DNA of 64,000 nt. It comes from an uncultured archaeon (GTDB lineage: Archaea > Thermoproteota > Bathyarchaeia > 40CM-2-53-6 > CALIRQ01). Shown here one piece after another: positions 1 through 64,000 of this stretch. The stretch covers positions 46,868-110,867 of the forward strand of contig CALIRQ010000006.1 in assembly GCA_938042195.1 (NCBI GenBank), read 5' to 3'. The notes under the pieces are model-generated. The model was given only the letters and a program-made list of their open reading frames with translations, was not told the DNA's origin and ran no database searches. The position numbers and the translations under genes are program-made. Within the stretch, counting starts at the first letter, position 1, and every line of letters begins with the position of its first letter.

Positions 1-1212
1 ATCCGCCCTCGTCATCGGGTTCTTGGGATAGCCCTTTGGCACATCGATCCGGCTCGAGTATGTTCTCCCACCCCTGAGGATCAGTTCCACCTTCGCGGAG
101 CCCAATCGGACATCCGCGAACTCCGGATCGACGTGGACCTTCACCTTGCTCGAGAGCTCGCGTATCTTCGGGTCGGAGAGCCTCTCGCTTGAGAACTCCT
201 CAAGGCCCGCCCTCCCGTGGATCAACGCGACCGCTATGCAATAGGGCAAGCTGAATTTGGCCTCGGAGGGGGTTTTGGGGGCGTAATTCCCGCCCACCAA
301 TTCCGCGGCTATCGGATAAGTCCCCACCCTCACCTCCTCCACATTCTCCGCCTTTACGCCATATCTCTCGGCCATCTCCAGCACGGCGTCCAGTGGGGCG
401 TGGGTATGGCCGCACGAGGCATGGCGCTTGAATATCGTCTCCATTATCTGGTAACCCTTCCCGAGGCCCTCAACTATCTTACTAGGATCGGCTTCCCTCG
501 AGGCCGCCCTGAAATATCCCCTCTCCGCCTCCAATATCGAGGTTGGGGCGGTGAAGCCCCTTTGGGCCAATAGCGCCGCGATCACGCCGTTCATCGCGGC
601 CTTGCCCGGGTTCAGGGGTTTGCTCATGGTCCCGAAGGCCTCGATCAGGCCAGCGGCTTGGGTCCCCGCGATGCCGAATGCCCGCGCCATCCCTTCCCCA
701 TCTAAACCCAACAGCCTTCCGGCCGCCGCGGCGGCCCCGAAGGTCCCGCAGGTGCCAGTCGCGTGCCAATATCGATAATGGGACGGGTTCATGGCCCTAC
801 CGATCCTGTTCTCGACCTCGTATCCAACTACGATGGCTACGAGCAAATCCCTCCCGCTCAAGCCATCTCGCTCTGCGATCGCCAAGGCGGCCGGCATGAC
901 GGGCGCGGCCGGGTGGACTATCGATTCCTCGTTTATATCATCCAACTCTACCGCATGGCCGGCCACGCCATTGGCCAATGAGGCATTGATGCTCGTCGCT
1001 CTGATATCGGTGCCTATAACGGTCGATTCTTCCCTCCCGCCCATATCCCTCACGATCGATGCGAGGATCCTCGAGGGCAGTTCCAGCGAGCCCGCCAGCG
1101 CAGCGCCCAACCAATCGAGGAGGCAAAGCTTGGCCTGTTCCACGACCCCCCTTGGGAGGGCTTCAAACTTCAAATCGGCGGCGAAATCCGCTAAGCGTTT
1201 CGTAACGCCCAT
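1..1212 (-). CDS. MmgE/PrpD family protein (3' end runs off the window; absent from the ORF track)
   Basis: Manual translation from ATG at 1212: MGVTKRLADFAADLKFEALPRGVVEQAKLCLLDWLGAALAG...HAVELDD...HPAAPVMPAALA...WHATGTCG...FKRHASCGHTH...PKGYPKNPMT. No stop in the stretches translated, which are all in one frame down to base 1. Confidence 0.9.
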   Translation of the reverse strand, partial: MGVTKRLADFAADLKFEALPRGVVEQAKLCLLDWLGAALAGSLELPSRILASIVRDMGGREESTVIGTDIRATSINASLANGVAGHAVELDDINEESIVHPAAPVMPAALAIAERDGLSGRDLLVAIVVGYEVENRIGRAMNPSHYRYWHATGTCGTFGAAAAAGRLLGLDGEGMARAFGIAGTQAAGLIEAFGTMSKPLNPGKAAMNGVIAALLAQRGFTAPTSILEAERGYFRAASREADPSKIVEGLGKGYQIMETIFKRHASCGHTHAPLDAVLEMAERYGVKAENVEEVRVGTYPIAAELVGGNYAPKTPSEAKFSLPYCIAVALIHGRAGLEEFSSERLSDPKIRELSSKVKVHVDPEFADVRLGSAKVELILRGGRTYSSRIDVPKGYPKNPMTRAD

Positions 1213-1314
1213 TCTAGATCCAAGCTTGGGATTGTAGGGATTAAAATAATTTCAAAATTCTTTTAATTTAAAGGATAATGCATCCCGGCATAGGGATTTC
1301 GCTGGCCGGCACGG

Positions 1315-2547
1315 TCAAGCGGCCTTGGCCATCGCCCTTATGGATAGGAGAAAATCTTGGAGGCTCAGGGGGCCCTTGAAGGATTCCACGATCACTTCCG
1401 GGTCCTTAAGGCCGTGGCCCGTTGCCACGCATACGACCTCCTCCTCCCCGGATATCTCCCCAGATTGCCTGAGCTTCATGAGGCCCGCTATGGAGGAGGC
1501 GCTCGCCGGCTCAACGAAGATGCCCTCCTCGGCGGCCAGCAACCTTTGCGCCAGGAGTATCTCCTCATCGCTTACGGCCTCCATGAGGCCTCCGGATTCC
1601 CTGACGGCCCTGAGGGCCTTCTTCCAGCTCGCCGGCCTTCCGATCCTTATGGCCGTGGCCACCGTGGCGGGCTCTTCGATTGGATCTATCGCATCGGAGC
1701 CCGACTTGAAGGCCTTCACGATCGGGGCCGCCCCCTCGGCTTGGATCCCGATCATCCTGGGTAAGGGGGGATCCAGAAGCCCGGAGGCTTCGAGCTCCCT
1801 AAAACCCTTCCATATGGCGCTTATGTTACCCGCGTTCCCCACGGGCACAACCACGCAATCCGGGACCCTTCCACCCAACTGGTCAAAGAGCTCGAACGCG
1901 AGCGTTTTCTGCCCCTCGAGCCTGTATGGGTTCACAGAGTTCATCAAATAAAGCTCCGGGATCCTAACGGCCAATTCGATAATCAGCCTCAGGGCCTCAT
2001 CGAAATTCCCCTCCACCTCAACTATCTCGGCCCCATGGGCGATCGCTTGGGCAATCTTCCCATAGGCCACGCCGCCCTTGGGCACCAGCACCGTACGTCT
2101 AATGCCGGCCTTTGCCGCATAGGCCGCGAGGGATGCGGATGTATTCCCGGTGGATGCGCAGGCGACCCATCTCTTGCCCAGTTCCAGCGCCTTCGTTATC
2201 CCGACGGCCATTCCCCTATCCTTAAAGGAGCCGGTCGGGTTCTCGCCCTCATTCTTCACCCTCAGGCGACTTATGCCGATCCTCTCGCCCAGCCTTTGGC
2301 ATCGATGAAGGGAGGTTCCCCCCTCGCCCAAGGTTATGGGCTCGATCAGCGGTCCTATAGGCAGGAATTCCCTATACCTCCAAACCGAGAGCGGCCTCGA
2401 GGTCCAATCCGATTTCCCAAGCCTCTCGCAAATCGATTCGAAGTCGTATCCGATCTCCAATAAGCCCCCGCAGTTCGGGCAACTATAAATCACTTTATTG
2501 CCCCCGAACTCCCCGCCGCAACTTATGCATTTAATGAAGTGCTCCAT
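1315..2547 (-). CDS. thrC: Threonine synthase
   Basis: N-terminal CxxC..CxxC, NPTGSFKDRG PLP-lysine motif, ASTGNTS, VEPASA; adjacent to thrB. Start set at ATG 2547. Confidence 0.93.
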   Translation of the reverse strand: MEHFIKCISCGGEFGGNKVIYSCPNCGGLLEIGYDFESICERLGKSDWTSRPLSVWRYREFLPIGPLIEPITLGEGGTSLHRCQRLGERIGISRLRVKNEGENPTGSFKDRGMAVGITKALELGKRWVACASTGNTSASLAAYAAKAGIRRTVLVPKGGVAYGKIAQAIAHGAEIVEVEGNFDEALRLIIELAVRIPELYLMNSVNPYRLEGQKTLAFELFDQLGGRVPDCVVVPVGNAGNISAIWKGFRELEASGLLDPPLPRMIGIQAEGAAPIVKAFKSGSDAIDPIEEPATVATAIRIGRPASWKKALRAVRESGGLMEAVSDEEILLAQRLLAAEEGIFVEPASASSIAGLMKLRQSGEISGEEEVVCVATGHGLKDPEVIVESFKGPLSLQDFLLSIRAMAKAA

Positions 2548-2551
2548 TCCC

Positions 2552-3529
2552 CTAACGCATCCAAACGACCTTCGCTCCACCGCAGGGCCTAGCGACGAGG
2601 GGTTCGCATTTCAGGCCCACCTCGGAGAAGCCCTCCGCCATGGCCTTCGCCACCTCGGATGCCTTGGCCGCCGTGTTATCCACGACCGCCAGCATTGTCG
2701 GTCCGGATCCGCTTATGGCGACCCCGCATGCCCCAGCCTCGTATGCCTTCTTCTTAACAATATCATAGCCGGGTATGAGCTTGGCCCTAATTGGCTCGAC
2801 TATGGCATCGACCATCCCGGATCCGATCGTGGACACATCGCCCCTGAGGATCCCCGCGACGATGCTCGATGCCCTCCCAATGTTCCGCGCCACCTCGCCC
2901 AATGGGACCTGAGCAGGGAGCATGGCCCTAGCCTCCTTCGTGCTGATCTCTATATCGGGTATGGCTATAGCGAGTTCCAGGTTAGGCGGCGGATCCATCC
3001 CTATAGCCCTCAGGGGGTCATAGGATTGTATCAGTACGAAGCCCCCCAATATCGCGGGCGCCACGTTGTCCGCATGGGGGGATCCAGCGGAACACAATTC
3101 CCCAAAGGCTGCTAGGGCTACGAGCTCATCCTTGGGAAGGCCCAAGCCCAATAGCCTATCCAGCCCCACTATGGCGCCAGCGGCCGAGGCCCCGCTGCTG
3201 CCCAAGCCCTTTCCGACCGGTATGTTCTTCTCAAGCCTTATCCTTATCCCCCGCTCTATCCCGAATTTTTCAAGGAAGTGCTTAACGGCCAAACAGGCCG
3301 AGTTGGCGTCTTGCTTCCTCGGGACGAGTTTACCATATCTACCGGAGAGCTCCAATTCCAAGTATCGCTTCCCGCATTCCTCCAACTCCTCCAGCTCCAC
3401 CGCGTCCCAAAAGGCCCCAACCGCCATGCCGAATACGTCGAACCCAGGGCCAAGGTTCGCTGTTGTGGAGGGTACCTCGACCCTGATCGCTGAATGATTA
3501 TTCCCCCGGCCTCCATTTACCGTGGCCAA
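2552..3529 (-). CDS. thrB: Homoserine kinase (GHMP family)
   Basis: PSTTANLGPGFD, PVGKGLGSSGASA, HADNVAP, ISGSGPT. Start codon uncertain. Confidence 0.93.
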   Translation of the reverse strand: MATVNGGRGNNHSAIRVEVPSTTANLGPGFDVFGMAVGAFWDAVELEELEECGKRYLELELSGRYGKLVPRKQDANSACLAVKHFLEKFGIERGIRIRLEKNIPVGKGLGSSGASAAGAIVGLDRLLGLGLPKDELVALAAFGELCSAGSPHADNVAPAILGGFVLIQSYDPLRAIGMDPPPNLELAIAIPDIEISTKEARAMLPAQVPLGEVARNIGRASSIVAGILRGDVSTIGSGMVDAIVEPIRAKLIPGYDIVKKKAYEAGACGVAISGSGPTMLAVVDNTAAKASEVAKAMAEGFSEVGLKCEPLVARPCGGAKVVWMR

Positions 3530-3538
3530 GCTGGGGAA

Positions 3539-3976
3539 TTACCTCCTCGGCTTCTCCTTCTTACCCGATATCAGGGCTTGGAGGCTTATCCCGTTGACCT
3601 TGAAGACCCTATACCTCGTCCCAGGCAGATCGCCATAGGCCTTCCCCTCGGGACCCCCTATGCCCTCTATGTGGACCTCATCGTGCTCATCGACGAAGTT
3701 TAAGGCACCATCCCCGGGCAGGAACGCCGTGACCACCTTACCGGTCTTTATCAATTGGACCCTAACGCATTTCCGCACCGCGGAGTTGGGCTGGCGGCAC
3801 TCTATTCCAACCTTCTCCAAGACTATGCCCCTGGCTTGGGGAGCCCCTTGTAAGGGATCGGCCTTTATGTCCAACATGAGTGCTCTCCTCTTAAAGGGCG
3901 CGAACTTCCATCTCATGGCCTTCCTGGATCTTCGGAGCTTCCTCCCCGCGAATAGCCCCCTTGGCGACTTGGCCAT
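3539..3976 (-). CDS. rps12: 30S ribosomal protein uS12
   Basis: [14 protein letters not shown]...[14 protein letters not shown]...GDLPG; start at ATG 3976 (145 aa). Confidence 0.97.
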
Positions 3977-4084
3977 TTTCATCATTCTCATACGGCTTGT
4001 TTGGGTCCCCCGATCCCTCAAATCATTTATATATTTTATGTGGTTGAGCAATCGCGGAAAGCCTGCATAAAAAGGGGTTTGGGG

Positions 4085-5092
4085 ATGGAAGTCGGTGGCG
4101 GTCCCGAGCGAATATCGGAGCTATTGGCCTCCGTGAGGCGAATAGTTGATCCGGTGATCGAGAGGTATATCCCCCGATCCGGACGGCCAGGGAGCCTCTT
4201 CTCACCCATATGGGACCTCTTGGATAGGGGGGGCAAGAGGTTCAGGCCCGCCCTAACGCTATTGGCTTGCGAGGCGGTTGGCGGGGATCCCATGAGGGCC
4301 GTGAACGCCGCGGCCGCCGTGGAACTCCTCCACAATATGACCTTGATCCACGACGATATCGAGGATGGGAGCCTCTTTCGAAGGGGGAAGCCATGCATCC
4401 ATATCGTATATGGCGTTCCATCGGCCATCAACGCTGGCGATGCTATGTTGATAAAGGTGTTCGAGGTTTTAAGTGATTGTCCGCTTCCCCCGGAGTTCGG
4501 GCTGAGGCTCGTCAAGAAGCTGGCGGAGAGGGCTTTCCAAGTAACGATGGGGCAAGCGATGGAATTTGAGGCGTTGGGGAGCCAGGACCCCGGTGATGTG
4601 GACGTCATCGGCATACTCAGGAACAAGACTGGGGCCCTTACGGCGCTCGCATTGGAGTTGGGGGCCATAGCCGGGGGCGCTGGCGATGGGGAGTTGGGGG
4701 CTCTGGCGAGGTTCGGGGAGGCCATAGGGATTGGGTTCCAAATAATAGACGATGTCCTGAACGTGGATGGTGAGCCGGAGAAGTATGGGAAGGAGATCGG
4801 CGGAGACATAAGGGAGGGCAAGATAACGGTCATGGTTTCGCATTTGTTGAGGGTTTCCGAACCAAGGGATAGGGAGAGGTTCTTGAGGTTGCTTGGTAAG
4901 GGCGACATAACCAAGGAGGAGGTGGGGGAGGCCATAGGCTTGTACAGGAAGTATGGGTCGATAGGCTTCGCGAGGGATTTGGCCAAGAGATTCATCGAGG
5001 ATGGGTTGCGCAACTTGGAAAATCTCCCGAAGAATGATGCTAGGGAGAATATGAGGGCTTTGGCGGAGTTTCTAATTAAAAGGGAGATGTAG
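4085..5092 (+). CDS. idsA: Polyprenyl diphosphate synthase (GGPP synthase type)
   Basis: GGKRFRP, first Asp-rich motif [15 protein letters not shown], second motif [21 protein letters not shown]. Confidence 0.9.
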
Positions 5093-5121
5093 GAGGGGGG
5101 ATTGCAGATTACATCTTACAT

Positions 5122-5559
5122 CTAGATTATTATAACGTGGTCTATTTGGAAGTACCTTTTCGCTAGCATCCTAGTCCTCTCTATGTTCCTTCCGTTCTTC
5201 CCTATCGCTATGGATTTGTCCTTCGGATCCACTTCGACGACGGCTATCTTCCTATCCGATTTCTCAGTCAGCCTTATCTCCTTTACGTTCGCTGGCGAGA
5301 GCGAGTTCCTTATCAATTTCTCTGGGGTATCAGAATATTCCACCAGCTCTACTTGTTTCCCCGTCATCTTTTTCAGTATGTTTATGTTCCTCCCTCCCTT
5401 CCCTATCGCAAGGCCCATGTCCCCCGGCTTGGTGAGGAAGATTATCCTGGTCATTTTTTCATCTATTATGCAGTCCCTCGCAGTTGCACCAGTTATGCTT
5501 TCGAATAGGGCTATGTATTTCATCTCGTCCGATGTCAGCTTTATCCTCTGAGCCGTCAA
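5122..5559 (-). CDS. nusA: Archaeal NusA (KH-domain transcription factor)
   Basis: IKLTSDEMKYIALFESITGA, AIGKGG and AIGKNG KH motifs; TTG start overlapping the L30e stop. Confidence 0.95.
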   Translation of the reverse strand: MTAQRIKLTSDEMKYIALFESITGATARDCIIDEKMTRIIFLTKPGDMGLAIGKGGRNINILKKMTGKQVELVEYSDTPEKLIRNSLSPANVKEIRLTEKSDRKIAVVEVDPKDKSIAIGKNGRNIERTRMLAKRYFQIDHVIII

Positions 5560-5858
5560 CTTTGGCCCTCCGCCGATCCGAGCATCGAATCGCCAGCATC
5601 TTTTATCGTTACCGCCAGGACCGCGAACGGCCTCCCGCAAAGGGTTCCCAAGTCCATTCCGCTCCCATTGTAGATGCGCACCGGCAAGTTGGAGAGCTTT
5701 GCGAGGCGCTCTATCTCCTTCCTCTTCTCCTTCGGCATATTTGATGCCAGTATGATCATCTTCGCCTTCCCGAAGGCCGCTGCTTCGAACGCCTTCTTTG
5801 AGCCGAACTCCACCTTCCCGGTCTTGATCGCAACGGGCAATTGTTTCTCAATATCCAC
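5556..5858 (-). CDS. rpl30e: 50S ribosomal protein L30e
   Basis: KTGKVEFGSK, AKMIILASN, DLGTLCGRPF; conserved position between rpoA and nusA. Confidence 0.95.
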   Translation of the reverse strand: MDIEKQLPVAIKTGKVEFGSKKAFEAAAFGKAKMIILASNMPKEKRKEIERLAKLSNLPVRIYNGSGMDLGTLCGRPFAVLAVTIKDAGDSMLGSAEGQS

Positions 5859-5870
5859 AGTCCACCCACC

Positions 5871-8800
5871 CTAGGAGGAGGTAAACATGTAAAGGTCTAT
5901 CAGCCCCGTGCCCATCGGTATTTGTTGTCCCACGATGACGTTCTCAGCCACGCCCTTCAAGAAGTCCTCATCCCCCCTCAGGGCGGCGTCCGCTATCGTC
6001 GGAACGGTGATCTCAAAAGCGGCCTTCGCCAGGGGGCTCGCTTTCTCTCCGGTGACGCCGTGCCTACCGACTTGGAGGACCCTGCCGGACGCCGTCATGA
6101 CGTCGGCCACTAGCATCACATGCCTTATGTCCACATCCAAACCCTGCTCCTCCAAGACGCTCATCGCCTCCTTTATTATGACGTTCCTCGCGGCCTCTAT
6201 CCCGAGGACCGCGGCCACCTCATGTATGTCATTGCTTATCGTCCTTGTGGGATCCACCCCAGGGGTCCTCAGGGCAATCGCGAGCCCGGAGCCCTCAGTC
6301 TTCAGGACCCACTCCCCGTTCTCCTCCACGACCAAAGCCCTCTTCACTGTGGGTATTCCCTTGACGTGCAAGGCCTCTATCCTGGATTGCAACTTCCTGA
6401 ACTGTGGCAACTCCATATTCCTGGCGGTTATATCTATGTTTAGGCCATGGAACTTCACGTCGCATAGCCCAAGCCTTATGGATTTTTGAAGCTCCGACAT
6501 CGCCACGCCCCTCTTCCTCATGGCGTCCGGGTCCAGCCTAACGATCACCTTCATCTCGGTTAAATCCGATTCTATGCTCGATGCGATATCCCCCAAAGTG
6601 GTATGGGTTATCCTGGACGCCACCCTCTCGGCCTTCTCCTTGCTTGACCTATGCTCCTTATCCAAATAAACGGTCATTGTTGGCGTGGAGGGCGTCTTCC
6701 TAGCATCCACTATCTCGATGAGCCTAGGGAGGCCCAAGGTGACGTTCTGCTCCCTTACGCCGGCGAAGTGGAATGTCCTTAACGTCATCTGGGTCCCGGG
6801 CTCCCCTATGGATTGGGCCGACACCATTCCCGAGGCCTCCCCGGGCTCGATTAAGGACGACTCATATTTCCTAACGACCTCCTCCACGACTTCATCGACC
6901 GCTTCCTTCGTTAACTTGGCCCCTAGGATCTTGGATCTCAGCTCATCCGCCAGCTTCGGCGTCAACCTGCTCTTATATTGCGAGAGCCTCTTGATGACGT
7001 ACTCCTTCGTGGCCTTTCTACCCTTTCCCATGGCGAGCTTGACCTTCTCAATTACCGCATCCACATTAACGGATTTCCCGCGATCGCTCTTGGACGTATC
7101 CGTCCCATCCTCGCCATATTTGAACTGTATTATATTCCCGTTTGGATCCCTAACGGTGTTGTCATACTCAACCCTTATATGTTCAAGGGCGTTCACCAAG
7201 CGCCTCTGCATGTAGCCACTCTGTTGCGTTCTAACGGCGGTATCGACCAAGCCCTCCCTCCCGCCCATGGCATGGAAGAAGAACTCTATCGGATTGAGCC
7301 CATCCCTGTAGGAAGAGTAAATGAATCCCCTCGCGGCCGCGCCAGCATCGCCCCATTCAAAGAACGAGAGGGTCCTGTCTCTGTATCCCCTCAATATCCT
7401 CTTCCCCCTTATCGATTGTTGCCCCAAGCATGCCGTCATTTGGCCTATGTTGAGCATGGATCCTCTGGCCCCCGTCCTGGTCATTACGATCCCGCTGTTC
7501 TCCATCCCGAAGTAAACCTCAGCGCACTCGCCCGCTTGATCCCTGGCCTTGGATAGCTCATTCATTATATGTATTTCCAAAGTTTCTTTCAAGGATTGGC
7601 CCGGAAGCCTTTCCAAGGTCCCGCTCCGGTAAGCCTCTATCAAGGAGGAGACGTTCCTCTCGGCCTTCTCTATGACCTTGGCGATCTTTGCCCTGACTTG
7701 ATTCGGGAGATCCAGCTCATCTATGGAATAGGTGAAACCCTTCAGGGTTAGGAACCTATCAAGGAGTTTCGATATGGAATTCAGGAACCTAGCGGCTACA
7801 TCGGTCCCATAATCCTTCACTATCCTGTGGAATAGCGTACCCGATTTCTCGGCCCCTATGGAATTTTTATCTATAACTCCCTTTATGAGTTTTCCATCTT
7901 TAACGACTACGAATGCGTCGTATTCACATTTCTCCTCTAAGCATTTCTCGCATTTATAAATGCTGCATAGGTTTGACTTGGTCGAGAAGTATAGGCCCTT
8001 TGGCAGGAATAGGCTGAATATCTGTTTCCCGCTCCATAAGCGGTTCTTGCCATCCTTTGGTGGGGGAAGCTCCCCCTCATAATTTGCCGCCGCGAGCAAG
8101 ATCCCCACCTCCTCCTTGGTCAAATAAGTCCCCTCCTTGGTCAGGAGATAAGCGGCCGTGATCAGGTCCGTTTTCGCGCCTATGATAGGGCCGCCGTACC
8201 TAGGCGAGAGTATTTGATCCCGCACCCTGGCCAGAAGGTCCGCCTCTGTTATCGCTTCCTCGCTTTGGGGAACGTGGAGGTTCATTTCATCCCCATCAAA
8301 ATCAGCGTTATAGGGAGGGCAGACGCATGGGTTTAGCCTAAAGGTCTTATATGGAAGTACCTTGACCCTATGGGCCATGATCGACATCCTATGCAGCGAT
8401 GGTTGCCTATTGAATAGAACTATATCGCCATCCCTTAGGTGCCTCTCCAAGATGAAGCCGGGTTGTATGGCCTCCGCCAATTCCTTCCTATCGGATACGA
8501 ACTCCAACCTTATCCGCCTCCCATCGCTCCTAACTATATATAGGGCGCCCGGGTATTTCTCCGGCCCATTCTCTACCAACTTCCTAGCGTATTCTATGTT
8601 CCATTCCGTTATCCGCTCCGGCACCGTAAGCTTGCTCGCAATCTCCACCGGAACGCCAACCATATCTATTTCCAAGTTCGGGTCTGGGGATATCACAGTC
8701 CTCGCGGAGAAGTCCACCCTCTTCCCGGAGAGGTTCCCCCTGAACCTCCCCTCCTTCCCCTTGAGCCTTTGGGCGATCGTCTTGAGGGCCCTCCCCGACC

Positions 8801-9692
8801 TGTGCCTAGCTGGCGGTATCCCGGAAACCTCGTTATCAAAGAAGGTCGTCACGTGATATTGTAGGAGTTCGTGGAGTTCCTCGATTATGTTCACTGGGAC
8901 TCCTGAGTCTATGGCTTCCTTCAACTTCTGATTGATCCTGATTATATCCACCAGCTTGTGGGTCAAGTCGTCCTCGGAGCGTATTCCGGATTCGAGAGTT
9001 ATCGAGGGCCTCACGCTAACCGGTGGGACGGGCAGTACTTGGAGTATCGCCCATTCCGGCCTAGCCGTTTCCGGGTTTATGCCTATGAGCCTTAGATCCT
9101 CATCGGGGATCCTTTCCAACCTCTCCCTTATCAAGCCCGGCCTTAATTTAACGGCCCCCTCATCGACTATTTCATAAAATGATGTGGGCTTCTCATGCTC
9201 TATTGGATATTGCTTAGAGCCGCAGTAGGGACAATTTGAGTTCTTCTTCGCCTCCTTCATTATCGATTCATAAAGCGAATCGGGGACCGCGTTGAGCAGA
9301 TTCCTTTCCTCCTCCATTCTCCTCCGATATTCCTCCACCCTCTCGCTTGGGAGGCGTATCCTCCCGCAATCCCTGCAGGTGATCGTAAGAAGCTTGTGGA
9401 TTAGCTTGACGAAGGATATATGCACTACCGGCTCGGCCAGCTCTATATGCCCGAAGTGCCCCGGGCATAGGGCGGCCGTGTTCCCACAGGTTTTGCATTT
9501 TTGCCTGGGCTCCAAGGTCCCAAGCCTTCCGTCCATTAGGCCGGAGGGTATCGGGACGCCATCCTCGTCGTAGGTGTCTGGGGTCGTTATCTCCGCCACG
9601 GACATCTTGCGTATCTCGCTTGGGGATAGCAAGGAGAAGAGAACCCTGTTGATCCGCTTATATGCCTCTTCGCTCAATTCCATCTCGATCAC
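5871..9692 (-). CDS. rpoA: DNA-directed RNA polymerase largest subunit, fused A'+A'' (1273 aa)
   Basis: GHFGHIEL, catalytic YNADFDGDEMN, TAVRTQQSGYMQRRL, continuing in frame into the A'' motifs AQSIGEPGTQMTL and ENVIVGQ. Confidence 0.97.
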   Translation of the reverse strand: MIEMELSEEAYKRINRVLFSLLSPSEIRKMSVAEITTPDTYDEDGVPIPSGLMDGRLGTLEPRQKCKTCGNTAALCPGHFGHIELAEPVVHISFVKLIHKLLTITCRDCGRIRLPSERVEEYRRRMEEERNLLNAVPDSLYESIMKEAKKNSNCPYCGSKQYPIEHEKPTSFYEIVDEGAVKLRPGLIRERLERIPDEDLRLIGINPETARPEWAILQVLPVPPVSVRPSITLESGIRSEDDLTHKLVDIIRINQKLKEAIDSGVPVNIIEELHELLQYHVTTFFDNEVSGIPPARHRSGRALKTIAQRLKGKEGRFRGNLSGKRVDFSARTVISPDPNLEIDMVGVPVEIASKLTVPERITEWNIEYARKLVENGPEKYPGALYIVRSDGRRIRLEFVSDRKELAEAIQPGFILERHLRDGDIVLFNRQPSLHRMSIMAHRVKVLPYKTFRLNPCVCPPYNADFDGDEMNLHVPQSEEAITEADLLARVRDQILSPRYGGPIIGAKTDLITAAYLLTKEGTYLTKEEVGILLAAANYEGELPPPKDGKNRLWSGKQIFSLFLPKGLYFSTKSNLCSIYKCEKCLEEKCEYDAFVVVKDGKLIKGVIDKNSIGAEKSGTLFHRIVKDYGTDVAARFLNSISKLLDRFLTLKGFTYSIDELDLPNQVRAKIAKVIEKAERNVSSLIEAYRSGTLERLPGQSLKETLEIHIMNELSKARDQAGECAEVYFGMENSGIVMTRTGARGSMLNIGQMTACLGQQSIRGKRILRGYRDRTLSFFEWGDAGAAARGFIYSSYRDGLNPIEFFFHAMGGREGLVDTAVRTQQSGYMQRRLVNALEHIRVEYDNTVRDPNGNIIQFKYGEDGTDTSKSDRGKSVNVDAVIEKVKLAMGKGRKATKEYVIKRLSQYKSRLTPKLADELRSKILGAKLTKEAVDEVVEEVVRKYESSLIEPGEASGMVSAQSIGEPGTQMTLRTFHFAGVREQNVTLGLPRLIEIVDARKTPSTPTMTVYLDKEHRSSKEKAERVASRITHTTLGDIASSIESDLTEMKVIVRLDPDAMRKRGVAMSELQKSIRLGLCDVKFHGLNIDITARNMELPQFRKLQSRIEALHVKGIPTVKRALVVEENGEWVLKTEGSGLAIALRTPGVDPTRTISNDIHEVAAVLGIEAARNVIIKEAMSVLEEQGLDVDIRHVMLVADVMTASGRVLQVGRHGVTGEKASPLAKAAFEITVPTIADAALRGDEDFLKGVAENVIVGQQIPMGTGLIDLYMFTSS

Positions 9693-12600
9693 GCTCTCTC
9701 CTCCAACCTCAGCCTCGGTGCGATCCCGAGCGCCAGCAACTCCTGCATAAGGAGCTTGAAGGCATAAGAAACGCTAACTGGCGATATTATCGCCCTCTCA
9801 CCGCATATCCTGCAAACATATCTATTCTGCTTTGCATCGTAATAGGCCAATAACCCACAGTTTTCGCAAACGTATATGGTAGCCTTATCGGATTCCTCCA
9901 GCAACCTATCCTTCAAGAGGGCCGAAGCCCCATATGCTATTAGGCAGTCCCTTTCCATTTCGCCAAACCTCAGGCCGCCGCCCCTAGCTCTGCCCTCGGT
10001 AGGCTGTCTAGTCAGCATCTGGACTTGGCCCCTGGCTCTTGCATGCATTTTATCGGACACCATGTGGTGGAGTTTTTGGTAATACGTGATCCCAATGAAA
10101 ACGTCCGCCATGAGCTTTTCCCCGGTGATGCCATTATACATGACCTCCCTGCCGCTGTATTGGAAGCCCATCTTCAGCAAGCCCTCCTTCAGCGAATCCA
10201 GCCCTCCGTTATCGAATGCCGTCCCGTCGATTTGCCTTCCCAAGATCGCCGCGAGCTTTCCAGCGATGTTCTCCGCGAATTGACCTATCGTCATCCTAGA
10301 GGGGATCGCGTGTGGGTTGATTATCAGATCGGGGACGATGCCATCCTCTGTGAACGGCATATCCTCCTGGGGGATCAGCAAACCTATGACCCCCTTCTGC
10401 CCATGCCTTGATGCGAATTTATCGCCGAGCTCCGGCATCCTATTGCTCCTGACCTTAACCTTGAACATCTTCCCCCCCTCCATCGACTCCGTTACGAAGA
10501 CGCTATCGATGACCCCTTCCTCGGATGGTCTCATCGTTATAGATGAATCCCTTCTAGCGGGTCCTCTCGCTTCGAATTCTCTATATTCCTCCAAGAACCT
10601 CGGGGGACTGGTCCTCCCTATTAGGACGGTATTCCCGGAAACGTCGGATTCGACGGAGATCGCGCCGTCTTCCTCGAGGAGCCTATAGTATTTTTCCCCG
10701 CGATAGCCCCTAACCCCCGGCTCTGGTATCTCGAACTTATCCTTCAATCCACCTAAATAATGCCTACACTCGGCCTCATATACCCTGAAGAAGCTGGATC
10801 GCCCAATTCCCCTATCCACGGAGGATTTGTTCACTATTATAGCATCTTCCATATTATAGCCCTGATAACAGAGCACCGCCACAACGTAGTTCTGTCCAGC
10901 AGGCCTTTTGTCATACCCTATCACCTCCATGGGTTTGGTCTTGACCAAGGGCACCTCGGGGTAGTGGAGCATATGGGCCCGGGAATCCACCCTATTGAAG
11001 AAGTTTATGGCGTATACCCCAAGGGCCTGCTTGGCCATGGCCGATTCGTAAGCATTCCTTGGAGACTGGTTATGCTCGGCATAAGGTATTATCGATGCGG
11101 AAGCGCCGAGTATGAGGTATGGGGCTAGCTCCATATGGGTTGTATTTCCCTTAATGGATCCCTCATCCAGGGCCACGAGGGCGTTTTCCTCCTCGTCGGC
11201 ATCTAGATATTCTATGATGCCATCGTTTACCAAGTCGGACCAATGGGTTTCCTTCGATGATATCCTCTCCCATAACTCAGGGGTCAATTTCGGGATGCCG
11301 CCCTCCACCACTATTAGCGGCCTCCTGATCCTCCCGGCATCGCAGTTTACGTAAACTTCCCCGGGGCCGAGGTTCTTGGGCGGGAAATAGGCTACATTGA
11401 TCTCGTGGCTTATCAATCCCTTCCTCCTCAGCGCCCTGATCTCCCTCGCCAACCCGGGGCCATCATCGACGTAGCCCGCGATGACTCCATCCACTATGAC
11501 CTTTGAGCCATGTAACCTTAGCTCGTCGCTTGCCTCGAGCGGGGGCACTACCCCCATGCTACGAATTCTCTCGATGAATTTGATTGGGTCTGTCCCGATC
11601 GATATGACGGCGTATAGCGCGAGGTTCTTGACCAACCCACAATTGGATCCTTCCGGCGTTTCGCTGGGGCAGAGCCTGCCCCAGTGGGTTGGATGCAAGT
11701 CCCTCGCCTCCAAGTTCGGCTGGCTCCTGCTAAGCGGCGATTGTAGCCTCCTCAGATGGCTGATCGTCGAGAGGAAGTTCGTCCTGTCCAAGAGCTGGGT
11801 TACGCCGACCCTGCCCCTAACCCAGTTGCCCGTCGCTATCGCGTGTTGAATCCTCTCGGTTATTATGCCAGGCCTGACGGCGCTAGATGGGGAGAACTCG
11901 AAGTATCGCCTCAATGCTATGCGCTCAAGCTGGTATTTCATATCCCTGACCAAGTTCCTGAAGGTTACCCTGAAGAGCTCCGATAACAAGGATCCGGCCA
12001 ACCTCAGCCTCTTGTTCGCGTAATGATCCTTGTCATCCGGGTCCCGCCGCCCTAGCTTCAGCTCAATCAGCCTCAGGGCCATGTCCGCCAAGAATATCGC
12101 CTTGCTCACCCTATCCTCCGGATTCCTCCCCAAGTGGGGGAGGAAGTTCTTATCCAAAACCGCCTCGGCCTTTTTGATCCTATATTCCTCCGTTTGTCCT
12201 ATCGCGACCCTATTCCCTATATAGAGCATTGCATCGCGAGCGGTGTTTATCCCTACGGATTTCTCGAAGGTTTGCTCCAGCTCGTTCTGGATCTCCGGAT
12301 CGGGGGAAACCAAGGCGGCTATCTTGGCATCGCTCTCCACCCCCAAGGCTTTCATTATTATTGTGAATGGGATCTCCGAGGGCACGCCCGGCATGGAGAC
12401 GTATATCACCCCATCGCTCTTCATCGTCGCCTCAATCCTCGCCTTGGACCCCACAGTCGTCGAGAAGACCTTGGCCTTGTATATCGGATGGGCACCCAGT
12501 TTTTCTATATCAACCAATGTTCGATTTGGAACGAGGTCCTCTAACGCGACAATTACCCTCTCGGATCCATTTATTATGAAGTAGCCGCCGGGATCCAGTG

Positions 12601-13027
12601 GATCCTCTCCGATCCTCATGAGCTCATCGGGCGATAATTTCGAGAGCGGGCATATCTTGGACTTCAACATCACCGGGAGATCCCCTATGTATACCAGCTC
12701 GGTGCCCATCTCCCGCTCCCCGACCACCGGGGTCATCTCGAGGAAGAGGGGGGCCGAATAGGTCAGGTTCCTAACTCTCGCCTCGCTCGGATAGATCAGC
12801 CTCTCTGAGCCGTCCACCTCAATGATGCGCGGGCTACCTAGCTCTATCTTCCCAAACTTTATTATTATCGGATTCCCTTCGATCTCCAACGGGATTTCCT
12901 TGACCTCATCCACAATCTCCTGCAGGCCCTTGCCCACAAAATCGTCAAAGGATGATATATGCTGCCTCACCAAGCCTTCCTCAACGAAGAACTCCTTCAT
13001 CAGTTCCCAACGCAATTGCCTTTGCAT
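9689..13027 (-). CDS. rpoB: DNA-directed RNA polymerase subunit B (unsplit)
   Basis: GDKFASRHGQKG, GGLRFGEMERDC, C-terminal zinc ribbon CENCG..CRICG. Confidence 0.97.
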   Translation of the reverse strand: MQRQLRWELMKEFFVEEGLVRQHISSFDDFVGKGLQEIVDEVKEIPLEIEGNPIIIKFGKIELGSPRIIEVDGSERLIYPSEARVRNLTYSAPLFLEMTPVVGEREMGTELVYIGDLPVMLKSKICPLSKLSPDELMRIGEDPLDPGGYFIINGSERVIVALEDLVPNRTLVDIEKLGAHPIYKAKVFSTTVGSKARIEATMKSDGVIYVSMPGVPSEIPFTIIMKALGVESDAKIAALVSPDPEIQNELEQTFEKSVGINTARDAMLYIGNRVAIGQTEEYRIKKAEAVLDKNFLPHLGRNPEDRVSKAIFLADMALRLIELKLGRRDPDDKDHYANKRLRLAGSLLSELFRVTFRNLVRDMKYQLERIALRRYFEFSPSSAVRPGIITERIQHAIATGNWVRGRVGVTQLLDRTNFLSTISHLRRLQSPLSRSQPNLEARDLHPTHWGRLCPSETPEGSNCGLVKNLALYAVISIGTDPIKFIERIRSMGVVPPLEASDELRLHGSKVIVDGVIAGYVDDGPGLAREIRALRRKGLISHEINVAYFPPKNLGPGEVYVNCDAGRIRRPLIVVEGGIPKLTPELWERISSKETHWSDLVNDGIIEYLDADEEENALVALDEGSIKGNTTHMELAPYLILGASASIIPYAEHNQSPRNAYESAMAKQALGVYAINFFNRVDSRAHMLHYPEVPLVKTKPMEVIGYDKRPAGQNYVVAVLCYQGYNMEDAIIVNKSSVDRGIGRSSFFRVYEAECRHYLGGLKDKFEIPEPGVRGYRGEKYYRLLEEDGAISVESDVSGNTVLIGRTSPPRFLEEYREFEARGPARRDSSITMRPSEEGVIDSVFVTESMEGGKMFKVKVRSNRMPELGDKFASRHGQKGVIGLLIPQEDMPFTEDGIVPDLIINPHAIPSRMTIGQFAENIAGKLAAILGRQIDGTAFDNGGLDSLKEGLLKMGFQYSGREVMYNGITGEKLMADVFIGITYYQKLHHMVSDKMHARARGQVQMLTRQPTEGRARGGGLRFGEMERDCLIAYGASALLKDRLLEESDKATIYVCENCGLLAYYDAKQNRYVCRICGERAIISPVSVSYAFKLLMQELLALGIAPRLRLEERA

Positions 13028-13038
13028 CCTACTCCCCC

Positions 13039-13296
13039 TCAATAGTCGACGACATATCTGTAAGCGACGCTCTCCCCAGCGGTTTGGCTCTTCCTTATTA
13101 TCTTTATCACATCGCCCTTCTTCGCACCGAGGGCCTTCGCCACCGGATCCGAGGCCCTAATATATGGAAGCTGATAGGGTTTTACGCGGTATTCCTCCAA
13201 GACCTTTCTCTTTTCTTCCTCGCTTAGGAGTATGTGGGTTGGGACCAAGACGTGCTTCAGTATATCGGGCCCCTCACCCTCATCGCCTTTCATCAA
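13039..13296 (-). CDS. rpoH: RNA polymerase subunit H (Rpo5)
   Basis: [32 protein letters not shown]. Confidence 0.96.
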
Positions 13297-13430
13297 ATCC
13301 CACTTCTCTCCCCCAGAATTACAATTTCTTGACGATCGCCAAGATGGCTCCTCTAGCCGGCATTGAACGGTTTAATAAATTTTTTGAATCTCCTAGGCCC
13401 GCCCACGCCAAATGATGGAGCTACATTGTG

Positions 13431-13564
13431 TGGCGGGCCCGCCGGGAATTGAACCCGGGGCCACCGGGTCTCTCCCCGGGGGTAAAAGCTTCGCCGGCGC
13501 CCCGCGACGCCACCGGTGCTCTACCTGGCTGAGCTACACGGCTCCTTTGGGAGCTTACGGGCCC
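13431..13564 (-). tRNA. tRNA-Lys(UUU) with three introns (9/10, 30/31, 37/38)
   Basis: Removing 13555-13535 (21 nt), 13512-13490 (23 nt) and 13482-13470 (13 nt) leaves a 77-nt cloverleaf: GGGCCCG UA GCUC AGCCAGGUA GAGC A CCGGG CUUUUAA CCCGG UGGCC CCGGG UUCAAUU CCCGG CGGGCCC G CCA. Each junction forms a BHB-like fold. Confidence 0.9.
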
Positions 13565-13656
13565 AGCAGGCCCGCCCGCTACGCAAAGGGGGCAATTTTC
13601 TAATTAATCTTTCCCGAGCCAAGTTTAAATGCCCTAACCGATAAATCAAAACTGGG

Positions 13657-13998
13657 TTGAGGATAGAGTTTTATGGATTCGGGAAGATAGTCATCGATGG
13701 CAAGGCCTACTATAGGGACGTTTTGATAACACCGAGCGGGGTCAAGGGGGATTGGTGGAGGAGATCCAGCCACGAGCTGCGGGCCGAGGACCTGAGGGGG
13801 TCTTTGGAGGGGGGCATCGAGGTGGCAATAGTGGGCACCGGGCGCTATGGGCTCATGAAGGTCCTGCCGGATGCCCTCCAGCTCCTAAGGGATGCCTCCT
13901 CTGAGCTTATAATCGAGAGGACCCCAAAGGCGTGCGAGGCCTATAATGAGCTCTCCGAGGCGAGAAGGGTCTTCGCGGCGCTCCATTTGACGTGCTAG
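13657..13998 (+). CDS. Mth938-like domain protein
   Basis: FGKIVIDGKAYYRDVLI, IVGTGRYG, TPKACEAYNEL, AALHLTC. Confidence 0.85.
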   Translation: MRIEFYGFGKIVIDGKAYYRDVLITPSGVKGDWWRRSSHELRAEDLRGSLEGGIEVAIVGTGRYGLMKVLPDALQLLRDASSELIIERTPKACEAYNELSEARRVFAALHLTC

Positions 13999-14071
13999 GC
14001 CTCCCCGGTTAGTTTTTAAAGGGGTCCCGACAAACCAATCGCCTCGATAGACCATTTGGAAGGGCTTTGCG

Positions 14072-15610
14072 TTGGCTTGGAGGGATTATTTGAAGGACGG
14101 TATCCAGCTCCCGGATCGAGTTTACGTCTTTGACACCACATTAAGGGATGGCGAGCAAACGCCTGAGGTATCGCTTACCCCCGAGGAGAAGTTGGCCATA
14201 GCCAAGCAATTGGATGCCTTGGGCGTCGACGTAATAGAGGCGGGCTTTCCGGTGATATCCAAGGGCGAGATGGAGGCCGTCAAGACGATATCTGAGGCGG
14301 GCCTCAAAGCCGAGATATGCGGATTGGCCAGGGCCGTTCAAAGGGACATAGATGTGGCGGTGGATTGCGGCGTGGATTGCGTTCACACGTTCATAGCCAC
14401 CTCGGAGGTGCATATGGCGAAGAAGCTCAAGATGACCAAGGAGGAGGTATTGGCCAGGGCCGTGGAGGCGGTGGAATACGCGAAGTCGAGGGGCGTAGTC
14501 GTGGAATTCTCGGCCGAGGATGCTACTAGGAGCGATTGGGACTTTTTGTTGGAGGTATACACGGCCGTTGAGAGGGCTGGGGCCGATAGGATAAACGTGC
14601 CGGATACGGTAGGATTCGCCATCCCGAGGGCCATGTTCCAGCTCATAAGGAGATTGAAGGATAGGATCCGGGTGCCGATATCAGTCCATTGCCACAACGA
14701 TATGGGGCTTGCCGTTGCCAATTCCCTCGCCAGCGTTGAGGCAGGGGCCGAGCAGGTACACGTGACCGTTAACGGCCTCGGGGAGAGGGCTGGCAACGCG
14801 AGCTTGGAGGAACTGGCCGTATGCCTCAATGTCCTCTACGGCATCCCGACGAACATAAAGCTGAGCGAAATCTATAAGACCTCCCAGATGGTCTCCTCCA
14901 TGACCGGGGTCATCGTCCAGCCGAATAAGGCGATAGTCGGCAGCAATGCCTTCGCCCACGAGAGCGGGATCCATACGCACGGCGTGATATCGTCCCCCGA
15001 TACCTATGAGCCGATAAGCCCGGAGCTCGTCGGCCGATCGAGGAGGCTTGTGGCCGGCAAGCACGCCGGGAGGCATGGAGTGGAGGAGATGTTGCGCGAG
15101 ATGGGTTTCTCGCTCACCAAGCAACAAATAGACGAGATCTTGGCAAAGGTGAAAGAGATAGGGGATAAGGGCGGCAAGGTAACGGATGCCGACTTGGCGA
15201 GCATGGCCGAGGCCCTGACCGGCTCCCTGCCCCCGGAGGAGAGGAGGATAAGACTCGAGGACTTGATCGTGGTCACCGGGAATAAGACCACGCCGGTCGC
15301 GACCGTCAGGCTGTTGATCGATGGGAAGGAGTATAGGAGTTCCCACTTCGGCGTTGGCCCAATAGATGCCGCCATAAAGGCCGTGAAGAACGTGGTCTCC
15401 GAGGTCGCGGCGTTCGACTTGGTGGAGTTCAGGCTCGATTCCATAACCGGCGGCACGGAGGCCTTGGCGAACGTCATAGTGAAGTTGGCCGACGAGAGCG
15501 GGAGGCTCGTTTCCACGAGGGCCGTTAGGGAGGACATAGTGATGGCGGGCGTGGAGGCGATCATCAATGCCGCCAATAGGTTGCTTTACCTCAGGGAGAG
15601 GAAGCCATGA
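14072..15610 (+). CDS. 2-isopropylmalate / citramalate synthase family (LeuA/CimA)
   Basis: DTTLRDGEQ, HCHNDMG, GLGERAGNA, AFAHESGIH, C-terminal regulatory domain. Substrate specificity cannot be assigned from sequence. Confidence 0.9.
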   Translation: MAWRDYLKDGIQLPDRVYVFDTTLRDGEQTPEVSLTPEEKLAIAKQLDALGVDVIEAGFPVISKGEMEAVKTISEAGLKAEICGLARAVQRDIDVAVDCGVDCVHTFIATSEVHMAKKLKMTKEEVLARAVEAVEYAKSRGVVVEFSAEDATRSDWDFLLEVYTAVERAGADRINVPDTVGFAIPRAMFQLIRRLKDRIRVPISVHCHNDMGLAVANSLASVEAGAEQVHVTVNGLGERAGNASLEELAVCLNVLYGIPTNIKLSEIYKTSQMVSSMTGVIVQPNKAIVGSNAFAHESGIHTHGVISSPDTYEPISPELVGRSRRLVAGKHAGRHGVEEMLREMGFSLTKQQIDEILAKVKEIGDKGGKVTDADLASMAEALTGSLPPEERRIRLEDLIVVTGNKTTPVATVRLLIDGKEYRSSHFGVGPIDAAIKAVKNVVSEVAAFDLVEFRLDSITGGTEALANVIVKLADESGRLVSTRAVREDIVMAGVEAIINAANRLLYLRERKP

Positions 15611-15691
15611 GGAAGCTGGGAGGATCGCTAGGGGATTCCGCAATATTTTTTAATCGAGTTGGCGGGCATCATTCTTCGCCCTGGGCGAAGG

Positions 15692-15816
15692 GCCCTGGTA
15701 GTATAGAGGTATTAAAGATACCGTAAAACCCGGCCTAGTATGTGCGGCTGTCGCCCGCACGACGCGGGTTCAAATCCCGCCCAAAAGGGACCATAATCCC
15801 TTGGCGAGGGGCGCCA
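15692..15816 (+). tRNA. tRNA-Asp(GUC) with two introns (15/16 and 68/69)
   Basis: Removing 15707-15728 (22 nt) and 15784-15808 (25 nt) gives a 78-nt cloverleaf: GCCCUGG UA GUAU AGCCCGGCCUA GUAU G UGCGG CUGUCGC CCGCA CGAC GCGGG UUCAAAU CCCGC CCAGGGC G CCA. Confidence 0.9.
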
Positions 15817-15935
15817 AACCCGCGTCGGAGGGAATCCGAATCACGGGCCTCCTCGGCCCCTAGAGCGAGCCCCGAGGGCTTGGAAACGCAAAAATTTTAT
15901 GCTCGATGTCCCCATCCATTACCGGTCCCGCGGAT

Positions 15936-16131
15936 CCCGCGGTAAGATGCCCAAGGCATCCCGCAAGCTCAGCCTGGTAGAGCTTCCGAGCCGGCCGAGG
16001 CAGGCGGCGGAGAGGCTGTAGGCGCGCGCCTTCGTCGGCGTGCGCTGCCCAAGCCTATCAGGCGACAGAAACCGGAGCGTCGCTGGTTCAAATCGGGCCG
16101 AGGGTCCGTGGAAATCCGGCCCGCGGGACCA
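15936..16131 (+). tRNA. tRNA-Tyr(GUA) with four introns (9/10, 30/31, 37/38, 59/60)
   Basis: Removing 15945-15966, 15989-16014, 16022-16070 and 16093-16114 gives a 77-nt cloverleaf: CCCGCGG UA GCUC AGCCUGGUA GAGC U UCCGG CUGUAGA CCGGA GCGUC GCUGG UUCAAAU CCGGC CCGCGGG A CCA, with the archaeal Tyr identity elements C1-G72 and A73. Confidence 0.9.
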
Positions 16132-16139
16132 CCACGGTA

Positions 16140-16147
16140 ATTTTTTT
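16140..16147 (+). terminator. Oligo-T tract after tRNA-Tyr (putative archaeal terminator)
   Basis: Run of seven T about 10 nt downstream of the CCA. Confidence 0.5.
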
Positions 16148-16185
16148 GGCGCATCCCATCCAATACGCAGGACCCGGGGATCGGT

Positions 16186-17205
16186 TTGGCCGAGAAGCGC
16201 CCAAAGGTCATCGTAACCGACCACGTCTATCCCACTATGGAATATGAGGTGGCCCTACTGGAGGGCTTCGGGGCCGAATGCGAAATCCATCAATGCAAAT
16301 CCGAAGAGGATGTCCTAAGGGCCGGGAGCGGGGCGGATGTATTGATGGTCACCTATGCCCCAATAACCCGCCGGGTCCTCTCGGGCCTCGGATCACTGAA
16401 GCTCGTCGTGAGGCATGGGGCCGGCTACGACAACGTCGATTTGAGGGCCGCGACGGAGATGGGCGTGATGGTCGCGAACGTCCCGAGATTCGGGGGGGAG
16501 GAGGTGGCGGATCATTCGATCGCCCTTTTGCTGGCCCTTTTGAGGAAGTTACCGGCCTTGGACGATTTGTCGAAGTCGGGCAAGTGGGGAGAATGGCACT
16601 CGGCCTTGCCCCTCCCCGCCTTGGATGGGCTAACCTTGGGGATACTCGGCTTCGGCAGGATTGGGCAACAAGTCGCTAGGAAGGCCAAGGCGGCCTTCGG
16701 AATGGATGTGATAACCCATCATCCCAGGAGGGATCGGGGAGAGATGCTCGCCGCCGGCGCCGAGCCCGTTGACTTCGAGGAGCTCTTCAGGAAGTCCGAT
16801 GCCCTGAGCATTCACCTTCCATTAACCGAGGAAACGTTCCATTTGGTCGGCGAGGAGGAGCTCCGCATGATGAAGCCAACGGCGGTTCTCGTGAACGCCG
16901 GGAGGGGAAAGGTCGTCGATGGGAGGGCCCTCTACAAGGCCCTCAAGGAGGGATGGATAGCCGGCGCGGGTTTGGATGTGATGGAAGAGGAGCCGCCAGA
17001 TCCCAAGGATCCTTTGTTGACGTTGCCCAATATAATAATAACTCCCCACGTGGCTTGGTATTCGGAGAGATCCCTGAGGGACCTCCAAGAGAGGGCGGCC
17101 CGGGAGGCCATCAGGGTCCTGAGCGGGGGGTTCCCCGAGAACCTCTTGAACCCAGAGGTTTTGAGGGCGAGGGGCCGAGAGGGGGCATCGAAACCAACGG
17201 TTTAG
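16186..17205 (+). CDS. D-2-hydroxyacid dehydrogenase family protein (PGDH/CtBP-like)
   Basis: RHGAGYDNVD, GILGFGRIG, NAGRG, DVMEEEP, TPHVAW. Confidence 0.9.
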   Translation: MAEKRPKVIVTDHVYPTMEYEVALLEGFGAECEIHQCKSEEDVLRAGSGADVLMVTYAPITRRVLSGLGSLKLVVRHGAGYDNVDLRAATEMGVMVANVPRFGGEEVADHSIALLLALLRKLPALDDLSKSGKWGEWHSALPLPALDGLTLGILGFGRIGQQVARKAKAAFGMDVITHHPRRDRGEMLAAGAEPVDFEELFRKSDALSIHLPLTEETFHLVGEEELRMMKPTAVLVNAGRGKVVDGRALYKALKEGWIAGAGLDVMEEEPPDPKDPLLTLPNIIITPHVAWYSERSLRDLQERAAREAIRVLSGGFPENLLNPEVLRARGREGASKPTV

Positions 17206-17304
17206 AATGGCACCATTGATGGACCCAAACGGGGTCCCGCGCCCTTAATCGCTTGACCGAAAGGTATAAAACGCCGATGTAGAATATGCCTTTTGGGATC
17301 GTGT

Positions 17305-17916
17305 ATGGGGTCCGAGAGGCTTTATTCCCTACCGCCACTGCCATACGACTATAAGGATCTAACGCCCCACATGTCCGAGGAGCAACTCCGGGTACATCAT
17401 ATGAAGCATCATCAAGCCTATGTGAACGGGGCCAACGCCATCCTACAAAGGCTTGAGAAGGCTAGGAGGGAAGGGGCCGATTTGGATATGAAGGCCACGC
17501 TGAAGGAGCTGTCCTTCAATATAGGAGGGCACGTCCTGCACTCCCTATTCTGGGGAAACCTCGCACCGCCCCGAGGGGCCAAGGAGCCGGGCGGAGCCCT
17601 GGGGAAAGCCATAGCCGATGAATTTGGGAGCTTTGAGAGGTTCAAGAAGGAATTTTCCCAAGCCGCCATAAGCGTTGAGGGCTCAGGCTGGGCCGCCCTG
17701 TCCTGGTGCCGACAAACTGGCAGGCCGATTATAATGCAGATAGAAAAGCATAACGCGAACGTCTACCCGATGTTCCGAATATTGATGGTCTTGGACGTCT
17801 TCGAGCATGCCTACTATATGGATTATAAGAACGAAAGGGCGAAGTTCGTCGAGGCATTCTGGAACTTGGTCGATTGGGAGGCGGTGAACAAAAGGCTCGA
17901 AGAAGCTATGAGATAG
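17305..17916 (+). CDS. sod: Fe/Mn superoxide dismutase
   Basis: [28 protein letters not shown] metal-ligand motifs. Confidence 0.96.
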
Positions 17917-18501
17917 CTTCGCCGGGGCTTTTTCCCATTATCTTTTCCTTTTTATGCGCCTCATAGATTCTGCGACCTACTATATCGAGCCCTCAAATTC
18001 GATCTCGAAGCCCACCGGGATCGCATGGACCCGATCCCAACCGATGGCGGCCCATGATGCCCCCGGGCCTCTTTGGGCCCGAGCGGCTCCATGCGGCCTC
18101 ATCTTCGGCAAAGACCTGAACGCTGGGGCCAAGGGCCTAGTCGATAGGGGGATCCCAAGGGGTCAATCGCGGAGAAATCCCTTCCCATAGGGATCATCGG
18201 GGGCCGAGCCAAAGCAATCCCATCGGAGGGAATAAGTCCGCGAGATCGCCTATGCCCTTTACTAAGGTCGGATTGTTGAGGGGGGCCAAGCGGCCGTTAT
18301 GATCCGTGCTCCATTCGCCCCGGAGGCTGTTGATGGCGCGGACGTTTGGGCGGGCCATGCGGACCACATGATGAATCAATGCCGTGTATATCCACCATAT
18401 GCCCAATCGAAGGGAATGGAGCGACTCTAAAATCCAGATTGCTCAGGGCCTTCGCCCGGGGCCTCGCTTGAATCCCGAGGCGATCCTCGTCAAGGATGCG
18501 A

Positions 18502-18612
18502 TGGCGGGCCCGCGGGGATTCGAACCCCGGATCCTAGGCTCCCCCCGCATCGCTCCGAAGGCCTCCACGCCCGAGCGGCGCTATGTCCTGATCCAGGCTA
18601 GACGACGGGCCC
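18502..18612 (-). tRNA. tRNA-Arg(UCG) with two introns (29/30, 37/38)
   Basis: Removing 18580-18563 (18 nt) and 18554-18541 (14 nt) restores the anticodon arm UAGGC-CUUCGGA-GCCUA; acceptor GGGCCCG/CGGGCCC, G73, CCA. Confidence 0.88.
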
Positions 18613-18678
18613 GTTCCTATAGGCGATGGAAACCCCTTTATAGGTTGCTGATGGATCCACCATCCGCGGCGCCGGGCC

Positions 18679-19128
18679 TTGGCCCTCTCGGATTCGGAGA
18701 TATTGGAGGCGATCTCGAAGGGGTTGATGAGGATAGAGCCATTCCGAAGGGAGGCGCTGAACCCGGCCGGCTACGATCTATCGGCCGAGCGGGAGGTCGA
18801 GGTCCCCCCGGGCGCCTTCAGGCTCGTGTCCACCAAGGAACGCGTCGAGCTCGGCTTGGGCCATTTGGGCATCCTGCAGATAAGGTCCTCGCTCGCCAGG
18901 GAGGGCCTCATCGCCAGCACCGCCCTCATCGACCCTGGGTTCAAGGGCCAGCTGACCATAATGGTGTTCAACGCCTCCAAGGGGCCGATCAGGATAATGG
19001 AGGGGGAGGCATTCGTGCAAATGGCCCTCCTAAGGCTTGGCGGGACCGCCGGCAGGGGCTACTCGGGCGCTTATCAAGGGAGCATTGGGGTCGTCAGCAG
19101 CCGCAGGCCCAAGCCAAAGGAAACATGA
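18679..19128 (+). CDS. dcd: dCTP deaminase
   Basis: LSDSEI, PAGYDL, RSSLAREGL, IDPGFKGQLT. Confidence 0.88.
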   Translation: MALSDSEILEAISKGLMRIEPFRREALNPAGYDLSAEREVEVPPGAFRLVSTKERVELGLGHLGILQIRSSLAREGLIASTALIDPGFKGQLTIMVFNASKGPIRIMEGEAFVQMALLRLGGTAGRGYSGAYQGSIGVVSSRRPKPKET

Positions 19129-19178
19129 TGGGGATTAATGGATTGGCTTCCAATCAAGGGGGGCGCATCGATCGGGAT

Positions 19179-20120
19179 TCATATCCGAGCGGGGATCTTG
19201 ATGCCGACCTTGCCCATGAGTTGCACGATTTGAACCAATCGCTCCACTATTCCATCCGGTATGAAGCGCATTACGAGGATTAGGGAGGCCCCCAAGATTA
19301 TGAGGTATACGTATGGGAAAGAGACCCAAAGCACCTCCATTAACAAGGTGAATACGAAGCCCCCTATTATCGGGCCCATGACGGTCCCTATGCCCCCGAA
19401 GACGGCCGAAACGATCATCATGAGGGCCAAGGTGCTATCGAAGGCCGAATACGGATCGATGTATGTCACGAACCAAGCGAAGCAGCCCCCGGCCACTCCA
19501 GCGAAGAAGGCGCTTATCGCGAAGGCCAAGATCTTATATTTGGTGGAATTTATCCCATAGGTCTCCGCCGCCGTTTCGTCGTCCCTTATCGCGAAGAGGG
19601 CATATCCCATGGAGCTGCGCTTTATGGCATAAGCGATCGCCGTCACCGCCAATAAGGTCAAAAGTATCGCGTAATAGAATTCTCGGAGTGCGTAACGGGG
19701 CGGGAGTATGAGGCCGTTCCCACCGCCGGTCAGCCACTCTTCGTTAATGGCGATCACCTTGAGGATCTCCGCCATCACCAGCGAGGATATCGCGAAATAC
19801 GGCCCCTTTATCCTCAATAGGATTAGGCCCAGGAATACGGCCGCCAAGAAAGACGCGAGGCCGCCTAAGACCGATGCCAAGTAGGCATCGAATGAAAGCT
19901 TCGTCACCAATATCCCGACCGCATAAGCGCCTATTCCGAAGAACATATAATGGCCAAAGCTCCAGTAACCGCTATACCCCGATATGATGTTCCAAGACTG
20001 GGCGAGGGCCGTGTACATGAATATGATGGCCAACAGGTTTATGTAGTATCCCTTCTCCACGATCGGCGGAATTAGGAAAAGCGTTAAGGCCAAGGCGATG
20101 AGCATCAAAGAGCGCTTCAT
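19179..20120 (-). CDS. livM: Branched-chain amino acid-type ABC permease (LivM-like)
   Basis: WNIISGYSGYWSFGH, GPYFAISSL, AIRDDETAAETYGI, GGIGTVMGP. Confidence 0.9.
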   Translation of the reverse strand: MKRSLMLIALALTLFLIPPIVEKGYYINLLAIIFMYTALAQSWNIISGYSGYWSFGHYMFFGIGAYAVGILVTKLSFDAYLASVLGGLASFLAAVFLGLILLRIKGPYFAISSLVMAEILKVIAINEEWLTGGGNGLILPPRYALREFYYAILLTLLAVTAIAYAIKRSSMGYALFAIRDDETAAETYGINSTKYKILAFAISAFFAGVAGGCFAWFVTYIDPYSAFDSTLALMMIVSAVFGGIGTVMGPIIGGFVFTLLMEVLWVSFPYVYLIILGASLILVMRFIPDGIVERLVQIVQLMGKVGIKIPARI

Positions 20121-20166
20121 CGCGCCCTCCCTCCCAACCGCCAAGCCGAGCTTGGGCATTGAGCCT

Positions 20167-21039
20167 TCACTCCTCTCCCGCGATCCCAGTGGGCTTGATC
20201 GATAATACGATAAGCAATGTGAGGAAATAAAGCAGGGGCTGGTATCTGGCGCCTAAGAAGTAGGTCCCGGAGGCCTCGGCGAACCCTATCATCAAGCCGC
20301 CTATCAAAGCGCCCGCATACGATCCCAAGCCGCCGAGGATTACGATCGTTATGGCCTTTATCCCCAATACCGATCCCATTTCTGGGGTGACCGCGAATAT
20401 TGTGGATATCAAGGAGCCGGTTACGCCGGCCATTGCTGCGCCGCTTATGACCATGAACCTCGACATCACATTGGGGTTGATGCCCACAAGCATCGCATGC
20501 TTCCTGCTCTCGCTCACGGCGCGTGCGGCCCTGCCGATTTGGGTCCTCTTGAGCATTAAATAGAACAATATGGATAAGGCGATCGCCACCAAACCCCCAT
20601 AAAGGAAGGGCCTAGATATCGATATCGCACCGATGGTCGCCGGGGGAACCCCTAAGTTCACACCCCTCAGGACATCCGTCCACATATACCTCGTTATGTT
20701 TATCAGGAGTATGGCTAGGCCGTAGGTCACAACCAAAGTTATGGCCCTGAAATAGCGCATCCCGAAGAATGGCTTCATCAGAAGCTCGTGAGTGAAAGCT
20801 CCAATCGCGGCCAGCGCGATGGCCGAGAATACGGCCGATGCGTATGGGCTTATGCCGTATAGCTCGTAAAGCCAATAGGCCGCATAGGCGCCGAGCATTA
20901 CGAATGCCCCGTGGGCCCAATTGATGGCCTTCACTACGCCGTAGATCACATTCAGCCCCACGGCCATCAATACGTATATAGATCCCAAGAGGAGGGCTTG
21001 AACGATCAATTGGAGAATCGTATCCGCGGATGGTATCAA
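20167..21039 (-). CDS. livH: Branched-chain amino acid-type ABC permease (LivH-like)
   Basis: GLNVIYGVVKAINWAHG, GRAARAVSE, ILGGLGS. Confidence 0.9.
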   Translation of the reverse strand: MIPSADTILQLIVQALLLGSIYVLMAVGLNVIYGVVKAINWAHGAFVMLGAYAAYWLYELYGISPYASAVFSAIALAAIGAFTHELLMKPFFGMRYFRAITLVVTYGLAILLINITRYMWTDVLRGVNLGVPPATIGAISISRPFLYGGLVAIALSILFYLMLKRTQIGRAARAVSESRKHAMLVGINPNVMSRFMVISGAAMAGVTGSLISTIFAVTPEMGSVLGIKAITIVILGGLGSYAGALIGGLMIGFAEASGTYFLGARYQPLLYFLTLLIVLSIKPTGIAGEE

Positions 21040-21063
21040 TCGGCAGCACCAAAAAAGGGAGGG

Positions 21064-22335
21064 TTAGGAGGCCCATCCGGGCCATGGGTATATTATGTCC
21101 ACGGAGGAATACTTCCTCGGTATCGCCACCCTCATCTCTCCCTTCTGTATTTGAAGGCCGAAGTTGATCGCTCCCAAGTTTATCTGCTTAAGCTTCTCCC
21201 CCATTGGGTTCGTCCAGTCGCCGAAGGTCACCGGACCAACGATCGTTGGGACGTCCTTTAATTCCAAGAATGCTGCTCGCAGCTTCGCGGAGTCGAGCGA
21301 GCCGGCCTTCTCTATGGCCTTCTCTATGAATTGGCCGGCCGCGTAGGGGTAGGCGGACCAGTGGCGAGGCAGCTCGTTATATCTGGCCTTGAATTTTTCA
21401 ACGAACTCCTTAACCCCTGGGAACGGCAATTCCCAATGCCAGCTCATCTGGGTGAAGACGCCCTCGGCCTCCTTCCCGAATACCTCCACGAATTTGGGAT
21501 CATTCGGCCCATCGTCGAGGAATATAAGCTTCGGCGCGAACTTTATGTCCTTCATCTGCCTCATGATAACGAAAGCATCGGCTGGATAACATACGGCGTA
21601 GAATACCTCTGGGTCCGCAGCCTTGGCCCTCAGCAATATGGCCGAGAAATCGGTCACGCCCTTCGGGTATTCCTCGTAGAAGACGCTGGTGTATCCCGCC
21701 TTCTCCCACAGGGTCTTGGTAGCCCTGGCGACCGTGAGCGGGTAAAGCTCGTTCGAGGTCAGTAGCGCGAAGGTTTTTGGCTTCGGGCTCAAGCTATCCA
21801 ATAATTCGACCCTCGAGAGGCCGAACCTGGAGGCGACTGCTAACAAGGTGAAGACGTAGTCGTAGCCTTTGGCTGGGATCGTATCCGCGGCCGCCATCTG
21901 GGAGAGCATAACCACCTTGTATTTCTCAGCTATCGGAGCGGTGGCTAGCGTGATTCCGCTCCCATAGGGCCCCAATAGGATGTCCACCTTATCCTCCGTG
22001 ATGAGCCTCTCATAAAGCCTCGTGGCCGTGGCTGAATCGCTCCTATCGTCGTAATATATGAGCGAGACCTTCAATTTCTTCCCGTACTCGGCGACATAGA
22101 TCCCTCCCCTTTCGTTGACTTCCTCGACCCACATCGTGAGGCCCCATAGCTGCCTTTGGCCTGGGGCTGCGAAGCCCCCGGAGAGGCTTAAGGAGATTCC
22201 CACCTTGATCGATTCCTTGGCTGGGGGAGCTGGTTTCATATACATATAGGCCATTCCGCCTATTGCCGCTATCACTATGATGGCGATGATAATGGCTATG
22301 TAAGTCGTTTTCACCACTCCCTTCTTATAAGACAT
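21064..22335 (-). CDS. ABC substrate-binding protein (LivK/LivJ-type), N-terminal membrane anchor
   Basis: IKVGISLSLSGGFA, YYDDRSD, LLGPYGSG; hydrophobic N-terminus. Confidence 0.88.
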   Translation of the reverse strand: MSYKKGVVKTTYIAIIIAIIVIAAIGGMAYMYMKPAPPAKESIKVGISLSLSGGFAAPGQRQLWGLTMWVEEVNERGGIYVAEYGKKLKVSLIYYDDRSDSATATRLYERLITEDKVDILLGPYGSGITLATAPIAEKYKVVMLSQMAAADTIPAKGYDYVFTLLAVASRFGLSRVELLDSLSPKPKTFALLTSNELYPLTVARATKTLWEKAGYTSVFYEEYPKGVTDFSAILLRAKAADPEVFYAVCYPADAFVIMRQMKDIKFAPKLIFLDDGPNDPKFVEVFGKEAEGVFTQMSWHWELPFPGVKEFVEKFKARYNELPRHWSAYPYAAGQFIEKAIEKAGSLDSAKLRAAFLELKDVPTIVGPVTFGDWTNPMGEKLKQINLGAINFGLQIQKGEMRVAIPRKYSSVDIIYPWPGWAS

Positions 22336-22372
22336 GATCTCCTCCCTCTCATTTTCAAGTGACCAATAAGCC

Positions 22373-23077
22373 TTATATTCCCAAATAAAGCTTTCGGAGG
22401 CGGGGATCTTGGAGGAGCTCTTCCCCCCTCCCCTGCATCGCTACTCGGCCCGTTTCCAAAAGATAGGCCCTATCGGCCAACTCCAGCGCCCTATGGGCGT
22501 TCTGCTCTATTAGAAGTATGGTGATGCCCTCCTCCTTCAAACGCCTTAATATGGAAAATATCTGTAAAACGATCTTCGGCGCCAAGCCCAAGGAGGGCTC
22601 ATCGAGCATTAAGAGCTTTGGGCGCGCCATCAAGCCCCTCCCTATGGCCAGCATCTGCTGCTCGCCGCCGCTCAAAGTCCCAGCCTTCTGATGCATTCTC
22701 TCCCGAAGAATGGGGAAGAGATTGAAGACCTCCTCGATCGTCTCATCCTTTCTCTCCTTGGCCCTCCTCGTATATGCGCTAAGCTCCAGATTCTCCAAGA
22801 CGGTTAGCCTGGAGAAGTTCCCCCTCCCCTCCGGGACGAGGACCAAGCCCTCCTCGACCACCTTGTAAGGCGGGATGCCATCGATCCTCTTCCCCATGAA
22901 CCTTATTTCGCCTCTTTTGGGAGGCAGTAAGCCCGCTATAGTGCTTAGCAAGGTCGTTTTCCCGGCGCCATTTGAGCCGATAACGGTAACGAGCTCTTTG
23001 TCCCTCACTTGAAGGGATACGCCCGATAATACTTGAAAATGCCCATAGGAAACGTCGACTTCACTGACTTGGAGCAT
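22373..23077 (-). CDS. livF: ABC ATPase (LivF-like)
   Basis: GSNGAGKTT, LSGGEQQMLAIGR, LLDEPSLGLAP. Confidence 0.92.
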   Translation of the reverse strand: MLQVSEVDVSYGHFQVLSGVSLQVRDKELVTVIGSNGAGKTTLLSTIAGLLPPKRGEIRFMGKRIDGIPPYKVVEEGLVLVPEGRGNFSRLTVLENLELSAYTRRAKERKDETIEEVFNLFPILRERMHQKAGTLSGGEQQMLAIGRGLMARPKLLMLDEPSLGLAPKIVLQIFSILRRLKEEGITILLIEQNAHRALELADRAYLLETGRVAMQGRGEELLQDPRLRKLYLGI

Positions 23078-23816
23078 AGATCCTCTCACCCAAATATGCT
23101 TCTATGACCTTCTCGTCGTTCGCGATCTCCCTAGGCTCCCCTTCGGCTATCTTAGCGCCATGGCTCAGGACGACTATCCTCTCCGCCAATTTCATTATGG
23201 CCCTCATGACGTGCTCTATTATCAAAACCGTCTTGCCCGAATCGCGGATCTTCCTGATCAATTCCACGGCCTCGTCGATCTCGACTGGGTTTAGGCCGCC
23301 GAGCGGTTCGTCCGCCAACAAGATCTCCGGATCCGTTGCCAAGGCCCTAGCCAACTCCAGCTTCTTGCTTTCCATAAGCGTCAATTTCCCGGCTAGCTCC
23401 TCCCGCCTCAATTTGGGGAAATCCACGAAGTCCAAGAGCTCCGCGGCTTTCCTCCGCATTTCGCCCAAGTCTGCTTTGCGGCCCTTCCCGAAGATCGCCC
23501 CAACGACCACGTTATCCAGCGCCGTCATGGCGCTGAAGAGTCTAGGTATTTGATAAGTCCGGCCGATCCCCATTCTGCAGATCTTATAGGGCTTTAGGCC
23601 GGTTATCTCGCCGCCATTTAATAAGACCCTTCCCCCATCTGGCCGATATATGCCCGTGATGACGTTTATCAGCGTCGTCTTCCCGGATCCATTTGGGCCT
23701 ATCAGTCCCAAGAGCTCGCCCTTATTTAAGGCAAAGCTTACATCCTTTAGAGCCACAAGCCCCCCGAACCTCTTTGTGACGTTCTCAATCCTGAGATGGA
23801 CTTCTCCCAACGCCAA
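23061..23816 (-). CDS. livG: ABC ATPase (LivG-like)
   Basis: GPNGSGKTT, RTYQIPR, LADEPLGGL, IEHVMRAIM. Confidence 0.92.
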   Translation of the reverse strand: MALGEVHLRIENVTKRFGGLVALKDVSFALNKGELLGLIGPNGSGKTTLINVITGIYRPDGGRVLLNGGEITGLKPYKICRMGIGRTYQIPRLFSAMTALDNVVVGAIFGKGRKADLGEMRRKAAELLDFVDFPKLRREELAGKLTLMESKKLELARALATDPEILLADEPLGGLNPVEIDEAVELIRKIRDSGKTVLIIEHVMRAIMKLAERIVVLSHGAKIAEGEPREIANDEKVIEAYLGERIYAPSQ

Positions 23817-23855
23817 GACCGATCCAAATTCCCCTCAGAAGTGGTCGCTTCCTCG

Positions 23856-24773
23856 TTATTTCGGTATGGCCATATCGGGCGCTGGGGAGATCGTCTGCTT
23901 GGCTTCCGGGAAGTACCTTTTCATCATATTGGCCACGAGCCAAGCCTGATGCGCCATCTTAACGCCTTCCTTTTCCCCAGGCAGGGTCCCATGCGCGGGG
24001 ACGACGGAGTTCCCGCATTTCAGATGGATCGGGGCCCCTATCCTCACCAGCTCCGGTGCTTCGTAGGTCCTTATGAATCCGCCGGATGCGGCCGGGTTGT
24101 CCGTATGGACGTCGATCGGGATCTTTATAGCAGCCCTAATGGCCGCTATCATTGGTAACTCCAAGTCCCTCACGGGGTTAAATGAATCGGCCCCCAAGGA
24201 TTCGAAGAGCTTCGCCGAAGCCGCGTTGCCATGGCCCAAGTGGGCCGATACCTTAAATTTCACCTCCTTGGGCAATTCGCCATCCCCCCTCATCCTGTTC
24301 AGGACCCAGAGCAGGCCTTCATCGTAAACCAAGAATCCCCTGCAACCCAAATCCAAGCCCCGCTTGATGTCTTCGATAGCGCGGACCACTTGCTCGATGC
24401 CTCTGAGCCTATACCCGACGTAAGCGCCCATTGGGGTCTTGGCCGTGGCGCTTGTATCATAGGTCGCCCTAGGGCCATGCGACAAATTCAATTCCACCTT
24501 GTACTCCTTCGCCAGCTCTATCATCTTAATTAGCTCGCCATCCGTATGCCTCATTATCCCGTAGGTTTCATCGATCCTATTGATTGTTATGCCCATGTCC
24601 TTCGCCGTTTCCAATATGGCCCTCATGCATTCGAAGGTGTTCACCGTGGGCACCTCGATCCTGAACTGTGCGCCATCGGGGAACCTCAGCTTTGATGTGG
24701 GCAACTCATAGAAGTCATGATCCGGGAGCTCAATCTTTCTTAAGTAAGCCCTGGTCTTTTCGCCAACTATCAT
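23856..24773 (-). CDS. Uncharacterised TIM-barrel protein resembling the 'U32 peptidase-like' family
   Basis: RFPDGAQFRIEVP, GPRATYDTSA, GCRGFLVYDEGLLW, KVSAHLGHGN, PIDVH. Family recalled from motif resemblance; function unknown. Confidence 0.6.
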   Translation of the reverse strand: MIVGEKTRAYLRKIELPDHDFYELPTSKLRFPDGAQFRIEVPTVNTFECMRAILETAKDMGITINRIDETYGIMRHTDGELIKMIELAKEYKVELNLSHGPRATYDTSATAKTPMGAYVGYRLRGIEQVVRAIEDIKRGLDLGCRGFLVYDEGLLWVLNRMRGDGELPKEVKFKVSAHLGHGNAASAKLFESLGADSFNPVRDLELPMIAAIRAAIKIPIDVHTDNPAASGGFIRTYEAPELVRIGAPIHLKCGNSVVPAHGTLPGEKEGVKMAHQAWLVANMMKRYFPEAKQTISPAPDMAIPK

Positions 24774-25036
24774 TCCAACGCTCCCTTTCCGTTTAATCCC
24801 TTTTTCCTCTATTTAATTCTTTCCATGGTTATCCAAGCAGTAGGGTGGAGCCCTTTTATTCGATAAGGCGCGGGAAGATGATGGAAGGTCCCATGGAACC
24901 CCATTTTGAGGATGGGATTTCGTTTTTATGATAAATAGTTGCGAATCTAGCACATAAAATTATTCCCTTCCCTCCTCAAGGGGGTTGCAAACTCAGCTTC
25001 AATATTCAAAAAGAAATGATTTAGGGCGCCAATCCC

Positions 25037-25810
25037 CTATGCGAGGATCGAAAGTATAGTCCTAACCTCTTGGATCGTCAATTGCCCCGGAGCGGAGGGT
25101 TGTCCGGGAAGGGAGGCATATACAAGGTCTGAGCCAAGGAGGAGACCCACCACCCTGGAGTAAGCCCCCAGGGAGCCCATGGAGGCCGAAATTATCGGGC
25201 GCTTAACCTTACCCCTAGATTCCAAGAGCGCTTGAAGTTGCGTTAGAACGTCCCCGTGAGTCCTTGGCATCGTAACGAATTTGATTACATCGGCGCGGGC
25301 TTTTTCCTCATCTTCAACGATCTTTAACAACTCCTCCTTGGGAGGCGTGTATTCAAAGTTATGGTAGGAAATTATTACATAGACTCCATGTCCTTTTGCG
25401 GAGTCGATCACCCAATCTCTGGCCTCGGGTTTCACGCTCAATTCCACATCGATTAGGCTAACGCCTTCGATTGACGTAGCCTCGGCGAGCATCCTAATGC
25501 GATCCTCTTCGTCTTGCTCCTTGAAACCCCCCTCATATTTCGGCCTATTGGTGATTATTATCGGGACTTCTTTCATGACCCCGGCCTCATGGATCAGATC
25601 CCGGATCTCGCCTTCGTCAAAGGCGTTTAGGGAGTCGATCCTAAATTCTAACATGTCTACCCCTTCGCTCAGCGCTTTTATAGCGTTAGCCCTCATCCGA
25701 TCCACCGTGTGGCCCAAAATCGGAGCGCATATCACGGGCCTCTCTCCTCCCAAGATCACGCCTTTGATCCTTATTGGCTCCGGAGCCGTCAGCCTAATTC
25801 TCTCGAGCAA
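25037..25810 (-). CDS. aroD: Type I 3-dehydroquinate dehydratase
   Basis: DMLEFRID, IIITNRPKYEGG, IISYHNF, VIKFVTMP (Schiff-base Lys), SMGSLGAYSR, SAPGQ. Confidence 0.92.
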   Translation of the reverse strand: MLERIRLTAPEPIRIKGVILGGERPVICAPILGHTVDRMRANAIKALSEGVDMLEFRIDSLNAFDEGEIRDLIHEAGVMKEVPIIITNRPKYEGGFKEQDEEDRIRMLAEATSIEGVSLIDVELSVKPEARDWVIDSAKGHGVYVIISYHNFEYTPPKEELLKIVEDEEKARADVIKFVTMPRTHGDVLTQLQALLESRGKVKRPIISASMGSLGAYSRVVGLLLGSDLVYASLPGQPSAPGQLTIQEVRTILSILA

Positions 25811-25902
25811 ATTGAGCGCCTCGCATTAATGGCTTTTCTAGGCAGGAAATATATTAATATTAAGTCGCTCCCATCCCATGAAGAGATTCAACCCTTTGGG
25901 CG

Positions 25903-26916
25903 GTGATGATGAGAGCCGCGATCTTGGTTGAACCGGGGATAATTGAGTTTAAGGAGGTTGAAACGCCTCAAATCAATGCCAATGAAGTCCTGATAAGGAT
26001 AAGGGCGGCTTCGATATGCGGCACCGATGTCCACATATTCGAGGGTCGATGGAAAGTATTCACCCCAAGGATCATGGGGCATGAGGGCTCCGGGGAAGTC
26101 GTCGATTTGGGGGAGGGCGTTACAAAAGTTGATGTAGGCGATAGGGTGGTTGTGGCCCCGCTGATCCATTGCGGGAGCTGCCGCATGTGCAGGGTTGGGC
26201 GCTATAATATTTGCGAGAGAAGGAAGTTCGTTGGAATAGAGGCAGACGGCGTATTCGCCGAATACATAAAGGTCGATCAAACCAATGTGGAGCCCCTCCC
26301 CTACGAGTTGAGTTTTGAGGAAGGGGCCCTAGTGGAGCCCTTCTCCGTAGCGGTTCACGCCGTGAGGCGTGGGGGAATACCCATGAATGGCACGGTCGCA
26401 ATCTTGGGGGCCGGGCCAATAGGGCTTTGCGCCATTCGAGCGGCCAAGGCGGCCGGCGCCGGGGAGGTTTTATCGATCGACCCTCTCGAGGATAGGCTCC
26501 TCCTCGCGAGCGAGCTTGGGGCGGAGGTGGTCATCAATCCCAAGAGGGCGGACGTTCGCGATCTCGTCCTGAAGCATACCGGCGGAAGGGGGGCCGATGT
26601 GATAATAGAGGCGTCTGGCTCGCCGGAGGCCTATAAGGGCATCGCGGATCTCGCGGGCAGGGGCGGTAAAATAATTCAAATCGGGCTCCCGCTCGCTCAG
26701 GTATGCTTCGACATGCTCCCCTTCAGCAGGAAGGAGTTGGAACTCATAGGGTGTAATGGTCACATGATGGATTTGGAGGGGGCCCTAGACCTAATGAGAA
26801 AGGAGGGGGGCCTCCTTTCGAAGATGATCACCCACCGCCTCCCCCTCCGAGATGTGGTAAAGGGAATGGAGATGGTGATGGAGGGGAGGGGCATAAAAAT
26901 CATGTTGTTGCCTTGA
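25903..26916 (+). CDS. Zinc-dependent alcohol/polyol dehydrogenase (MDR family)
   Basis: ICGTD, GHEGSG, CGSCRMC..C, EPFSVAVHA, GAGPIG. Confidence 0.92.
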   Translation: MMMRAAILVEPGIIEFKEVETPQINANEVLIRIRAASICGTDVHIFEGRWKVFTPRIMGHEGSGEVVDLGEGVTKVDVGDRVVVAPLIHCGSCRMCRVGRYNICERRKFVGIEADGVFAEYIKVDQTNVEPLPYELSFEEGALVEPFSVAVHAVRRGGIPMNGTVAILGAGPIGLCAIRAAKAAGAGEVLSIDPLEDRLLLASELGAEVVINPKRADVRDLVLKHTGGRGADVIIEASGSPEAYKGIADLAGRGGKIIQIGLPLAQVCFDMLPFSRKELELIGCNGHMMDLEGALDLMRKEGGLLSKMITHRLPLRDVVKGMEMVMEGRGIKIMLLP

Positions 26917-27466
26917 ACAACTCCCATATGTAAAAGTCCTCGAGAGCAAGCATTGCATCTCCCGCATTCCATTTAAAATTTCTCATTAATTTTTAAAGGC
27001 ATTATATATAAATAGAAAAGGTCGCCGCCGATGGATATTAACAAACCTATATTAAACCCAAGGGATGGACCAAGGATTTAATCCATCACGATATTAAGGC
27101 TGCCTGCGAATAGCCCGGTCCATTATGCGTACCCCCTGAACTAGGAAATGCTTGAATGTGCCGACGCAACGGCCTTCCCCCATTACGTTAAGGGCATATC
27201 AACCAACCCATCAACTTATCTTTTCCACCCTTCACACGATAGTAGCAAAATACGCTTCCCAGGAAAAAGGTTTGACCTTTGAGGGCGCTCTGGGAGGCGA
27301 TAAGCATTCAGTCGAAATCCAGCAACCGTTTTCATGCCAGCCGGTTTGAAGAATATCCTTCGAATGCTGAAAGGATCTGGGGATTGAAGTCTCATAATGC
27401 GCAGAGCAAGATGTGGATGCTCATTAATTTTGATAACGATCCCTTGCCCACTTCTCTCCAAATCAG

Positions 27467-28468
27467 TCATAAGTCGATTAAAACCTTCAGCCCCTCCTGT
27501 TTTAAGCTCACCATGAAACCCTCCTGAATTTTTGTTAGTGGAAATCTATGAGTTATGAGCCGTTTTACCGGAATTATGCCCTTATCTATAATCTTTATGG
27601 CCTCCCGAAAATTATCAACGTAAATGATCGATCCCATGAGCCTTATTTCCTGTCTGACTATTTGTTGCAGATCCACTTTCGCTTCGGCATCGCCCAGGCC
27701 TATGGCCAATATTTTTCCGCCGGGCCTTATCGACTTCAAAGCTTGTAAAAGGCTGGCCCCCGTTCCAACCGTATCTATCACTACATCGGCTTTTTCGCCA
27801 TCGAAGAATTTAATTAGATCCTCAGTTTCCCTTGGCGATGTCCCCAAAACCCTCTCCAACCCAATACCCCTTAAAAGAGATGCCCTAAGGGGGGAGGCCT
27901 CCTGGATGGCCACATTCGCATTCATTGATTGAAGCATTAATGCAGCCAAGGCGCCTATTGGGCCACCGCCGATCGTTAATGCATTATCGCTCGGCAAGAT
28001 GTTAACGAACCTCATCGCATGTAAAACGACCGATAAGGGCTCTATGAAAACCGCCTCATCGAAGCTCATTTTTTCAGGGACTTTCCATAGATAGTTCCTC
28101 GGAACCTTGACGAACTCCGCGAATGCCCCATCGGCATTGACCCCTAAGGAGACCTTGCTCGGGCAGATATTCGAATGGCCGGTTCGGCAGTAGGCGCAAT
28201 CGCCGCATCCGAAATTCGGCTCGATGACGACCCGATCCCCCACCTCGATGCCCCTCGCCCCATCGCCGACTTTTGAAACGATTCCCGCAGCCTCGTGCCC
28301 CATGATCAAAGGAGTCTTGACCGCCTTTTTACCCCTATATATATCCAGATCGCTACCGCAAATCCCCGCGACCTTTACCTCTACGAGGATTTCGCCCGGG
28401 CCTACTTTTGGCGTGGGGACATCTCCGATCTCTATCGAGCCGGGTCCCCTGAACAAGGCCGCTCTCAT
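27467..28468 (-). CDS. Zinc-dependent alcohol/polyol dehydrogenase (MDR family)
   Basis: ICGSD, GHEAAG, CGDCAYC..C, EPLSVVLHA, GGGPIG. Confidence 0.92.
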   Translation of the reverse strand: MRAALFRGPGSIEIGDVPTPKVGPGEILVEVKVAGICGSDLDIYRGKKAVKTPLIMGHEAAGIVSKVGDGARGIEVGDRVVIEPNFGCGDCAYCRTGHSNICPSKVSLGVNADGAFAEFVKVPRNYLWKVPEKMSFDEAVFIEPLSVVLHAMRFVNILPSDNALTIGGGPIGALAALMLQSMNANVAIQEASPLRASLLRGIGLERVLGTSPRETEDLIKFFDGEKADVVIDTVGTGASLLQALKSIRPGGKILAIGLGDAEAKVDLQQIVRQEIRLMGSIIYVDNFREAIKIIDKGIIPVKRLITHRFPLTKIQEGFMVSLKQEGLKVLIDL

Positions 28469-28574
28469 ATGGTGCACCGATGAGGGTTTGCATCTCCAAA
28501 AGTTTTTAAGCATTTTCTACGGCAGTTCGGAGAGCGCCCTAGCCTCCCGCTAGGGCTTTCAGGAGGGACCCGCT

Positions 28575-29160
28575 CACTTTGATTAGAACCTTGACTGCAA
28601 TTTGCCCTGCGACAGCTCGAGGCCATTCGCTATTTCATCTAACGAGAATTTATGGTGTTATCGTCGGTTCTTTTATCCTCCAGGAATTTATCAGATAGGT
28701 GCTCTTCTTGAAGCCCGAAGCCACATAAGCGAGCGATCCGAAGATTTCTCTTCTCACGATCGTCATTGGCTCGCTGGAACCGGCGAGGCCGCTAGCCCTA
28801 TCCAAACTACCCTCCCGCCCGGCGTAACTAAGCCCGCGGATTGGACCAAGGCTTGAGGCGGTCCCGAGGCGTCTATGGGTATGTCTGCGCCAATTCCTTA
28901 GGTGAGCTCCTTAACGCTTTCCGAAGATCTTCCAGGGTATTGGTTGTGGCCCCTGAGCTCGGCTCCTTCGACAGCTTCAGTCGGCTCTCGATTAGATCGA
29001 TTGCAACCGTATGAGCACTGGCGATGTTAGCTGCTTGTAGAGCGAAAAGTCCGATGGCTTCAACTCCAGAGATCGCCACAAAATCCCCCGACCTTTACGC
29101 TCTATCGATTGCATGAATCCCGATCGCCGCTGGCTCGACTTAAATGACCTTATCCGCGCC
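28575..29160 (-). pseudogene. Degraded third MDR dehydrogenase
   Basis: Fragments in shifting frames with stops: EPAAIGIHAIDRA*, GDFVAISGVEAIGLFALQAA..VAIDLIESRLKLSKE, HKFSLDEIANGLEL, AVKVLIK. Boundaries approximate. Confidence 0.75.
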
Positions 29161-29390
29161 GAGTTCCTCCGCGATCTAAGCCTCTTGCGATTTCCTATGC
29201 GACGACGACCCGAGTTGCATTAAACATTTCACCATTAAGGCTTAGAGTACGTCAAACCCAGCCGCGCTTTCCAATCGATGGGGGTTGCAAAGGCGAGGGG
29301 GTTGCGCATTAAGTTTAGCTCGGGTAAAAATGTTTCGCGCTTAACGGGCATCGAGCCATCCGTATAATCATAGTTCTGGAGGGGACTCGC

Positions 29391-29774
29391 TCAGGGCTTA
29401 GCGACGGCTTTCCCCCTCTCCCTGATCGCTTTCTCATCGCCGGGCGGCGTATAGGCCCATAGGAATTGCAATTCCTCCTCCCCAGCATTTTCGATGATGT
29501 GCCGTTCGCCGATGGGCACATAAATGAGGTCCCCCGCCTCCACTATTTGCTCCTTCCCGCTGGCATCGAGCACTCTGGCCTTCCCCCGGATTATGAAGAT
29601 CGACTCCTCGCCGGTATGGGAATGGGGAGCCCCCTTCTCGCCTATCCCGTACGTGGTGAACCCTATGGCCACATGCTTGGATCCGGAAGCTGGATCCACC
29701 AGTATCTTGGTAATCTTCTTGGATGGGGGAGGGGCCGGGAAAACCGGCGCCTCCTTCAACCTTATTATCTTCAA
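29391..29774 (-). CDS. Cupin domain protein
   Basis: PHSHTGEESIFIIRGKA, GDLIYVPIGERHIIEN; TTG start after GGAGGTG. Confidence 0.88.
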   Translation of the reverse strand: MKIIRLKEAPVFPAPPPSKKITKILVDPASGSKHVAIGFTTYGIGEKGAPHSHTGEESIFIIRGKARVLDASGKEQIVEAGDLIYVPIGERHIIENAGEEELQFLWAYTPPGDEKAIRERGKAVAKP

Positions 29775-29801
29775 GGCCCATACACCTCCCATCGAAGCCC
29801 T

Positions 29802-30626
29802 CTATTTGGCCTGAACGCTGGATTCCAGCGGAGATCTGCCGGGCGGGTATCTGGATTTCAGCTCCTCTATGAAGTCGCAAAGCTTCTTAACGACCGCATC
29901 AACTATCTTCATCCCCTTCTCCCTGCTGGCCTTGGTAGCATCCCCAAGTATTCCGAGCTTATAGGTTTCCCTCTGGAAGTAGAACGCAGTGATATTGTGG
30001 CCCGGGAATCCCCCGTCCTCGGGCATATGGGCGGGGCCCCCGAAGAACCTCCTGTCCACTATTGTCGGGGCCGACTCCTTCCCGGCCTTGCTCATATCCA
30101 CCAGCTCAGGATAAAGGGCTAGGGATACCGAGGTTTCGCATTCATCCGCGTGCACGAATTTGGTTTCGCATACCTCGTTCACGGCTTCCCTGGCCAACTC
30201 CCACCAAGTCGCGATCGCAATGAACGCCTTCGTTTCCAAGGCCAATTCGTGGAGGGCCCCGATCAGCGCCCATTGCTGCCCATGCCCATTCAGTATTATG
30301 ACCTTTTTGAAGCCATTGTTGACGAGGCCCCTGACCACATCCTTCACGAATTCCTTGATCAAATCCGATCTTATCGGGATCGTCCCTGGGAAGCCGTATT
30401 GGTGATACATATGGGCCCCATACCAGATCGGAGGCGCGATTATCGTTCCGGTCTTCTCGGCTACCAGCTCGGCTATCTTCTGAGCGTTCAATGAATCGAC
30501 CCCGACCGGGCAATGGGGACCGTGTTGCTCTATGGAGCCTATAGGCAGGAGGATTATGTCGCAATCCTTCGCCTTCTCAACTATTTCAGGCCACTTCATC
30601 TCCTGATACCATAAGCTTTGCTTCAT
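29802..30626 (-). CDS. Creatininase family amidohydrolase
   Basis: PIGSIEQHGPHCPVGVD, ILNGHG, HADECETS. Confidence 0.9.
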   Translation of the reverse strand: MKQSLWYQEMKWPEIVEKAKDCDIILLPIGSIEQHGPHCPVGVDSLNAQKIAELVAEKTGTIIAPPIWYGAHMYHQYGFPGTIPIRSDLIKEFVKDVVRGLVNNGFKKVIILNGHGQQWALIGALHELALETKAFIAIATWWELAREAVNEVCETKFVHADECETSVSLALYPELVDMSKAGKESAPTIVDRRFFGGPAHMPEDGGFPGHNITAFYFQRETYKLGILGDATKASREKGMKIVDAVVKKLCDFIEELKSRYPPGRSPLESSVQAK

Positions 30627-30760
30627 ATGCGATTCCTCCAAATTTTTATTGTGGACAGCGATTTAAATAGCTTTTCCCACGAGGATCTCGACAATTCGCT
30701 CCCCCAACGGACCTTTTTAATGGGATTGGGGCGATCCTTCGAATTTTTATTCCAATTAAA

Positions 30761-31660
30761 TCATTTCCGATGGAGCATCGAGAGGTAATCCTCGACGCCC
30801 TTTTCGAAATCATAAATTGGCCTAAAGGACAATTCCATTTGAGCCCTTTCCGAATTCAAAAGGCCCCTAGTACAATACGAAAGGTCTTCGCCCGCCTCCA
30901 TTCTTATTGATGCCGTTGGGATGAACTTCCTTATTATATCGAGGATCTCCCAAATGCTCAGCAGCTGGCCGCTTCCTATGTTAAAGGCTTTGTGCTTAAC
31001 GCCATACGCCCGAAGCGCTGAGAACAAGGCCCTCGCCGCATCCTTCACATACAGTGGCTCATATCGCTGCTCCCCGCGGGCGGTAGCGCTGCCGGTTTCT
31101 ATGAGTCGCTCTATGAGATTGAATCCCCTACTCTTGCCCATGCCGTATACGAGCGGGAATCTGAGGGCTATGAAGCCGATCCCATATAGCTCATTATAGT
31201 TCATGCCGAGTAGCTCGGAGGCCAGCTTGAAAATGCCATATATCGTACATGGCTTCTTCGGATAATCTTCATCTATTAATCGCTCGGCTGTGCGCCCATA
31301 AACTGCCTGAGAGCTGGCAAAGATTATTCTATTTATGTCGAATAGGCGGGAGGCCTCCAAAATGTTTATGGTCCCTTTGATATTGACGTCAACTGCCGCG
31401 ATCGGATCCCTTTGCGATTGCATCGTTAGGAGGGAGGCGAGATGGACTATCTCCTTTACATCGTGGTTCTTGATCGTTTCAACGATTCTCCCCGATTCGA
31501 GGACGCTACCCCTCACCGCATTCAATCCATCGATGGGGCCAACCAACCTGGGATCCGGGAGGTTTATGTCATAAGCTATGACGCCCTCGCCCCTTCCCAA
31601 TGCCTCCCTTAGGAAGTACGACCCTATGAAGCCCGATGCCCCAGTAACCAATATCGCCAA
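30761..31660 (-). CDS. NAD-dependent epimerase/dehydratase (extended SDR)
   Basis: VTGASGFIG, ASSQAVYG, YGIFK catalytic motif. Confidence 0.9.
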   Translation of the reverse strand: MAILVTGASGFIGSYFLREALGRGEGVIAYDINLPDPRLVGPIDGLNAVRGSVLESGRIVETIKNHDVKEIVHLASLLTMQSQRDPIAAVDVNIKGTINILEASRLFDINRIIFASSQAVYGRTAERLIDEDYPKKPCTIYGIFKLASELLGMNYNELYGIGFIALRFPLVYGMGKSRGFNLIERLIETGSATARGEQRYEPLYVKDAARALFSALRAYGVKHKAFNIGSGQLLSIWEILDIIRKFIPTASIRMEAGEDLSYCTRGLLNSERAQMELSFRPIYDFEKGVEDYLSMLHRK

Positions 31661-31703
31661 ATACCATTCGCCATCCTTTGCCTATTTCAGGGCCCGCTGT
31701 AAT

Positions 31704-32495
31704 TTACTTCAGTCCAATGGCATTCATCAAATTGCTCAAATATTCTATGCTCTCGAAGGCGGCCCTATCCGGCTCATCAAAATATGGATATATCTCGACC
31801 GACAAGAACCCTTTATAGCCTATCGCATCCAGCATCTTCAAAAGGGCCTCGAAGTTTATATCACCCATGCCTGGAATGAAGTGGTAGTTTCGCCTATCGA
31901 TTACGTCACTGATGTGAACCATCAGTATCCTCTTTCCAAAAGTTCCTATCACTCGCGAAAGATTTTCCCTGGAGACTTTCGCATGGATGACGTCGAGGAG
32001 GAGCCCAAGGTCCTTTTCAATTTCGCTCAAAAATTTCCTGGCATCGCGATAGGTGGTTATGAGGGGGCTCTTCGCAGAAAGCGGGAGGCGTGGCTCCGGC
32101 TCTATCATGCAGGAGACCCCCCGATCCCTGGCGTAATCGATCAGTTCCGAAATGAGGCCCATCGATTCCCTCCAAGCATTTTCCTTGGAGCCCTGCGTTT
32201 CGAAGCCGAGTCCTGGGCCAAGGTTGACGAGGGGGCATCCCATCTCATGGGCGAGATCGATCCTCTTCCTCCCGTATTCAAGATCCGTATAGGGGGTGCC
32301 CCCTTGAATGCAGTAAACCTCAATGCCATATTCCGACAACGCCCTCTGGAGCTTCTTTAGCTCCTCCCTGTCCCACTCATGTATTGGATGCGTGCGGGCT
32401 ATTTCGATCCCTTCGTATCCCATTTCGCTTATGCGAGGGATGAAGGAGCTTATCGGATGATCTGAATACACATTCGTATTTATCCCCAGCCTCAA
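31704..32495 (-). CDS. Sugar-phosphate isomerase/epimerase (xylose-isomerase-like TIM barrel)
   Basis: GYEGIEI, IEPE, LLDVIH, VHISD, PGMGDINF, GYKGFLSVE. Confidence 0.88.
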   Translation of the reverse strand: MRLGINTNVYSDHPISSFIPRISEMGYEGIEIARTHPIHEWDREELKKLQRALSEYGIEVYCIQGGTPYTDLEYGRKRIDLAHEMGCPLVNLGPGLGFETQGSKENAWRESMGLISELIDYARDRGVSCMIEPEPRLPLSAKSPLITTYRDARKFLSEIEKDLGLLLDVIHAKVSRENLSRVIGTFGKRILMVHISDVIDRRNYHFIPGMGDINFEALLKMLDAIGYKGFLSVEIYPYFDEPDRAAFESIEYLSNLMNAIGLK

Positions 32496-32606
32496 AGTCG
32501 GCCACCGGCCATTTGTTCGAATACTCCTAATATAAATTTTTCGAAAGGAATTGCGTTAAAAAAAAAGGCGTTGTTATGTCTTTGAAATCAGCTTAATCAT
32601 AGAACA

Positions 32607-33107
32607 TCAGAACTTATCCAATCCACCATGCTTCTTGACATAGTTCACTATTCCCCCTTCCGACAGTATCCTGACGATCTCCTCCGGCAATGGTTTGAAC
32701 TTCACCTCCGCCTTATTGCTCAAATTTTTGACGATTCCTTCTTGAAGGTCAAGCTCCACAAGGTCCCCATCATTTATGGTCGATGTGTCGCATATCACGG
32801 GCGGTAGCCCAATATTTATAGCATTTCTATAAAATATCCTCGCGAAGCTCTTAGCTATGACGGCCGATACGCCAAGCGTTTTTATGACTATCGGGGCATG
32901 CTCCCTACTGCTACCAGCCCCAAAGTTCCTCCCAGCTACGATTATATCGCCTGGCTTGACCGAAGATGAAAATTCCGGCCTTATATCCTCAAAAGCGTGT
33001 TTCGACAGCTCGAATAAATTTGATCTAAGATGCATATATCGGCTTGGAGTTATATGATCCGTGGTTATGTTATCCCCAAATTTCCAAGCCCTCCCCTTTG
33101 AGCCCAT
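32607..33107 (-). CDS. leuD: 3-isopropylmalate dehydratase / homoaconitase family small subunit
   Basis: GDNITTDHITP, NFGAGSSREHA, SFARIFYRNAINIGLP. Gene symbol denotes family only. Confidence 0.9.
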   Translation of the reverse strand: MGSKGRAWKFGDNITTDHITPSRYMHLRSNLFELSKHAFEDIRPEFSSSVKPGDIIVAGRNFGAGSSREHAPIVIKTLGVSAVIAKSFARIFYRNAINIGLPPVICDTSTINDGDLVELDLQEGIVKNLSNKAEVKFKPLPEEIVRILSEGGIVNYVKKHGGLDKF

Positions 33108-33108
33108 T

Positions 33109-34365
33109 CTACATAGCCTCCCTTGGATCGGTTATGGCGCCATAGAGGGCGGAGGCCGCAGCCGTGGCGGGGGAGGATAGGTATATATGCGCCTTGGGGT
33201 TCCCAGCTCTGCCCAAGAAGTTCCTATTGGCGGTGCTCAATACGACCTCATCATCCGCCGGGATCCCCCCGACGACGCCTATGCATAAGCCGCAACCGGG
33301 CGGCGTGATAACGACCCCAGCGGACGCTAACCTTTCAATTATCCCAGCCTTCAAGGCTTGTAGATATACATTTCTCGAGGCGGGGGTCGCTATCGCCCTT
33401 ACGCCCCTGTCGATCCTCTCCCCTCCGATTATCTTGTCTATCACTTTGAAATCCTCCATCCTACCGTTGGTACAGCTGCCAAAGAAGACCACATCTACCC
33501 TCTTGCCCAATACTTCTTCCACGGGGACCACGTTGTCCACATTATGCGGCAATGCAATCATCGGCTCCAAGTCGCTGGCTTCAATTGAAATCTCATCACT
33601 ATATATAGCATCGCCATCCGGTTCGATCTTGAAGTATTTATCCCCCCTCCCCCTCTCCTCCAAGTACTTCCTCGTTTCCTCATCGGGCGGAATGAGCCCG
33701 CATTTCGCCCCGGCCTCCACGGCCATGTTCGTAATGGTCATCCTCTCCTCCATATTCATTCTCCGAATCGCGCTCCCGTGGAATTCCATGGATTTGTAAT
33801 TGGCGCCCTCGGCCCCTATCATGCCTATTATCTTCAATATGACGTCCTTGCTGAATACGCCCTTCGGCAGCCTCCCCTCAACGCTTATCCTCATGGATTC
33901 GGGTACGCGAAGCCATGTCATCCCGGTTTTCAACGCTATAGCCACATCGGAGGCGCCCATGCCGGTGGCGAAGGCCCCGAAGGCCCCGGCCATGGTGGTA
34001 TGGGAATCGCTGCCGATTATTATATCTCCGGGGGAGGCGTAATATTCGGCTATGAGTTGATGGCAAACCCCGCAGCCCTGGTCATGGAATCTAACGCCTT
34101 TTTCGAGCGCGAACCCCTTCAGGGCCTTATAGTCGTTGCTTATGCTGGCGCTCGGGCTGGGTACGACATGATCGATGAAGACGCATACGCGGCTCGGGTC
34201 GAGCCCAATCCCGCCGCCGAGCTCGTTCAACCTGGAAATGACCAATGGGCCGCTGGCATCGTGCGTGAATACACAATCCAAGCCGCCGACTATTATGATT
34301 TCACCAGCGCCGATATACCTCCCGCATTTCCTCGACAGTATCTTTTCAACCAAGGTCTGGCCCAT
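33109..34365 (-). CDS. leuC: 3-isopropylmalate dehydratase / homoaconitase family large subunit
   Basis: DHVVP, GVCHQ, GSDSHT, GSCTNGR, CGLCIG, NRNFLGR. Gene symbol denotes family only. Confidence 0.9.
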   Translation of the reverse strand: MGQTLVEKILSRKCGRYIGAGEIIIVGGLDCVFTHDASGPLVISRLNELGGGIGLDPSRVCVFIDHVVPSPSASISNDYKALKGFALEKGVRFHDQGCGVCHQLIAEYYASPGDIIIGSDSHTTMAGAFGAFATGMGASDVAIALKTGMTWLRVPESMRISVEGRLPKGVFSKDVILKIIGMIGAEGANYKSMEFHGSAIRRMNMEERMTITNMAVEAGAKCGLIPPDEETRKYLEERGRGDKYFKIEPDGDAIYSDEISIEASDLEPMIALPHNVDNVVPVEEVLGKRVDVVFFGSCTNGRMEDFKVIDKIIGGERIDRGVRAIATPASRNVYLQALKAGIIERLASAGVVITPPGCGLCIGVVGGIPADDEVVLSTANRNFLGRAGNPKAHIYLSSPATAAASALYGAITDPREAM

Positions 34366-34663
34366 TGCCGACCCCAATCTGCCTTCCTTAACTCTTCTTC
34401 CGTAAAAAGGGTTCGTCGAAATGCTGAAAGGATTCCTCCGATCGCTAGATCCCCGATCGTGGTGCCGGGACCGGGCCGATTTATGGCCCCGAGATATTGG
34501 CAAAGCTTTGAGGCACCGATATTTTAAAAGCCCAAAGGCTTATCGCCCAGCTGGTTCCATCCTTTTAAAGGAGGAGGGGCGGGCATTGGTTCAAGAACTT
34601 GGCCAGAGGTGGAGCGTCATCCTTAAAATATAAGCAAGAACATGTAAAGCCGGGGGGGAGGGG

Positions 34664-35401
34664 ATGGACCCGAAGAGCAGCTCGAGGCTGGCGGACCTGA
34701 AGTATAAGCTGATGACGGTCGAGCTCCTCAACCTAGCCAAGAATTACTATACCTACCGCGAGCTATCCCAGCTCACCGAGCTGCCGGAAACGGTCCTGAG
34801 CAGATATGTGAAGGGCCACGTGATGCCCACCATAGAAAGGGCCAGGAAGCTGAACAGGATCTTGGAGAAGAACCTGAGGCTGGAGGTGGAGCTCCAGAAG
34901 AGGATAAAGATGGATGATTATGGATTCTTCGATAATACCAAGATCATCTCCGATACCCTCCTCCTCGATAGGGCCGTCAACTGGGCCATCAATAGGTTCG
35001 CGGGAAAGCGGGTAACGAAGGTCCTCAGCGCCGCCGTCGACGGGATACCATTGGCCACCCTGCTGGCCCATAGGCTCGGGGTTGGCCTAGTAATAGCCAA
35101 GAAGGCGAAGGAGGTGGGCATAAAGGAGTTCATAGAGGAGGTTTACATCCCCTCTAAAGCCGCCATAATGGTCAGCCTATACATCCCCAGGGATGCCATA
35201 AAAAGGGGCGATGCCGTTCTGATAGCGGATGACGTCATCGATAGCGGCGAAACCCAAAGGGCCCTCATCAGGATGATCCATAAGGCCAAGGCGGAGGTGA
35301 GCGGCATCTTCTCCCTGATAGCCATAGGGGATGAATGGAGGAAGGGCATAGAGGAGGAGGTCAAATGCCCCATAGAGGTCGTGCTCACCATCAAGAAATG
35401 A
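34664..35401 (+). CDS. HTH-containing phosphoribosyltransferase-like protein (archaeal PurR/Apt-like regulator)
   Basis: N-terminal HTH ([23 protein letters not shown]) plus PRPP-binding loop [13 protein letters not shown]. Confidence 0.8.
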
Positions 35402-36450
35402 ATCGGGCGAGGCCGGCCAGATCCCAAGGTTCGTAAACGCCCCTATCTGTTATTATAGCGCTTATCAGGTCCGGCGGCGTCAAATCGAAGGCCGGGTTGA
35501 GGGCGCCGACGCCCTTCGGGGCTATGCGGCGGCCGGCGAAGCTCAGGACCTCCTCCGGGTCCCTCTCCTCGATCGCTACCTCCTCGGGCTTGGAGGAGAA
35601 ATCGAACGTCGATAGCGGCGCGGCCACGTAGAACGGGATGGAGAACCTCTTAGCGGCTATCGCCAAGCCCAAGGTCCCTATCTTGTTGGCGACATGGCCC
35701 GTCGCAAGGACCCTATCGGCGCCGACGATCGCCTTGGAAACGAGGCCCTTGCTCATCAAATGCGCGGCCATCCCATCAGTTATCAAGGTCACCGGTATGC
35801 CGCCCCGGCTCAGCTCGAAGGCCGTTAGCCTAGCGCCTTGGAGGAGTGGCCTCGTCTCGGTGGCTATGACCTCGATCCGCTTCCCGGCCTCAACGGCGGC
35901 CCTTATCACGCCCAAGGCCGTCCCATAGCCGGCGGTGGCCAGGGCCCCCGCATTCCGCTGGCCCTCGGGGCCAATTGCAGTGCGTTAGGACCCTATCGCC
36001 ATCCTCCAGCAGGGCGGCCCCGAATGCCCCGAGCCTCCTATTCGCCTCCATATCCTCCTCGGCTATCCGCTTCGCCTCCTCCACGACGGCTCCAACGATA
36101 TCGCCCGGGCCCGCCTCCCTCGCCTTCGATAGGATCCTGGAGATGGCCCATTGAAGATTGGCGCCGGTCGGCCTCGTGGCCCTCAAGGCCTCAGCGGCCC
36201 TTTCAAGATCGGATAGGATCCTCTCGCCCTTCCCCTTGGATCTGAGGGCCGCGAGAGCCATCCCGGCCGCGGCCGCAACCCCGATCGCCGGCGCGCCCCT
36301 AACCGCCATGTCCCTTATCGCCTCAGCCACATCGCGAGGAGTCCTGCAACGGATGCGGCGCAACCTCCAAGGCAGGGCCCTTTGATCTATTATGACGACC
36401 TCCCTGCCCCTTAGCTCGACCGGTCTTAGGTCAAATGCCCTCGATCCCAA
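35391..36450 (-). CDS. mtnA: S-methyl-5-thioribose-1-phosphate isomerase (MtnA / eIF-2B family), interrupted by a 22-nt intron
   Basis: Exon 1 (36450-35975) encodes [24 protein letters not shown] and LTHC-N. Exon 2 (35952-35391) encodes [36 protein letters not shown] and NPAFDLTP. Joined length is 1038 nt = 345 aa + stop. Start is TTG 36450 or ATG 36465. The ORF track shows two ORFs in different frames. Confidence 0.88.
35953..35974 (-). other. Putative pre-mRNA BHB/BHL intron in mtnA (UUGGCCCCGAGGGCCAGCGGAA)
   Basis: Fold: CUGC / AA|U bulge / UGGCCC-CGA-GGGCCA hairpin / GCGG / AA|U, closed by CGC/GCG. Excision at the two AA|U sites restores frame and the THCNAG motif. Confidence 0.85.
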
Positions 36451-36483
36451 AGCGGAACCTCCCATTGTTGAGCGGTCCGATCG

Positions 36484-36568
36484 CGATAAAAACCTTGGCC
36501 CAAGATCCGGTTCGGATGTTTGGGGAACGAATCGCTTAAGCGGAAGCGGCGATCGAATGGTTAAATAT
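36484..36568. promoter_or_regulatory. Back-to-back TATA-like boxes between mtnA and the splicing endonuclease gene
   Basis: TTTTAT on the minus strand (about 36486-36491) and TTAAATAT on the plus strand (36561-36568), each roughly 25-40 nt upstream of a start codon. Confidence 0.5.
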
Positions 36569-36592
36569 GACTTGGGATGAGGTAGGGCGGCC

Positions 36593-37105
36593 TTGGAAGG
36601 GGAAGCCCAAAGGTTCGATGGCCGCATCCGCGGGAGGGCGGCGGTGATACCTAACGGCGGGGCCATAGGGGAGCTCAGGGAGAGGGGGTTCGGTGAGCCG
36701 AGGAATGGCGATCTCATACTCTCCCCGTACGAGGCGTTCTACCTCATCGAGAAGGGAAAGCTCAGGATATTGGATCCTAAGGGGGGAAGGGAGCTATCGC
36801 TCGAGGAGATCGTCGGGAGGCTATCGAGGGGCAGGGCCGAGGTTTGGCTGAAGTATTTGGTCTTCAAGGACCTCAGGGATCGCGGCTACATAGTGAGGGA
36901 CTTCAAGGGGATGAACTTGGAGGTCTATGGGAAGGGGCCCCAGAGGAGGATCGCGAGGATCATTTACGAGGGCGGGGAGGCGAGCTTGGATGAGCTCAGG
37001 AGGGCGCTCAGGGCATCAGCGAGGGCCGGAAGGGAGCTCATATTGGCGGTCGTGGATAGGAGGACCGACATAGTGTATTATTCCCTGGGCGAGCTGAAGC
37101 TGTGA
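36593..37105 (+). CDS. endA: tRNA splicing endonuclease, structural (beta) subunit
   Basis: LSPYEAFYLIEKG, KYLVFKDLRDRGYIV and LILAVVDRRTDIVYYSL (L10 loop/beta9). The catalytic Tyr position is kept (LEVY), but there is no His after it and the catalytic Lys segment reads RAGRE. Confidence 0.87.
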   Translation: MEGEAQRFDGRIRGRAAVIPNGGAIGELRERGFGEPRNGDLILSPYEAFYLIEKGKLRILDPKGGRELSLEEIVGRLSRGRAEVWLKYLVFKDLRDRGYIVRDFKGMNLEVYGKGPQRRIARIIYEGGEASLDELRRALRASARAGRELILAVVDRRTDIVYYSLGELKL

Positions 37106-37117
37106 GGGGCCGAGGGG

Positions 37118-38437
37118 TTGACGAGGTTCGCGGTTCCGAGGGGAATGAGGGACCTATGGCCCGAGGATTGGGCCAAGATGGATTGGATGGGGAGGAGGAT
37201 ACTCGACGTCCTGATTGGCTATGGCTTCAAGCCCGTTGAGCCCTCGAAGATCGAGCTGTTGGAGACTCTGGAGGCGAAGAGCGGCCCATCGATAAAGGAG
37301 GAGATCTATTGGTTCGAGGACAAGGCCGGCAGGCCCTTGGGCCTTAGGTTCGATCTCACGGTGGGGCTGGCCCGAATGGTCGCCGGGAGGCCCGACCTCC
37401 CATTGCCGGCCAAGTTCTGCGCGATATCGGATATGTGGCGCTACGATGAGCCCCAATTCGCCAGGTATAGGCATTTTTGGCAATGGGATGCGGAGATCTT
37501 CGGATCCGAGCTCGCTGAGGCGGATGCGGAGGTCATCTCGGCTGGGATCGATGTCCTAAGGGCCGTTGGGATAGTGAACTTCGAGGTGAGGATAAGCGAT
37601 AGGAAGCTGGCCGAGGGGTTCCTGAGGGGGATGGGCATCGGGGATCCAGCGCGGCTCGGGGAGGCCATAAGGATCTTGGATAAGCGAGGGAAGCTATCCC
37701 GAGGGGAGTTCCTAGGGGAGCTGAGGTCCCTCGGCCTAGACGATAGGCAGATCGAGGGGATATTGGATTTCGTCTCCATAAAGGCGCCCCTGGAGGAGGG
37801 GCTGAGCAGGGCGAGGGGCTTGGGCCTCGAGCGCGGTATGGCCGAGGAGGGGTTGAAGGAGCTCGAGGGCTTGGCCGATGCCCTGAGGGGCTTCGGGATC
37901 GGCCAAGAGGCCGTCTTGGACCTGAGCGTGGTGAGGGGATTGGATTATTACGACGGCATCGTATTCGAGGCTTATGATCGGGGCGGGGAGGATATAGGCG
38001 CCATCTTCGGGGGCGGGAGATACGATGGGCTCTGCGGCATTTACGGGCGGAATGTCCCCGGGACCGGATTGGCCGGCGGGATGGAGCGCATGATGCTCTC
38101 CTTAGAGCGCTCGGCCCTCTTCCCGAAGCTCAGGAGCGGGCCGCTAGTCTTCGTGGCATCCGCCAACGAGGCCGTTAGGAAGGAGGCGATCCGGATGGCC
38201 CAAAGGCTCAGGGCTAAGGGGATACCCGCTGAGTTCGATCTGAAGGGGAGGTCCCTCAGGGGCCAGATGGAGTATGCGGCCGGATCGGGCATGCCCTACG
38301 CCTTGATAATTGGGCCCAGGGAATTGGAGAAGGGGGTAGTTAAGTTGAGGGATTTGGGCGCGAGGTCCGAGGAGGAGCTGAGCGCGGAGGATTGCCTCAA
38401 GAAGCTCTCGGACTTAGCCAGATCCTTCGCCCGCTGA
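37118..38437 (+). CDS. hisS: Histidyl-tRNA synthetase
   Basis: PRGMRD, LRFDLT, WRYDEPQFARYRHFWQ, RGLDYYDG, GGGRYDGL, anticodon-binding domain. Confidence 0.96.
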   Translation: MTRFAVPRGMRDLWPEDWAKMDWMGRRILDVLIGYGFKPVEPSKIELLETLEAKSGPSIKEEIYWFEDKAGRPLGLRFDLTVGLARMVAGRPDLPLPAKFCAISDMWRYDEPQFARYRHFWQWDAEIFGSELAEADAEVISAGIDVLRAVGIVNFEVRISDRKLAEGFLRGMGIGDPARLGEAIRILDKRGKLSRGEFLGELRSLGLDDRQIEGILDFVSIKAPLEEGLSRARGLGLERGMAEEGLKELEGLADALRGFGIGQEAVLDLSVVRGLDYYDGIVFEAYDRGGEDIGAIFGGGRYDGLCGIYGRNVPGTGLAGGMERMMLSLERSALFPKLRSGPLVFVASANEAVRKEAIRMAQRLRAKGIPAEFDLKGRSLRGQMEYAAGSGMPYALIIGPRELEKGVVKLRDLGARSEEELSAEDCLKKLSDLARSFAR

Positions 38438-38526
38438 GCCTTCGGGCAAGGCCCATGGGATTATCCCTCAGGCCTCTCCAATCCCGATAATATTAAATAG
38501 GCGGGTTTTCCCTTCCAACGTTCAAG

Positions 38527-38624
38527 GCATCCGGGGGAGCTGGGGGAACCCGGCTGAGAGGGTGGCAGATCCGCCACCGACCCTTGGAACCTGATCCGGG
38601 TAATGCCGGCGAAGGGAGGGATGC
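38527..38624 (+). promoter_or_regulatory. TPP (THI-box) riboswitch
   Basis: P1 GCAUCC/GGAUGC; conserved GCUGAGA, GACCC, GAACCUGAUC and GGGUAAUGCCGGCGAAGGGA; TATA-like ATTAAATA about 30 nt upstream; directly upstream of thiW. Confidence 0.93.
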
Positions 38625-38724
38625 GGTGGATGGGCTATCCGCCGAAGCCCAGCCGAGCGCTGGGGCTCCTTCTCCGATCCGGATCCGTTCCCCCGGGTGC
38701 ATCGAAGCTCGGAGGTGAATGCAT

Positions 38725-39294
38725 ATGAAGGCTGGCGAAAGGGGGTTGACCCTGAATTTGATCCTCGCGGCTTGCCTAACGGCCTTGGGGGTGGCCATAG
38801 CGCCCTTCTTCTATTTCCCGTTTCTGGGAACGAGGGCTTTCCCAGGGCAGCATTTGATCAACGCGCTAACGGGCGTCATCCTCGGGCCTTGGTGGGGCGC
38901 CCTGGTCGCCGTCCTGATAGGCATCGTTAGGAACCTGCTCGGCGTGGGGACCATATTCGCCTTCCCGGGCGGGATCCCCGGCGCCATCGTGGTCGGCTTG
39001 GCCTATGGGGCAATGCGGCGCTTCAAGGGGAGGCGCTTCCGCTACGCGGCGGCCCTGTTCGAGCCCCTTGGGACCGTTCTGATAGGAGCGACTTTCTCGC
39101 TCTTCTTGGTTGCGCCCATAATAGGCTGGAGGCCCCTCTTGAGCTTGATTGAGGGATTGGGCCCGCTCCCAGCGCTCCTAACGCTCTGGTTCGGCTGGTC
39201 GATAAGCTCCGTGACCGGCAGCGCGATGGGCTATATTGTCCTCCTAATCCTTGATAGGGTGGGCCTCATGGGCAAATTGTCCAAATCGCCTTGA
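38725..39294 (+). CDS. thiW: ECF-type thiazole/thiamine precursor transporter S component ThiW
   Basis: TRAFPGQHLINAL, LGVGTIFAFPGGIPGA, EPLGT; fully hydrophobic. Confidence 0.9.
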   Translation: MKAGERGLTLNLILAACLTALGVAIAPFFYFPFLGTRAFPGQHLINALTGVILGPWWGALVAVLIGIVRNLLGVGTIFAFPGGIPGAIVVGLAYGAMRRFKGRRFRYAAALFEPLGTVLIGATFSLFLVAPIIGWRPLLSLIEGLGPLPALLTLWFGWSISSVTGSAMGYIVLLILDRVGLMGKLSKSP

Positions 39295-39312
39295 ATACGG
39301 GGCGCGGGGCAG

Positions 39313-39942
39313 GTGAAGGGATCGACGCTGGCTCGCAGGAGGATTGGCCCGGAGGAGGGCATCCCCTTTCGAGAATTGCTGGGCAGGAGGGTCCTGATCC
39401 TAGGGGAGGTCGGGAGCGGGAAGAGCAGGCTCACCGCCAAATTGCTCGGGGAGGCTGTCCGCCTAGGCTATTCGAATAGGATTGCCGTGATCGATCTATC
39501 TCCGGAGATAAGGCTTCCCTCCGGGGAGGTCGTGGGGGCCCCCCTCACCCGCTATATGGAGATAGGGCCGCCGATCAAATACATGAGGCCCTCTGGGATC
39601 AGGGCCCCGAGGCTCGAGGGGAGGGATCGAGAGGAGGTATTGAGGTTTGCCGAGGAGAACGCGAGGGCCATAGAGGCCGTTTTCGACGAGTACCTGAGGG
39701 AGGCGCGGGAAATCCTTTTCATGAACGACGTCAGCATATACCTCCATAGAGGCGGACTGGACCGTTTGCTCTCGGTCCTCTCCGAGGCGGATACCTCTAT
39801 ATTAAATGGATACCACGGGGCCCGCCTCAGCGAGGATAGGGGTTCGGGCATCTCGAAGAGAGAGAGGGCCCTGATGGAGGATTTGGCCGATAGGATGGAT
39901 TTGCTCATCGAGATGGATCGCTCTTCCACGGAAGGCCTTTAG
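39313..39942 (+). CDS. P-loop NTPase of unknown function (HerA/DUF87-like N-terminus)
   Basis: VLILGEVGSGKS Walker A followed by IAVIDLSPE. Confidence 0.7.
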   Translation: MKGSTLARRRIGPEEGIPFRELLGRRVLILGEVGSGKSRLTAKLLGEAVRLGYSNRIAVIDLSPEIRLPSGEVVGAPLTRYMEIGPPIKYMRPSGIRAPRLEGRDREEVLRFAEENARAIEAVFDEYLREAREILFMNDVSIYLHRGGLDRLLSVLSEADTSILNGYHGARLSEDRGSGISKRERALMEDLADRMDLLIEMDRSSTEGL

Positions 39943-39957
39943 CTATAGACCGAGGTT

Positions 39958-40081
39958 TGGTGCGGGGGGTGGGATTCGAACCCACGAAGGCCTGCGCCAC
40001 AGGATATCGCATCCTGCGACGGATCTTAAGTCTGGCACCCCGTTGGGCCCTGCCCCTTTGGCCTGACTCGGGAACCCCCGC
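39958..40081 (-). tRNA. tRNA-Leu(UAA) with two introns (30/31, 37/38)
   Basis: Removing 40048-40032 (17 nt) and 40024-40006 (19 nt) gives an 88-nt tRNA with anticodon arm CAGGA-CUUAAGA-UCCUG, a long variable arm, A73 and CCA. Confidence 0.88.
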
Positions 40082-40138
40082 CGTTGGACGGCATCTAAAG
40101 ATATAAAGGGCTGGAGAAAAATATTCCCAGTCAGCGGA

Positions 40139-40232
40139 GGGCCCGTGGCTCAGCCTGGATAGGGTTAAGGGCGTCCAAAGCGGCGGCCTCCTAAGTCGTA
40201 GGTCGTGGGTTCGAATCCCACCGGGCCCGCCA
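40139..40232 (+). tRNA. tRNA-Arg(CCU) with one intron (22/23)
   Basis: Removing 40163-40178 (16 nt; central helix GGAU/GUCC) restores the D-stem GCUC/GAGC; anticodon CCU; CCA encoded. Confidence 0.9.
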
Positions 40233-40416
40233 ACCCCCCATTCCAACGCCCTTTCGCTTCGATGAAAGGCCGAGGCGGCCCCTTCCAGCCGCCCCGGGCT
40301 AAGACCGGGGAAAATCCTTTCCTCAATTGCCCACCAGCTTCCCCCAGTGGCAGGATCCGGAGGGGCTCGGAAATGCTAAAAGCCAAAATGGACCCTTGGA
40401 TTCGGCGGGAGGGAGA

Positions 40417-41553
40417 ATGGCCCGATATAAGATAGCCAAGCTCCCCGGCGATGGTATAGGCCGCGATGTCATGGAGGCTGCCGACATCGTGCTCGAGGCC
40501 CTGCAGCTGGATGCGGAGTATATCGAGGGGGATATAGGATGGGAGTTTTGGAAGAGGGAGGGCAATGCGCTACCGGATCGAACGATAGAGCTGCTGAAGG
40601 AAACGGACTGCGCATTGCTTGGGGCGATAACCTCGAAGCCGAGGGAGGAGGCCGAGAGGGAGCTCGATCCAGCATTGAAAGGGATGGGCTACTCCTACGT
40701 CAGCCCGGTCGTAAAGATGCGCCAGATCCTCAACCTCCATACGAACATGCGGCCCTGCAAGGCCTATCCGGGGAACCCGTTGAATTATAGGGATGGCATC
40801 GATATAGTGATCTTCCGGGAGAACACCGAATGCCTCTATTCCGGGGTGGAGTTCCATCCCCTCCCGAGGGAGGTCTTCGATGCCCTATCCATCAACCCGG
40901 CCATGAGGAGGTTCGAGAAATACGGGTTGGAGAACATAGCCCTAACGGCTCGCATTATAACGCGCCAAGCCTGCGAGAACATAGCCCGGCAGGCATTCGA
41001 ATACGCGAGGAGGTACAAGAGGAGGTCCGTCACCGTGGTCGATAAGCCGAACGTCCTCAGGGAGACCGGCTGGATGATGGTGAGCTCCGCCAGGAGGGTG
41101 GCCAAGGATTATCCGGAGATTCCCCTCCGAGAAGCGAACATAGACTCCCAATGCATGTGGCTGCTGAAGAACCCCTTAGATTATGATGTCATAGTGGCGT
41201 CGAACATGTTTGGGGACATATTGTCGGATCTGGCGGCCCAGCTGGTTGGGGGGCTCGGCTTCTCCCCTTCGGCGAACATAGGCGATGATTACGCCGTATT
41301 CGAGCCAACGCACGGCTCGGCGCCGAAATACGCCGGCCAATATAGGGCGAATCCGATAGCGATGATCCTCTCCGTTAAGCTCATGTTGGATTGGCTCGGG
41401 GAGGCCGAGATGGCCAATCGCTTGGAGGGCGCGGTGGCAAGGGTAATCCGCGAGGGGCGGGTGAGGACCTATGATATGGGCGGGAACAATACGACGCTCG
41501 AGGTAGCCCGCGAGATAGCAAAATATGTTCGGAATGAAGGGGGCTGCGCCTAG
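40417..41553 (+). CDS. Isocitrate/isopropylmalate dehydrogenase family
   Basis: PGDGIG, RENTECLY, KPNV, NMFGDILSD, FEPTHGSAPKYAG, ANPIA. Confidence 0.92.
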   Translation: MARYKIAKLPGDGIGRDVMEAADIVLEALQLDAEYIEGDIGWEFWKREGNALPDRTIELLKETDCALLGAITSKPREEAERELDPALKGMGYSYVSPVVKMRQILNLHTNMRPCKAYPGNPLNYRDGIDIVIFRENTECLYSGVEFHPLPREVFDALSINPAMRRFEKYGLENIALTARIITRQACENIARQAFEYARRYKRRSVTVVDKPNVLRETGWMMVSSARRVAKDYPEIPLREANIDSQCMWLLKNPLDYDVIVASNMFGDILSDLAAQLVGGLGFSPSANIGDDYAVFEPTHGSAPKYAGQYRANPIAMILSVKLMLDWLGEAEMANRLEGAVARVIREGRVRTYDMGGNNTTLEVAREIAKYVRNEGGCA

Positions 41554-41570
41554 AGCAGTCTGAGCCCTCG

Positions 41571-42413
41571 CTAAACATTCGCGAAGAGGAGTACCGAAAA
41601 AGCGGCCGTCGAGATCCCGAAGATCTTCGAGGCCTTCACCTCCTCGCGCCAAATCAGGATGGCCAAGGCGCTCGTGAATACGAAGCTCAATTGGACGATG
41701 GAGAAGCTCACGCTGACATCCCCGTATTTTAGGGATTCCAGGAGGAGCAGGAACGCGGATGCGAGGAGGATCCCGCAAAATGGCGCATGGGTTAGGATTT
41801 GGCGATCGATCCTTAAGGATCGCTTAGAAATCGCCACGGCGAAGGCGCAGGTTATGAAGGTGGCGCCTTGGGCCGTTATGACCCCTATCGGGGTCGATCC
41901 GCCCGAGATCGCGATTTTATAGAGGAGGCCGAATAGGCTGTAGAGGAGCGTGGCCAAGATCAAATGAAGGGGCATGTTCCCCCGCCGGGGATTCGCCCAC
42001 GAGTCCTTGGATAGGGACAATATGCTTATGGCGGAGAAGAGGATCGCGAGGGCCTTCCCCGGGGTCACGGCCTCCCGAAGCATCAAGAAGGCCATGATGG
42101 CCGTTGGTATAAAACTCAACCTGAATATCGGGACGTTCACGCTCGCTTGGCCCTCCCCCAAACTCTTGAAAAAGAGATGGGTCGATAGGTAAAGGAGGAG
42201 GCCACACCCAGCCCCAAACAAAACCGTTCGGCCAGGAATATCGAGGCGGCCGAAGTGGGCGAAGAGCGATAGGCTGGTGGCGTTGAAAAAAGCGGCCTGT
42301 ATGGGGAGGAAGGAGCTCGGGGCGACTCCCTTGGAGCGAGCCCTTTTATATATGAGATCCGATGTCCCCGTGGAAACCATGCTCAAAACCGCCAATAGGA
42401 CCGGATCCATCAT
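41571..42413 (-). CDS. EamA/DMT family transporter
   Basis: About ten hydrophobic segments in two repeats; LREAVTPGKALAI and WREEVKASKIFG. Confidence 0.8.
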   Translation of the reverse strand: MMDPVLLAVLSMVSTGTSDLIYKRARSKGVAPSSFLPIQAAFFNATSLSLFAHFGRLDIPGRTVLFGAGCGLLLYLSTHLFFKSLGEGQASVNVPIFRLSFIPTAIMAFLMLREAVTPGKALAILFSAISILSLSKDSWANPRRGNMPLHLILATLLYSLFGLLYKIAISGGSTPIGVITAQGATFITCAFAVAISKRSLRIDRQILTHAPFCGILLASAFLLLLESLKYGDVSVSFSIVQLSFVFTSALAILIWREEVKASKIFGISTAAFSVLLFANV

Positions 42414-42683
42414 TATCCTCCCATCCCGCTTGCCAGGGGGGGATGGAGGGCCATCGCCCAAAGGCGAGTAAGCCTTCGCTTCGCGATCCCTTCGAGGCCC
42501 CTTGATGAGGGGGATGCGCCCTATAAATCGTTTTCCATAAGATGCTCCCCCCCCACTTGAGAAATTTCGCTTCCCTTATCCAAAATTCGCGTCCATTGCC
42601 CTTCCGCGCAATCTCCATTGCTCGATGATCCGAGCTAAATTTTAAATAGGAAATCCGGGAAGAAATGCCAGCAGTGATCGCAA

Positions 42684-43850
42684 ATGTTGGTCTTCCCAAA
42701 GGAGGAACTCGTTTCCAGGAACCAAAAGTGCATAGAGCTTATGCGGGAAAGGGGCCTGGATGCCATACTGGCCTTCACGGATTATTTCAAGCACGCTTCG
42801 ATCCGCTATCTCACCGGGTATACCTATCAACCCGTATGGCTCGCCTCCTCCACCTATGTTCTCCCACGTGAGGGTGAGCCCACGCTGCTTGTCGACCGTT
42901 TCATGGATGCGGTGAAGGAACAGGTTTGGGTGAGCGACGTCAGGACCATAAGCGGCTGGCTCGAAAGGCCCGGGCCGGCCGGAACTCTGTTGGCGGTGGC
43001 TGAGGCGACAGCGGAGATCCTGCGGGAGAAGGGGCTGGAAAGGTCCAAGATAGGACTGATAGGATACGACATAATGCCGGCCATGTGCCTCGATAGGATA
43101 AAGCACAAACTCCCCGAGGCCCAGTTCGTGGACGTAAGCGAGGAGTTCGAGAGGCTGAGGATGGTCAAAAGCGAGAATGAAATAGCGCTCATCAAGAGGG
43201 CGAACTCGATAATCAGCAAGGGATATGAGGCGGCCATAGAGGCCATAAGGCCCGGAAGGACCGAGGCAGACGTTGGATCTGCGATGATGAAGGCGCTTCT
43301 CGATGCCGGGGCCGATTTCATCCTAGCGCTATGGGTCGTTTCCGGGAAGGCGGCCGAGAGGGTCTATAGGACCCCGCTGATAACGAATAGGGAATTGAAG
43401 AAGGGCGACATGGTTTGGATGGATTGCGGGATGGCGTATAAGGGATATTTCGCGGACGTCGGCAGGACTACGGTCGTCGGCAAGGCCACGGAGAAGCAAA
43501 GGAGGCTTTGCGATGCCGTCCTGAGGATGCATAAGAACGCGGCTGGCATCATGAGGCCCGGCGTGAGGGCTGGCGATATCTACGAGGAGATGAGGCGCAC
43601 GGCTGTGGAGGCGGGATACGGGGACTACTTCAAGCCAGGAGGCTTCGTTGGCCATAACATAGGCGTAACCCTGGACGATTACCCGCTGATAAAGCCCGAT
43701 GAACCGACTCCATTAGAGAAGAACATGGTCATGAACATAGACCCGAAGCTTTTCGTCCCGGGGGTCGGCGGGGCGAGGGTGGAGGACTCCTATCTAATAA
43801 CCGAGGATGGAGCGAAGAGGCTGACCAAGGTCCCGCAGAAGCTTTGGTGA
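42684..43850 (+). CDS. Xaa-Pro aminopeptidase (M24) family
   Basis: RMVKSENEI, DCGMAYKGYFADVGRT, GHNIG, GGARVEDSYLIT. Confidence 0.9.
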   Translation: MLVFPKEELVSRNQKCIELMRERGLDAILAFTDYFKHASIRYLTGYTYQPVWLASSTYVLPREGEPTLLVDRFMDAVKEQVWVSDVRTISGWLERPGPAGTLLAVAEATAEILREKGLERSKIGLIGYDIMPAMCLDRIKHKLPEAQFVDVSEEFERLRMVKSENEIALIKRANSIISKGYEAAIEAIRPGRTEADVGSAMMKALLDAGADFILALWVVSGKAAERVYRTPLITNRELKKGDMVWMDCGMAYKGYFADVGRTTVVGKATEKQRRLCDAVLRMHKNAAGIMRPGVRAGDIYEEMRRTAVEAGYGDYFKPGGFVGHNIGVTLDDYPLIKPDEPTPLEKNMVMNIDPKLFVPGVGGARVEDSYLITEDGAKRLTKVPQKLW

Positions 43851-43937
43851 GCTCGCCGCAACGATTGGATCCAACCTTCCAATATTTTTAAAAAATGTTG
43901 CGCATCTCCGACCTAGTGCGATGATTCAAGCCGAACT

Positions 43938-45257
43938 TCAAATCTCCTCGGCCTTTCCGATCTCCGGGACCCTAGCTTCGGCGATCCCGGATAGGAACTT
44001 CGCCAAAAGCCCCGGATGCTCCGTGTGGATGGGGTATACCCGCCTCGGGCCCACCTTCTCGACCGAGCGCCTTATCTCGTTCGGCATCGCGTGCCCGGAG
44101 CAATGGACCCTGTACATGGGCACTCCGAAATGATCGAGCCAGTTGATCAGCCTCTCCCTCTCGAGCTCCATCTCCTCATTGAACGGCTCGGATGTGGATA
44201 GGAGATAGCAGCTGCCCGGCTCCGGGCCTATGCGGATTATCTCCCTGAGGTCCTGGAACGGGCACGCCAATATCAGCTTCTCTTGGGATCGCTTCACTTC
44301 CTCCGCCCCGATGGCCCGGCATCGGTCCAGCAGCTCTTCCTCCCAGTCATAATAGGATCTCTTGGAGCGCTTGTAAACGAGGATCCGATCGTCGGCCTCG
44401 GGGTCGGGCGGCCTTAAGCCCCTATCCCCCTTCAGGGCCCTCAGGAGATGGGCCTGCCTCATGGGTATGGCCATCCTCCTGCCGCTCTCCTCGGCCACCT
44501 CCAAGAACGTATTCAGCCTATCCAAATCGGCCATCGAGAAGTCCGCCAGCACCAACCCCTTGGATCCGAGGACTATCCTATTGAGCTTATCGCGGACGTC
44601 CAGCTCCCCGATCGCTTCCCCATCCAGGGCGTTCGTCCCCTCGGTGATCATCGCTTCCGGATCCGAGGCCGATGCCCCCTCGATGAAGTCGACGGTCATC
44701 TCGGGTTTGTTGCCATGGAGCCTATAATCCCCCGTATAAACCAAGGATCCATTAGGGGTCCCGATCAAGAAGCCATATGATCCGGGGACGGAATGGTCGA
44801 CATGTATCGGCTCGACTTCGATCGGGCCTACCCTTATCCTCGAGCCCGTCCTGAAGGCGATCAGGGATAGTCCCTCCAAATCGTTCTCCAACCCCCTCGG
44901 CCTGACCACCGAAAGGGCTTCGAGTATGGTCTTGGTTGTTTCGCCGCAATACACGGGAACGTCCCTCCGCAGCAGCGATAGGCAACCGGAGTGATCCGCA
45001 TGGGAATGTGATATGAAAACGGCATCCAATGGCTCGGCCTCCTCGGGCTGGAACCTATAGGCGCCCTCGATCTCTGGGACTATCCCAAGGCCGGCGAGGT
45101 CCTCCCAAGCCCTCGGCGAAAGCCAAGGCTCGGAGTAAAATTTCCTCTTCTCCGAAAAGCTCATGCCGAAATCCAGCAATACTCTGTATCCCTTGCACTC
45201 CAAAAGGACCTTGTTGCCGCCGACCTCACCAACTCCTCCGAGAAACCTCAGGATCAC
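43938..45257 (-). CDS. MBL/beta-CASP ribonuclease (RNase J-like)
   Basis: GGVGEVGGN, SHSHADH, VDHSVPGS, YTGDYRLHG, HCSGHA, PIHTEHP. Confidence 0.85.
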   Translation of the reverse strand: MILRFLGGVGEVGGNKVLLECKGYRVLLDFGMSFSEKRKFYSEPWLSPRAWEDLAGLGIVPEIEGAYRFQPEEAEPLDAVFISHSHADHSGCLSLLRRDVPVYCGETTKTILEALSVVRPRGLENDLEGLSLIAFRTGSRIRVGPIEVEPIHVDHSVPGSYGFLIGTPNGSLVYTGDYRLHGNKPEMTVDFIEGASASDPEAMITEGTNALDGEAIGELDVRDKLNRIVLGSKGLVLADFSMADLDRLNTFLEVAEESGRRMAIPMRQAHLLRALKGDRGLRPPDPEADDRILVYKRSKRSYYDWEEELLDRCRAIGAEEVKRSQEKLILACPFQDLREIIRIGPEPGSCYLLSTSEPFNEEMELERERLINWLDHFGVPMYRVHCSGHAMPNEIRRSVEKVGPRRVYPIHTEHPGLLAKFLSGIAEARVPEIGKAEEI

Positions 45258-45672
45258 GCCAACAGTTCCCCCCGATCCGTCTTTAGGATCCTTCGAATTC
45301 GCCCCCAGCGGGAGTGGCCGCGCGAACGCCCGCCGTTATGCCCAAATCGGATCGGCATTGTAAATCCGCTTTTCCCTCTAGCGCCGTTCCCTTGGGCGCG
45401 GGGGGTTTTATAAAGGGTTCTGAGCGCCCGTGCGCCCCGACGCCCTCCGAAGCTCGAGGTATTCCGCTCGCGTATATAGCGCCGTCGATACCCTATTGGA
45501 TTCTCCCAATGGTCCGTTTGAAATCTTTCAAAATCTGGCCAAAAAGGTCCAAAACGAGCCTTGGAAGATCGTCGAGGAATCGAAATCCCCAGCGGAGACG
45601 GGCCGAGGGAGCGGAGGCCCCAGCGCGGATGGCGGCGATCCCCATCGGCATGGTCGAGCCATAAGCTCGGGC

Positions 45673-46383
45673 CTAATGGCTGATCCTCTGATAGCGCGGC
45701 AGGGGCAGGCCGAAGAGGTATCTGATCCAGTTGAGCGTCCAGTAAAGGTAGCTCCTGAGGTAACCGTAAACCCTATACCTCCTCGGCGACTCCCTCACGG
45801 CGAACCCCTTCGGCAGGAAGGTCACCTTCCCAAGCCTGCTGATCCTCATTATCATATCGCAATCCTCCACCGATTCCAAGTCCTCCCTATAGCCGCCAAC
45901 GCGCTCGAAGGCCCACCTCCTAAAGGCTTGGAACTCCCCCTTTCCGTTCGGCATTATCCTAAGGGAAAACCTCATCCTAAGGTTCATGAAGACGTGCCAG
46001 AATATGTCCAGGAACGTTTCTTCCTCTGGATAGACCCTGACATCCGCTAGGACGGCCACGACCCCTTTATCCGAGAATGCCTCCAAAAGCTTCCTCCTAG
46101 TGTCTAGCGGCAATACGACGTCGGGATCCATCGATACGATTATGTCGCCGCTCGCCACCCTAGCGCCGATGTTCCTCGCCTTCCCGAATGTTTCGACCTT
46201 GGACATGCGTATTAGCTTATCGGCGTATTTTTCGGCTATGCCCAATGACCCATCCCAGCTCCCCTCATCGACGACTATCAGCTCATCCCCTTCCTCGAGT
46301 ACGGCCCTCAGGCTCTTTAGGCACCTCTCCAAGACCCTCTCCTCGTTGAAGACGTGGACGATGTAGCTTATCCTACTTTCCAT
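45673..46383 (-). CDS. Glycosyltransferase family 2
   Basis: FNEERVL, VVDEGSWD, ARNIGA, MDPD, GGYREDLESVED. Confidence 0.88.
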   Translation of the reverse strand: MESRISYIVHVFNEERVLERCLKSLRAVLEEGDELIVVDEGSWDGSLGIAEKYADKLIRMSKVETFGKARNIGARVASGDIIVSMDPDVVLPLDTRRKLLEAFSDKGVVAVLADVRVYPEEETFLDIFWHVFMNLRMRFSLRIMPNGKGEFQAFRRWAFERVGGYREDLESVEDCDMIMRISRLGKVTFLPKGFAVRESPRRYRVYGYLRSYLYWTLNWIRYLFGLPLPRYQRISH

Positions 46384-46536
46384 TTCGACGCACGGCCCGA
46401 GTCAGATAAAGAGGGGCCATGCGTCCCTTTAGCCTTAACGGCCGAGGGCATCGTTTCAAAAGGCATCGAGGGGCTCATCCGGCGCAATATTAATTGAGGA
46501 GGGGGCTCGAAGATTGATTCGAGGACCGATTCGGAA

Positions 46537-47049
46537 ATGGATTTGGAACAAGCGAAGTCGCTGATCCAAGCGACCCTAGCCCCGGTTGTGATGATATCCG
46601 GATGCGGCCTAATCGCTTTAGTTGTCCAAACTCGATATGGCAGGATAATCGATAGGATAAGGGCTCTGAGCGAAGAAAGGAGGGGGCTATTGGAGAGGTC
46701 CGGCGGCCTCGCCCATCAGGGCGCATTGGACGATCGCTTGAGGAGCATAGAAGCCCAGATGGAGAAGCTCATAAGGAGGGGTTTGTTGGTTAAGCGCGCC
46801 CTATTCTTTATAACCTCCTCGGTCTTCTCCTTCGTCCTCACGTCATTCCTCCTATACTTGGCCTATATCGCGGGCGCCCCCTTTGATCGCCTTTTCGCCT
46901 TCCTCACGCCAATGGCCTTCTTGGCTGGGATGGCGTTCCTCTTGATCGGCATGATCGCAATGGTTTTAGAGGTCGCGGCATCCTATACCTCTACCTTGGC
47001 CGAGGTTGGCATGGGGGCGGAGGGCGGAGGCGTTGGTTTGAGGAGCTAA
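46537..47049 (+). CDS. DUF2721-like membrane protein
   Basis: LAPVVMISGCGL, RYGRIIDRIRAL, RRGLLVKRALF and two C-terminal TM helices; family recalled from motifs. Confidence 0.65.
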   Translation: MDLEQAKSLIQATLAPVVMISGCGLIALVVQTRYGRIIDRIRALSEERRGLLERSGGLAHQGALDDRLRSIEAQMEKLIRRGLLVKRALFFITSSVFSFVLTSFLLYLAYIAGAPFDRLFAFLTPMAFLAGMAFLLIGMIAMVLEVAASYTSTLAEVGMGAEGGGVGLRS

Positions 47050-47103
47050 AAGGGTTCAGCGTGGGCCAGGTCCTCGCGATCGATGCGGAGCTGGTGGATC
47101 GGA

Positions 47104-47253
47104 ATGGGGAGGGCGTGCGTTTGTCCTAAATGCGGTTTCAGATTCGACATAAGCTATGGTAGGGCTTTCGCATGCTCCGGTTGCCGATCGGCGACAATGG
47201 GGAGCTGCGGCTATGCAAAATGCCCCAAATGCGGCCACGAATTTCCGCTTTAG
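47104..47253 (+). CDS. Small Cys-rich zinc-finger-like protein (49 aa; below ORF-track cutoff)
   Basis: MGRACVCPKCGFRFDISYGRAFACSGCRSATMGSCGYAKCPKCGHEFPL*: 8 Cys in CxCPKC, CxxC and CPKC; GGAG upstream. Confidence 0.7.
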   Translation: MGRACVCPKCGFRFDISYGRAFACSGCRSATMGSCGYAKCPKCGHEFPL

Positions 47254-47280
47254 CCCGCGGGATTTGAATCGCTCCCTTGA

Positions 47281-48663
47281 ATGTCCGCGATCCCGGCGCG
47301 AGTTCGCCAATGGGGATCCTTCATGATCCGTGGGCCGGAGGGGGTCCCGGAGATCGATGCCCTCGTTGGGATGCTCCGCTATGCCACGGGATCCAAGGGA
47401 ATTGGCGGCAAACTCAGGGCGGATCCGAAGGACTTCATCGTCAGGGAGCGCCTTTTGGACGGATCGATCGCCAGCGAGTCATTCGAGGGGGGGCAGCTAT
47501 CCGGGAAGGGCGACTTCCTTCGATGCGTCCTGGTGAAGTTGAATGTGGATCATTTCTCCGCGATCGAGCTCGCGGCCAAGGCCATGGGGTGCAGGCCGAG
47601 GGATGTGGGATTCGCCGGCATAAAGGACAAGAGGGCTCTTACGGCCCAATTCGTTACGTTTCCAGTAAGCAAGATCCGGGCTGGGGGGAGTAAGGCGAGG
47701 GGGATAGGCGATATCAAGTTAATCCCGGATGGGTTTGTGAATGAGGGATTACACCCAGGGAGCTCTGTTGGAAATCTCTTCGAGATAAGGGTTAGGGGAG
47801 CCCGCTCGGATCCGACTAGCCTCATGAGGGGCTTGGCGGAAATCGGCGCTTTGGGAGGGGTCCCAAACTTTTACGGATATCAAAGGTTCGGCACGGTGAG
47901 GCCCATAACGCATATCGTCGGAGGGGCCCTCGCGAGGGGCGATTTACGGGGGGCCCTCATGGAGTTCCTGGCGAGGGCCTTCAAATACGAGCCCCAAGAT
48001 GCGATCATGGCCAGAGAGGAGCTTTATGAAAGCGGGGATTTCGCAAAGGCTCTATCGGATTATCCGAAGCGCCTGCGCTTGGAGAGGATCGTGTTGAAGG
48101 CCCTGAAGCGCAATCCCTCGGATCCCCTTGGGGCCTTCAGGAGGTTGCCCCATGGCCTAAGGAGGCTCTTCGTCGAGGCCTATCAATCCTACTTATTCAA
48201 CAAGGTATTGAGCGGGCGCATGCTAAGGGGCCTTGATCTCAAATTGGTCGAAGAGGGGGATCTCATATCCCCCATTGCCGCCGATGGCTCGCCCCAAGGG
48301 GAGCCTAAGCCCGTCAAGGATCCCGAGGCGGCGAATATAGATGTAAGCGAGGGGAGGGCGTGTTTAGTGATTCCGGTCTTCGGCTACGGCGTAAGGCTTT
48401 CAGAGGGGGCCCAAGGGGAGATCGAAAGGGAGATCCTAGAAGGGGAGGGGATTTCGCCGAGGGCTTTCTACATAGGCGTTATGCCTGAGGCGAGTTGCGC
48501 GGGCAAATACAGGAGGGCTTTAATGCCCATTGAGGGCCTGCGTTTCGAGAGGATTGGGGAGGGCGAGCTCAAGTTCCAATTCTCCCTCCCAAGGGAGGGC
48601 TACGCCACGGTGGTCATGAGGGAGCTCATCAAGCCCGAGGATCCGGCGGGTCAGGGTTTCTGA
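47281..48663 (+). CDS. truD: tRNA pseudouridine(13) synthase
   Basis: PKDFIVRE, FAGIKDKRALTAQ, PNFYGYQRFG, AYQSYLFN, FSLPREGYATVVMREL. Start uncertain. Confidence 0.93.
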   Translation: MSAIPARVRQWGSFMIRGPEGVPEIDALVGMLRYATGSKGIGGKLRADPKDFIVRERLLDGSIASESFEGGQLSGKGDFLRCVLVKLNVDHFSAIELAAKAMGCRPRDVGFAGIKDKRALTAQFVTFPVSKIRAGGSKARGIGDIKLIPDGFVNEGLHPGSSVGNLFEIRVRGARSDPTSLMRGLAEIGALGGVPNFYGYQRFGTVRPITHIVGGALARGDLRGALMEFLARAFKYEPQDAIMAREELYESGDFAKALSDYPKRLRLERIVLKALKRNPSDPLGAFRRLPHGLRRLFVEAYQSYLFNKVLSGRMLRGLDLKLVEEGDLISPIAADGSPQGEPKPVKDPEAANIDVSEGRACLVIPVFGYGVRLSEGAQGEIEREILEGEGISPRAFYIGVMPEASCAGKYRRALMPIEGLRFERIGEGELKFQFSLPREGYATVVMRELIKPEDPAGQGF

Positions 48664-48688
48664 GTTTTGGAGGGGGCTCCAAATGGGC

Positions 48689-49702
48689 TTAGGGGCGGAG
48701 ATGGCAGGCAACGTAATGGAGGCGTTCCGCTTCGGTTAACCTCGGCTCCTCCTTATCGCATAAGGGCATGGCAATCGGGCATCGGGGATGGAGCCTGCAA
48801 CCGCTTGGGAGATTCGCGGGATCCGGCGGTTCCCCCTTAATACCTATCGGGATCCTCCTATGCCTATTCCCAGGGGCCGGCTCCAGGATGGCCCTCATCA
48901 GGGCCTCGGTGTAAGGGCTGAGGGGGTTTCCCAATACCGCATCGATTGGCCCGAGCTCGAGGATCTTCCCGAGGTACATCACGGCCAAGGTATCGGCGAA
49001 ATACGCCGCCGTTGACAAATCGTGCGTTATATAAACGTAGGCCATGCCGTATCTTTCCTTGAGCGATATCAAAAGATCCAGTATCTCCGCCCTTATCGAG
49101 AGATCCAGCATTGAAACGGGCTCATCGGCTACTATGAGCTTCGGCCTCAGGATCAGAGCCCTAGCGATCGCCAACCTCTGCCTCTGCCCACCAGATAGGG
49201 CATGGGGATGCCTCCCGAAGAACTCCTCCGGCGGCTCGAGCCTCACCTCCCTCAGCGCCTCGGCGACGAGCCCGATCCTCTCACCTCTCCCGCTGCCCAA
49301 TCCATGGATGGCCAAAGGCTCCATTAGGGTGTCGAGGACCGTGAACCTTGGATCGAGCGAGGAGTAGGGATCTTGGAAGATCATCTGAGCCCGGCGCCTA
49401 AACTCCTTCAGGCCCTTTCGATCGAGCTTTGCCAAATCCTTTCCTTCGAAAAGGATTTCCCCGCCATCCGGCTTGATCGCCCCGACCAGGAGCCTGCCCG
49501 TCGTGGTCTTGCCGCATCCCGATTCCCCAACCAACGCGAGCGTTTCCCCCTTCTCCAAATCCAGGGATACCCCATCGACCGCCCTGACGACCCTGGGCGG
49601 GCGCCCCCTCAGGAGGTCGAGGGGGGCCCTCCGAAGGGGGAAGGTTTTCGTGAGGTCCCTAGCGGCCAAGAGCGGTCCCTTGCCAGAGCTCCATCCGCGC
49701 AT
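48689..49702 (-). CDS. oppF: Oligopeptide ABC ATPase (OppF-like)
   Basis: GESGCGKTT, LSGGQRQR, DEPVSMLD, C-terminal CRLHPRC. Confidence 0.9.
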   Translation of the reverse strand: MRGWSSGKGPLLAARDLTKTFPLRRAPLDLLRGRPPRVVRAVDGVSLDLEKGETLALVGESGCGKTTTGRLLVGAIKPDGGEILFEGKDLAKLDRKGLKEFRRRAQMIFQDPYSSLDPRFTVLDTLMEPLAIHGLGSGRGERIGLVAEALREVRLEPPEEFFGRHPHALSGGQRQRLAIARALILRPKLIVADEPVSMLDLSIRAEILDLLISLKERYGMAYVYITHDLSTAAYFADTLAVMYLGKILELGPIDAVLGNPLSPYTEALMRAILEPAPGNRHRRIPIGIKGEPPDPANLPSGCRLHPRCPIAMPLCDKEEPRLTEAERLHYVACHLRP

Positions 49703-49721
49703 ATTCGATCGCCAAGCGTAT

Positions 49722-50678
49722 TCAACCGTAAAGCCAGCATCGAACCATGCGATTGCTCCCTAGCTCAACCGTCGGCGGGGCGCGTTCGCAGGAGGGGATC
49801 GCCGTTAAGCACCTCGGGCGGAACCTACAACCCTTCGGCGGGTTGGCCAAATCCGGTGGGGAGCCGAGTATTGGGGTGGGCTTCGATTTGCCCCCTCGGA
49901 TCCTCGGCGCGGCCGCCAGGAGGCCCCTCGTATAAGGGTGTTTTGGGTCGGAAAATATCAGATCAGAGGGGCCGAGCTCCACTATCTCTCCTGCGTACAT
50001 CACGGCGATGGCATCTGCTATCTCAGACACCACCCCCAAGTCATGCGTAAGGAGCATTATGGAGATACTCAGCCTCTCCCTCAAGTCCTTGAGCAGATTG
50101 AGTATCTGGGCCTGAACTACCACGTCAAGGGCGGTTGTTGGCTCATCGGCGATCAATATATCGGGCCTCAAGGCCAAGGCCATGGCTATCATCACCCTTT
50201 GCTTCATCCCCCCGCTGAGCTCATGGGGGTATCGATCCATAATCCCTTCGTCCAAGCCGACCTCCCATAGGGCCTTTATGGAGAGCTCCCTCGCATCCCT
50301 TTTCGGGAGTCCCAAGCGATAGACGAGCGGTTCCGAAAGCTGATGACCAATGGTGTAAACGGGGCTGAGGGCGTTCATTGCCCCTTGGAAGATCATCGAT
50401 ATCCTTTTCCATCGCACAATCCGGTCGAACTCGCCTTCGGAAAGGCTCATCAAATCGACCCCGTTGAGCCTAACGGCTCCGGAGATTATTCTCCCCGGGG
50501 ATGGGAGGAGCCTCAGCAGCGCGAGGCCAAGGGTCGATTTCCCGCAACCCGACTCCCCGACGAACCCCATCGATAAGCCCCCCTTGAGTTCGAAGGATAC
50601 CCCATCTACTGCCCTGAGGGGGGGCTTATCGGCCGGGAAGTAGTAAGCCCTCAATTCCTCCACCGCGAGCGCCTCCAT
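49722..50678 (-). CDS. oppD: Oligopeptide ABC ATPase (OppD-like)
   Basis: GESGCGKST, LSGGMKQRV, DEPTTALD, CRFRPRC. Confidence 0.9.
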   Translation of the reverse strand: MEALAVEELRAYYFPADKPPLRAVDGVSFELKGGLSMGFVGESGCGKSTLGLALLRLLPSPGRIISGAVRLNGVDLMSLSEGEFDRIVRWKRISMIFQGAMNALSPVYTIGHQLSEPLVYRLGLPKRDARELSIKALWEVGLDEGIMDRYPHELSGGMKQRVMIAMALALRPDILIADEPTTALDVVVQAQILNLLKDLRERLSISIMLLTHDLGVVSEIADAIAVMYAGEIVELGPSDLIFSDPKHPYTRGLLAAAPRIRGGKSKPTPILGSPPDLANPPKGCRFRPRCLTAIPSCERAPPTVELGSNRMVRCWLYG

Positions 50679-50681
50679 GGA

Positions 50682-52097
50682 TTAGGCCCCCCTCATCTTG
50701 GGATTCAAGGCCCTGTCCAATGCATAACCCATCATAACGAAGGCCAAGCTGGATAGGGCCAACATTACGCCCGGCGATAGGGCCCACCACCAGAGGCCCC
50801 TGATCGCCGCGCCGTGGATTTGGGCATCGTGAAGGATTTGCCCCCAAGTGGGCATCGTGGGATCCCCCAACCCGATGAAGCTTAGGCCGGCCTCCGCGAG
50901 GATTGCCGCCGGCACCGAAAGGGCGATGTTGGCCATGGCGTAAGGGATCAACTGGGGCGCTATATGCCTGAAGATTATCCTCCGGCTCGGGGCCCCCAAG
51001 AGCTCGACAGCCTCAATATACGGCGCGGCTTTGATTTGCAAAGCGACGCTCCTCGCCACTTTCGCTACCCCGACCCATCCGAATAGGACCAAATAGGCCA
51101 TCATATACAATAAGCTCCTGCCCAACGAGAGCGCGAGTAGGATCAGGAAGGGAAGGGCGGGAATCGCGTAAGCTACGTCGTTGAGCCTCATCATGAGCTC
51201 ATCCAAGCGCCCCCCGCAATACCCGCTTATCACGCCGTAAGCTATACCGATCGATACAGAGAGGATGGCGACCGATACGCCTATGGATAGCGCTATGGGC
51301 GTGCCCCATAATATCCCAACCGATAGATCCCTCCTTAGGTCATCGGTGCCGAATGGCCCGAAGACCTTCCCGCCAATCACCAATCTGCTAGATAGGACGT
51401 CATCCCCTTCCCCAAAGAGGAAGAACCGGGCTTGGAAGGCATAATCGCCCTTCAGAACCCCGGTCCCCCCTTCGGCCATTGAGGGCCCCTCCTTAGCAAA
51501 TATCATCCGCTCCGGGGATATCCCATCGGGGCTCACTATCACCCCGACCCTATCGGCCAAGCAATTCGCCAAGTTAACCTTCAGGCTCACATCGGTGGAG
51601 AATATCGCCGAATTATAAGCGCGAGCTTCCGATCCCTCGGGCCTCGGGGGCGCGGCGATCCTCGCCAAGAGCATGCGAAGGCCGTCCGGCCTCTCCGCCG
51701 AGAGTTCCACCAGCGGGGGCGATCCCCCATAAATCAGGGAGAATTTGAAGAGGAAATCATCCGGAAAGGCCTCATATAGGAAAGAGAAGTAGTAGGTATG
51801 CGTTACTACCCTAACCCAGCCGGCCGCGGATTGGCGTACCGTTGGATTCCTGAGCACCATGTGCTCGGGCAATTTTAAACCGGTCACGTAGTTCGCCCAT
51901 GCCGGCGGCGCCGCCCTGGGATATTCTGTCCAGTGGGATGGATTGTTCCATTGCCTATAGGAATCGAGCGGAACCGAAGCGATCGCGATCACGGAGAGCG
52001 CCAAGAGCATTGCGAAAAGCGCTAGGCCCGCTAAACCCACCTTGCATCTCTTATACTCCGCCCATAGGGATCTGGGGGACCACGCGCTCAACCCCAA
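50682..52097 (-). CDS. oppC: Oligopeptide ABC permease (OppC-like)
   Basis: FGTDDLRRD, YIEAVELLGAPSRRIIFRHIAP, LSFIGLGDP. Confidence 0.88.
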   Translation of the reverse strand: MGLSAWSPRSLWAEYKRCKVGLAGLALFAMLLALSVIAIASVPLDSYRQWNNPSHWTEYPRAAPPAWANYVTGLKLPEHMVLRNPTVRQSAAGWVRVVTHTYYFSFLYEAFPDDFLFKFSLIYGGSPPLVELSAERPDGLRMLLARIAAPPRPEGSEARAYNSAIFSTDVSLKVNLANCLADRVGVIVSPDGISPERMIFAKEGPSMAEGGTGVLKGDYAFQARFFLFGEGDDVLSSRLVIGGKVFGPFGTDDLRRDLSVGILWGTPIALSIGVSVAILSVSIGIAYGVISGYCGGRLDELMMRLNDVAYAIPALPFLILLALSLGRSLLYMMAYLVLFGWVGVAKVARSVALQIKAAPYIEAVELLGAPSRRIIFRHIAPQLIPYAMANIALSVPAAILAEAGLSFIGLGDPTMPTWGQILHDAQIHGAAIRGLWWWALSPGVMLALSSLAFVMMGYALDRALNPKMRGA

Positions 52098-52106
52098 TCA
52101 CCGGCC

Positions 52107-53162
52107 CTATCCAACCCTTACCCTTGGATCGAAGACGCCGTAGAGGACGTCCGCGATGAATACGCTGAGGAGGAATATGAGCGTCGAAACATAGGTCAGG
52201 CCGACTATCACGGGCACGTCGAGTAGGCCAATCGCCTCCCAGTAGAGCCTTCCGAGGCCGGGCCAATCGAAGACGGCTTCGGTTATCATCGCCCCGCCAA
52301 AGGATCCGGATAGCGCCAAGGCGATTATGGTTACTATCGGCGGAGCCGCGCTCCTGAGCGCATGGCCATAGACGATCTTCCTCTCCGGAACCCCCCTCGC
52401 CTTAGCGACGGTTATGAAATCCTCTTGGAGGATGCCAGCCACGAGGTTCCTTACTATGTAGGCCCACCCCCCAAAGCCAATGAGCGCGATCGTGAGCAGT
52501 GGCAACGCCATATGGTATAGGAGGGCCATGGGATAGGCTGGATCGCTCGGGAGGATCGGGGGGGTCGCTCTAGCCGGAAATATCCTGAGCGTATAGGAGA
52601 AGACGAGTATGGCGAGCATTCCAATCCACCAAAGCGGGAAGCTGTTGCTGAGAACCGCGTAGCCCAGCACCGCCTTGTCTAAAATCGAGCCGGCCCTCCT
52701 GGCGGCAGCGGCCCCGACGAGGATCCCCAAAACGGCGATCAGGAGCGTGGCCGTCCCGAAGAGCAAAACGGTCCTCGGGAGGCTCTCCAAAATTATGTCC
52801 TTGACGTTTGAGGATCCCCCATAGCCCCGGATGTAATAGGATTGGCCGAAGTCCAATGTCATAACCTTCATCGCGATCGCCCAGAGCCTCCTAGGGGAAT
52901 ACCAAGGATCGTTTAAGCCCATCGAGGCCACCTTTCCTTGGATCTGGGATTTGACGTAGTCCTCCAATTCCCTCGGATCCTTGAACTTCCCGACCAGCTC
53001 CTTGTTTTGGAGTATCTCGGCTCTAGTTTCTTGTTCGATGGCCCTCTTCAGGATCGCATCGGCCGATGGCCCAAGTATGGCGATCGTAAGCAGCACCGTG
53101 ACCAATAGGACCGCCGCCATGTTTAGGACCCTGCGGATCAGGAACCCCATTAGCCCCATCAT
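52107..53162 (-). CDS. oppB: Oligopeptide ABC permease (OppB-like)
   Basis: DFGQSY, EDFITVAKARG, ITEAVFDWPGLG. Confidence 0.88.
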   Translation of the reverse strand: MMGLMGFLIRRVLNMAAVLLVTVLLTIAILGPSADAILKRAIEQETRAEILQNKELVGKFKDPRELEDYVKSQIQGKVASMGLNDPWYSPRRLWAIAMKVMTLDFGQSYYIRGYGGSSNVKDIILESLPRTVLLFGTATLLIAVLGILVGAAAARRAGSILDKAVLGYAVLSNSFPLWWIGMLAILVFSYTLRIFPARATPPILPSDPAYPMALLYHMALPLLTIALIGFGGWAYIVRNLVAGILQEDFITVAKARGVPERKIVYGHALRSAAPPIVTIIALALSGSFGGAMITEAVFDWPGLGRLYWEAIGLLDVPVIVGLTYVSTLIFLLSVFIADVLYGVFDPRVRVG

Positions 53163-55757
53163 TCATCGCCCATTTTCGATCGGGGTCGACGGCGCTTGTA
53201 CCTTGGATCGCCTGAGCAAGAGCGCCATTAGCGCCGCGATCAAGGCTGAGGCGAGCGCGATCGCGGCGAAGGCCATGACCCCTCCCAGAGCCTCGGCGGA
53301 TTGAGGCGCGGGCTCGGTCCAGCCCCGCGCCTCCGGGATGGGCCCCTTCGATACCAAGAAGGCCGTTTCGAAGATCGATGGCTTTATCGCCTCGCGAGTT
53401 ATGGCGAAAACCTTGAGGGCGTAGGACCCGGGCTCAAGCGCGGAGGTCTCTTCCCCGCTCAGCCTTATCTCGAATGCCCCCGGGGGTTCAACGGGCTTCG
53501 CGGATCCCTTCGCGATCGTGAGGCCCCTCGGGTTCATTATCCTATATCCCACGGTCGCTCCCCAGCTCGGCTTGCCCCCCACCAAGACCCTTACCCTAAT
53601 TATAGCCTCCTCGCCCTTCGCCAGGGCCAAGGGCACCTCGGCGCCGATAACCTCCGCGGCCTTAAGGGTCTCGAGATCCCTCCATTGACCGAGCGGTATC
53701 GGATAGCTCGGATCCTTGAATGCCTTTATCGTGATCGTCCTAGCTTCCGGGTTATAACCATCCAGGTAGAATGGCCCATTGCTGACCACCGCGTGTCCAC
53801 GGCGCTCGATCCACTCGATCGCGGCATCGTATCGTTTGATGGCTTCGTCTAGCGATACATAGCCGCGGAGCGGTTTCGGGATCACCCGCTCAGATCTCAG
53901 CCAAGCCAAGGCCTCCTTGATCATATTCGCATCATGCCTTATTATGAGTGAGAGCCACCCCACTCCGCGCGTCTTGCTGGCGCTCTTCGAGAAGGCCGCC
54001 CTCCCCTCCACCACGAGCCTCTCCATGGCGGCGCCGATCTCCCAAGGGGTCGAGGCCCATAAGCTCGCGTAACTCGCTATGTGAGCATCGTCGAAGAACC
54101 AATAGTCAACATAGACCTCCACGCGGTTCCCCCCTGGGAACCTAACCCCCTTCAGCGTTTTCACGAATGGCCCAGCGCGCGGAGTATATTCCGGATCGAA
54201 CGTCGGGTCGCCCGAGCCCTCTTCGGTCCCCCATTCGAAGAGGAAATACAGCCAATAGAGGAGGTCCGCTTGGCTCATCGGGATCCCGTGATGCCAATTC
54301 CCATATTTGAGGCTGAGGGAGACCTTGCTGATGGCCTTGACCCCCTCGCCGACCGGCTTCCACTCCTCGGAGCCGGGATCCCAAACCTTTGCGTCGGGCG
54401 GCACGCCGAGCCTCCCGGTGGGCCCAGCGCTTTCGACCTTCCAATCCGCCCTCACGGGGAGGGGCTTCCCGGTATGGGGATGGTTCCACATGTCCGGATC
54501 GGCAACGGCCTGCCAGACCATCCTAGAGTATACGTCGTTAAGTCCTCCAATGGGGTTCCAAGATGCCTGATATATTTGTTTCATCCCTATGCGTATCGTC
54601 CCGCCAGCCCCTCCCTTGAGCCTAGCGTTCAAAAGCGTCCACCTGCTGGTTATCCCGGCCCCGAAATCCTCCACCACACCCTCGATCTCCCTGCTCACGA
54701 TGTATGGCTCCGTGGTGGATGCCAAGAATATCCTCACGGATTCCCTGATGCCCAATATGGCGGCTTCCCTGAGGAGCCCCTCCCTCTCCTCCCTAGATAT
54801 GAAGCCCCCCATGGTTATCCTCTTAGTGATCTCGTCCAATCTCTCATGTTTGTAATTCCAATACCTGGGCTCCCCGAAGCCTGGCATGTAACCGTACCAA
54901 GGGGAGTACATCTGTGATAAAATGACGTTGTCATATTCCGAAAAGCCCGACCGCCCCCACCCCTCCGTGTATAAATGCCATCGCTGGTCCTTCGGATCGG
55001 ATCCATAAACCAAATCGTAAGCCTTTATCAAGTCGCCGAATATCCTATCAATGAGGAAACCCGCCCTTTCGAGCTCAAATGCCAGAGTTTCCCCTATGGC
55101 CTTCCTGACAGGGTCATCGCTCCTGATGAATAGCTTGAGCTCGATCGGCTTGCCTTTGAAGGTCCATTTGCCATCGAGCCTCTCCGCCCCCGCGAGCCTC
55201 ATGGCCCCCGATATGGATTCCTCGGCTGAGCCGGGATCGTAGGCGATCCCCAAGGCCTCTAGCTCATCCGCCACTATCCAGTAATCCGGATCGTATGGGC
55301 CGAATGGGCTTATAATGGGGGCGCCATATCCCTTAATGATTTCATTGACTATATATCCCCTATCGATTAAGCGATTTATCGAATATCTAACCTCCCTTAT
55401 TGAGAGGGGGTTCAATCCGCCATCGGGCGCGGGGGCCGGATTGAGGAGCAGGCTCAGGATCCCGCCGGGCGTCTTGTGGACATTAACGCTAGGATCCCCC
55501 CTTAACTGGGCCGCCATCTCCAAGGGCACCCTCCAAAAGTAGGCGTGAAGGATGCCCGATTGGACCTCCTTCACGGCAACGCTCTCATCCAGATAGTGAA
55601 TGAAGACTATCTCGTCTGCATAAGCGCCCTTCGGTTCCATGCCTTGGCCATGCGCCGTGGGGGGAGCCGAGTTCATCAGGATCATGGCCGATAATGCGAT
55701 GAAAGTTATCCAAGCCCTTGGGGAACGCTGCTTCCCAGGCTTCTCCGCCTTCCCCAT
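53163..55757 (-). CDS. oppA: Oligopeptide ABC substrate-binding protein (family 5), C-terminal TM anchor
   Basis: N-terminal signal-like segment, REVRYSINRLIDR, VVSNGPFYL, extra C-terminal domain and TM helix. Confidence 0.85.
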   Translation of the reverse strand: MGKAEKPGKQRSPRAWITFIALSAMILMNSAPPTAHGQGMEPKGAYADEIVFIHYLDESVAVKEVQSGILHAYFWRVPLEMAAQLRGDPSVNVHKTPGGILSLLLNPAPAPDGGLNPLSIREVRYSINRLIDRGYIVNEIIKGYGAPIISPFGPYDPDYWIVADELEALGIAYDPGSAEESISGAMRLAGAERLDGKWTFKGKPIELKLFIRSDDPVRKAIGETLAFELERAGFLIDRIFGDLIKAYDLVYGSDPKDQRWHLYTEGWGRSGFSEYDNVILSQMYSPWYGYMPGFGEPRYWNYKHERLDEITKRITMGGFISREEREGLLREAAILGIRESVRIFLASTTEPYIVSREIEGVVEDFGAGITSRWTLLNARLKGGAGGTIRIGMKQIYQASWNPIGGLNDVYSRMVWQAVADPDMWNHPHTGKPLPVRADWKVESAGPTGRLGVPPDAKVWDPGSEEWKPVGEGVKAISKVSLSLKYGNWHHGIPMSQADLLYWLYFLFEWGTEEGSGDPTFDPEYTPRAGPFVKTLKGVRFPGGNRVEVYVDYWFFDDAHIASYASLWASTPWEIGAAMERLVVEGRAAFSKSASKTRGVGWLSLIIRHDANMIKEALAWLRSERVIPKPLRGYVSLDEAIKRYDAAIEWIERRGHAVVSNGPFYLDGYNPEARTITIKAFKDPSYPIPLGQWRDLETLKAAEVIGAEVPLALAKGEEAIIRVRVLVGGKPSWGATVGYRIMNPRGLTIAKGSAKPVEPPGAFEIRLSGEETSALEPGSYALKVFAITREAIKPSIFETAFLVSKGPIPEARGWTEPAPQSAEALGGVMAFAAIALASALIAALMALLLRRSKVQAPSTPIENGR

Positions 55758-55769
55758 CTCCAGCCCCCT

Positions 55770-56423
55770 TCATTTTAGGAATATGGACTTTAGTTTGTCG
55801 GAATCTTTGGCTGGCGTCAGGATCAGGACCTTTTGGCCCCCGGAGAGCTCCATGTTTCCATTGGGGAACTCTAGGGAATCCCCCTTGTATATGGCAATTA
55901 TCGATGATTCCTTCGGGATCTCCAGCTCGCTCAACTTCTTGCCATCGGCCTTGGAACCCTCCTCCACGGTGACTGACAAGAGGATCGTATCACCCGTCTT
56001 AGAGGAGAGGATCCGCGCGACCGTATGGTATCCGGAGATGGCGCCCTCGATGAGGTTCGCGGCTATCGTCTCCGGGCATACGGCTTCCTCTATCCCAAGC
56101 CTCTCGAACGTGCTGGCGAGGGTTGGGTCCGATATCCTCGCAATCAACCTGGGGACGCCCATCTCCTTCGCCAAGACACAGGCCAAGAGGTTTGTTTCAT
56201 CGTGATCGGTCAGGGCCACGAAGACGTCAGCCTTATCCACCTCGGCATCGCGAAACGTTTCGATCCGGGTGGCATCCCCTATTATAACGAGGGCATCCGT
56301 TTCCGACGAGAGGGCCCTCCCGCGTTTCTCATCCGATTCTATGACCACGACTTCATGTTTGACCGACATGGATTTGGCCAAGTGCCGCCCTATCCTGCCA
56401 GCGCCCACTATGACGATCCTCAA
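55770..56423 (-). CDS. trkA: Trk K+ uptake NAD-binding subunit
   Basis: IVGAGRIG, GDAT, ALTDHDETN, RCK-C domain. Confidence 0.92.
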   Translation of the reverse strand: MRIVIVGAGRIGRHLAKSMSVKHEVVVIESDEKRGRALSSETDALVIIGDATRIETFRDAEVDKADVFVALTDHDETNLLACVLAKEMGVPRLIARISDPTLASTFERLGIEEAVCPETIAANLIEGAISGYHTVARILSSKTGDTILLSVTVEEGSKADGKKLSELEIPKESSIIAIYKGDSLEFPNGNMELSGGQKVLILTPAKDSDKLKSIFLK

Positions 56424-56470
56424 ACCCCTTACCTTCGGGTTCGGGTCGGGATGCCCATATATTTTAGCTT

Positions 56471-57931
56471 TTAGGGCATTGGGAGGGTTTCCCTCCTAAG
56501 GGCATCCCGGAGGCCCCTCATAAACCCCAATACCGGCATTATCTCCAACCTCCCGATCCACATCTCCAGTACCAATACGAGTTTGGGGATGGGGTGGAGA
56601 GATGCGGAGGTTATCCCGACTGAGAGGCCCACGTTCCCTTGGGCGGATGCGCATTCGAAAAGGGAGTCCCCTATATCGAACCCGAAAGCGGTCAGGATCG
56701 CGGTGCAGATCGCCAAGGAGCCAATATAAATGATGATGAATCTGAAGGCTTCTAGTATTTCCTCGCCCCCGATCTCCCTATCCCTAAACTTGAGGGGAAA
56801 TACTAGGGAGGGGAAAAGCTCCTTCCTGAAGGCCCATCGGATGTATTTGAGCACCAATACCAGCCTGAACAGCTTTATGGCGCTTGAAGTGGAGCCATAG
56901 CCTCCCCCGATGGTCATAAGAATCGTCAGGAGGAATTTCATGAACCCGCCATAAGGCTTATTTTCTCCATAGAGCGGCGCTATCGTAAAGCCGGTTCCGG
57001 ATAGGGCGGAAACGCTTTCGAAGAGGCCGAACCTGATGGCGTCAGGGGCCCCTATTGAGGGCGATGCCAAAAGGAATGCCGCGATCGATGGAACGGAAAG
57101 GGCCAATATTGCCAGCATCGCCTTGACTTCCGGGTTATGGAAGGGGTTCTCTCCCCTAACAAGCAACCCATAATGGACGCCGAAGCTTGTTGCCCCAAGG
57201 GCCATCATTAATATGGCAACGGCCTCCATGAGCGGATTTCCATAGAACGCCAAGCTGCGGTTCCTCGTGGAGAACCCGCCGGTCGCTATGGCCGTCATGG
57301 AATGGTTTATGGCATCGAAGAGGGGCATCCCGGATAGGTGGAATAGGATGATCCCGAGCGCGGTATAGGAGGCATAGATCCACCAAATCCTTCGGACGGT
57401 CCCCGCCACGCTCGGCCTGATCTTCTCCCTCCGGGCCTCCGAGATGTAGAGCCTTGCCGCTAACACGCCCGGCCTCGCCAGAACCGATAGGAAGAGCACT
57501 ACGACCCCAACCCCGCCGAACCATTCCAACAGGCTCCTCCAGAGGAGGAGGGATTTTGGCAAGGCCTCGACATCGGGGAATATCGTAAGGCCGGTCGCTG
57601 TGAGGCCGGACATCGCCTCAAAATATGCGTTTAACCAAGATGTGCCGCCGGCCAGCTTCATCGGCACCATGGCCAGCAAGGGCAACGTGACCCAAGAGAT
57701 GGCTGATAATCTCATCGCTCGATATAGAGTCGGTTCCCCCGAGGGGGTGAGCCTATGGAGGGAATAGCCCAACGCCAATCCAAGCATCGCCGGAGCCAAG
57801 AAGGAGGGGATCAGATCCGCTTCGCCGAGGAGGAGGCAGGAGGCAGCCGGGAAGAAGAACAAAATAGAGAAGATGGCGAGTAAGAGGCCGAGAACGTGGA
57901 GATCCTCCAGAAAGGATGGCTTGCTGAACAT
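56471..57931 (-). CDS. trkH: Trk K+ uptake membrane subunit
   Basis: FEAMSGLTATG, EWFGGVG, IATGGFS, GGGYGSTSSAIK, QGNVG, GRLE. Confidence 0.92.
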   Translation of the reverse strand: MFSKPSFLEDLHVLGLLLAIFSILFFFPAASCLLLGEADLIPSFLAPAMLGLALGYSLHRLTPSGEPTLYRAMRLSAISWVTLPLLAMVPMKLAGGTSWLNAYFEAMSGLTATGLTIFPDVEALPKSLLLWRSLLEWFGGVGVVVLFLSVLARPGVLAARLYISEARREKIRPSVAGTVRRIWWIYASYTALGIILFHLSGMPLFDAINHSMTAIATGGFSTRNRSLAFYGNPLMEAVAILMMALGATSFGVHYGLLVRGENPFHNPEVKAMLAILALSVPSIAAFLLASPSIGAPDAIRFGLFESVSALSGTGFTIAPLYGENKPYGGFMKFLLTILMTIGGGYGSTSSAIKLFRLVLVLKYIRWAFRKELFPSLVFPLKFRDREIGGEEILEAFRFIIIYIGSLAICTAILTAFGFDIGDSLFECASAQGNVGLSVGITSASLHPIPKLVLVLEMWIGRLEIMPVLGFMRGLRDALRRETLPMP

Positions 57932-58121
57932 GTCCCCGACTCGCCATCCATCGGGCTCCTGAGCTCCCATAAGGGGGGATTTAAGGCTTCCCATAGGCTG
58001 GAGTTGGGCCATTGCCAAAGCCGTTTGAGGCGGGGCCATGGGAACTGGAAAAGATATATTTAGCCATTACTCGGCCACATACCGGCCTATTGGCTACAAT
58101 CCACGGGGTGGGCGATCGAGA

Positions 58122-58367
58122 ATGGGAAAGGTCAGGACGGAGATCGTGAAGAGGATGGCGAGGGACCTCCTGAGCCGGTATCCGGATAGGTTCACGACGG
58201 ATTTCGAGGAGAACAAGAGGGCCGCATCGGAAGTGATTATATTCAAAACCAAGAGGCTCAGGAACAGGGTTGCGGGTTATATAACGAGCTTGAAAAGGAT
58301 GGAGGTTAAAAGAGCGGCGAAGGCAGCGGAGGTCTCGATGGAGACGGCGCCACAACCGGCCGCTTGA
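58122..58367 (+). CDS. rps17e: 30S ribosomal protein S17e
   Basis: MGKVRTEIVKR...FEENK...LRNRVAGYIT. Confidence 0.95.
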   Translation: MGKVRTEIVKRMARDLLSRYPDRFTTDFEENKRAASEVIIFKTKRLRNRVAGYITSLKRMEVKRAAKAAEVSMETAPQPAA

Positions 58368-58386
58368 TCGGCGAACGTTACGGCGA

Positions 58387-58695
58387 TCACATGAGCTCTA
58401 TTTCTATATAAACGTCCTCCGGAGTCCTGACTCGCATCAATCTCTTCAGGAACCTCTCGTTTGGGTCCACATCTATCAGCCTCTTATGGATCCTCATCTC
58501 CCATTTATCCCAAGTATGGGTGCCCTCGCCACAAGGAGATTTCCTAGTCGGTACGACCAAGCGCTTGGTGGGCAACGGGATCGGCCCCCTCAACCTTACT
58601 CCAGTCTTTTCGGCTATCTTCTTTATCTCCTCGCATATCTGGTTCAGGTCGCCCGGCTTGGTACTGGATAGCCTTATCCTTGCCTTCTCGACCAT
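58387..58695 (-). CDS. rps10: 30S ribosomal protein uS10
   Basis: [27 protein letters not shown]. Confidence 0.97.
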
Positions 58696-58755
58696 TCAGC
58701 CTCGCCTTTGACGATCGAGTCCGTTCGCTCTAGAGCGCCTCCTCCGAAACGCCGC

Positions 58756-60060
58756 TTAACCCTTCTCCGTGACCTCCTTAACCACGCCAACTGCAACCGT
58801 GATGCCCATATCCCTTATGGCGAAGCGGCCCAGCTGCGGGAACTGCTGGAACGGCTCTATCACTATCGGCCTGACGGGCCTAAGCCTCACGATTGCGCCA
58901 TCGCCCGTTTTGAGGAAGGATGGCTTCTCTTCGGTGACTTGCCCGGTCCTGGGGTCTATCTTGCTGATCAGCTCGACGAAAGTCGTAGCCATCGTGGTCG
59001 TATGCGCATGGAGGACCGGCGTATAGCCCGCGGCTATCGCCGTGGGGTGGTTTATCACTATTATTTGGCCTATGAACTCCTTGGCCACCGTCGGCGGGTT
59101 ATCCGGATGGCCCGCGACATCCCCTCTATGGATCTGGTCCTTGGAAACGCCCCTGACGTTGAAGCCTATGTTGTCGCCCGGCTCGGCCTTCGGGATCCTC
59201 ACATGATGGGTCTCTATGGATTTCACCTCGCCCTCGACCCCCGCGGGCATGAACACCACCTTGTCCCCCTCCTTGAGGACGCCGGTTTCAACCCTTCCGA
59301 CGGGCACCGTTCCAACCCCCGTTATGCTGTAGACGTCCTGAATGGGTAGCCTTAGCGGCTTATCCAAGGGCTTCGGCGGGATCGTGAACTCGTCTAAGGC
59401 CTTCACTAGGGTGGGGCCCTTATACCAAGGCGTCTTAGGACTCGGCTCGACGAGGTTGTCTCCAACCCATCCCGAGGTCGGTATGAAGTTTATCTTCGAT
59501 ACATCGTAGCCGACCACCTTCAACAGCCCCTGGAGCTCCTTCTTGCACTCCTCGTATCGCTCCTGGCTATAATTGACTGAGGGGTCATCGATCTTATTTA
59601 TGCTCACTACGAGCTGGCCTACACCCAAGGTCCTAGCCAAGTAAGCGTGCTCCCTTGTCTGGCCGCCGGGACCTATGCCGACCTCGAATTCGCCCTTCTT
59701 TGCGGAAGCGACCAAGATAGCGCAATCGGCTTGGCTCGTCCCGGTTATCATGTTCTTTATGAAGTCCTTGTGGCCGGGGCAGTCGATGATCGTGAAGAAG
59801 TACTTCGGTGTCTCGAACTTTTGGAATGAGAGGTCTATCGTGACCCCCCTCTCCCTCTCCTCCTTCAGCCTATCGAGGACCCAAGCGAATTTGAATGTTT
59901 CCCCGGCCCCCAGCTTCTCCGACTCCTTTGCGTAGGTGTCTATCGTCTTTTGATCGATTACGCCGGATTTATAGAGCAGGTGCCCCATCAGGGTGCTCTT
60001 GCCGTGGTCAACGTGGCCTATGACCACCACATTGAGGTGCGGCTTCGATATCGCGCTCAT
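58756..60060 (-). CDS. tuf: Translation elongation factor EF-1 alpha
   Basis: [37 protein letters not shown]. Confidence 0.98.
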
Positions 60061-60144
60061 GCCTATTTCCTTCCCTCCCGAATTGAACTAACGATCTAAT
60101 TTGAACATGGGATATATAAGCATTAGATCCGGCCCCACCCCGGC

Positions 60145-60735
60145 TCACCTGCTGGAGAGGGCTATCCTCTCAATCTCCTCCTTGCGCCTTATGGCGAAGC
60201 TCCTGCTATCCCCGCCATAGGCGTTGAGTATTTCCTCGGCGAGGCATTCGTCTATGGTCCTGAAATTGTTGAAGGCCGCCTCCCTAGCGCCCTCAGCTAT
60301 ATGCCTAAGGGCCAAGTCCAGCCTCCTCTGCGGCGCGATATCCACGGCTATGGGGTACACTATACCGCCGTAAGCTACCCTCGTCACCTCCTCCTTGGGC
60401 GCCGCGTTCTCCAAAGCCTTTACGAGGACCGCTACTGGGTTCTTCCCGGTCCTCATATGGATCAATTCCAAGGCGTTCTTCACAATTCCCATGGCCTTCG
60501 CCTTCTTCCCCCCGCATCGGCCGTGGCGCATCATATTGTTTATGAGCCTTTCGACTATGTTCACAGAGGCTTTCCCGAATTTCTTATGCTCATGCCTCCC
60601 GCCGCTATGCGGGAGGAATTTTGGCTCGAGGCATATGTATCGTTTGAGCCCTGGATCCTCTACCTCGGCCTCGAAATCCCATTTCCCGAAGAGCTTTATA
60701 TCGAGATGCGCCCGCTTTTTCGAATCCTTGCTCAA
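60145..60735 (-). CDS. rps7: 30S ribosomal protein uS7
   Basis: IKLFGKWD, IVERLIN, NPVAVLVKALEN, IAPQRRLD. TTG 60735 gives 196 aa; the longer ORF runs into the SRP RNA. Confidence 0.95.
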   Translation of the reverse strand: MSKDSKKRAHLDIKLFGKWDFEAEVEDPGLKRYICLEPKFLPHSGGRHEHKKFGKASVNIVERLINNMMRHGRCGGKKAKAMGIVKNALELIHMRTGKNPVAVLVKALENAAPKEEVTRVAYGGIVYPIAVDIAPQRRLDLALRHIAEGAREAAFNNFRTIDECLAEEILNAYGGDSRSFAIRRKEEIERIALSSR

Positions 60736-60842
60736 TCCGGCCTCTCCGCTTGATTGTTGAAGGGGGTCAGGGCCAACGCCAATAAATAAGTCTTTGGGGC
60801 CCGGGGGAATCTTTATTCGATCCCCCATCCAAAGACAACCTT

Positions 60843-61176
60843 GGCGGCGGGGCTTAGGCGGGGGGCTCGGTCTCCCCTGAGGGAACCCAGTCCCGACCAC
60901 AAATGACCGATACGGTGGGCCGAGAGTCGCGGCGAGGCATCAACGACCTCGCTCTGCCTCCTGAGCCCGGCTGGGAGGGTTCGTCCCCCGGGGACGGCGT
61001 AGGGCGACGACCCCTTCTCGGAGGGGAGGGGGGCCGCCCGCGCGGGCCGAACCGGGGGAGGCTTGGGAAAGAGCACCCCTAAGGCCCGGCGTCGGCGCTC
61101 GGGGGGGAGCGGGCCTGAGTTGGGCAAGGGTCGGCGCGCGGGGCACCGAGGTGCCCAACCGCGATGTCCCGCCGCC
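60843..61176 (+). ncRNA. ffs: SRP (7S) RNA
   Basis: Helix 1 GGCGGCGGGGC/GUCCCGCCGCC; Alu loops UCGGUC and GACCGA complementary; helix 6 with a GGAG tetraloop; helix 8 GGGG-AGG-CUU-GGGA-AAG-AGCA-CCCC SRP54 motif. Confidence 0.9.
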
Positions 61177-62083
61177 TAATCAAGCCCATCAGGGCACAGG
61201 CTTTGCAAACCTCCCCGGATGAGGGCCCTCCGCATATCTTGCAAATCCCCTCACCAGCTTCGGATGAGCATTTGGCGAGGCTCCTCAGCGATTGCGCGGA
61301 TCTCAATATCGAGTATTTGGCACCCGGATGCCTAAGCTCCAAAATATTCAGCGCGGCCCTCACATCGTTCCTGATCGCCCCCTTCCCATATGGGCAGGCG
61401 GAGCTGACTATCGGGATCCCATTCAAGTAGGCATAAAGGGCGATCTCCTTCTCCGGGATCCTGAAGAAAGGCTTTATCCTGGGCGCGATACCTTGGCGAG
61501 GAGGGGAAACGGGCGATAGGGCCCTGAGGGCCCTCCCCGGATCTCCCCGGATTAGGTTGATGAGGAAGGTTTGCACCACGTCATCCAGATTATGCGCGAG
61601 GGCTAACTTATTCGCGCCCAAGATCTCCGCCAGATGATTCAGGGCCTTCCGCCTGAGCACCCCGCAATAGGAGCATGGATTTCCCTCGGGCTGGGAGGCG
61701 ATCATCTCGTCCAATGGGGAGCCGTAGAGCTCTTTGAATGAGGTCGCGATCCAAGGGATCCCCAGGACTTCGCAAAACCCCTTGGCGATGGAGAGGGCCC
61801 CATCCCTATAGCCCCCTATCCCCTCATCCACCATAACGGCCACGAGTTCGCAACTCGGGAACCTAGCTGTAAGCTTAGATAGGATATTCAGGAGGGATAA
61901 GCTATCCTTGCCCCCCGAAACCGCGACGGCGATCTTATCGTTAGGCTTAAGCATATCGTATTTGGATATCGTACGGCGGACCTTGTCCTCCAAGTTCCCA
62001 ATCAGGCAGCCGGCGCATAGGGCGACGCCCTCGTTCCTCCTCAAATATATTGCGGCGGAGGATTTGCAGATTGAGCAGTTCAT
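61079..62083 (-). CDS. tRNA 2-thiolation protein (Ncs6/TtuA family)
   Basis: N- and C-terminal zinc fingers, PP-loop SGGKDS, CSYCGVLRR, AHNLDD, CPY. Confidence 0.9.
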   Translation of the reverse strand: MNCSICKSSAAIYLRRNEGVALCAGCLIGNLEDKVRRTISKYDMLKPNDKIAVAVSGGKDSLSLLNILSKLTARFPSCELVAVMVDEGIGGYRDGALSIAKGFCEVLGIPWIATSFKELYGSPLDEMIASQPEGNPCSYCGVLRRKALNHLAEILGANKLALAHNLDDVVQTFLINLIRGDPGRALRALSPVSPPRQGIAPRIKPFFRIPEKEIALYAYLNGIPIVSSACPYGKGAIRNDVRAALNILELRHPGAKYSILRSAQSLRSLAKCSSEAGEGICKICGGPSSGEVCKACALMGLIRRRDIAVGHLGAPRADPCPTQARSPPSADAGP

Positions 62084-62093
62084 GAAACACCCC

Positions 62094-63254
62094 TCAGAAC
62101 TTGAATGGCCCAAAATTTATGTAGGAAAGCGCCAAGTTAGCGAAGAGAAGGCCCGCGCATGCTATGCTCGCAGCGATCCTTATCCCCCTTCTCCTCCTGA
62201 TGCCCATCGCATCGAGGAGGGCATCCAAATATCTATCCCCATCGAGGGGATATAGGGGCAACATGTTGATTAGGGCGACGTTCAGGAGGACCATGAAGAG
62301 CCAATTCTCGGCCATTAATAGTCTATAAGGAAGCTCCTTGGGGGCGAAGGGAACCCTTGGCTCGAAGAAGGGGAATGGATAAATTCCCATCGTGGCCCTG
62401 CTAGAGTTGAGCGGATGGGCCTTTGCTACGATTGGAAAGTCCCCCCTATCGGTCCTTGTGACGAGCACGGATCCAGGCTTTGCCATTGATAGGTAGGACC
62501 TTAGCGCGCTAGGATCCCAAACCCTCGTGCCGTTTATGGAGAATATCACATCCCAGCTCCTTATCCCGGCCTCCTTCGCCGGCCCCCCCTCCACGATTCC
62601 AGTTACCAAAACGCCCGATGGCTCGGTCGAGTACAATGGGTAGATCGTGGCGGGGAAATTCGACAATAGGATTAGAAACACAAGGGCCAGACATACGTTC
62701 ATTGAGGATCCGGCGGCGAATATCCTGAGCTTGGGGCGCCAGCTTAAGCCGCTCAGCTCCTTTTCATCGAGCTCCACGAATGCGCCAGGTATTAGATAGG
62801 CCAAGAATGCGCCCACCGATTTAGGCTTGACCCCCTCCAGGAGGCTGGCTATCCCATGAGACGCTTCATGGCTTACGACGAGGACGGCGATCGCCAACAA
62901 TAAGTAGGGCAGGCTCTCGAACCCAACGGTGATCCCTGGGACCAATATCGTGACCCTATCTGCCCCCTCGGCTCGATGCGCCAAAAGCCTAGCGTTCATC
63001 GCTAAGCGATAGATTATGAACGCCATCATGCCGATCCCGAGGGCCGCGCCAGAGTTGAAGAATGCCCTCCAGAGTTTGCTCCCCCTCCTAGAGATCGCCT
63101 CCAGAAGGCTGTTGAATGCCTTCGTTCTATAGGATAGATAGAAAAGGCCCACGGATATCCCCCTCTCCTTAAGCCTAAAGGCACGCGAAAGCGCGAAGAG
63201 CGCCAACCAACCGATCGAATAGACCGCTAGAGATTGGATCAGATCGAAGCCCAT
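62094..63254 (-). CDS. Site-2 protease (M50) with PDZ domain
   Basis: HEASH zinc motif, GAFVE, PDZ segment, NMLPLYPLDG. Confidence 0.92.
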   Translation of the reverse strand: MGFDLIQSLAVYSIGWLALFALSRAFRLKERGISVGLFYLSYRTKAFNSLLEAISRRGSKLWRAFFNSGAALGIGMMAFIIYRLAMNARLLAHRAEGADRVTILVPGITVGFESLPYLLLAIAVLVVSHEASHGIASLLEGVKPKSVGAFLAYLIPGAFVELDEKELSGLSWRPKLRIFAAGSSMNVCLALVFLILLSNFPATIYPLYSTEPSGVLVTGIVEGGPAKEAGIRSWDVIFSINGTRVWDPSALRSYLSMAKPGSVLVTRTDRGDFPIVAKAHPLNSSRATMGIYPFPFFEPRVPFAPKELPYRLLMAENWLFMVLLNVALINMLPLYPLDGDRYLDALLDAMGIRRRRGIRIAASIACAGLLFANLALSYINFGPFKF

Positions 63255-63330
63255 GTGAAACGCAAGGAAGGTGGAGGGTAAAGTAATAATTAAACATTTA
63301 TCGTAATCTTTGCCGGGATTGGTCCCGAAA

Positions 63331-64000
63331 ATGCGATCTGGACAAAAAGCGGAGTTCAGGGAGGTCGTCTACGAGCGAGGGAGGTGGGAGTTATTGGAGC
63401 GGATGAGGGGGAAGGCCCTAGGGATAATGCGGGCTCTGCAATCCTCCAACTTGGCTCCGGTAATTTATGGCAGCATAGCCAGGGGGGATGTCGATAAGGA
63501 TAGCGATCTGGACGTCTTCATTCCGAATCCTATCTCCTCCACCGAGGTCGAGCTCGCCGTGGAGATGGCTGGCTTTAGGCCCCTCAGGAGGGTTTTGGTT
63601 CAGGCGACGCCCTCCTATGCCCCGAAGGGCTATTTATTCCTGGAGGAGGACGTATCGATTTCCTTTCCTTTGGTGAAGCTCCGAACTGTGGAGAGGGAAT
63701 TCTACAAATTCGCTGGCGAGCTCGATCTCAGCGGCGCGAGTGAAGGAATCAGGAGGGCAGGCGTTAACAAGCAATTGCTCCTGATCGAACCGAAGGAGTT
63801 TGGGCATGTGGAAAGCCCAGTGGTTGGCAGGGAATCCTATGTGGCCGGGCTGCTCGGGATAAGCCTGAGAACGGTCATGGATAGGGTGAGGGCGCTGGAT
63901 AAACGCAGCAGGGTGGGAAGGACGGGGCTATTCATTGAGAGAGATCTGGGACCTGAAGAAAATTTTGAGTCCGTACTCGCAAAAATGGAGGCGGGGAATC
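63331..64000 (+). CDS. Conserved archaeal nucleotidyltransferase-domain protein (3' end runs off the window; absent from the ORF track)
   Basis: Manual translation: MRSGQKAEFREVVYERGRW...IYGSIARGDVDKDSDLDVFIP...QATPSYAPKG...GVNKQLL...RVGRTGLF; open to base 64000. Confidence 0.85.
   Translation, partial: MRSGQKAEFREVVYERGRWELLERMRGKALGIMRALQSSNLAPVIYGSIARGDVDKDSDLDVFIPNPISSTEVELAVEMAGFRPLRRVLVQATPSYAPKGYLFLEEDVSISFPLVKLRTVEREFYKFAGELDLSGASEGIRRAGVNKQLLLIEPKEFGHVESPVVGRESYVAGLLGISLRTVMDRVRALDKRSRVGRTGLFIERDLGPEENFESVLAKMEAGN

Follow-up and report, generated by a model that had tools for sequence, protein, structure and literature searches.

A tRNA-Asp gene with two introns

The window, i.e. 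the whole stretch of 64,000 nucleotides analysed here, carries on its plus strand a tRNA-Asp(GUC) gene interrupted by two introns, with the gene for 2-isopropylmalate synthase (14072-15610) on one side and a 2-hydroxyacid dehydrogenase gene on the other. The 2-isopropylmalate synthase is 94% identical to the protein of a ‘Candidatus Bathyarchaeia archaeon’ MAG, and the gene order around tRNA-Asp is the same on seven GenBank Bathyarchaeia contigs. Synteny followed through leuA led to one very close sister species alone, the next leuA relative not being syntenic. ARAGORN run on the window left the tRNA-Asp gene undetected and the Rfam tRNA model matches only its middle (15696-15783). The gene was therefore parsed by hand and against intron-less orthologues, which gave the following features:

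15644-15653, plus strand: A/T-rich box ATATTTTTTA, ~40 nt upstream of nt 1, by its presumed function the probable archaeal TATA/BRE promoter of tRNA-Asp
15692-15816, plus strand: tRNA-Asp(GUC) gene with two introns (hand parse and comparison with intron-less orthologues)
15692-15706, plus strand: exon 1, nt 1-15, with the acceptor 5’ strand GCCCTGG, U8 A9, the D-stem strand GTAT and A14 G15, matching intron-less orthologues
15707-15728, plus strand: D-loop intron at 15/16, 22 nt, with the hairpin GGTATT/GATACC and a relaxed-type BHB; removal gives the D-loop AGCCCGGCCTA of intron-less relatives
15729-15783, plus strand: exon 2, nt 16-68, with the anticodon arm, the variable loop CGAC, the T-arm GCGGG-TTCAAAT-CCCGC and C66 C67 A68
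15750-15752, plus strand: anticodon GTC, within exon 2
15784-15808, plus strand: intron at 68/69, 25 nt; excision restores the acceptor 3’ strand CCAGGGC, complementary to GCCCTGG
15809-15816, plus strand: exon 3, GGGCG (G69-C72 and the discriminator G73) followed by the encoded CCA

The spliced tRNA is predicted to fold as a cloverleaf (probability 0.99 for the acceptor stem and 0.92 for the T-stem at 37 °C), in agreement with the intron-less orthologues. The hairpin of the D-loop intron shows compensatory changes across the four lineages of the window clade. The box ATATTTTTTA is conserved in the window, L001 and L146 and is largely missing in L216; a box resembling it, AAAAATTTTAT, is seen upstream of the next tRNA gene. 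A gene on the minus strand was considered and rejected, there being no ORF of at least 80 aa on either strand in 15644-15918. Also rejected was a gene model that takes the upstream GCCCTGG (15678-15684) for the real 5’ exon and places a 14-nt mini-intron behind it, because the 4-bp central helix required by the BHB rule is impossible there (CCCU against CCCU).

The 68/69 intron is a predicted non-canonical BHB intron, with two 3-nt bulges on opposite strands and a 4-bp helix between them. Its elements are:

15778-15781, plus strand: 5’ strand of the BHB central helix, C63 G64 C65 C66, pairing with GGCG at 15803-15806
15785-15790 and 15797-15802, plus strand: inner helix h’, AAGGGA/TCCCTT, within the intron
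At the two exon-intron borders, plus strand: the BHB bulges, 5’ C67 A68 ^ A and 3’ A G ^ G69, 3 nt each, with one splice site in each

The outer helix h consists merely of C61 C62 with G70 G71 and has a predicted probability of 0.04-0.21, so that the motif is of the relaxed kind. The central helix is fully paired in all 38 distinct intron-bearing genes among the matches listed and co-varies with the T-stem, reading CGCC:GGCG in 16 genes, CGGC:GCCG in 22 and a mixture of the two in none. Throughout these 38 genes the bulges follow the patterns C-N^N and A-R^G, and the inner helix h’ varies in length (2-10 bp) and in sequence, and co-varies. The BHB takes up the T-stem 3’ strand together with C66 of the acceptor stem and is therefore incompatible with the cloverleaf. 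A generic screen of 248 loci and the window, aimed at BHB introns in the 3’ acceptor strand of tRNAs of any isotype, returned only tRNA-Asp genes and one false positive.

Upstream of nt 1, the leader contains a compact block of repeats:

15674-15690, plus strand: hairpin CTTCGCC/GGCGAAG (repeat search)
15678-15689, plus strand: leader block GCCCTGGGCGAA, overlapping the hairpin
15678-15684, plus strand: GCCCTGG, a direct copy of nt 1-7 (repeat search)
15680-15686, plus strand: CCTGGGC
15680-15687, plus strand: CCTGGGCG, a near-copy of the 3’ acceptor strand and discriminator (CCAGGGCG, nt 66-73)

A preliminary description of this DNA had proposed that CCUGGGC in the leader can pair with nt 1-7, in competition with a CUUCGCC/GGCGAAG hairpin. 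Both elements are present. Only the four lineages of the window clade share the block GCCCTGGGCGAA as an island of conservation, the other intron-bearing lineages for which the leader was read lacking it; the hairpin loses two of its pairs, uncompensated, in the sister species. The leader block is a possible but weak candidate for a decoy, or partner, of the orphaned 5’ acceptor strand. The leader of the neighbouring tRNA-Tyr carries a copy of that gene's own 5’ acceptor strand.

The trailer antisense and the 68/69 intron

Immediately downstream of the gene lies the element with which the rest of this study is concerned:

15760-15770, plus strand: 5’ arm CGACGCGGGTT, comprising nt 44-48 (the 4-nt variable loop), G49-G53 (the T-stem 5’ strand) and U54 U55
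15817-15827, plus strand: trailer antisense element AACCCGCGTCG, the 3’ arm, its first base directly after the encoded CCA (inverted-repeat search)
15828-15833, plus strand: GAGGGA, following the antisense and probably not part of the core element

The two arms are 11 nt long, 100% complementary and 46 nt apart in the inverted-repeat search. The preliminary description, which had reported a perfect antisense starting right after CCA and directed against the variable loop, nt 49-53 and UU, was exact in coordinates and sequences and agrees with our parse of the gene. The whole window has 3 perfect inverted repeats with arms of 11 nt or longer and a loop of 3-100 nt, against 1.93 ± 1.25 expected from 60 first-order Markov simulations. 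Judged on the window alone, the repeat is therefore not beyond chance; it is far beyond chance only when related genes are brought in. Further downstream, the block GGAGGG (15827-15832), which overlaps GAGGGA, is conserved with the sister species only and not in L146 or L216; its AGGG could pair with nt 2-5. In the predicted fold the CCA/trailer junction is a 5x5 internal loop, with no BHB at that place. A terminator hairpin was rejected as an explanation of the repeat, since in the window the 120 nt downstream of the gene contain no T5 run. In relatives, T-runs lie at varying places with respect to the antisense. A duplicated att site left by an integrative element was rejected as well, the repeat being inverted and not direct.

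Related genes were collected in two scans, and the sequences observed, the conserved BHB, the association of antisense and intron, the covariation and the helix topology described here are all computational results. In the first scan, one genome per GTDB species was searched with a pattern running from the Asp anticodon loop to the T-loop, which yielded at least 120 loci, almost all of them, among the matches listed, from Bathyarchaeia and Caldarchaeales. The majority lack an intron at the 3’ end and have unrelated trailers. Among these loci, each of the few genes with a 68/69 intron has a trailer stretch antisense to the T-loop and the bases immediately 5’ to it. The second scan, of metagenomes, used the pattern ‘T-loop, 8 nt, 16-42 nt, CGAR|GGGCG’ and gave at least about 30 further true cases among bacterial false positives. 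The reach of both scans is set by their patterns, namely the T-loop TTCAAAT and the 3’ exon GGGCG.

For each gene, nt 40-59 were matched without gaps to the first 45 bases of the trailer, and the highest pairing score was taken. A score of at least 14 is reached by 30 of the 37 intron-bearing and by 7 of the 106 intron-less tRNA-Asp genes among the matches listed (Fisher p = 1e-17). RNAduplex gave median energies of -32.1 kcal/mol for intron-bearing and -12.2 kcal/mol for intron-less genes (p = 2e-18). The same separation is seen where the tRNA body itself is identical; for CGCCCGACCCGGGTTCAAA, for example, intron-bearing genes score 25 and 25 and intron-less ones 6-16. Genes with introns in the 5’ half only (n = 4) have low pairing scores.

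That the antisense starts immediately after CCA, as the first reading of the sequence had it, is true of the window and not a conserved property: in other lineages the start lies 4 to ~25 nt past nt 73. Three lineages have an absent or weak antisense: the L214 trailer pairs with the leader, L129/L236 have 6 bp only and L147 needs a bulge. No T5 run lies between tRNA and antisense in 31 of 39 genes. In the other 8 (Caldarchaeales and some L062-type genes), a T5-T7 run, which forms part of the antisense itself, lies ahead of it or overlaps it, and transcription might end there.

Competing folds and covariation

The trailer helix (nt 44-55 with 77-87) is nested around the BHB, has one strand in common with the T-stem and crosses the acceptor stem (nt 1-7 with 66-72). 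As read from the pairing partners, the helices concerned are mutually exclusive: nt 49 can pair with nt 65 or with the trailer, and nt 63-66 with nt 49-51 and G7 or with the 3’ end of the intron. All three partners switch together between genes of the GCGGG and CCGGG T-stem classes. The suggestion, already made in the preliminary description, that the trailer frees nt 61-65 for the 68/69 BHB is supported by these predicted features, i.e. by the pairing of the BHB in 38/38 genes, by the distribution of the antisense (30/37 against 7/106) and by the topology of the helix. We consider it likely that the trailer is a cis-acting antisense element which, together with the 68/69 intron, would form a two-state switch keeping the precursor competent for splicing until the intron is excised.

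Thermodynamic predictions bear on one part of this reading. With RNAfold, the MFE structure of the precursor with its trailer is, at 37 and at 70 °C, an 11-bp trailer helix enclosing the BHB hairpin. In the ensemble computed for the window with the trailer, this helix has a probability of ~0.9 and both T-stem and acceptor stem are at 0.00; without the trailer, T-stem and acceptor stem reach 0.44 and 0.49, respectively, at 37 °C. At 60 °C the predicted probability of the central BHB helix is 0.64 with the native trailer, 0.83 with none and 0.55 with a shuffled one; at 75 °C the corresponding values are 0.51, 0.76 and 0.50. Thus, the thermodynamic model gives no sign that the BHB needs the trailer, and the clear effect that it predicts is the loss of the T-stem and the acceptor stem.

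These predictions give weight to a serious rival of the switch, in which the helix is under selection as a lock on processing order or quality. Such a lock would bar RNase Z, CCA-related and modification enzymes or aspartyl-tRNA synthetase from the unspliced precursor, and splicing would proceed equally well without the helix. The predicted values of 0.00 for T-stem and acceptor stem in the presence of the trailer, and the fact that the BHB central helix is not raised at 60-75 °C, are what this reading would lead one to expect. Moreover, methanomicrobial archaeal RNase Z, which cuts just after the encoded CCA, requires the acceptor stem and not the T-arm (PMC7479834), and it is the acceptor stem that the trailer helix topologically excludes. 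Yet the antisense is associated strictly with the 68/69 intron and not with introns generally, and the helix sits exactly where a BHB strand is liberated; a role in the BHB explains both more directly. We regard the lock as an unlikely, though by no means trivial, explanation of the trailer; it is compatible with the switch that we favour, and the two roles are not exclusive.

Covariation of the two arms supports the switch from another side. Among 34 distinct arm pairs, taken from phylogenetically related, and so not independent, sequences and aligned in the register that maximises pairing, nt 49 and its trailer partner form G-C in 16 cases and C-G in 14 and are unpaired in 4, so that the covariation of trailer and T-stem for which the preliminary description had proposed to look in orthologs is indeed found. 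In the native register 78.7% of cells are paired; shifting the partner by 1-3 columns lowers this to 25-49%. Shuffles give a covariation score of 0.179 against the native 0.257, which 0 of 500 shuffles reach. Individual lineages give examples. In L145, A45 is matched by a trailer U; in L195 and L237, the variant region CUGCGGC is paired with trailer GCCGCAG; and between L144 (CGCGTTG) and L152 (CGCGTCG), a G·U pair is changed to G-C. In L062-type genes, L196, L142 and L149, the antisense runs on into the 3’ strand of the anticodon stem. Altogether, antisense segments of about 15 trailer types differ in sequence, with compensatory and G·U changes.

Closer to the window, trailers have diverged around the element. 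The sister species (L001-L007, mutually identical in the aligned intergenic region) has the trailer AAACCGCGTCG, with one uncompensated A·G mismatch that leaves 8 contiguous bp, and diverges from the window past GGAGGG. Of two further lineages, both from metagenomes, L146/L209 keeps AACCCGCGTCG and L216 has ACTCCGCGTCG, in trailers that are otherwise unalignable as far as the next promoter. Across the four lineages of the window clade, the antisense thus stands out in these alignments as an island of conservation in diverged trailers.

The same comparisons weigh on readings that dispense with a function in the precursor. Archaeal tRNA introns are thought to be mobile, as in the intron transposition of Thermoproteales, and the repeat brackets an intron; it might then be a relic, at the level of DNA, of the insertion of an intron or mobile element, left as terminal inverted repeats, by fold-back copying or by gene conversion from the T-arm. 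We find this very improbable. The left arm is essential tRNA sequence, and the spacing and extent of the antisense vary by lineage while pairing is kept. In L157 and L238, which have a lineage-specific extra intron beside the T-stem, the trailers follow that intron, matching the intron-containing precursor sequence. Finally, many pairs of the trailer helix are G·U, which are not complementary in DNA or on the opposite strand, and this points to selection on the plus-strand RNA.

Little credence, too, can be given to a function in trans, in which the released trailer would be a small antisense RNA whose targets are tRNA-Asp or further tRNAs sharing its T-arm. In bacteria and eukaryotes some 3’ trailers are known to have separate functions, and the part of the target that lies in the T-arm is common to many tRNAs. 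Against this, the antisense also spans the Asp-specific variable loop, with which it co-varies, and is tied to an intron of the gene in cis; it is also without a match to an sRNA family (none near the gathering score in 15640-15920) and without C/D boxes. In particular, a C/D box guide for 2’-O-methylation was rejected, RTGATGA being absent within 1 kb and nearest at 16867. That the complementarity is fortuitous, or has hitch-hiked neutrally and without function in a GC-rich intergenic region, would fit the number of inverted repeats in the window (3 against 1.9 expected) and the mismatch in the sister species, and is effectively refuted by the comparison, which finds the compensatory and G·U changes of about 15 trailer types beside intron-bearing genes.

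A proposed two-state switch and its relatives

The cis-acting switch that we favour can be laid out in two states. In the first, state P, the trailer would pair with nt 44-55, which take in the variable loop, the 5’ strand of the T-stem and the first T-loop bases; elsewhere among the lineages the helix would extend to A59 or into the 3’ strand of the anticodon stem. Because the complement reaches past the T-stem into single-stranded flanks, it could open an already folded T-hairpin by strand displacement. C61-C66 would thereby be freed. The four intron bases that directly precede the 3’ bulge would pair with C63-C66 to give the central helix, C61 and C62 would pair with G71 and G70 to give the short outer helix, and the intron's own hairpin would provide the other helix. 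Both splice sites would then lie in 3-nt bulges, presented to the archaeal splicing endonuclease, with the trailer helix clamping the whole BHB domain to the exclusion of the T-stem. Since the trailer helix crosses the acceptor stem in a pseudoknot topology, no cloverleaf would form as long as the trailer is paired.

In state M, excision of the intron would delete two of the helices that stabilise state P and make the acceptor 3’ strand contiguous, tipping the equilibrium in favour of the cloverleaf. RNase Z would then cut after the encoded CCA, the freed trailer would depart and the T-arm would fold. If the RNase Z data carry over to Bathyarchaeia, the order would be splicing, acceptor-stem formation, trailer removal and T-arm folding. 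In the thermodynamic model, the trailer stabilises the window RNA by about -13 kcal/mol before splicing and -7.5 kcal/mol after it at 37 °C, and by -4.5 and -0.8 kcal/mol at 75 °C. The stabilisation is greater in the unspliced RNA in 27 of 28 genes, for which the medians, unspliced against spliced, are -13.4 and -8.1 kcal/mol at 37 °C and -5.7 and -2.4 kcal/mol at 70 °C. Being larger before the intron is removed, this stabilisation suggests that the trailer state loses most of its advantage on excision. Even in the spliced RNA the model gives preference to the trailer helix, at 0.74-0.95, so that release of the trailer would need tertiary folding, proteins or cleavage beyond what is modelled. 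Formation of the helix in living cells, its role in promoting or ordering splicing and the route of trailer removal are the inferred parts of this scheme.

Several known systems resemble parts of this arrangement. Among them are the non-canonical BHB introns of multi-intron archaeal pre-tRNAs in Thermoproteales and other Thermoproteota (reviewed in PMC4090602 and PMC4033280). They too form a BHB at the expense of the cloverleaf and are removed by the splicing endonuclease, broad-specificity enzymes accepting relaxed motifs. In the published descriptions consulted, non-canonical BHBs are made of exon and intron only, whereas here a third, conserved partner, the 3’ trailer, which belongs to neither the mature tRNA nor the intron, would sequester the competing strand. 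In split and permuted tRNA genes (Nanoarchaeum, Caldivirga, Thermofilum and red algae; PMC4090602, PMC3218864, PMC3978253), complementarity in the flanks likewise builds the endonuclease substrate. There, flank pairs with flank, and the flanks form the BHB and are cut off, whereas the present trailer pairs with exon nt 44-55. The tRNA-Asp gene is contiguous and colinear, neither split nor permuted, and flank-flank pairing is not seen in the predicted fold of its precursor, the one exception among relatives being L214 (trailer with leader). In archaeal rRNA processing stems with a BHB (PMC7714728), long-range pairing of flanks similarly encloses the processed domain and presents a BHB; that stem is made of two flanks and contains the BHB, whereas here it consists of exon and trailer and merely encloses the BHB. 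The trailer element belongs to neither the split/permuted nor the rRNA-stem class: its partner is an exon, and no BHB serves to cut it off.

The logic is otherwise that of riboswitches and attenuators, in which one strand has two conserved alternative partners and an event flips the fold, as with anti-terminators and anti-sequestors. Riboswitches and attenuators are triggered by a ligand or the ribosome and act on gene expression; here the trigger would be excision of an intron, which is irreversible, and the output an order of maturation. Pairing of the leader with the trailer or with RCCA in bacterial and eukaryotic pre-tRNAs (for example PMC9433436) is also specific to the precursor and modulates the access of processing enzymes. 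Such pairings extend the acceptor stem, whereas the tRNA-Asp trailer would invade the T-arm and is coupled to an intron. By analogy, then, the trailer works like the anti-stem element of a conformational switch. The full-text literature searched yielded no account of a non-canonical intron coupled to a helix between trailer and exon, an absence there not being proof of novelty. From the comparison of sequences, the trailer is probably a well-supported accessory element of archaeal tRNA splicing, so far in tRNA-Asp only.

How a precursor reaches the BHB fold despite competition from the cloverleaf, for introns in the acceptor stem, the T-arm or the D-arm, has so far been put down to pairing between intron and exon alone. 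A trailer that co-varies with the tRNA would mean that selection acts on sequence beyond both tRNA and intron in order to steer the folding of the precursor. It predicts an obligatory order of maturation, with splicing ahead of 3’ trimming, and suggests that flanks deserve attention in tRNA gene finders and in the annotation of introns for Thermoproteota. It may also bear on how introns at structurally disruptive positions are tolerated or gained. More tentatively, and as an idea that we rate below an even chance, the trailer may be one case of a general folding programme encoded in the flanks of multi-intron pre-tRNAs of Bathyarchaeia and related Thermoproteota, in which leader and trailer decoys would displace cloverleaf strands that compete with non-canonical BHBs, each excision triggering the next refolding. 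The trailer for the Asp 68/69 intron, the acceptor-strand copies in the Tyr and Asp leaders, and the trailer-leader pairing of L214 would be examples of it. If true, such a programme would amount to an RNA-only chaperone system under which tRNA genes can be highly fragmented and still viable.

Leader block and D-loop intron of tRNA-Asp(GUC)

Two elements of the tRNA-Asp(GUC) locus were compared across the window clade, which comprises the window itself, the sister species (L001) and the related loci L146 and L216:

15678-15689, + strand, leader block GCCCTGGGCGAA
15707-15728, + strand, D-loop intron (15/16)

Within the D-loop intron, the hairpin shows compensatory changes across the four lineages, its variants being GGTATT/GATACC, GGTACT/AGTACC, GGTAC/GTACC and GGTAT/ATACC. 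The leader block is conserved in all four leaders, which have otherwise diverged, and in L216 it lies 10 nucleotides farther from the tRNA start.

The neighbouring tRNA-Tyr gene and other features of the window

The following features were also located in the window:

about 15926-16131, + strand, multi-intron tRNA-Tyr(GUA) gene
38523-38635, + strand, full-length match to the TPP riboswitch (Rfam RF00059), scoring 71.7 bits where the gathering threshold is 54.3

Introns interrupt tRNA-Tyr(GUA) near 9/10, within the anticodon region and within the T-loop. The gene’s 5’ acceptor strand (15935-42) is repeated in direct orientation in its own leader as TCCCGCGG (15926-33) and, since CCGCGG is palindromic, a hairpin between leader and acceptor strand is possible. 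The sister species has exactly the same arrangement. Elsewhere in the window, two more perfect 11-nucleotide inverted repeats with short loops were observed, at 50571/50621 and 56752/56796.

Trailers and introns of related tRNA-Asp loci

Among the matches listed, many intron-less Bathyarchaeia tRNA-Asp genes carry a T-arm-like hairpin about 10 nucleotides 3’ of CCA (L042, L063, L032, L012, L116, L105, L106, L120 and L061), one instance being AGGG-TCCAAAT-CCCT; in many of them a T-run comes next. The resemblance of these hairpins to the T-arm is direct, not inverted.

In related tRNA-Asp genes, a trailer antisense to the T-arm region usually accompanies the 68/69 intron. L214 is an exception: its trailer, GGGACGCC, is complementary not to the T-arm region but to the leader, GGCGTCCC. 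In three further loci (L062, L022 and L114), the 5’ acceptor strand is interrupted by an additional intron at 4/5, exactly opposite the 68/69 intron, so that the top four acceptor pairs are encoded by separate mini-exons.

Follow-up and report, generated by a model that had tools for sequence, protein, structure and literature searches.

Three interrupted tRNA genes lie close together in the window, the 64,000-nucleotide stretch of archaeal DNA that was analysed: a tRNA-Tyr(GUA) gene and a tRNA-Asp(GUC) gene on the forward strand and a tRNA-Lys(UUU) gene on the reverse strand (Table 1). Neither ARAGORN nor Rfam detected tRNA-Tyr when run on the raw window. ARAGORN recovered 0/3 of tRNA-Tyr, tRNA-Lys, and tRNA-Asp from the raw sequence, and the Rfam tRNA model gave partial matches to two, tRNA-Asp being one of these. 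Excision restores a canonical tRNA. When the four insertions were removed from tRNA-Tyr by hand, ARAGORN called a perfect 77-nt tRNA-Tyr(GTA) cloverleaf with an encoded CCA, and the spliced 77-mer of the second gene was called tRNA-Lys(ttt). Spliced forms of the third gene were called tRNA-Asp(gtc). The tRNA-Tyr cloverleaf requires excision of the insertion at position 9/10 (15945-66). The oligo-T run downstream of tRNA-Tyr is likely where its transcript ends.

Table 1. Features of the three interrupted tRNA genes, in coordinates of the window.
Feature	Position	Strand	Remarks
tRNA-Tyr(GUA), four introns, CCA encoded	15936-16131	+	hand-spliced, ARAGORN
BRE/TATA-like promoter of tRNA-Tyr, AAAAATTTTATG	15890-15901	+	aligned homologues
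Leader decoy GGUCCCGCGG, made up of GGU and a 5' acceptor strand copy	15924-15933	+	DNA GGTCCCGCGG
Spacer AU (DNA AT), decoy to true 5' end	15934-15935	+	0-3 nt in homologues
tRNA-Tyr exon 1, nt 1-9, CCCGCGGUA (CCCGCGG-TA)	15936-15944	+	nt 4-7 form the predicted central BHB helix
tRNA-Tyr intron 9/10, A-GAUGCC-CAA-GGCAUC-CCGC-AA	15945-15966 (22 nt)	+	
tRNA-Tyr intron 30/31	15989-16014 (26 nt)	+	
tRNA-Tyr intron 37/38	16022-16070 (49 nt)	+	
tRNA-Tyr intron 59/60	16094-16115 (22 nt)	+	
Remaining tRNA-Tyr exons	15967-15988, 16015-16021, 16071-16093, 16116-16131	+	
tRNA-Tyr 3' acceptor strand plus A73 C74 C75, CCGCGGGACC	16121-16130	+	nt 66-75
Oligo-T run, likely archaeal terminator of the tRNA-Tyr transcript	16142-16148	+	read from sequence
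tRNA-Lys(UUU), CCA encoded	13431-13564	-	introns 9/10 (13535-13555), 30/31 (13490-13512), 37/38 (13470-13482)
tRNA-Lys(UUU) leader decoy GGCGGGCCUG	13567-13576	-	followed by spacer CU (13565-13566)
tRNA-Asp(GUC)	15692-15816	+	D-loop intron of ~22-27 nt (ambiguous boundaries); intron 68/69, which interrupts the 3' acceptor strand, at 15784-15808
Leader copy GCCCUGG of the tRNA-Asp 5' acceptor strand	15678-15684	+	7-nt spacer, 15685-15691

The geometry of each tRNA-Tyr bulge-helix-bulge (BHB) was worked out by hand from the sequence and the predicted fold. On this reading every insertion can be drawn as a BHB in which both 3-nt bulges are cut between their second and third bases, and the introns at 9/10, 30/31, 37/38, and 59/60 resemble known BHB introns in having two 3-nt bulges, a 4-bp helix, and this cleavage position. 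In the 9/10 intron, the central helix joins GCGG (nt 4-7) to CCGC at the intron's 3' end; it lies between the bulges UA|A and AA|G, which sit on opposite strands with symmetric splice sites, and the inner hairpin is GAUGCC/GGCAUC. A sequence-only reading of this DNA had claimed that the central helix needs nt 4-7, and the GCGG:CCGC arrangement with both bulges is indeed kept in 35 homologues. Among these 35 genes, the central helix has CCGC, CCGU, CCGA, or UCGU as its 3' strand, and either AA or AG ends the bulges. The inner helix covaries as the flanking helix of a BHB intron does, with pairs 1-4 standard (Watson-Crick or G.U) in 94-100% of the homologues and two to four Watson-Crick types at each of pairs 2-4. 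Lacking an outer helix, the tRNA-Tyr 9/10 BHB has the relaxed HBh' form. Judged from their sequence, the tRNA-Tyr insertions are ordinary BHB introns in kind and predicted substrates of the splicing endonuclease (EndA), with RtcB as the predicted ligase.

Non-canonical archaeal tRNA introns were reportedly treated by Marck and Grosjean in 2003 and by Sugahara in 2007/2008. They pose a folding problem, in that the BHB required by the endonuclease cannot coexist with the cloverleaf, and where an intron adjoins the acceptor stem, no helix of the tRNA is more stable than the competing one. Such BHB introns are known in Thermoproteales and Thaumarchaeota (reviewed in PMC4090602 and PMC4033280), and position 9/10 is missing from one review's list of positions, which is non-exhaustive and ends in 'etc.' Reviews up to 2021 state a maximum of three introns per tRNA gene, whereas there are four here and five in the related loci L066 and L079.

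The leader of tRNA-Tyr contains a second copy of the 5' acceptor strand, referred to here as the decoy. The stretch 15924-15933 is the exact reverse complement of 16121-16130, which verifies the earlier claim that the leader duplicates the 5' acceptor strand and can form 10 bp with nt 66-75, against 7 bp for the native stem. The decoy helix is uninterrupted, with 8-10 bp and no bulges. The 10-mer is found at two sites only in the 64 kb window, where 0.31 are expected, and by our estimate the odds of a copy landing by chance within ~15 nt upstream of the gene are roughly 1e-5 to 1e-4. The complementarity is confirmed as real and well beyond chance. Just upstream, ATTACC (15918-23) and GGTAAT (16136-41) are reverse complements of each other, so this complementarity, also pointed out earlier, is genuine; its assignment to the same feature does not hold, as L135 and L209, the closest relatives, lack the AUUACC/GGUAAU pairing, and AUUACC precedes the position at which transcription is predicted to begin. 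We rejected it as an extension of the decoy helix, and it is probably a chance match outside the feature. Taken together, the decoy and its spacer look like exon 1 repeated in tandem (CCCGCGGAU compared with CCCGCGGUA; in L074, GGGUCCGUA compared with GGGCCCGUA).

To place the decoy relative to the promoter, 34 tRNA-Tyr homologues were aligned with the decoy as anchor. Information peaks were found at -34 to -28 (T-rich, TATA) and at -40 to -35 (A-rich, BRE-like) relative to the decoy. Information falls to near zero from -27 to -5 and rises again at the GGU (-3 to -1), where the genes show a pyrimidine/G step; position -4 is never A. Intron-less tRNA-Tyr genes have an identical TATA geometry relative to their +1 and a conserved G(-2)U(-1). 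In archaea, the usual distance from the centre of the TATA box to the start is ~26 nt. The equal spacing of the TATA box to the decoy and to the +1 of intron-less genes suggests that the transcript probably starts at the decoy GGU. The predicted start of tRNA-Tyr is the first G of the decoy, 15924 ± 2, which would probably make the decoy the extreme 5' end of the transcript, and we infer that the decoy occupies the position of the ancestral +1. The TATA-like element that had been placed near 15892-15900 is thus borne out as a conserved box whose spacing predicts a start at GGU.

A survey of relatives revealed that the decoy and the 9/10 intron go together. An exon-2 pattern scan of GTDB genomes returned 120 loci, mostly from Nitrososphaeria and Bathyarchaeia, of which three carry a 9/10 intron (L066 and L079, both Bathyarchaeia, and L092), and all three have the leader copy. 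Metagenomes were scanned for a D-arm preceded by anything except U8; neither search pattern demanded a decoy. Public genomes and metagenomes yielded 35 distinct tRNA-Tyr genes with a 9/10 intron (19-32 nt), and the leader motif (G)GUCCCGC(G)(G) was found 0-3 nt before the true 5' end in 35/35, leaving no gene with the intron and without the copy (0/35). At least five Watson-Crick base pairs between the leader and nt 66-72 are available in 34/35 genes with the 9/10 intron versus 2/102 intron-less relatives, where the two matches are just 5 nt long and at chance level. This Watson-Crick-only count replaced a G.U-tolerant one, which was dropped because U/G-rich leaders score 5-6 by chance. For the association of decoy and 9/10 intron, a Fisher test gave p ~1e-28, a value that ignores shared ancestry. 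The same coupling is seen within one clade, in which L066 and L079 have five introns including the one at 9/10 as well as the decoy, and the sister-type loci L118 and L016 share the other four introns and have neither the 9/10 intron nor the decoy. With the tRNA-Lys genes described below, the decoy is coupled to the 9/10 intron in 35/35 tRNA-Tyr and 4/4 tRNA-Lys genes.

The tRNA-Lys gene of the window provides a second family. Its decoy is complementary to 13432-13441 (CGGGCCCGCC, nt 66-75) if one G.U is counted, a TATA-like box lies ~24 nt upstream of it, and its 9/10 intron has an outer BHB helix of 6-7 bp. Homologous tRNA-Lys decoys, with the sequences GGCGGGCC-G, GGCGGGUCUG, and GGCGGGUCCG, are present in L135, L209, and L074. 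The acceptor of tRNA-Lys is GGGCCCG, unlike that of tRNA-Tyr, and a matching decoy is found in 4/4 genes. Because tRNA-Lys combines a different acceptor with its own decoy, the match is no side effect of the CCGCGG palindrome in tRNA-Tyr. This palindrome was ruled out as a sufficient cause, given that both tRNA-Lys (GGGCCCG) and tRNA-Asp (GCCCUGG) have their own matching copies.

The leader copy of tRNA-Asp is exact over 7 nt and lies at the predicted start site, with a TATA-like sequence (TTTTTTAA) ending 24 nt upstream of it. It is kept in L135/L206 and in L209, with spacers of 6, 7, and 17 nt, and is a possible third instance of the decoy. In the 2D model, the leader copy was of no benefit to the BHB of the 68/69 intron (P 0.55 without and 0.03 with the copy at 37 °C), which leaves the idea that it aids this BHB unsupported; a link to the D-loop intron instead is an idea drawn by hand. 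Upstream of the fourth tRNA of the window (40139-40232), no second GGGCCCG was found within 70 nt of the 5' end.

The decoy tracks the acceptor sequence of its own tRNA family. Across the three families, 88% of the decoy/3'-strand positions are paired versus 67.6 ± 2.1% when shuffled (0 of 500), and slid registers give 31-45%. Between families, 7/10 of these pairs are altered on both sides. The covariation rests on two or three tRNA families since all tRNA-Tyr cases share one acceptor sequence. Pairing is maintained through sequence change, as in a functional RNA helix, across two or three independent families, with the caveat that any copy of the 5' strand will match the 3' strand by its nature, whatever its function. 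The six changes found inside decoys within families are all C>U (L181, L205, the tRNA-Lys of the window, L074, and two in L209), and each keeps a G.U with the 3' strand. Other differences are confined to the helix ends, and no disruptive internal change was found. Among relatives, identity is 36-44% in the sequence between TATA and decoy versus 74-100% in the decoy.

To model the effect of the decoy on folding, transcripts with and without the leader were compared. The minimum free energy fold of 15924-16131, which begins with the decoy, has a 10-bp helix between decoy and 3' strand together with GCGG:CCGC (-111.9 kcal/mol), and the decoy helix is also in the centroid. The leader-free 15936-16131 folds into the native acceptor stem and has no BHB helix (-98.5 kcal/mol). 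A longer transcript, 15905-16150, gave the same outcome as the decoy-bearing one. Partition-function folding was carried out for 34 tRNA-Tyr genes with the decoy, leader-free, and with the decoy replaced by poly-A. At 37 °C the median probability of the central BHB helix was 0.87 with the decoy, 0.00 leader-free, and 0.00 with poly-A, and that of the native acceptor was 0.00, 0.995, and 0.996, respectively. At 70 °C the BHB probability was 0.51 with the decoy versus 0.001 without it. In 6/34 genes the modelled BHB probability was low despite the decoy. For tRNA-Lys, the decoy lowers the native acceptor probability in the window gene from 0.996 to 0.0 and makes an outer BHB helix G1-G3:C11-C13 possible; across the family, the native acceptor is abolished in 4/4 genes, and in 2/4 the decoy allows G1-G3 (plus spacer) to form an outer BHB helix with C11-C16. 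In these models the decoy thus acts as a thermodynamic switch. When the 9/10 intron is spliced out of tRNA-Tyr, the 2D model retains the decoy helix (P ~0.98), and removal of the GGU raises the native acceptor to just ~0.6. Since the decoy helix persists after splicing in the model, an additional release step must be assumed.

Our current hypothesis is that the leader decoy occupies the 3' acceptor strand and thereby frees nt 4-7 for building the 9/10 BHB, which we consider probable from the sequence comparisons and the models. The transcript would start at about G15924, and its first ten bases (GGU and the copy of nt 1-7) would act as an intramolecular competitor strand. With 10 bp to nt 66-75 compared to 7 bp for the true 5' strand, the decoy would win the 3' strand and leave nt 1-7 single-stranded. 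Base pairing of nucleotides 4-7 with the 9/10 intron's 3' end could follow, and these 4 bp would be the central helix of a BHB open to cleavage by the splicing endonuclease. Following ligation the decoy would be removed, likely by RNase P and possibly in two cuts, the first at GGU|C and the second at the true +1. In the decoy, GGU|C would mimic the ancestral -1/+1 site, and we infer RNase P or another nuclease as the one that cuts there. After removal of the decoy, the native acceptor stem could form. In tRNA-Lys the 9/10 intron would rely on the same device, with the freed 5' strand forming the outer BHB helix with nt 11-16, and tRNA-Asp may be served by it as well. The view of the leader as an intramolecular chaperone, advanced in the sequence-only reading, is thus supported by the coupling to the 9/10 intron, the tracking of the acceptor sequence, the promoter spacing, and the modelled folding switch; the further suggestion that the decoy delays RNase P until splicing is done is plausible. 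If this scheme is correct, primary transcripts are expected to begin at GGUCCCGCGGAU and to continue into the unspliced 9/10 intron, and spliced intermediates that are still 5'-extended are expected to occur (GGUCCCGCGGAUCCCGCGGUAGCUCAG, or the same from CCCGCGGAU).

The decoy might instead serve timing or quality control, by covering the 3' strand and CCA and so mainly holding off, for as long as the body is unspliced, aminoacylation, attack by 3' exonucleases, or a premature RNase P cut at the true +1, with the BHB forming independently of it. The models are in line with such protection, as the decoy abolishes the native acceptor, pairs A73-C75, and leaves the true -1/+1 junction single-stranded, and tRNA-Asp retains its leader copy though the model gives no benefit to its BHB. 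However, the decoy goes specifically with introns that draw on the 5' acceptor strand for their BHB, L118 and L016 have no decoy though their four other introns would need equal protection, and almost no BHB forms in the models without it. We therefore regard this explanation as unlikely on its own, and it is compatible with, rather than exclusive of, a role in helping splicing.

A second alternative is that the copy is a neutral footprint of the origin of the intron and has no role in processing, having been left by a 9-nt tandem duplication of exon 1 or by a 5' tRNA fragment after integration and deletion of a mobile element. The likeness of decoy plus spacer to exon 1 fits this explanation, as do the location of the copy at the +1 position of intron-less genes and the intron gain with an upstream 5' tRNA fragment reported in Caldiarchaeum (PMC3293823). 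The copy could indeed have arisen as a short duplication or be a remnant as at the Caldiarchaeum tRNA-Thr locus. In Caldiarchaeum subterraneum, as here, a 5' tRNA copy lies upstream of an intron-bearing gene; however, the tRNA-Thr fragment is 1.8 kb away with a recombinase gene in between, and no function was proposed for it (PMC3293823), whereas the decoy is 7-10 nt long, adjacent to the gene, conserved, and ends at the helix boundary with no element nearby. Around tRNA-Tyr we found no integrase or element, the neighbours being RpoB, DUF498, a LeuA-like protein, a 2-hydroxyacid dehydrogenase, and SOD. An att-site direct repeat would span tens of bases beside an integrase-bearing element or its remnant, unlike this copy of 7-10 nt with a spacer of 0-3 nt, housekeeping flanks, and no integrase. 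Furthermore, the copy has been kept in at least 39 diverged genes in which the adjoining leader is randomised, its internal changes are all C>U with pairing preserved, and slippage between two 8-nt repeats should delete it easily, yet 0/35 have lost it. A neutral footprint is thus improbable, and an origin by duplication is compatible with a present function. The conservation of the decoy, the restriction of its changes to C>U, and the lack of any intron-bearing gene without the copy point to selection, whatever the origin.

Two further explanations are very improbable. If the 5' end were misassigned, the upstream copy would be the mature 5' acceptor strand and the downstream copy would lie inside a larger or nested intron. 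The upstream copy does have the ancestral promoter spacing and the GGU context of a normal +1, but U8-A9 follows the downstream copy only, the variable spacer of 0-3 nt and the intron ends AA/AG provide no consistent nt 8-9, a segment of 7-10 nt is too short for a BHB of its own, and the downstream copy gives a perfect cloverleaf in the spliced product. We rejected the upstream copy as the true 5' end because it yields no U8-A9. Lastly, the conserved block starts exactly at the predicted start site, as a DNA-level promoter element serving initiation rather than RNA pairing might, but it is wholly different in tRNA-Tyr, tRNA-Lys, and tRNA-Asp, each matching its own acceptor, its C>U-only changes indicate an RNA-helix constraint, and archaeal promoters are not known to depend on a specific sequence beyond the initiator.

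A decoy that holds the 3' acceptor strand has partial parallels in known systems. Attenuators and riboswitches operate through mutually exclusive helices, and the leaders of bacterial pre-rRNA pair transiently with mature sequence and are later removed. As in attenuators and riboswitches, a competing upstream strand decides between exclusive helices; unlike them, the decoy involves no ligand or ribosome, it acts in another kind of molecule, with another enzyme and for another purpose, and the switch would be resolved by RNA cleavage and not by the kinetics of transcription or translation. As in pre-rRNA leaders, the proposed pairing with mature sequence is transient and is followed by removal. 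Split and permuted tRNAs (PMC3218864, PMC3978253), with examples in Nanoarchaeum equitans, Caldivirga, Thermofilum, and Cyanidioschyzon, are similar in that transcribed sequence from outside the mature tRNA makes base pairs that enable the splicing endonuclease to act. In those genes, the extra sequences pair mutually, form the BHB, and are cut off by the endonuclease. The decoy, in contrast, pairs with mature nt 66-75 in a bulge-free helix, forms no BHB, and would have an indirect effect, pushing the true 5' strand aside; the gene itself is a single uninterrupted transcription unit with its parts in normal order. Its removal would call for an enzyme other than the splicing endonuclease. In the reviews and papers covered, the BHB of known introns is built from the intron and adjacent exon bases only, and a leader that remodels the acceptor stem is not described. 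A leader decoy was likewise undescribed in the literature searched (PMC4090602, PMC4033280, PMC4390854, PMC3218864, PMC7714728, and PMC8450103).

If the hypothesis is correct, a conserved leader strand that takes the 3' end is a simple answer to the folding problem posed by introns beside the acceptor stem. The 5' leader would then carry processing information and be more than a spacer removed by RNase P, and a fixed order of maturation steps would be implied. More tentatively, intron-rich archaea such as Bathyarchaeia and relatives may have a general class of cis-acting pre-tRNA elements in which the leader mimics the acceptor strand. Such elements would allow the splicing of any intron for whose BHB the 5' acceptor strand is needed (9/10 and possibly 15/16), enforce splicing first and 5' trimming later with a stepwise release by RNase P, and be a precondition for introns beside the acceptor stem. 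A promoter-proximal tandem copy of the 5' strand could also be a signature for finding heavily interrupted tRNA genes, which is useful because standard tools missed these genes in raw sequence. A generic search for 7-mers repeated in tandem whose complement lies downstream gave 326 matches versus 166 in shuffled sequence and was swamped by noise; a D-arm-anchored filter then recovered the tRNA-Lys family.

The tRNA-Tyr gene carries four introns of the bulge-helix-bulge type, at positions 9/10, 30/31, 37/38 and 59/60, and two homologues from Bathyarchaeia (L066 and L079) carry five, the additional intron being located at 53/54. The maximum stated for archaeal tRNA genes, in reviews and in the tRNAscan-SE 2.0 paper, is three introns each (PMC4033280, PMC8450103). 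Three of the four positions (9/10, 30/31 and 37/38) are also occupied in tRNA-Lys, and the 9/10 introns of the two genes, 21-22 nt long with a CAA(A) loop, resemble each other in size and shape. This likeness is compatible with the spread of introns from one tRNA gene to another, of the kind proposed for the Thermoproteales, with the difference that here the matching decoy, the duplicate of the 5' acceptor strand in the leader, would have to travel with the intron.

Features of the window discussed in this section
Feature	Position	Strand	Remarks
RNA polymerase subunit B gene	9689-13042	-	unsplit; 1117 aa; all Rpb2 domains
tRNA-Lys, decoy included	13431-13576	-
tRNA-Asp(GUC) with leader	15678-15816	+
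tRNA-Asp leader copy	15678-84	+	GCCCUGG; 7 nt; exact duplicate of own 5' acceptor strand
tRNA-Asp intron 68/69	15784-15808	+	within 3' acceptor strand
tRNA-Tyr, decoy included	15924-16131	+
tRNA-Tyr gene	15936-16131	+
TPP riboswitch (RF00059)	38523-38635	+	71.7 bits; full length
tRNA-Leu(CAA)	40139-40232	+	ARAGORN call; 94 nt

Intron-less tRNA-Tyr genes (L002-L121, mostly Nitrososphaeria) have a strongly conserved G(-2)U(-1) immediately in front of the mature 5' end (88/105 and 90/105 genes, respectively), which is able to pair with C74 and A73. Together with a TATA element at -33 to -25, this implies very short leaders, which at 2-3 nt would lengthen the acceptor helix. An archaeal-type tRNA-Tyr exon pattern was also seen on two contigs (L007, CATQHV010000001.1; L097, JAUZRP010000069.1) whose MAGs are labelled bacterial (Binatia, Desulfonauticus), labels that may reflect mis-binning.

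The leader copy of tRNA-Asp is also kept in L135/L206 and L209, where the spacer that follows it measures 6-17 nt. This tRNA has a second intron in its D-loop, and the D-loop region is able to pair with the 5' strand; no clear role for the copy emerges from predicted folding of tRNA-Asp.

The Rfam match to the tRNA at 40139-40232 covers only nt 9-63. At least one non-canonical intron probably lies inside it, which makes its isotype doubtful, and no copy of its 5' strand, GGGCCCG, occurs within the 70 nt that precede its 5' end.

The tRNA cluster adjoins the RNA polymerase subunit B gene, and its surroundings belong to the core chromosome and not to a mobile element. The TPP riboswitch sits in what is apparently an archaeal genome.

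Follow-up and report, generated by a model that had tools for sequence, protein, structure and literature searches.

Positions 15936-16131 on the forward strand of a 64,000-nucleotide stretch of archaeal DNA (hereafter the window) contain a tRNA-Tyr(GUA) gene with five exons and four introns, as obtained by direct reading and parsing of the sequence. It is a multi-intron archaeal tRNA gene spliced at BHB motifs, and it comes from a lineage that is exceptionally intron-rich. Taken as a whole, we consider it very probable that the gene is functional, that it is transcribed from its own TATA promoter, and that its four BHB introns are cut by the tRNA-splicing endonuclease EndA with the help of a decoy element in the 5' leader.

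Judging from sequence similarity, the host is a Bathyarchaeia archaeon. The window also encodes an unsplit RNA polymerase subunit B, rpoH, an isopropylmalate-synthase-like gene and other archaeal genes. A 2-hydroxyacid dehydrogenase is encoded 55 nt downstream of the tRNA-Tyr gene, and its nearest named relatives belong to "Candidatus Bathyarchaeia archaeon" MAGs (91% and 87% identity); the syntenic loci, too, are named Candidatus Bathyarchaeia. Among these loci, L001 is the identical contig in a Logan assembly, L002 comes from the NCBI MAG GCA_038847005.1, and L003-L009 come from several JGI metagenomes. The gene order synthase, tRNA-Asp, tRNA-Tyr, dehydrogenase is common to all syntenic contigs. 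Homologues of the dehydrogenase at about 53% identity are found in another gene context, with no tRNA nearby.

Gene anatomy and splice motifs

All features described in the following lie on the forward strand. Exon 1 (15936-15944, 9 nt) holds nucleotides 1-9, that is, the 5' strand of the acceptor stem (CCCGCGG) followed by U8 and A9. It is separated by intron 1 (15945-15966, 22 nt; position 9/10 in Sprinzl numbering) from exon 2 (15967-15988, 22 nt), which covers nucleotides 10-30 with the D arm and the 5' strand of the anticodon stem through G30. Intron 2 (15989-16014, 26 nt) lies at position 30/31 and is followed by the very short exon 3 (16015-16021, 7 nt), in which GCTGTAG supplies G31, C32, U33, the anticodon G34 U35 A36, and G37. 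The longest intron, intron 3 (16022-16070, 49 nt), occupies the canonical position 37/38; it contains a hairpin, GCCTATCAGGC, that is kept across all lineages compared. Exon 4 (16071-16092, 22 nt) comprises nucleotides 38-59, namely the 3' anticodon stem, the variable loop, the 5' strand of the T stem and the T loop up to A59. Finally, intron 4 (16093-16114, 22 nt) interrupts the T loop at position 59/60, and exon 5 (16115-16131, 17 nt) completes the tRNA with nucleotides 60-76, that is, the 3' strands of the T and acceptor stems, A73 and an encoded CCA. Altogether, 119 of the 196 nt are intronic.

The joined exons, CCCGCGGTAGCTCAGCCTGGTAGAGCTTCCGGCTGTAGACCGGAGCGTCGCTGGTTCAAATCCGGCCCGCGGGACCA, form a 77-nt cloverleaf with the pair C1-G72, U8, G37, the T loop TTCAAAT, a discriminator A and CCA. 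A C1-G72 pair is typical of archaeal and eukaryotic tRNA-Tyr. When presented with the spliced 77-mer, ARAGORN calls it tRNA-Tyr (gta), and 64 of its 77 positions are shared with what we take to be the sequence of the M. jannaschii tRNATyr. A preliminary description of this DNA had named the gene, its strand and its anticodon, and both the direct parsing and the ARAGORN call bear this out; the intron positions and lengths, the intronic share, the four central helices and the 7-nt exon that it gave all turned out to be exact.

The gene is flanked by plausible signals for transcription. An A/T-rich TATA box, AAAAATTTTATG, lies at 15890-15901, and the portion GCAAAAATTTTATG of this element is kept in L002, L003 and L009. 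In archaea the usual spacing from the TATA box to the start is about 26 nt, which would place the transcription start of the precursor at about 15924. Downstream, a run of seven T (16141-16147) begins 10 nt past the CCA. Oligo-T runs serve as archaeal transcription terminators, and this one is likely the terminator of the tRNA-Tyr gene.

We compared each intron with the BHB layout, in which four exon nucleotides ending 2 nt before the 5' splice site pair with four intron nucleotides ending 2 nt before the 3' splice site, and in which each splice site falls after the second nucleotide of a 3-nt bulge. Every one of the introns fits this layout: the central helix is paired in all four positions, 3-nt bulges stand on both sides and the register is correct. 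Intron 1 has an HBh' motif with the central helix GCGG/CCGC, the bulges TAA/AAG and the inner helix GATGCC/GGCATC. Intron 2 has the central helix CTTC/GGAG, the bulges CGA/AGG and the inner helix GCCG/CGGC, and intron 3 the central helix CTGT/ACAG and the bulges AGG/AAA. In intron 4 the motif is a full hBHBh', with TTCA/TGGA as its central helix, AAT/AAT as its bulges, 6 bp in the inner helix and the 5-bp T stem as its outer helix. For introns 1 to 4, the inner helices are 6, 4, 3 and 6 bp long and the outer helices 0, 2, 2 and 5 bp, where the outer helix of intron 3 grows to 5 bp once intron 2 is removed.

How often would such motifs arise by chance? In shuffled introns, a fully paired central helix at the fixed boundary occurs with a frequency of 0.02-0.14 per intron, and the product over the four introns is 3e-6; when the inner helices are added, the frequency per intron is at most 0.002. 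A stand-alone loose BHB scan, on the other hand, was discarded as evidence, as it returns dozens of spurious candidates per gene in this GC-rich DNA. Since a permissive scan gives so many false candidates, it is the comparative evidence and not the motif count that is decisive.

The same scan bears on the number of introns. It finds motifs inside the 49-nt intron 3 (for example at gene positions 89-115, with a central helix of 4, an inner helix of 5 and an outer helix of 5), which could be taken for a nested fifth intron, and the authors of tRNAscan-SE state that some introns become visible only after the removal of another (PMC8450103). However, the GC-rich hairpin of intron 3 yields such motifs by chance, as do the many spurious matches of the scan elsewhere, and the motif is not kept as a BHB in intron 3 of other lineages; moreover, the mature product would stay unchanged if the nested intron were real. 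Fewer than four spliced introns can be excluded: the cloverleaf would be destroyed by any insert left in place, and the exons are contiguous in relatives that lack introns 1, 2 or 4. We therefore regard it as highly improbable that the count of four is wrong in either direction.

Two further readings of the interruptions were rejected. A split or permuted tRNA gene does not fit exons that are colinear, run 5' to 3' within 196 nt and lie between one promoter and one T-run. Group I and group II introns in tRNA genes are hundreds of nucleotides long, have a ribozyme core and usually sit in the anticodon loop; the introns described here measure 22-49 nt, and no Rfam intron model matches within the window.

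Standard tools do not see the gene in its unspliced form, as the preliminary description had expected; this held for ARAGORN as well as for Rfam/Infernal. Run on the window, ARAGORN missed the tRNA-Tyr gene, and the only tRNA that it did find there was mis-typed. Rfam, at the gathering threshold and at E<=5, found three tRNAs in the window, and the tRNA-Tyr gene was never among them. In summary, the two tools miss or mis-type five of the window's six tRNA genes. All six are interrupted, with a total of 14 introns or 2.3 per gene.

Orthologues, covariation and the intron series

All four introns recur at identical positions in window/L001, L002, the L003 group and L009, which represent four distinct variants of the sequence. 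The exons of these variants agree at 75-76 of 76 positions, whereas the introns are 81-89% identical, with indels in the loops. The TATA element, the CCA and the T-run are likewise conserved among the syntenic variants.

We extended the comparison by two scans, one of GTDB representative genomes for a T arm split by a 59/60 intron and one of JGI metagenomes for a tRNA 5' end split by a 9/10 intron. After the removal of bacterial chance matches, 48 distinct archaeal tRNA-Tyr genes remained, the mature sequence of which hardly varies; this number is not a frequency, as both scan patterns demanded an intron. Several of these genes lack one or more of the introns seen in the window. The 9/10 intron is absent from L017-L025, where exons 1 and 2 are contiguous; the 30/31 intron is absent from L020-L025, L047 and L049, again with contiguous exons; and the 59/60 intron is absent from about 25 orthologues (e.g. 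L030), in which the T loop is intact. As these relatives encode the same mature sequence, the 9/10, 30/31 and 59/60 junctions are independently confirmed. The 37/38 intron, on the other hand, is found in every orthologue collected, and for this reason the 37/38 junction rests on the cloverleaf and on the comparison with the M. jannaschii tRNATyr.

To quantify whether the splice motifs are maintained, we aligned the central helix, the bulges and the first six positions of the inner helix of distinct sequences only, and compared the pairing with 500 shuffles. For the 9/10 intron (35 sequences), 91.7% of the cells are paired as opposed to 77.0% after shuffling, 58 cells show double changes as opposed to 20, and slid controls reach 24-54%. 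The corresponding values for the 30/31 intron (26 sequences) are 96.9% vs 69.9%, 72 vs 24 and 42-62%, and for the 59/60 intron (14 sequences) 89.3% vs 81.3%, 17 vs 7.9 and 20-51%; in all these figures there is a slight lean toward structure, as the boundaries were picked among equivalent positions for the best BHB. None of the 500 shuffles attains the observed paired fraction or the observed double-change count in any of the three alignments. The central helices in these alignments are 99-100% paired and show one-sided changes only, such as a C to U change that gives a G-U pair. At position 37/38 the central helix, the only helix assessed there, has ACAG or a one-sided variant of it in most genes and is imperfect in L017-L025.

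Potentially, the locus could be a decaying tRNA pseudogene with insertions, while the working tRNA-Tyr is encoded elsewhere in the genome. The DNA examined is a 64-kb window, which leaves room for another Tyr gene, and the standard detectors make no call at the locus. Decay, however, does not account for exons that stay nearly identical among variants whose introns have diverged, nor for a mature sequence that is nearly invariant in 48 distinct genes from very different Bathyarchaeia. The insertions stand exactly at BHB-competent sites and show compensatory changes, and the promoter, the encoded CCA and the T-run are retained. Furthermore, according to a statement in PMC4307357, archaea usually have one gene per tRNA isoacceptor. 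We regard a pseudogene as highly improbable.

In the scans, the tRNA-Tyr gene has two, three, four or five introns in different Bathyarchaeia. Three introns are common, and we found six distinct four-intron genes and eight distinct five-intron genes, which again are counts from scans that demanded an intron and not frequencies. The eight five-intron genes come from ten loci (L029/L083, L048/L072, L052, L061, L062, L063, L068 and L071). Their fifth intron lies at position 53/54, is 22-24 nt long and has a central helix CGCY/GGCG that is paired in all four positions. Its bulges read GGA/AAT or GGA/AGT, its inner helix has 4-6 bp, and the exon that it leaves measures only 6 nt (TTCAAA). On the contig of one of these genes (L052), the best named relatives of the histidyl-tRNA synthetase are from Bathyarchaeia. 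There is also a second four-intron type with a differing T stem (L042, L074). As a separate observation, L059/L077 have an insertion in the variable region.

The 5' leader and the 9/10 intron

Directly upstream of the gene, the leader contains a 10-nt element, GGTCCCGCGG (15924-15933), that is the exact reverse complement of 16121-16130, i.e. of the 3' strand of the acceptor stem together with A73, C74 and C75. A 2-nt spacer, AT (15934-15935), separates this element, which we call the decoy, from exon 1. Its occurrence follows that of the 9/10 intron. Each of the 30 distinct leaders that belong to genes with the 9/10 intron has a decoy of 5-10 nt, mostly 8-10 nt, at a distance of 0-4 nt upstream of C1, and the decoy is absent from all eight distinct genes without this intron, in which GGT or TGT directly abuts C1.

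The BHB of intron 1 needs the acceptor nucleotides 4-7, which are otherwise held by a GC-rich acceptor stem of 7 bp, and we therefore propose that the decoy may free these nucleotides for the splice motif. We folded 40 whole precursors by partition function with the native leader of 14 nt, without a leader and with shuffled leaders. When the leader is left off, the central helix of intron 1 has a mean predicted probability of 0.002; the native leader brings this to 0.70, with a rise in 40 of the 40 genes, and shuffled leaders to 0.20. Two points count against the decoy model: shuffled leaders do not give zero, and in the prediction the 10-bp decoy duplex exceeds the 7-bp acceptor stem in stability.

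A second gene of the window shows a similar arrangement. The tRNA-Lys(UUU) gene has a 9/10 intron as well, together with an analogous leader element, GGCGGGCC, whose complement lies at positions 68-75 and which is kept in L003, L004 and L009. In tRNA-Asp, which has a 68/69 intron, the leader motif GCCCTGGGCGAA is also conserved; it was rejected as a decoy, as it does not fit the decoy logic for a 68/69 intron. Likewise, we rejected the idea that the upstream copy of CCCGCGG is the real exon 1, followed by an extra intron: this would cost U8-A9 or require an exon of 2 nt, just 5-9 nt would be removed, and the copy is shortened to CCCGC in L030 and L046. A leader-trailer helix TTACCG/CGGTAA in the predicted fold of the window sequence was dropped too, since it is not conserved in L002, L003 and L009.

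On the other hand, the leader copy is maybe a neutral relic of the event that created the 9/10 intron, in which the near-palindromic 5' acceptor segment would have been duplicated locally. In genes without the 9/10 intron, the ancestral "GGT + exon nucleotides 1-7" is the same string as the decoy, the 3' end of intron 1 (CCCGYAA/G followed by GCTC) resembles a third, degenerate copy of CCCGCGGTA followed by GCTC, and a single origin with subsequent inheritance could account for the co-occurrence of decoy and intron. What speaks against neutrality is that the decoy stays complementary to the 3' end where the helices of intron 1 and the spacers have diverged completely, and that it is trimmed at either end and never scrambled. 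The tRNA-Lys analogue, which has a different sequence, keeps its pairing through a G-U change in L009, and the predicted effect of the decoy on BHB formation is large. We thus consider a purely neutral copy unlikely, while granting it considerable weight, and retain the decoy as a candidate functional element. Whichever its present role, the decoy resembles both exon 1 and the 3' end of intron 1, as if a near-palindromic CCGCGG segment were present three times, which suggests an origin by local duplication.

Proposed processing and comparison with known systems

The precursor would be about 210 nt long, with a 12-nt leader, exons of 9, 22, 7, 22 and 17 nt and the four introns, and it would end at the T-run. 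In it, the leader decoy GGUCCCGCGG would pair with the 3' end of the tRNA and hold off the acceptor stem until intron 1 is cut. EndA would cut eight sites within the 3-nt bulges and an RtcB-type ligase would join the exons to the 77-nt tRNA; cleavage by EndA and ligation by RtcB-type enzymes is the established pathway for BHB introns (PMC4090602, PMC7714728). After splicing, the true acceptor stem would form and the leader would presumably be removed by RNase P.

Introns 1, 2 and 4 are self-contained motifs, each of which could in principle be cut on its own. Intron 3, in contrast, has the anticodon stem as its outer helix, and this stem is interrupted by intron 2, so that intron 2 is probably removed before intron 3. 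We retain only this structural argument and dropped a splicing order derived from ViennaRNA. In these calculations, the central helices of introns 2-4 are predicted neither in the full precursor (P <= 0.1) nor in any intermediate, and thermodynamics alone therefore supports neither the splicing order nor the BHBs.

About 20 kb downstream of the tRNA-Tyr gene, the window encodes a homologue of EndA (36593-37105, 170 aa) that matches the Pfam families tRNA_int_endo_N (46 bits) and tRNA_int_endo (50.5 bits). Compared with the EndA of M. jannaschii (1a79), the region of the catalytic His125 is deleted and the position of the catalytic Lys is not a Lys; in this region the protein is similar to the non-catalytic "EndA-like" subunit of M. 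kandleri (5x89). As the catalytic His and Lys are missing, the alignment points to a protein that is probably the structural subunit of a heterotetrameric (alpha-beta)2 enzyme, an architecture that goes with non-canonical introns (PMC4090602). Neither a catalytic EndA subunit nor RtcB was seen within the 64-kb window. An endonuclease for relaxed or non-canonical BHBs would be of the (alpha-beta)2 or the epsilon2 type.

How does the gene compare with what is on record? The preliminary description gave three introns as the known limit, which agrees with the reviews that set this maximum for archaeal tRNA genes (PMC4033280, PMC8450103) but is outdated: a fourth intron already has its own columns in Supplementary Data 4 of Valentin-Alvarado et al. 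2024 (PMC11291895). There, tRNA-Arg(TCT) and tRNA-Ile2(CAT) of Freyarchaeia have four introns by both methods, and tRNA-Leu(GAG) of Freyarchaeia and tRNA-Trp(CCA) and tRNA-Lys(TTT) of Atabeyarchaeia have four by one method (PMC11291895). Four introns in an archaeal tRNA are thus already on record, though this record is confined to a supplement and concerns another phylum. The claim that four introns go beyond anything known does not hold in view of these Asgard genes and of the five-intron relatives in Bathyarchaeia. The preliminary description had also asked whether four-intron tRNAs might already be known as common in this lineage; our scans partly point that way, the literature does not. 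In our literature search, we were not able to find any description of tRNA introns in Bathyarchaeia, of a five-intron tRNA or of a pre-tRNA leader decoy. The published non-canonical intron sites include 30/31, 53/54 and 59/60, and 9/10 is not listed among them (PMC4090602).

The closest systems share some features with the gene and differ in others. The multi-intron tRNAs of Thermoproteales (Pyrobaculum, Thermofilum, Caldivirga; Sugahara et al. 2007/2008, as cited in PMC4033280 and PMC8450103) belong to the same phylum-level group (Thermoproteota/TACK), and a heterotetramer-type EndA is expected in both cases. However, they have at most three introns and about 0.84 per gene (PMC8450103), as opposed to four in one gene and 14 in six tRNA genes here, and the lineage here is Bathyarchaeia. 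The Asgard cases have in common with ours four predicted BHB introns in one archaeal tRNA gene, and in these lineages most tRNA genes have introns and over half have several (PMC11291895). The phylum and the isoacceptors differ, the Asgard Tyr genes having 1-3 introns, and the four-intron cases are given as table rows only, with methods that disagree for three of the five genes, with neither comparative nor covariation support and with no leader element described (PMC11291895).

Outside the archaea, nuclear tRNA genes of Cyanidioschyzon merolae can be interrupted by ectopic BHB introns at three sites of one gene, namely the D arm, 37/38 and the T loop, and the D-arm and T-loop introns were experimentally found to be removed before the 37/38 intron, which parallels the order that we propose (PMC3728597). 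In contrast to the Bathyarchaeia gene, this is a eukaryote (a red alga), the maximum is three introns and some genes are also permuted (PMC3728597). The split and tri-split tRNAs of Nanoarchaeum equitans and Caldivirga maquilingensis, finally, are broken at BHB-competent sites that include 30/31 and 37/38, and their pieces are joined by the same endonuclease and ligase. While these pieces come from separate loci and are joined in trans, the five exons described here are colinear in one gene of 196 nt.

The most interesting leads are the series of two to five introns and the leader decoy. Combined with the suggested origin of introns by local duplication, they lead to a joint reading, namely that Bathyarchaeia have the most fragmented colinear tRNA genes that we could find on record, that the leader element acts as a decoy for the 9/10 intron, and that introns arise through local duplication. 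We put this combination forward tentatively and lean towards doubting that all of its parts hold together. If it is true, the decoy would be a previously undescribed class of cis-acting folding element in pre-tRNAs, and, if functional, would give a precursor a new means of guiding its folding into a state competent for processing; furthermore, new BHB introns could arise via local duplication and not via transposition.

For tRNA fragmentation in TACK/Thermoproteota, the gene moves the limit from three introns to four, and to five in its relatives, and it reveals an extreme richness in tRNA introns in Bathyarchaeia, which are abundant and uncultured. As ARAGORN and Rfam fail on five of the six genes, the tRNA inventory and the estimated completeness will come out too low wherever MAGs of these lineages are assessed with such tools. 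The exons of 6-7 nt bear on the question how EndA and RtcB handle very short exons. Finally, the series of two, three, four and five introns in one near-invariant tRNA is a natural experiment on the gain and loss of introns.

Introns in the tRNA genes of the window and in related loci

The tRNA-Tyr(GUA) gene is not the only interrupted tRNA gene in the window. Introns are likewise found in all five of the other tRNA genes, located at 13431-13564 (-), 15692-15816 (+), 18502-18612 (-), 39958-40081 (-) and 40139-40232 (+), which gives, with tRNA-Tyr included, 14 introns in six tRNA genes. Three of them lie in tRNA-Lys(UUU) (9/10, 30/31 and 37/38), where, as in the Tyr gene, one exon is only 7 nt long. 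Two introns each are present in tRNA-Asp(GUC) (15/16 and 68/69), tRNA-Arg(UCG) (29/30 and 37/38) and tRNA-Leu(UAA), for which the boundaries are ambiguous, and tRNA-Arg(CCU) has a single one (22/23). CCA is encoded in all six genes. In the unspliced window sequence neither ARAGORN nor Rfam called tRNA-Arg(UCG) or tRNA-Leu(UAA), and tRNA-Arg(CCU) was mis-typed by ARAGORN as "Leu(CAA)". After in silico splicing, all products pass ARAGORN as tRNAs.

Among the related loci, we see tRNA-Tyr genes with as many as five introns (9/10, 30/31, 37/38, 53/54 and 59/60). They were found on ten metagenome contigs (L029, L048, L052, L061, L062, L063, L068, L071, L072 and L083), contain a 6-nt exon, TTCAAA, and in each of the ten the 53/54 intron forms a perfect bulge-helix-bulge (BHB) motif. 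Judged from its HisRS, the L052 contig is bathyarchaeal. We were not able to find any archaeal tRNA with five introns in the published literature.

Leader segments and BHB formation

Immediately upstream of two of the genes there are short segments that perfectly complement the tRNA 3' end, at 15924-15933 for tRNA-Tyr and at 13569-13576 (- strand) for tRNA-Lys; in both cases the target consists of the acceptor 3' strand, N73 and CC. Such leaders were seen only where a 9/10 intron ties up acceptor nucleotides 4-7: among the Tyr genes compared, the complementarity is present in all 30 distinct leaders of genes with this intron and in none of the eight without it. The modelled effect of the leader segments on BHB formation is large.

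The tRNA-Asp gene has a leader motif of another kind. Directly 5' of it, at 15679-15690, we find GCCCTGGGCGAA, which copies the acceptor 5' strand GCCCTGG, is similar to the last nucleotides of the 68/69 intron (CCCTTGGCGAG) and is kept in three syntenic variants of the locus (L002, L003 and L009). A simple decoy logic does not fit this motif.

A splicing endonuclease homologue and other RNAs

A homologue of the tRNA-splicing endonuclease (170 aa) is encoded at 36593-37105 (+), directly upstream of the histidyl-tRNA synthetase gene (37118-38437). Since the catalytic His and Lys are absent from its sequence, it is probably a structural subunit of a heterotetramer. Rfam also reports a TPP riboswitch at 38523-38635 (+; 71.7 bits, above the gathering score), here in an archaeal genome, and an archaeal SRP RNA at 60846-61173 (+), which matches the full model length with 82.7 bits, below the gathering score of 96.5.

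The 37/38 intron of tRNA-Tyr

In the Tyr genes of contigs L017-L025, the central helix of this intron is imperfect on its 3' strand, with two or three of four pairs. The tRNA-Tyr gene is unmistakably bathyarchaeal on several of these contigs that sit in MAGs with a bacterial label (Candidatus Acidoferrum, Methylomirabilota), and such contigs are probably mis-binned.

Close to the 3' end of this intron, at 16055-16065, there is a hairpin, GCCTATCAGGC, which takes the form GCCTRYYAGGC in most lineages. It is kept in nearly all of the 48 distinct archaeal Tyr genes collected, while the remaining intron sequence diverges. Inspection by eye revealed no C/D-box motifs. The hairpin may have a function, for instance in the action of an enzyme that modifies the precursor.

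Follow-up and report, generated by a model that had tools for sequence, protein, structure and literature searches.

In the literature searchable here, tRNA-type introns in archaeal protein-coding regions have been described for cbf5 only (PMC7714728, PMC2738675), the pre-mRNA of which contains a bulge-helix-bulge (BHB) intron in Crenarchaeota (Watanabe 2002; Yokobori 2009, PMC2738675). A BHB intron has also been demonstrated experimentally in the 5' UTR of HVO_1309 (PMC7714728). The archaeal splicing endonuclease EndA has a conserved catalytic triad (Tyr/His/Lys), and (alpha-beta)2 endonucleases are the rule in TACK lineages (PMC5829648); broad specificity depends on a loop of the alpha subunit, not on the possession of a beta subunit (PMC5829648). 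In Haloferax volcanii, endA forms an operon with trpS1, in which endA is transcribed into a leaderless mRNA and independent expression of the synthetase is also possible (PMC7714728).

The locus described here lies in a 64-kb stretch of DNA (the window, to which all positions refer), and resembles these systems in some respects while departing from them in others. Like cbf5, its mtnA gene has a short BHB intron inside the protein-coding region, the predicted splicing of which restores the frame, and the intron is patchily distributed among related lineages, suggesting gain and loss. The hosts of the cbf5 intron possess a hetero-oligomeric splicing endonuclease, as this lineage would by analogy. 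Unlike cbf5, which encodes an RNA-modification enzyme, mtnA is the gene of a metabolic enzyme; the lineage is Bathyarchaeia, the introns are 22–41 nt long, the host gene adjoins the gene of an endonuclease subunit, and splicing is deduced from sequence rather than demonstrated. The mtnA mRNA would, like that of HVO_1309, add to the non-tRNA, non-rRNA targets of the archaeal splicing endonuclease, with an intron interrupting the coding region instead of the 5' UTR. As in the Haloferax operon, the gene of an aminoacyl-tRNA synthetase directly follows that of an endonuclease, but a non-catalytic paralogue and hisS here take the place of a catalytic endA and of trpS, the tRNA of which has an intron; in many Bathyarchaeia, moreover, another gene is present between the two. 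The best explanation, and in our view a probable one, is that an ancient gene block includes a non-catalytic EndA-like protein (EndB), that a subset of its mtnA genes carries a spliced BHB intron, and that the adjacency of mtnA and endB is independent of this intron.

The features of the locus are listed in Table 1. The preliminary description of this DNA had mtnA (minus strand) and a gene of EndA fold (plus strand) diverging from a region of about 130–140 bp with two opposed TATA-like boxes, the latter gene leading straight into hisS. The ORF coordinates and the Pfam and NCBIfam matches agree with this layout; the two opposed boxes are present in a spacer that measures 127 bp, and the endB stop is separated from the hisS start by 12 nt. 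The hisS and endB genes are probably co-transcribed in this genome. A search for RNA runs turned up none that contains the window or a related locus, L013, and the one metatranscriptome matching another related locus (L006) had coverage on hisS only. The aprt-like gene, which encodes an HTH and a phosphoribosyltransferase domain, and mtnA are convergent, with 11 nt shared at their 3' ends. The whole mtnA gene extends from 36465 to 35391 on the minus strand and is broken into two IF-2B ORFs by automatic gene callers. The spliced MtnA would have 350 aa and matches TIGR00512 (salvage_mtnA) with 395 bits (cutoff 279); its N-terminus is also conserved in a relative (L002).

Table 1. Coordinates of the genes, the predicted intron and the associated elements of the mtnA-endB locus in the window.
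Feature	Position	Strand	Details
aprt-like gene	34664-35401	+	NCBIfam NF006328, 269.7 bits (cutoff 184); Pfam HTH_3 and Pribosyltran
mtnA exon 2	35952-35391	-	codons 164-350 and stop; Pfam IF-2B profile positions 121-280
Predicted BHB motif	35949-35984	-	MFE fold; RNAalifold gives the same structure
mtnA intron (putative)	35974-35953	-	22 nt, UUGGCCCCGAGGGCCAGCGGAA
mtnA exon 1	36465-35975	-	ATG at 36465; codons 1-163 and two bases of Asn164; Pfam IF-2B profile positions 2-115
mtnA/endB intergenic spacer	36466-36592	divergent	127 bp; one TATA-like box per gene
endB (EndA-like)	36593-37105	+	170 aa; PF02778 tRNA_int_endo_N, 46 bits; PF01974 tRNA_int_endo, 50 bits
hisS (histidine-tRNA ligase)	37118-38437	+	TIGR00442, 336.6 bits (cutoff 286.75)

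The mtnA insert splits the Asn codon of the active-site motif THCN/AG between its second and third bases (slashes mark the splice position), and the first base of exon 2 is the U that completes this codon, AAU. Cutting at AA/U ... AA/U restores the frame, leaves the THCNAG motif intact and gives the full-length MtnA. Owing to the AAU repeat, the boundaries of the intron can be shifted by up to 3 nt and still give the same product. The MFE fold of the region (-36.6 kcal/mol, z = -3.3) has an outer helix CGCA/UGCG, a central 4-bp helix CUGC/GCGG and an inner hairpin UGGCCC-CGA-GGGCCA, with a 5' bulge of three nucleotides (AAU) and a 3' bulge of AA, which lengthens to AAU on opening of the A-U closing pair. 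A canonical BHB has two 3-nt bulges, one on each strand, with a 4-bp helix between them and further helices on either side. The motif predicted here is nearly canonical, its sole departure being a predicted 3' bulge of 2 rather than 3 nt, and the insert appears to be a credible BHB intron.

Inserts of 22–41 nt are found at the same mtnA codon in 13 GTDB loci and two metagenome loci, from about 14–15 independent assemblies; their lengths are 22, 23, 28, 29, 32 and 41 nt, none of which is a multiple of three. Unspliced mtnA RNA frameshifts or, in 8 of 14 homologues, meets a stop as the first intron codon, and splicing restores an intact MtnA in all 14; the Asn codon is present solely after splicing in five of them. 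RNAalifold, applied to the homologues, gives a BHB structure identical to the MFE fold. In the alignment of the BHB motifs (14 sequences), 94.6% of the cells are paired, versus 27–41% after sliding of the partner columns; six of the seven inner-helix pairs have changed on both sides, and the observed covariation score was attained by none of 500 shuffles. The synonymous sites at the exon edge are frozen as ACG-CAC-TGY-AA/U in 14/14 intron-bearing mtnA genes, as against 6/62 intronless ones. On this comparative evidence, we take the mtnA intron to be real. The two ORFs given by gene callers, and the fact that mtnA splicing is deduced from sequence, might suggest that the insert is not an intron at all, the gene being a pseudogene, misassembled or read by programmed frameshifting. 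This seems extremely improbable, given that the insert recurs at one codon in so many assemblies, that both halves of mtnA are intact (88–97% amino-acid identity in the closest relatives), and that the BHB is always formed, with compensatory changes. Frameshift decoding, in particular, is ruled out by the stop at the first intron codon and by the Asn codon that appears only after splicing.

In a neighbour-joining tree of HisS and EndB, the intron-bearing genomes form two groups with intronless genomes between them; this tree is coarse, and fits either one intron gain with losses or two gains. A home-made scan of the window for BHB motifs combined with ORF joining recovers the mtnA intron. Its other candidates for coding-region introns were operon junctions and noise, such as livH/livM (20070–20131), and the scan is too unspecific to establish mtnA as the only such gene in the window. 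Two tRNA matches within the window contain long insertions, which we count as support for a splicing system that is apparently in use.

When EndB is aligned with M. jannaschii EndA (Y115/H125/K156; 1a79), Y112 of the window protein corresponds to the catalytic Tyr, Y115 (the Tyr of FRLY), which is thus kept. The catalytic His has no counterpart in EndB, because the loop is shorter by six residues, and Lys156 is replaced by R147. The initial description of an EndA-like subunit devoid of the catalytic His and Lys is therefore borne out. None of the 21 aligned family members has the His, nor does the co-directional subfamily described below, whereas the Lys is retained by most Bathyarchaeia EndB members and lost in the clade of the window. 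Two family-specific motifs, GKG..RR and YEGGEAS, are invariant; the latter aligns with the PEDSS loop of M. jannaschii (the acidic L10 loop), an assignment made by alignment only. The C-terminal strand LILAVVDRRTDIVYY is also invariant in the EndB family alignment. An AlphaFold model of EndB (pLDDT 84) matches 1a79 with a TM score of 0.77 and the A. pernix beta subunit 3ajv_A with one of 0.70; over the known structures compared, the scores are 0.70–0.78. The best PDB sequence match is 5x89 (8.5e-25), and the sequence is not detectably nearer to crenarchaeal beta subunits than to alpha subunits.

EndB resembles the EndA-like beta protein of M. kandleri (5x89; PMC5829648) and the A. pernix beta subunit in being a separate EndA-fold polypeptide with N and C domains, in missing the catalytic His and Lys, and, as far as the alignment indicates, in a putative L10-like acidic loop and a conserved C-terminal strand. 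It differs from them in keeping the Tyr, in the retention of Lys by most Bathyarchaeia members, and in that its assembly with an alpha subunit is proposed by analogy. EndB is presumed to be the structural (beta-like) subunit of the RNA-splicing endonuclease. The preliminary description had reached a similar view, adding that enzymes with such subunits accept relaxed motifs; the non-catalytic character stands, but with an mtnA motif so close to canonical there is no need to invoke relaxed motifs.

A search of all ORFs of the window with the beta-family HMM did not reveal the catalytic alpha subunit, nor did the same HMM when run on the 10-kb flanks of endB in 80 loci. The one extra HMM match in the window, on the strand opposite the EF-1alpha gene, was rejected as an alpha candidate. 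When 1.84 billion representatives were searched with a profile, most of the proteins retrieved were non-catalytic paralogues, and a few had the His. The His-bearing matches listed came from Methanococci, Theionarchaea, Woesearchaeota, Thermococci and similar groups, and no Bathyarchaeia-labelled His-bearing EndA was found among the matches listed. As the alpha subunit was found neither in the window, nor in the endB flanks, nor among the named matches listed, the heteromeric model rests on analogy, and it is by analogy that we infer both the assembly of EndB into a heteromer and the existence of an alpha partner. The failure to find an alpha subunit in the window or in the flanks would also be expected if EndB were not a passive beta subunit, but either the sole endonuclease subunit, active without His, or a non-splicing paralogue linked to MtnA and HisRS; the latter role would explain why the block is conserved through inversion (see below). 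The retained Tyr, the Lys kept by most family members and the invariant family-specific motifs point in the same direction. Both possibilities nevertheless seem very unlikely, given that the triad His (PMC5829648) is absent from every family member, the Lys being lost as well in the window clade, that YEGGEAS aligns with a loop involved in subunit contacts and the family shares an invariant C-terminal strand, both of which a structural subunit would be expected to have, and that (alpha-beta)2 enzymes are the TACK rule (PMC5829648). In addition, the search for the alpha subunit covered the window, the endB flanks and the matches listed, rather than whole genomes. We therefore retain the reading of EndB as a presumed beta-like subunit.

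The mtnA gene is head-to-head with endB in 77 of 79 informative endB-centred loci, of which 13 are intron-bearing, 62 are intronless and two have a truncated mtnA. The most divergent members (L075, L077 and L079, with an EndB 35% identical) also have the head-to-head pair, with the intron absent. In an mtnA-centred metagenome sample, the pair is head-to-head in six loci, and an EndA-like gene directly follows mtnA on the same strand in eight loci, all of them intronless and from clusters named Bathyarchaeia; at L091, the mtnA and EndA-like ORFs overlap by 16 nt and are followed by hisS. The mtnA gene is, thus, inverted in other Bathyarchaeia-labelled lineages, and its linkage to endB survives the inversion. 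An aprt-like gene adjoins mtnA in 64 related loci, and hisS lies within about 100 nt of endB in 35; elsewhere, a DUF5518 gene or an IS is inserted between endB and hisS. The window genes outside the block recur in just 0–3 of 80 endB-centred loci. Because the flanking genes are not syntenic, aprt-mtnA-endB-hisS can be considered an old conserved block, and, judging from gene order, it is a class-wide ancient gene block of Bathyarchaeia. It had been suggested that the adjacency of mtnA and endB could be a coincidence, but this is the wrong word for a pair belonging to a four-gene block that is conserved while its flanks are not. The landing of an intron in the gene next to endB may, by contrast, be coincidental.

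In the spacer, the mtnA-side box, ATAAAAA (36486–36492), lies 21–27 nt before the mtnA ATG, and the endB-side box, TTAAATAT (36561–36568), precedes the endB start codon, TTG, by 25–32 nt. Of random 127-nt segments of this sequence, about 6% contain at least two such A/T runs. The endB-side box and the TTG are kept in the two closest relatives, as GGTTAAATATGA...TTG in L001 and L002, and no conserved operator beyond the promoter-like boxes was seen. Spacer length is alike in intron-bearing and intronless loci, with starts taken as the most upstream ATG; the lengths in the relatives are approximate, because this start picking is crude and mis-picks the start of the window's own gene. We infer that both A/T boxes are used as promoters, and the mtnA and endB transcripts are probably leaderless or nearly so, judging from their predicted start sites.

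These observations bear on the proposal that the adjacency reflects a functional coupling between an enzyme and its mRNA substrate, either through co-regulation from the shared spacer or through mtnA splicing reporting splicing capacity to methionine salvage. The spacer and its two opposed boxes are common to both genes, MtnA synthesis would require splicing, and some selection on the neighbourhood is plausible, given that the block is conserved and its flanks are not. The chance arrival of an intron beside endB is, furthermore, unlikely a priori: if mtnA were the sole intron-bearing protein gene, its adjacency to endB by chance would be expected for about one in several hundred genes. Such coupling is nonetheless an unlikely reason for the adjacency, since an identical arrangement is seen in 62 relatives with no mtnA intron, and also in the deepest branches. 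With dozens of intronless relatives sharing the neighbourhood, the intron is not what the pairing was built around; as regards gene order, this is the finding that the preliminary description had named as refuting the idea. A linkage tied to the shared spacer is contradicted by the inverted mtnA genes, which adjoin endB but share no spacer with it, and neither the spacer lengths nor the search for an operator favours co-regulation. A functional link between MtnA and EndB could lie behind the conservation of the block, which persists even through inversion. It is very doubtful, however, that selection holds the block through such a link and that the intron was kept because of its proximity to endB, with local coupled expression ensuring splicing or reporting splicing capacity.

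According to the explanation that we favour, an ancient block with an independently acquired or retained intron, mtnA and endB would be transcribed divergently from the spacer, each from its own TATA-like box, with endB running into hisS. The mtnA coding region would have acquired or retained a short BHB intron in a subset of lineages, including that of the window. The pre-mRNA would be cut at its two bulges by the splicing endonuclease, made up of a catalytic subunit and the beta-like EndB, and the exons would then be rejoined by an RtcB-type ligase, full-length MtnA being possible only afterwards. The mtnA-endB neighbourhood would be older than the intron, or at least independent of it, so the adjacency would not be an adaptation coupling enzyme to substrate.

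The adjacency serves as a caution, in that a story of an enzyme placed beside its substrate dissolves on a survey of relatives. This leaves a deeply conserved neighbourhood that still calls for an explanation, in which the genes of a methionine-salvage isomerase, a non-catalytic endonuclease paralogue and HisRS lie together. The locus also provides a warning for annotation, as intron-bearing mtnA genes are automatically split into two ORFs, and the mtnA BHB offers a compact, 36-nt test substrate. The main result of interest is that mtnA would be a second host gene for a coding-region BHB intron, a useful addition because cbf5 alone was known in the literature searchable here. This intron occurs in a different, environmentally abundant lineage, with clear comparative evidence for its structure, and it suggests that the splicing of mRNAs by the tRNA endonuclease is no peculiarity of Crenarchaeota.

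On the minus strand, mtnA is divided between two open reading frames that match Pfam IF-2B and lie in different frames. The sequence at the break reads ...ACG CAC UGC AA, then 22 nt (UUGGCCCCGAGGGCCAGCGGAA), then U GCG GGG GCC..., and in silico removal of these 22 nt fuses the halves into a 350-residue protein with the family motif THCNAGALAT. On its profile scores this product is MtnA, because it lies above the cutoff of the salvage_mtnA model (TIGR00512, 395 bits, cutoff 279; 437 bits for NF004326) and below those of the ribose-1,5-bisphosphate isomerase and aIF-2B models. The closest database relatives are labeled Candidatus Bathyarchaeia.

Features of the window and of related loci (positions in the window unless a locus is named)
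Feature	Position	Strand	Remarks
tRNA matches (Rfam) uncalled by ARAGORN	15696-15783; 13434-13543	+; -	long insertions
aprt-like HTH+PRT gene	34664-35401	+	convergent with mtnA; 3' ends overlap by 11 nt
mtnA, C-terminal ORF	35391-35915	-	IF-2B profile positions 121-280
mtnA, N-terminal ORF	35890-36717	-	IF-2B profile positions 2-115
mtnA insert	35953-35974	-	22 nt
Exon edges frozen at synonymous sites	35975-35985; 35946-35952	-	A2 (mtnA) alignment
mtnA-endB spacer	36466-36592		127 bp, two A/T runs
ATAAAAA, mtnA side	36486-36492	TTTTTAT on mtnA strand	21-27 nt before mtnA ATG
TTAAATAT, endB side	36561-36568	+	25-32 nt before endB TTG start
endB	36593-37105	+	170 residues, both EndA domains
hisS	start 12 nt past endB stop	+	ORF and profile match
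TPP riboswitch	38523-38635	+	Rfam RF00059, 71.7 bits
ThiW gene	38719-39294	+	thiamine-precursor transporter
DUF5518 gene, L005	10493-11062	-	membrane protein
endB-hisS interval, L009	10486-11088; 11092-12063	-; +	DUF5518 gene; DDE transposase

The intron proposed for mtnA in the preliminary description is borne out by homologous inserts, a covarying fold and the restoration of the frame. The 66-nt region around the insert is predicted to fold at -36.6 kcal/mol (z = -3.3) into an outer helix (CGCA/UGCG), a 3' bulge of 2-3 nt (AA(U)), a 4-bp helix (CUGC/GCGG), a 5' bulge of 3 nt (AAU) and an inner hairpin; the strand order of the whole fold matches that of pre-tRNA bulge-helix-bulge (BHB) motifs. 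Inserts at exactly this codon occur in 13 of the related loci from GTDB and in two from metagenomes, with lengths of 22, 23, 28, 29, 32 or 41 nt, none divisible by three. In an alignment of 14 sequences, 94.6% of pair cells hold standard pairs, versus 27-41% when the partner columns are slid, both sides have changed at six of the seven inner-helix pairs, and RNAalifold independently predicts the identical BHB structure. The exon edges that form the BHB helices read ACG-CAC-TGY-AA/U (slash, splice site) in 14/14 intron-bearing genes versus 6/62 intronless ones; synonymous sites at the Thr-His-Cys-Asn codons vary freely in the 62 and are invariant in the 14, where the BHB helices place the exon sequence under constraint. 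The first intron codon is a stop in eight of the 14 genes, and the Asn codon arises only upon splicing in five. An assembly error, a pseudogene and frameshift decoding are thus excluded by the recurrence and covariation of the insert, the frozen exon edges and the pattern of stop and Asn codons. A BHB intron, which we infer to be spliced, is well supported. In the searchable literature, outside which subscription journals lie, coding-region BHB introns were found only in cbf5, plus one 5'-UTR case, and the mtnA intron appears to be new. A scan of the window for other coding-region introns, weak as such a scan is, gave no second convincing case. One of the two uncalled tRNA matches (anticodon GUC) has a 27-nt insertion at a non-canonical position in the D-loop region; in the second, 45 nt are inserted around the anticodon loop and the acceptor stem contains mismatches. 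As likely intron-containing tRNA genes, the two show that this organism relies on the excision of introns.

The preliminary description had also held that the neighboring EndA-like protein, EndB, lacks the catalytic His and Lys, and this is the case. When EndB is aligned to M. jannaschii EndA (1a79), whose catalytic triad is Tyr115/His125/Lys156 (PMC5829648), Tyr115 is kept as Y112, His125 has no counterpart in a loop shorter by six residues, and Lys156 pairs with R147. Among 21 aligned Bathyarchaeia homologues, the His is absent throughout and the Lys is kept by most, with Arg in the clade of the window; GKG..RR, YEGGEAS and LILAVVDRRTDIVYY are invariant, and of these YEGGEAS corresponds in the alignment to the acidic L10 loop. 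Modeled with AlphaFold (pLDDT 84), EndB can be superposed on the complete two-domain folds of EndA from M. jannaschii, S. tokodaii and M. kandleri and of both A. pernix subunits (TM 0.70-0.78). The family profile matches 471 protein cluster representatives at E <= 1e-10 (including P0121-P0269), most of the single-unit ones lacking the catalytic His, so that full-length non-catalytic EndA paralogues are, judging from these matches, widespread. In two-unit proteins, the N-terminal, non-catalytic unit matches best. Given the missing His and Lys, the EndA fold and the family pattern, the best reading of EndB is that of a structural subunit with no catalytic role. The proposed beta-subunit assignment is supported except for the partner: no catalytic alpha subunit was found in the 64-kb window, in the 10-kb flanks of endB at 80 loci or among the named matches of further searches, and for the partner the (alpha-beta)2 model draws on the analogy of other TACK archaea (PMC5829648).

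The divergence of mtnA and endB from a region with two opposed boxes, and the run of endB into hisS, were confirmed (127-bp spacer, two A/T runs, 12-nt gap). The positions of the runs and the conservation of GGTTAAATATGA...GGCGGCCTTG on the endB side in two related loci (L001 and L002) fit archaeal TATA boxes with leaderless or near-leaderless transcripts. When 127-nt windows are drawn at random from the same sequence, about 6% contain two such runs.

The adjacency itself had been tentatively read as co-regulation of an enzyme and its mRNA substrate, or as a sensor of splicing capacity. This reading fails the synteny test that the preliminary description itself had proposed, in a survey in which the EndB alignment was scanned against one genome per GTDB species (80 loci, 79 informative). 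An opposite-strand mtnA lies directly upstream of endB in 77 of the 79, usually with aprt behind mtnA and hisS downstream; 13 of these 77 have the intron, 62 do not and two are truncated where the contig stops. In L075, L077 and L079, the most divergent of the loci, the pair is present and the intron absent; a neighbor-joining tree of HisS and EndB splits the intron-bearing genomes into two groups, between which intronless clades are placed; and approximate spacer lengths are similar with and without the intron. Furthermore, the block of aprt-like gene, mtnA, endB and hisS (34664-38437) is syntenic across Bathyarchaeia, in 64-76 of the 80 loci, versus 0-3 for the other genes of the window, so that gene order is conserved locally, in this block, rather than through general synteny. 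On these observations, the adjacency is not linked to the intron. In a scan centered on mtnA in JGI metagenomes, an EndA-like gene adjoins mtnA in 14 of 80 loci, six head-to-head and eight co-directional (L085, L087, L088, L091, L094, L117, L120 and L140). In these eight, which represent other Bathyarchaeia-labeled lineages, mtnA has the opposite orientation to the copy in the window and the EndA-like gene follows it directly, with a 16-nt overlap and hisS next in L091. The co-directional proteins form a second subfamily (GFGxGxDFRxYERG...AxYL), also without the His, and clusters of the metagenome proteins beside mtnA bear the Bathyarchaeia name at NCBI. Since the inverted mtnA still adjoins an EndA-like gene, the linkage has, on gene order, survived inversion.

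In many lineages, hisS does not follow endB directly, as a DUF5518 gene (a membrane-protein gene, in many of the intronless ones) or an IS element lies in between, and an endB-hisS operon is therefore not universal. The gene annotated as adenine phosphoribosyltransferase encodes an N-terminal HTH domain, and its product may be a PurR-like regulator instead of, or besides, an enzyme. In L038 and L014, both from long-read-derived MAGs, hisS is broken into frame-shifted pieces, and in L038 mtnA is broken as well, at residue 217; the breaks have no relation to the intron site and are most likely due to assembly indels. The riboswitch directly upstream of the ThiW gene is, by its Rfam match, an archaeal TPP riboswitch-transporter pair.

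A small probability of coupling between intron and endonuclease is retained, because the conservation of the block is unexplained and an intron beside an endonuclease gene is a priori improbable; this improbability hinges on the number of other intron-bearing protein genes in these genomes. In L081, a Logan contig of ERR9287632 identical in sequence to the window, the automatic caller reports mtnA (4799-5858) as two separate IF-2B genes, one of 174 residues and one of 186. Databases will carry mis-annotated versions of intron-bearing mtnA genes.
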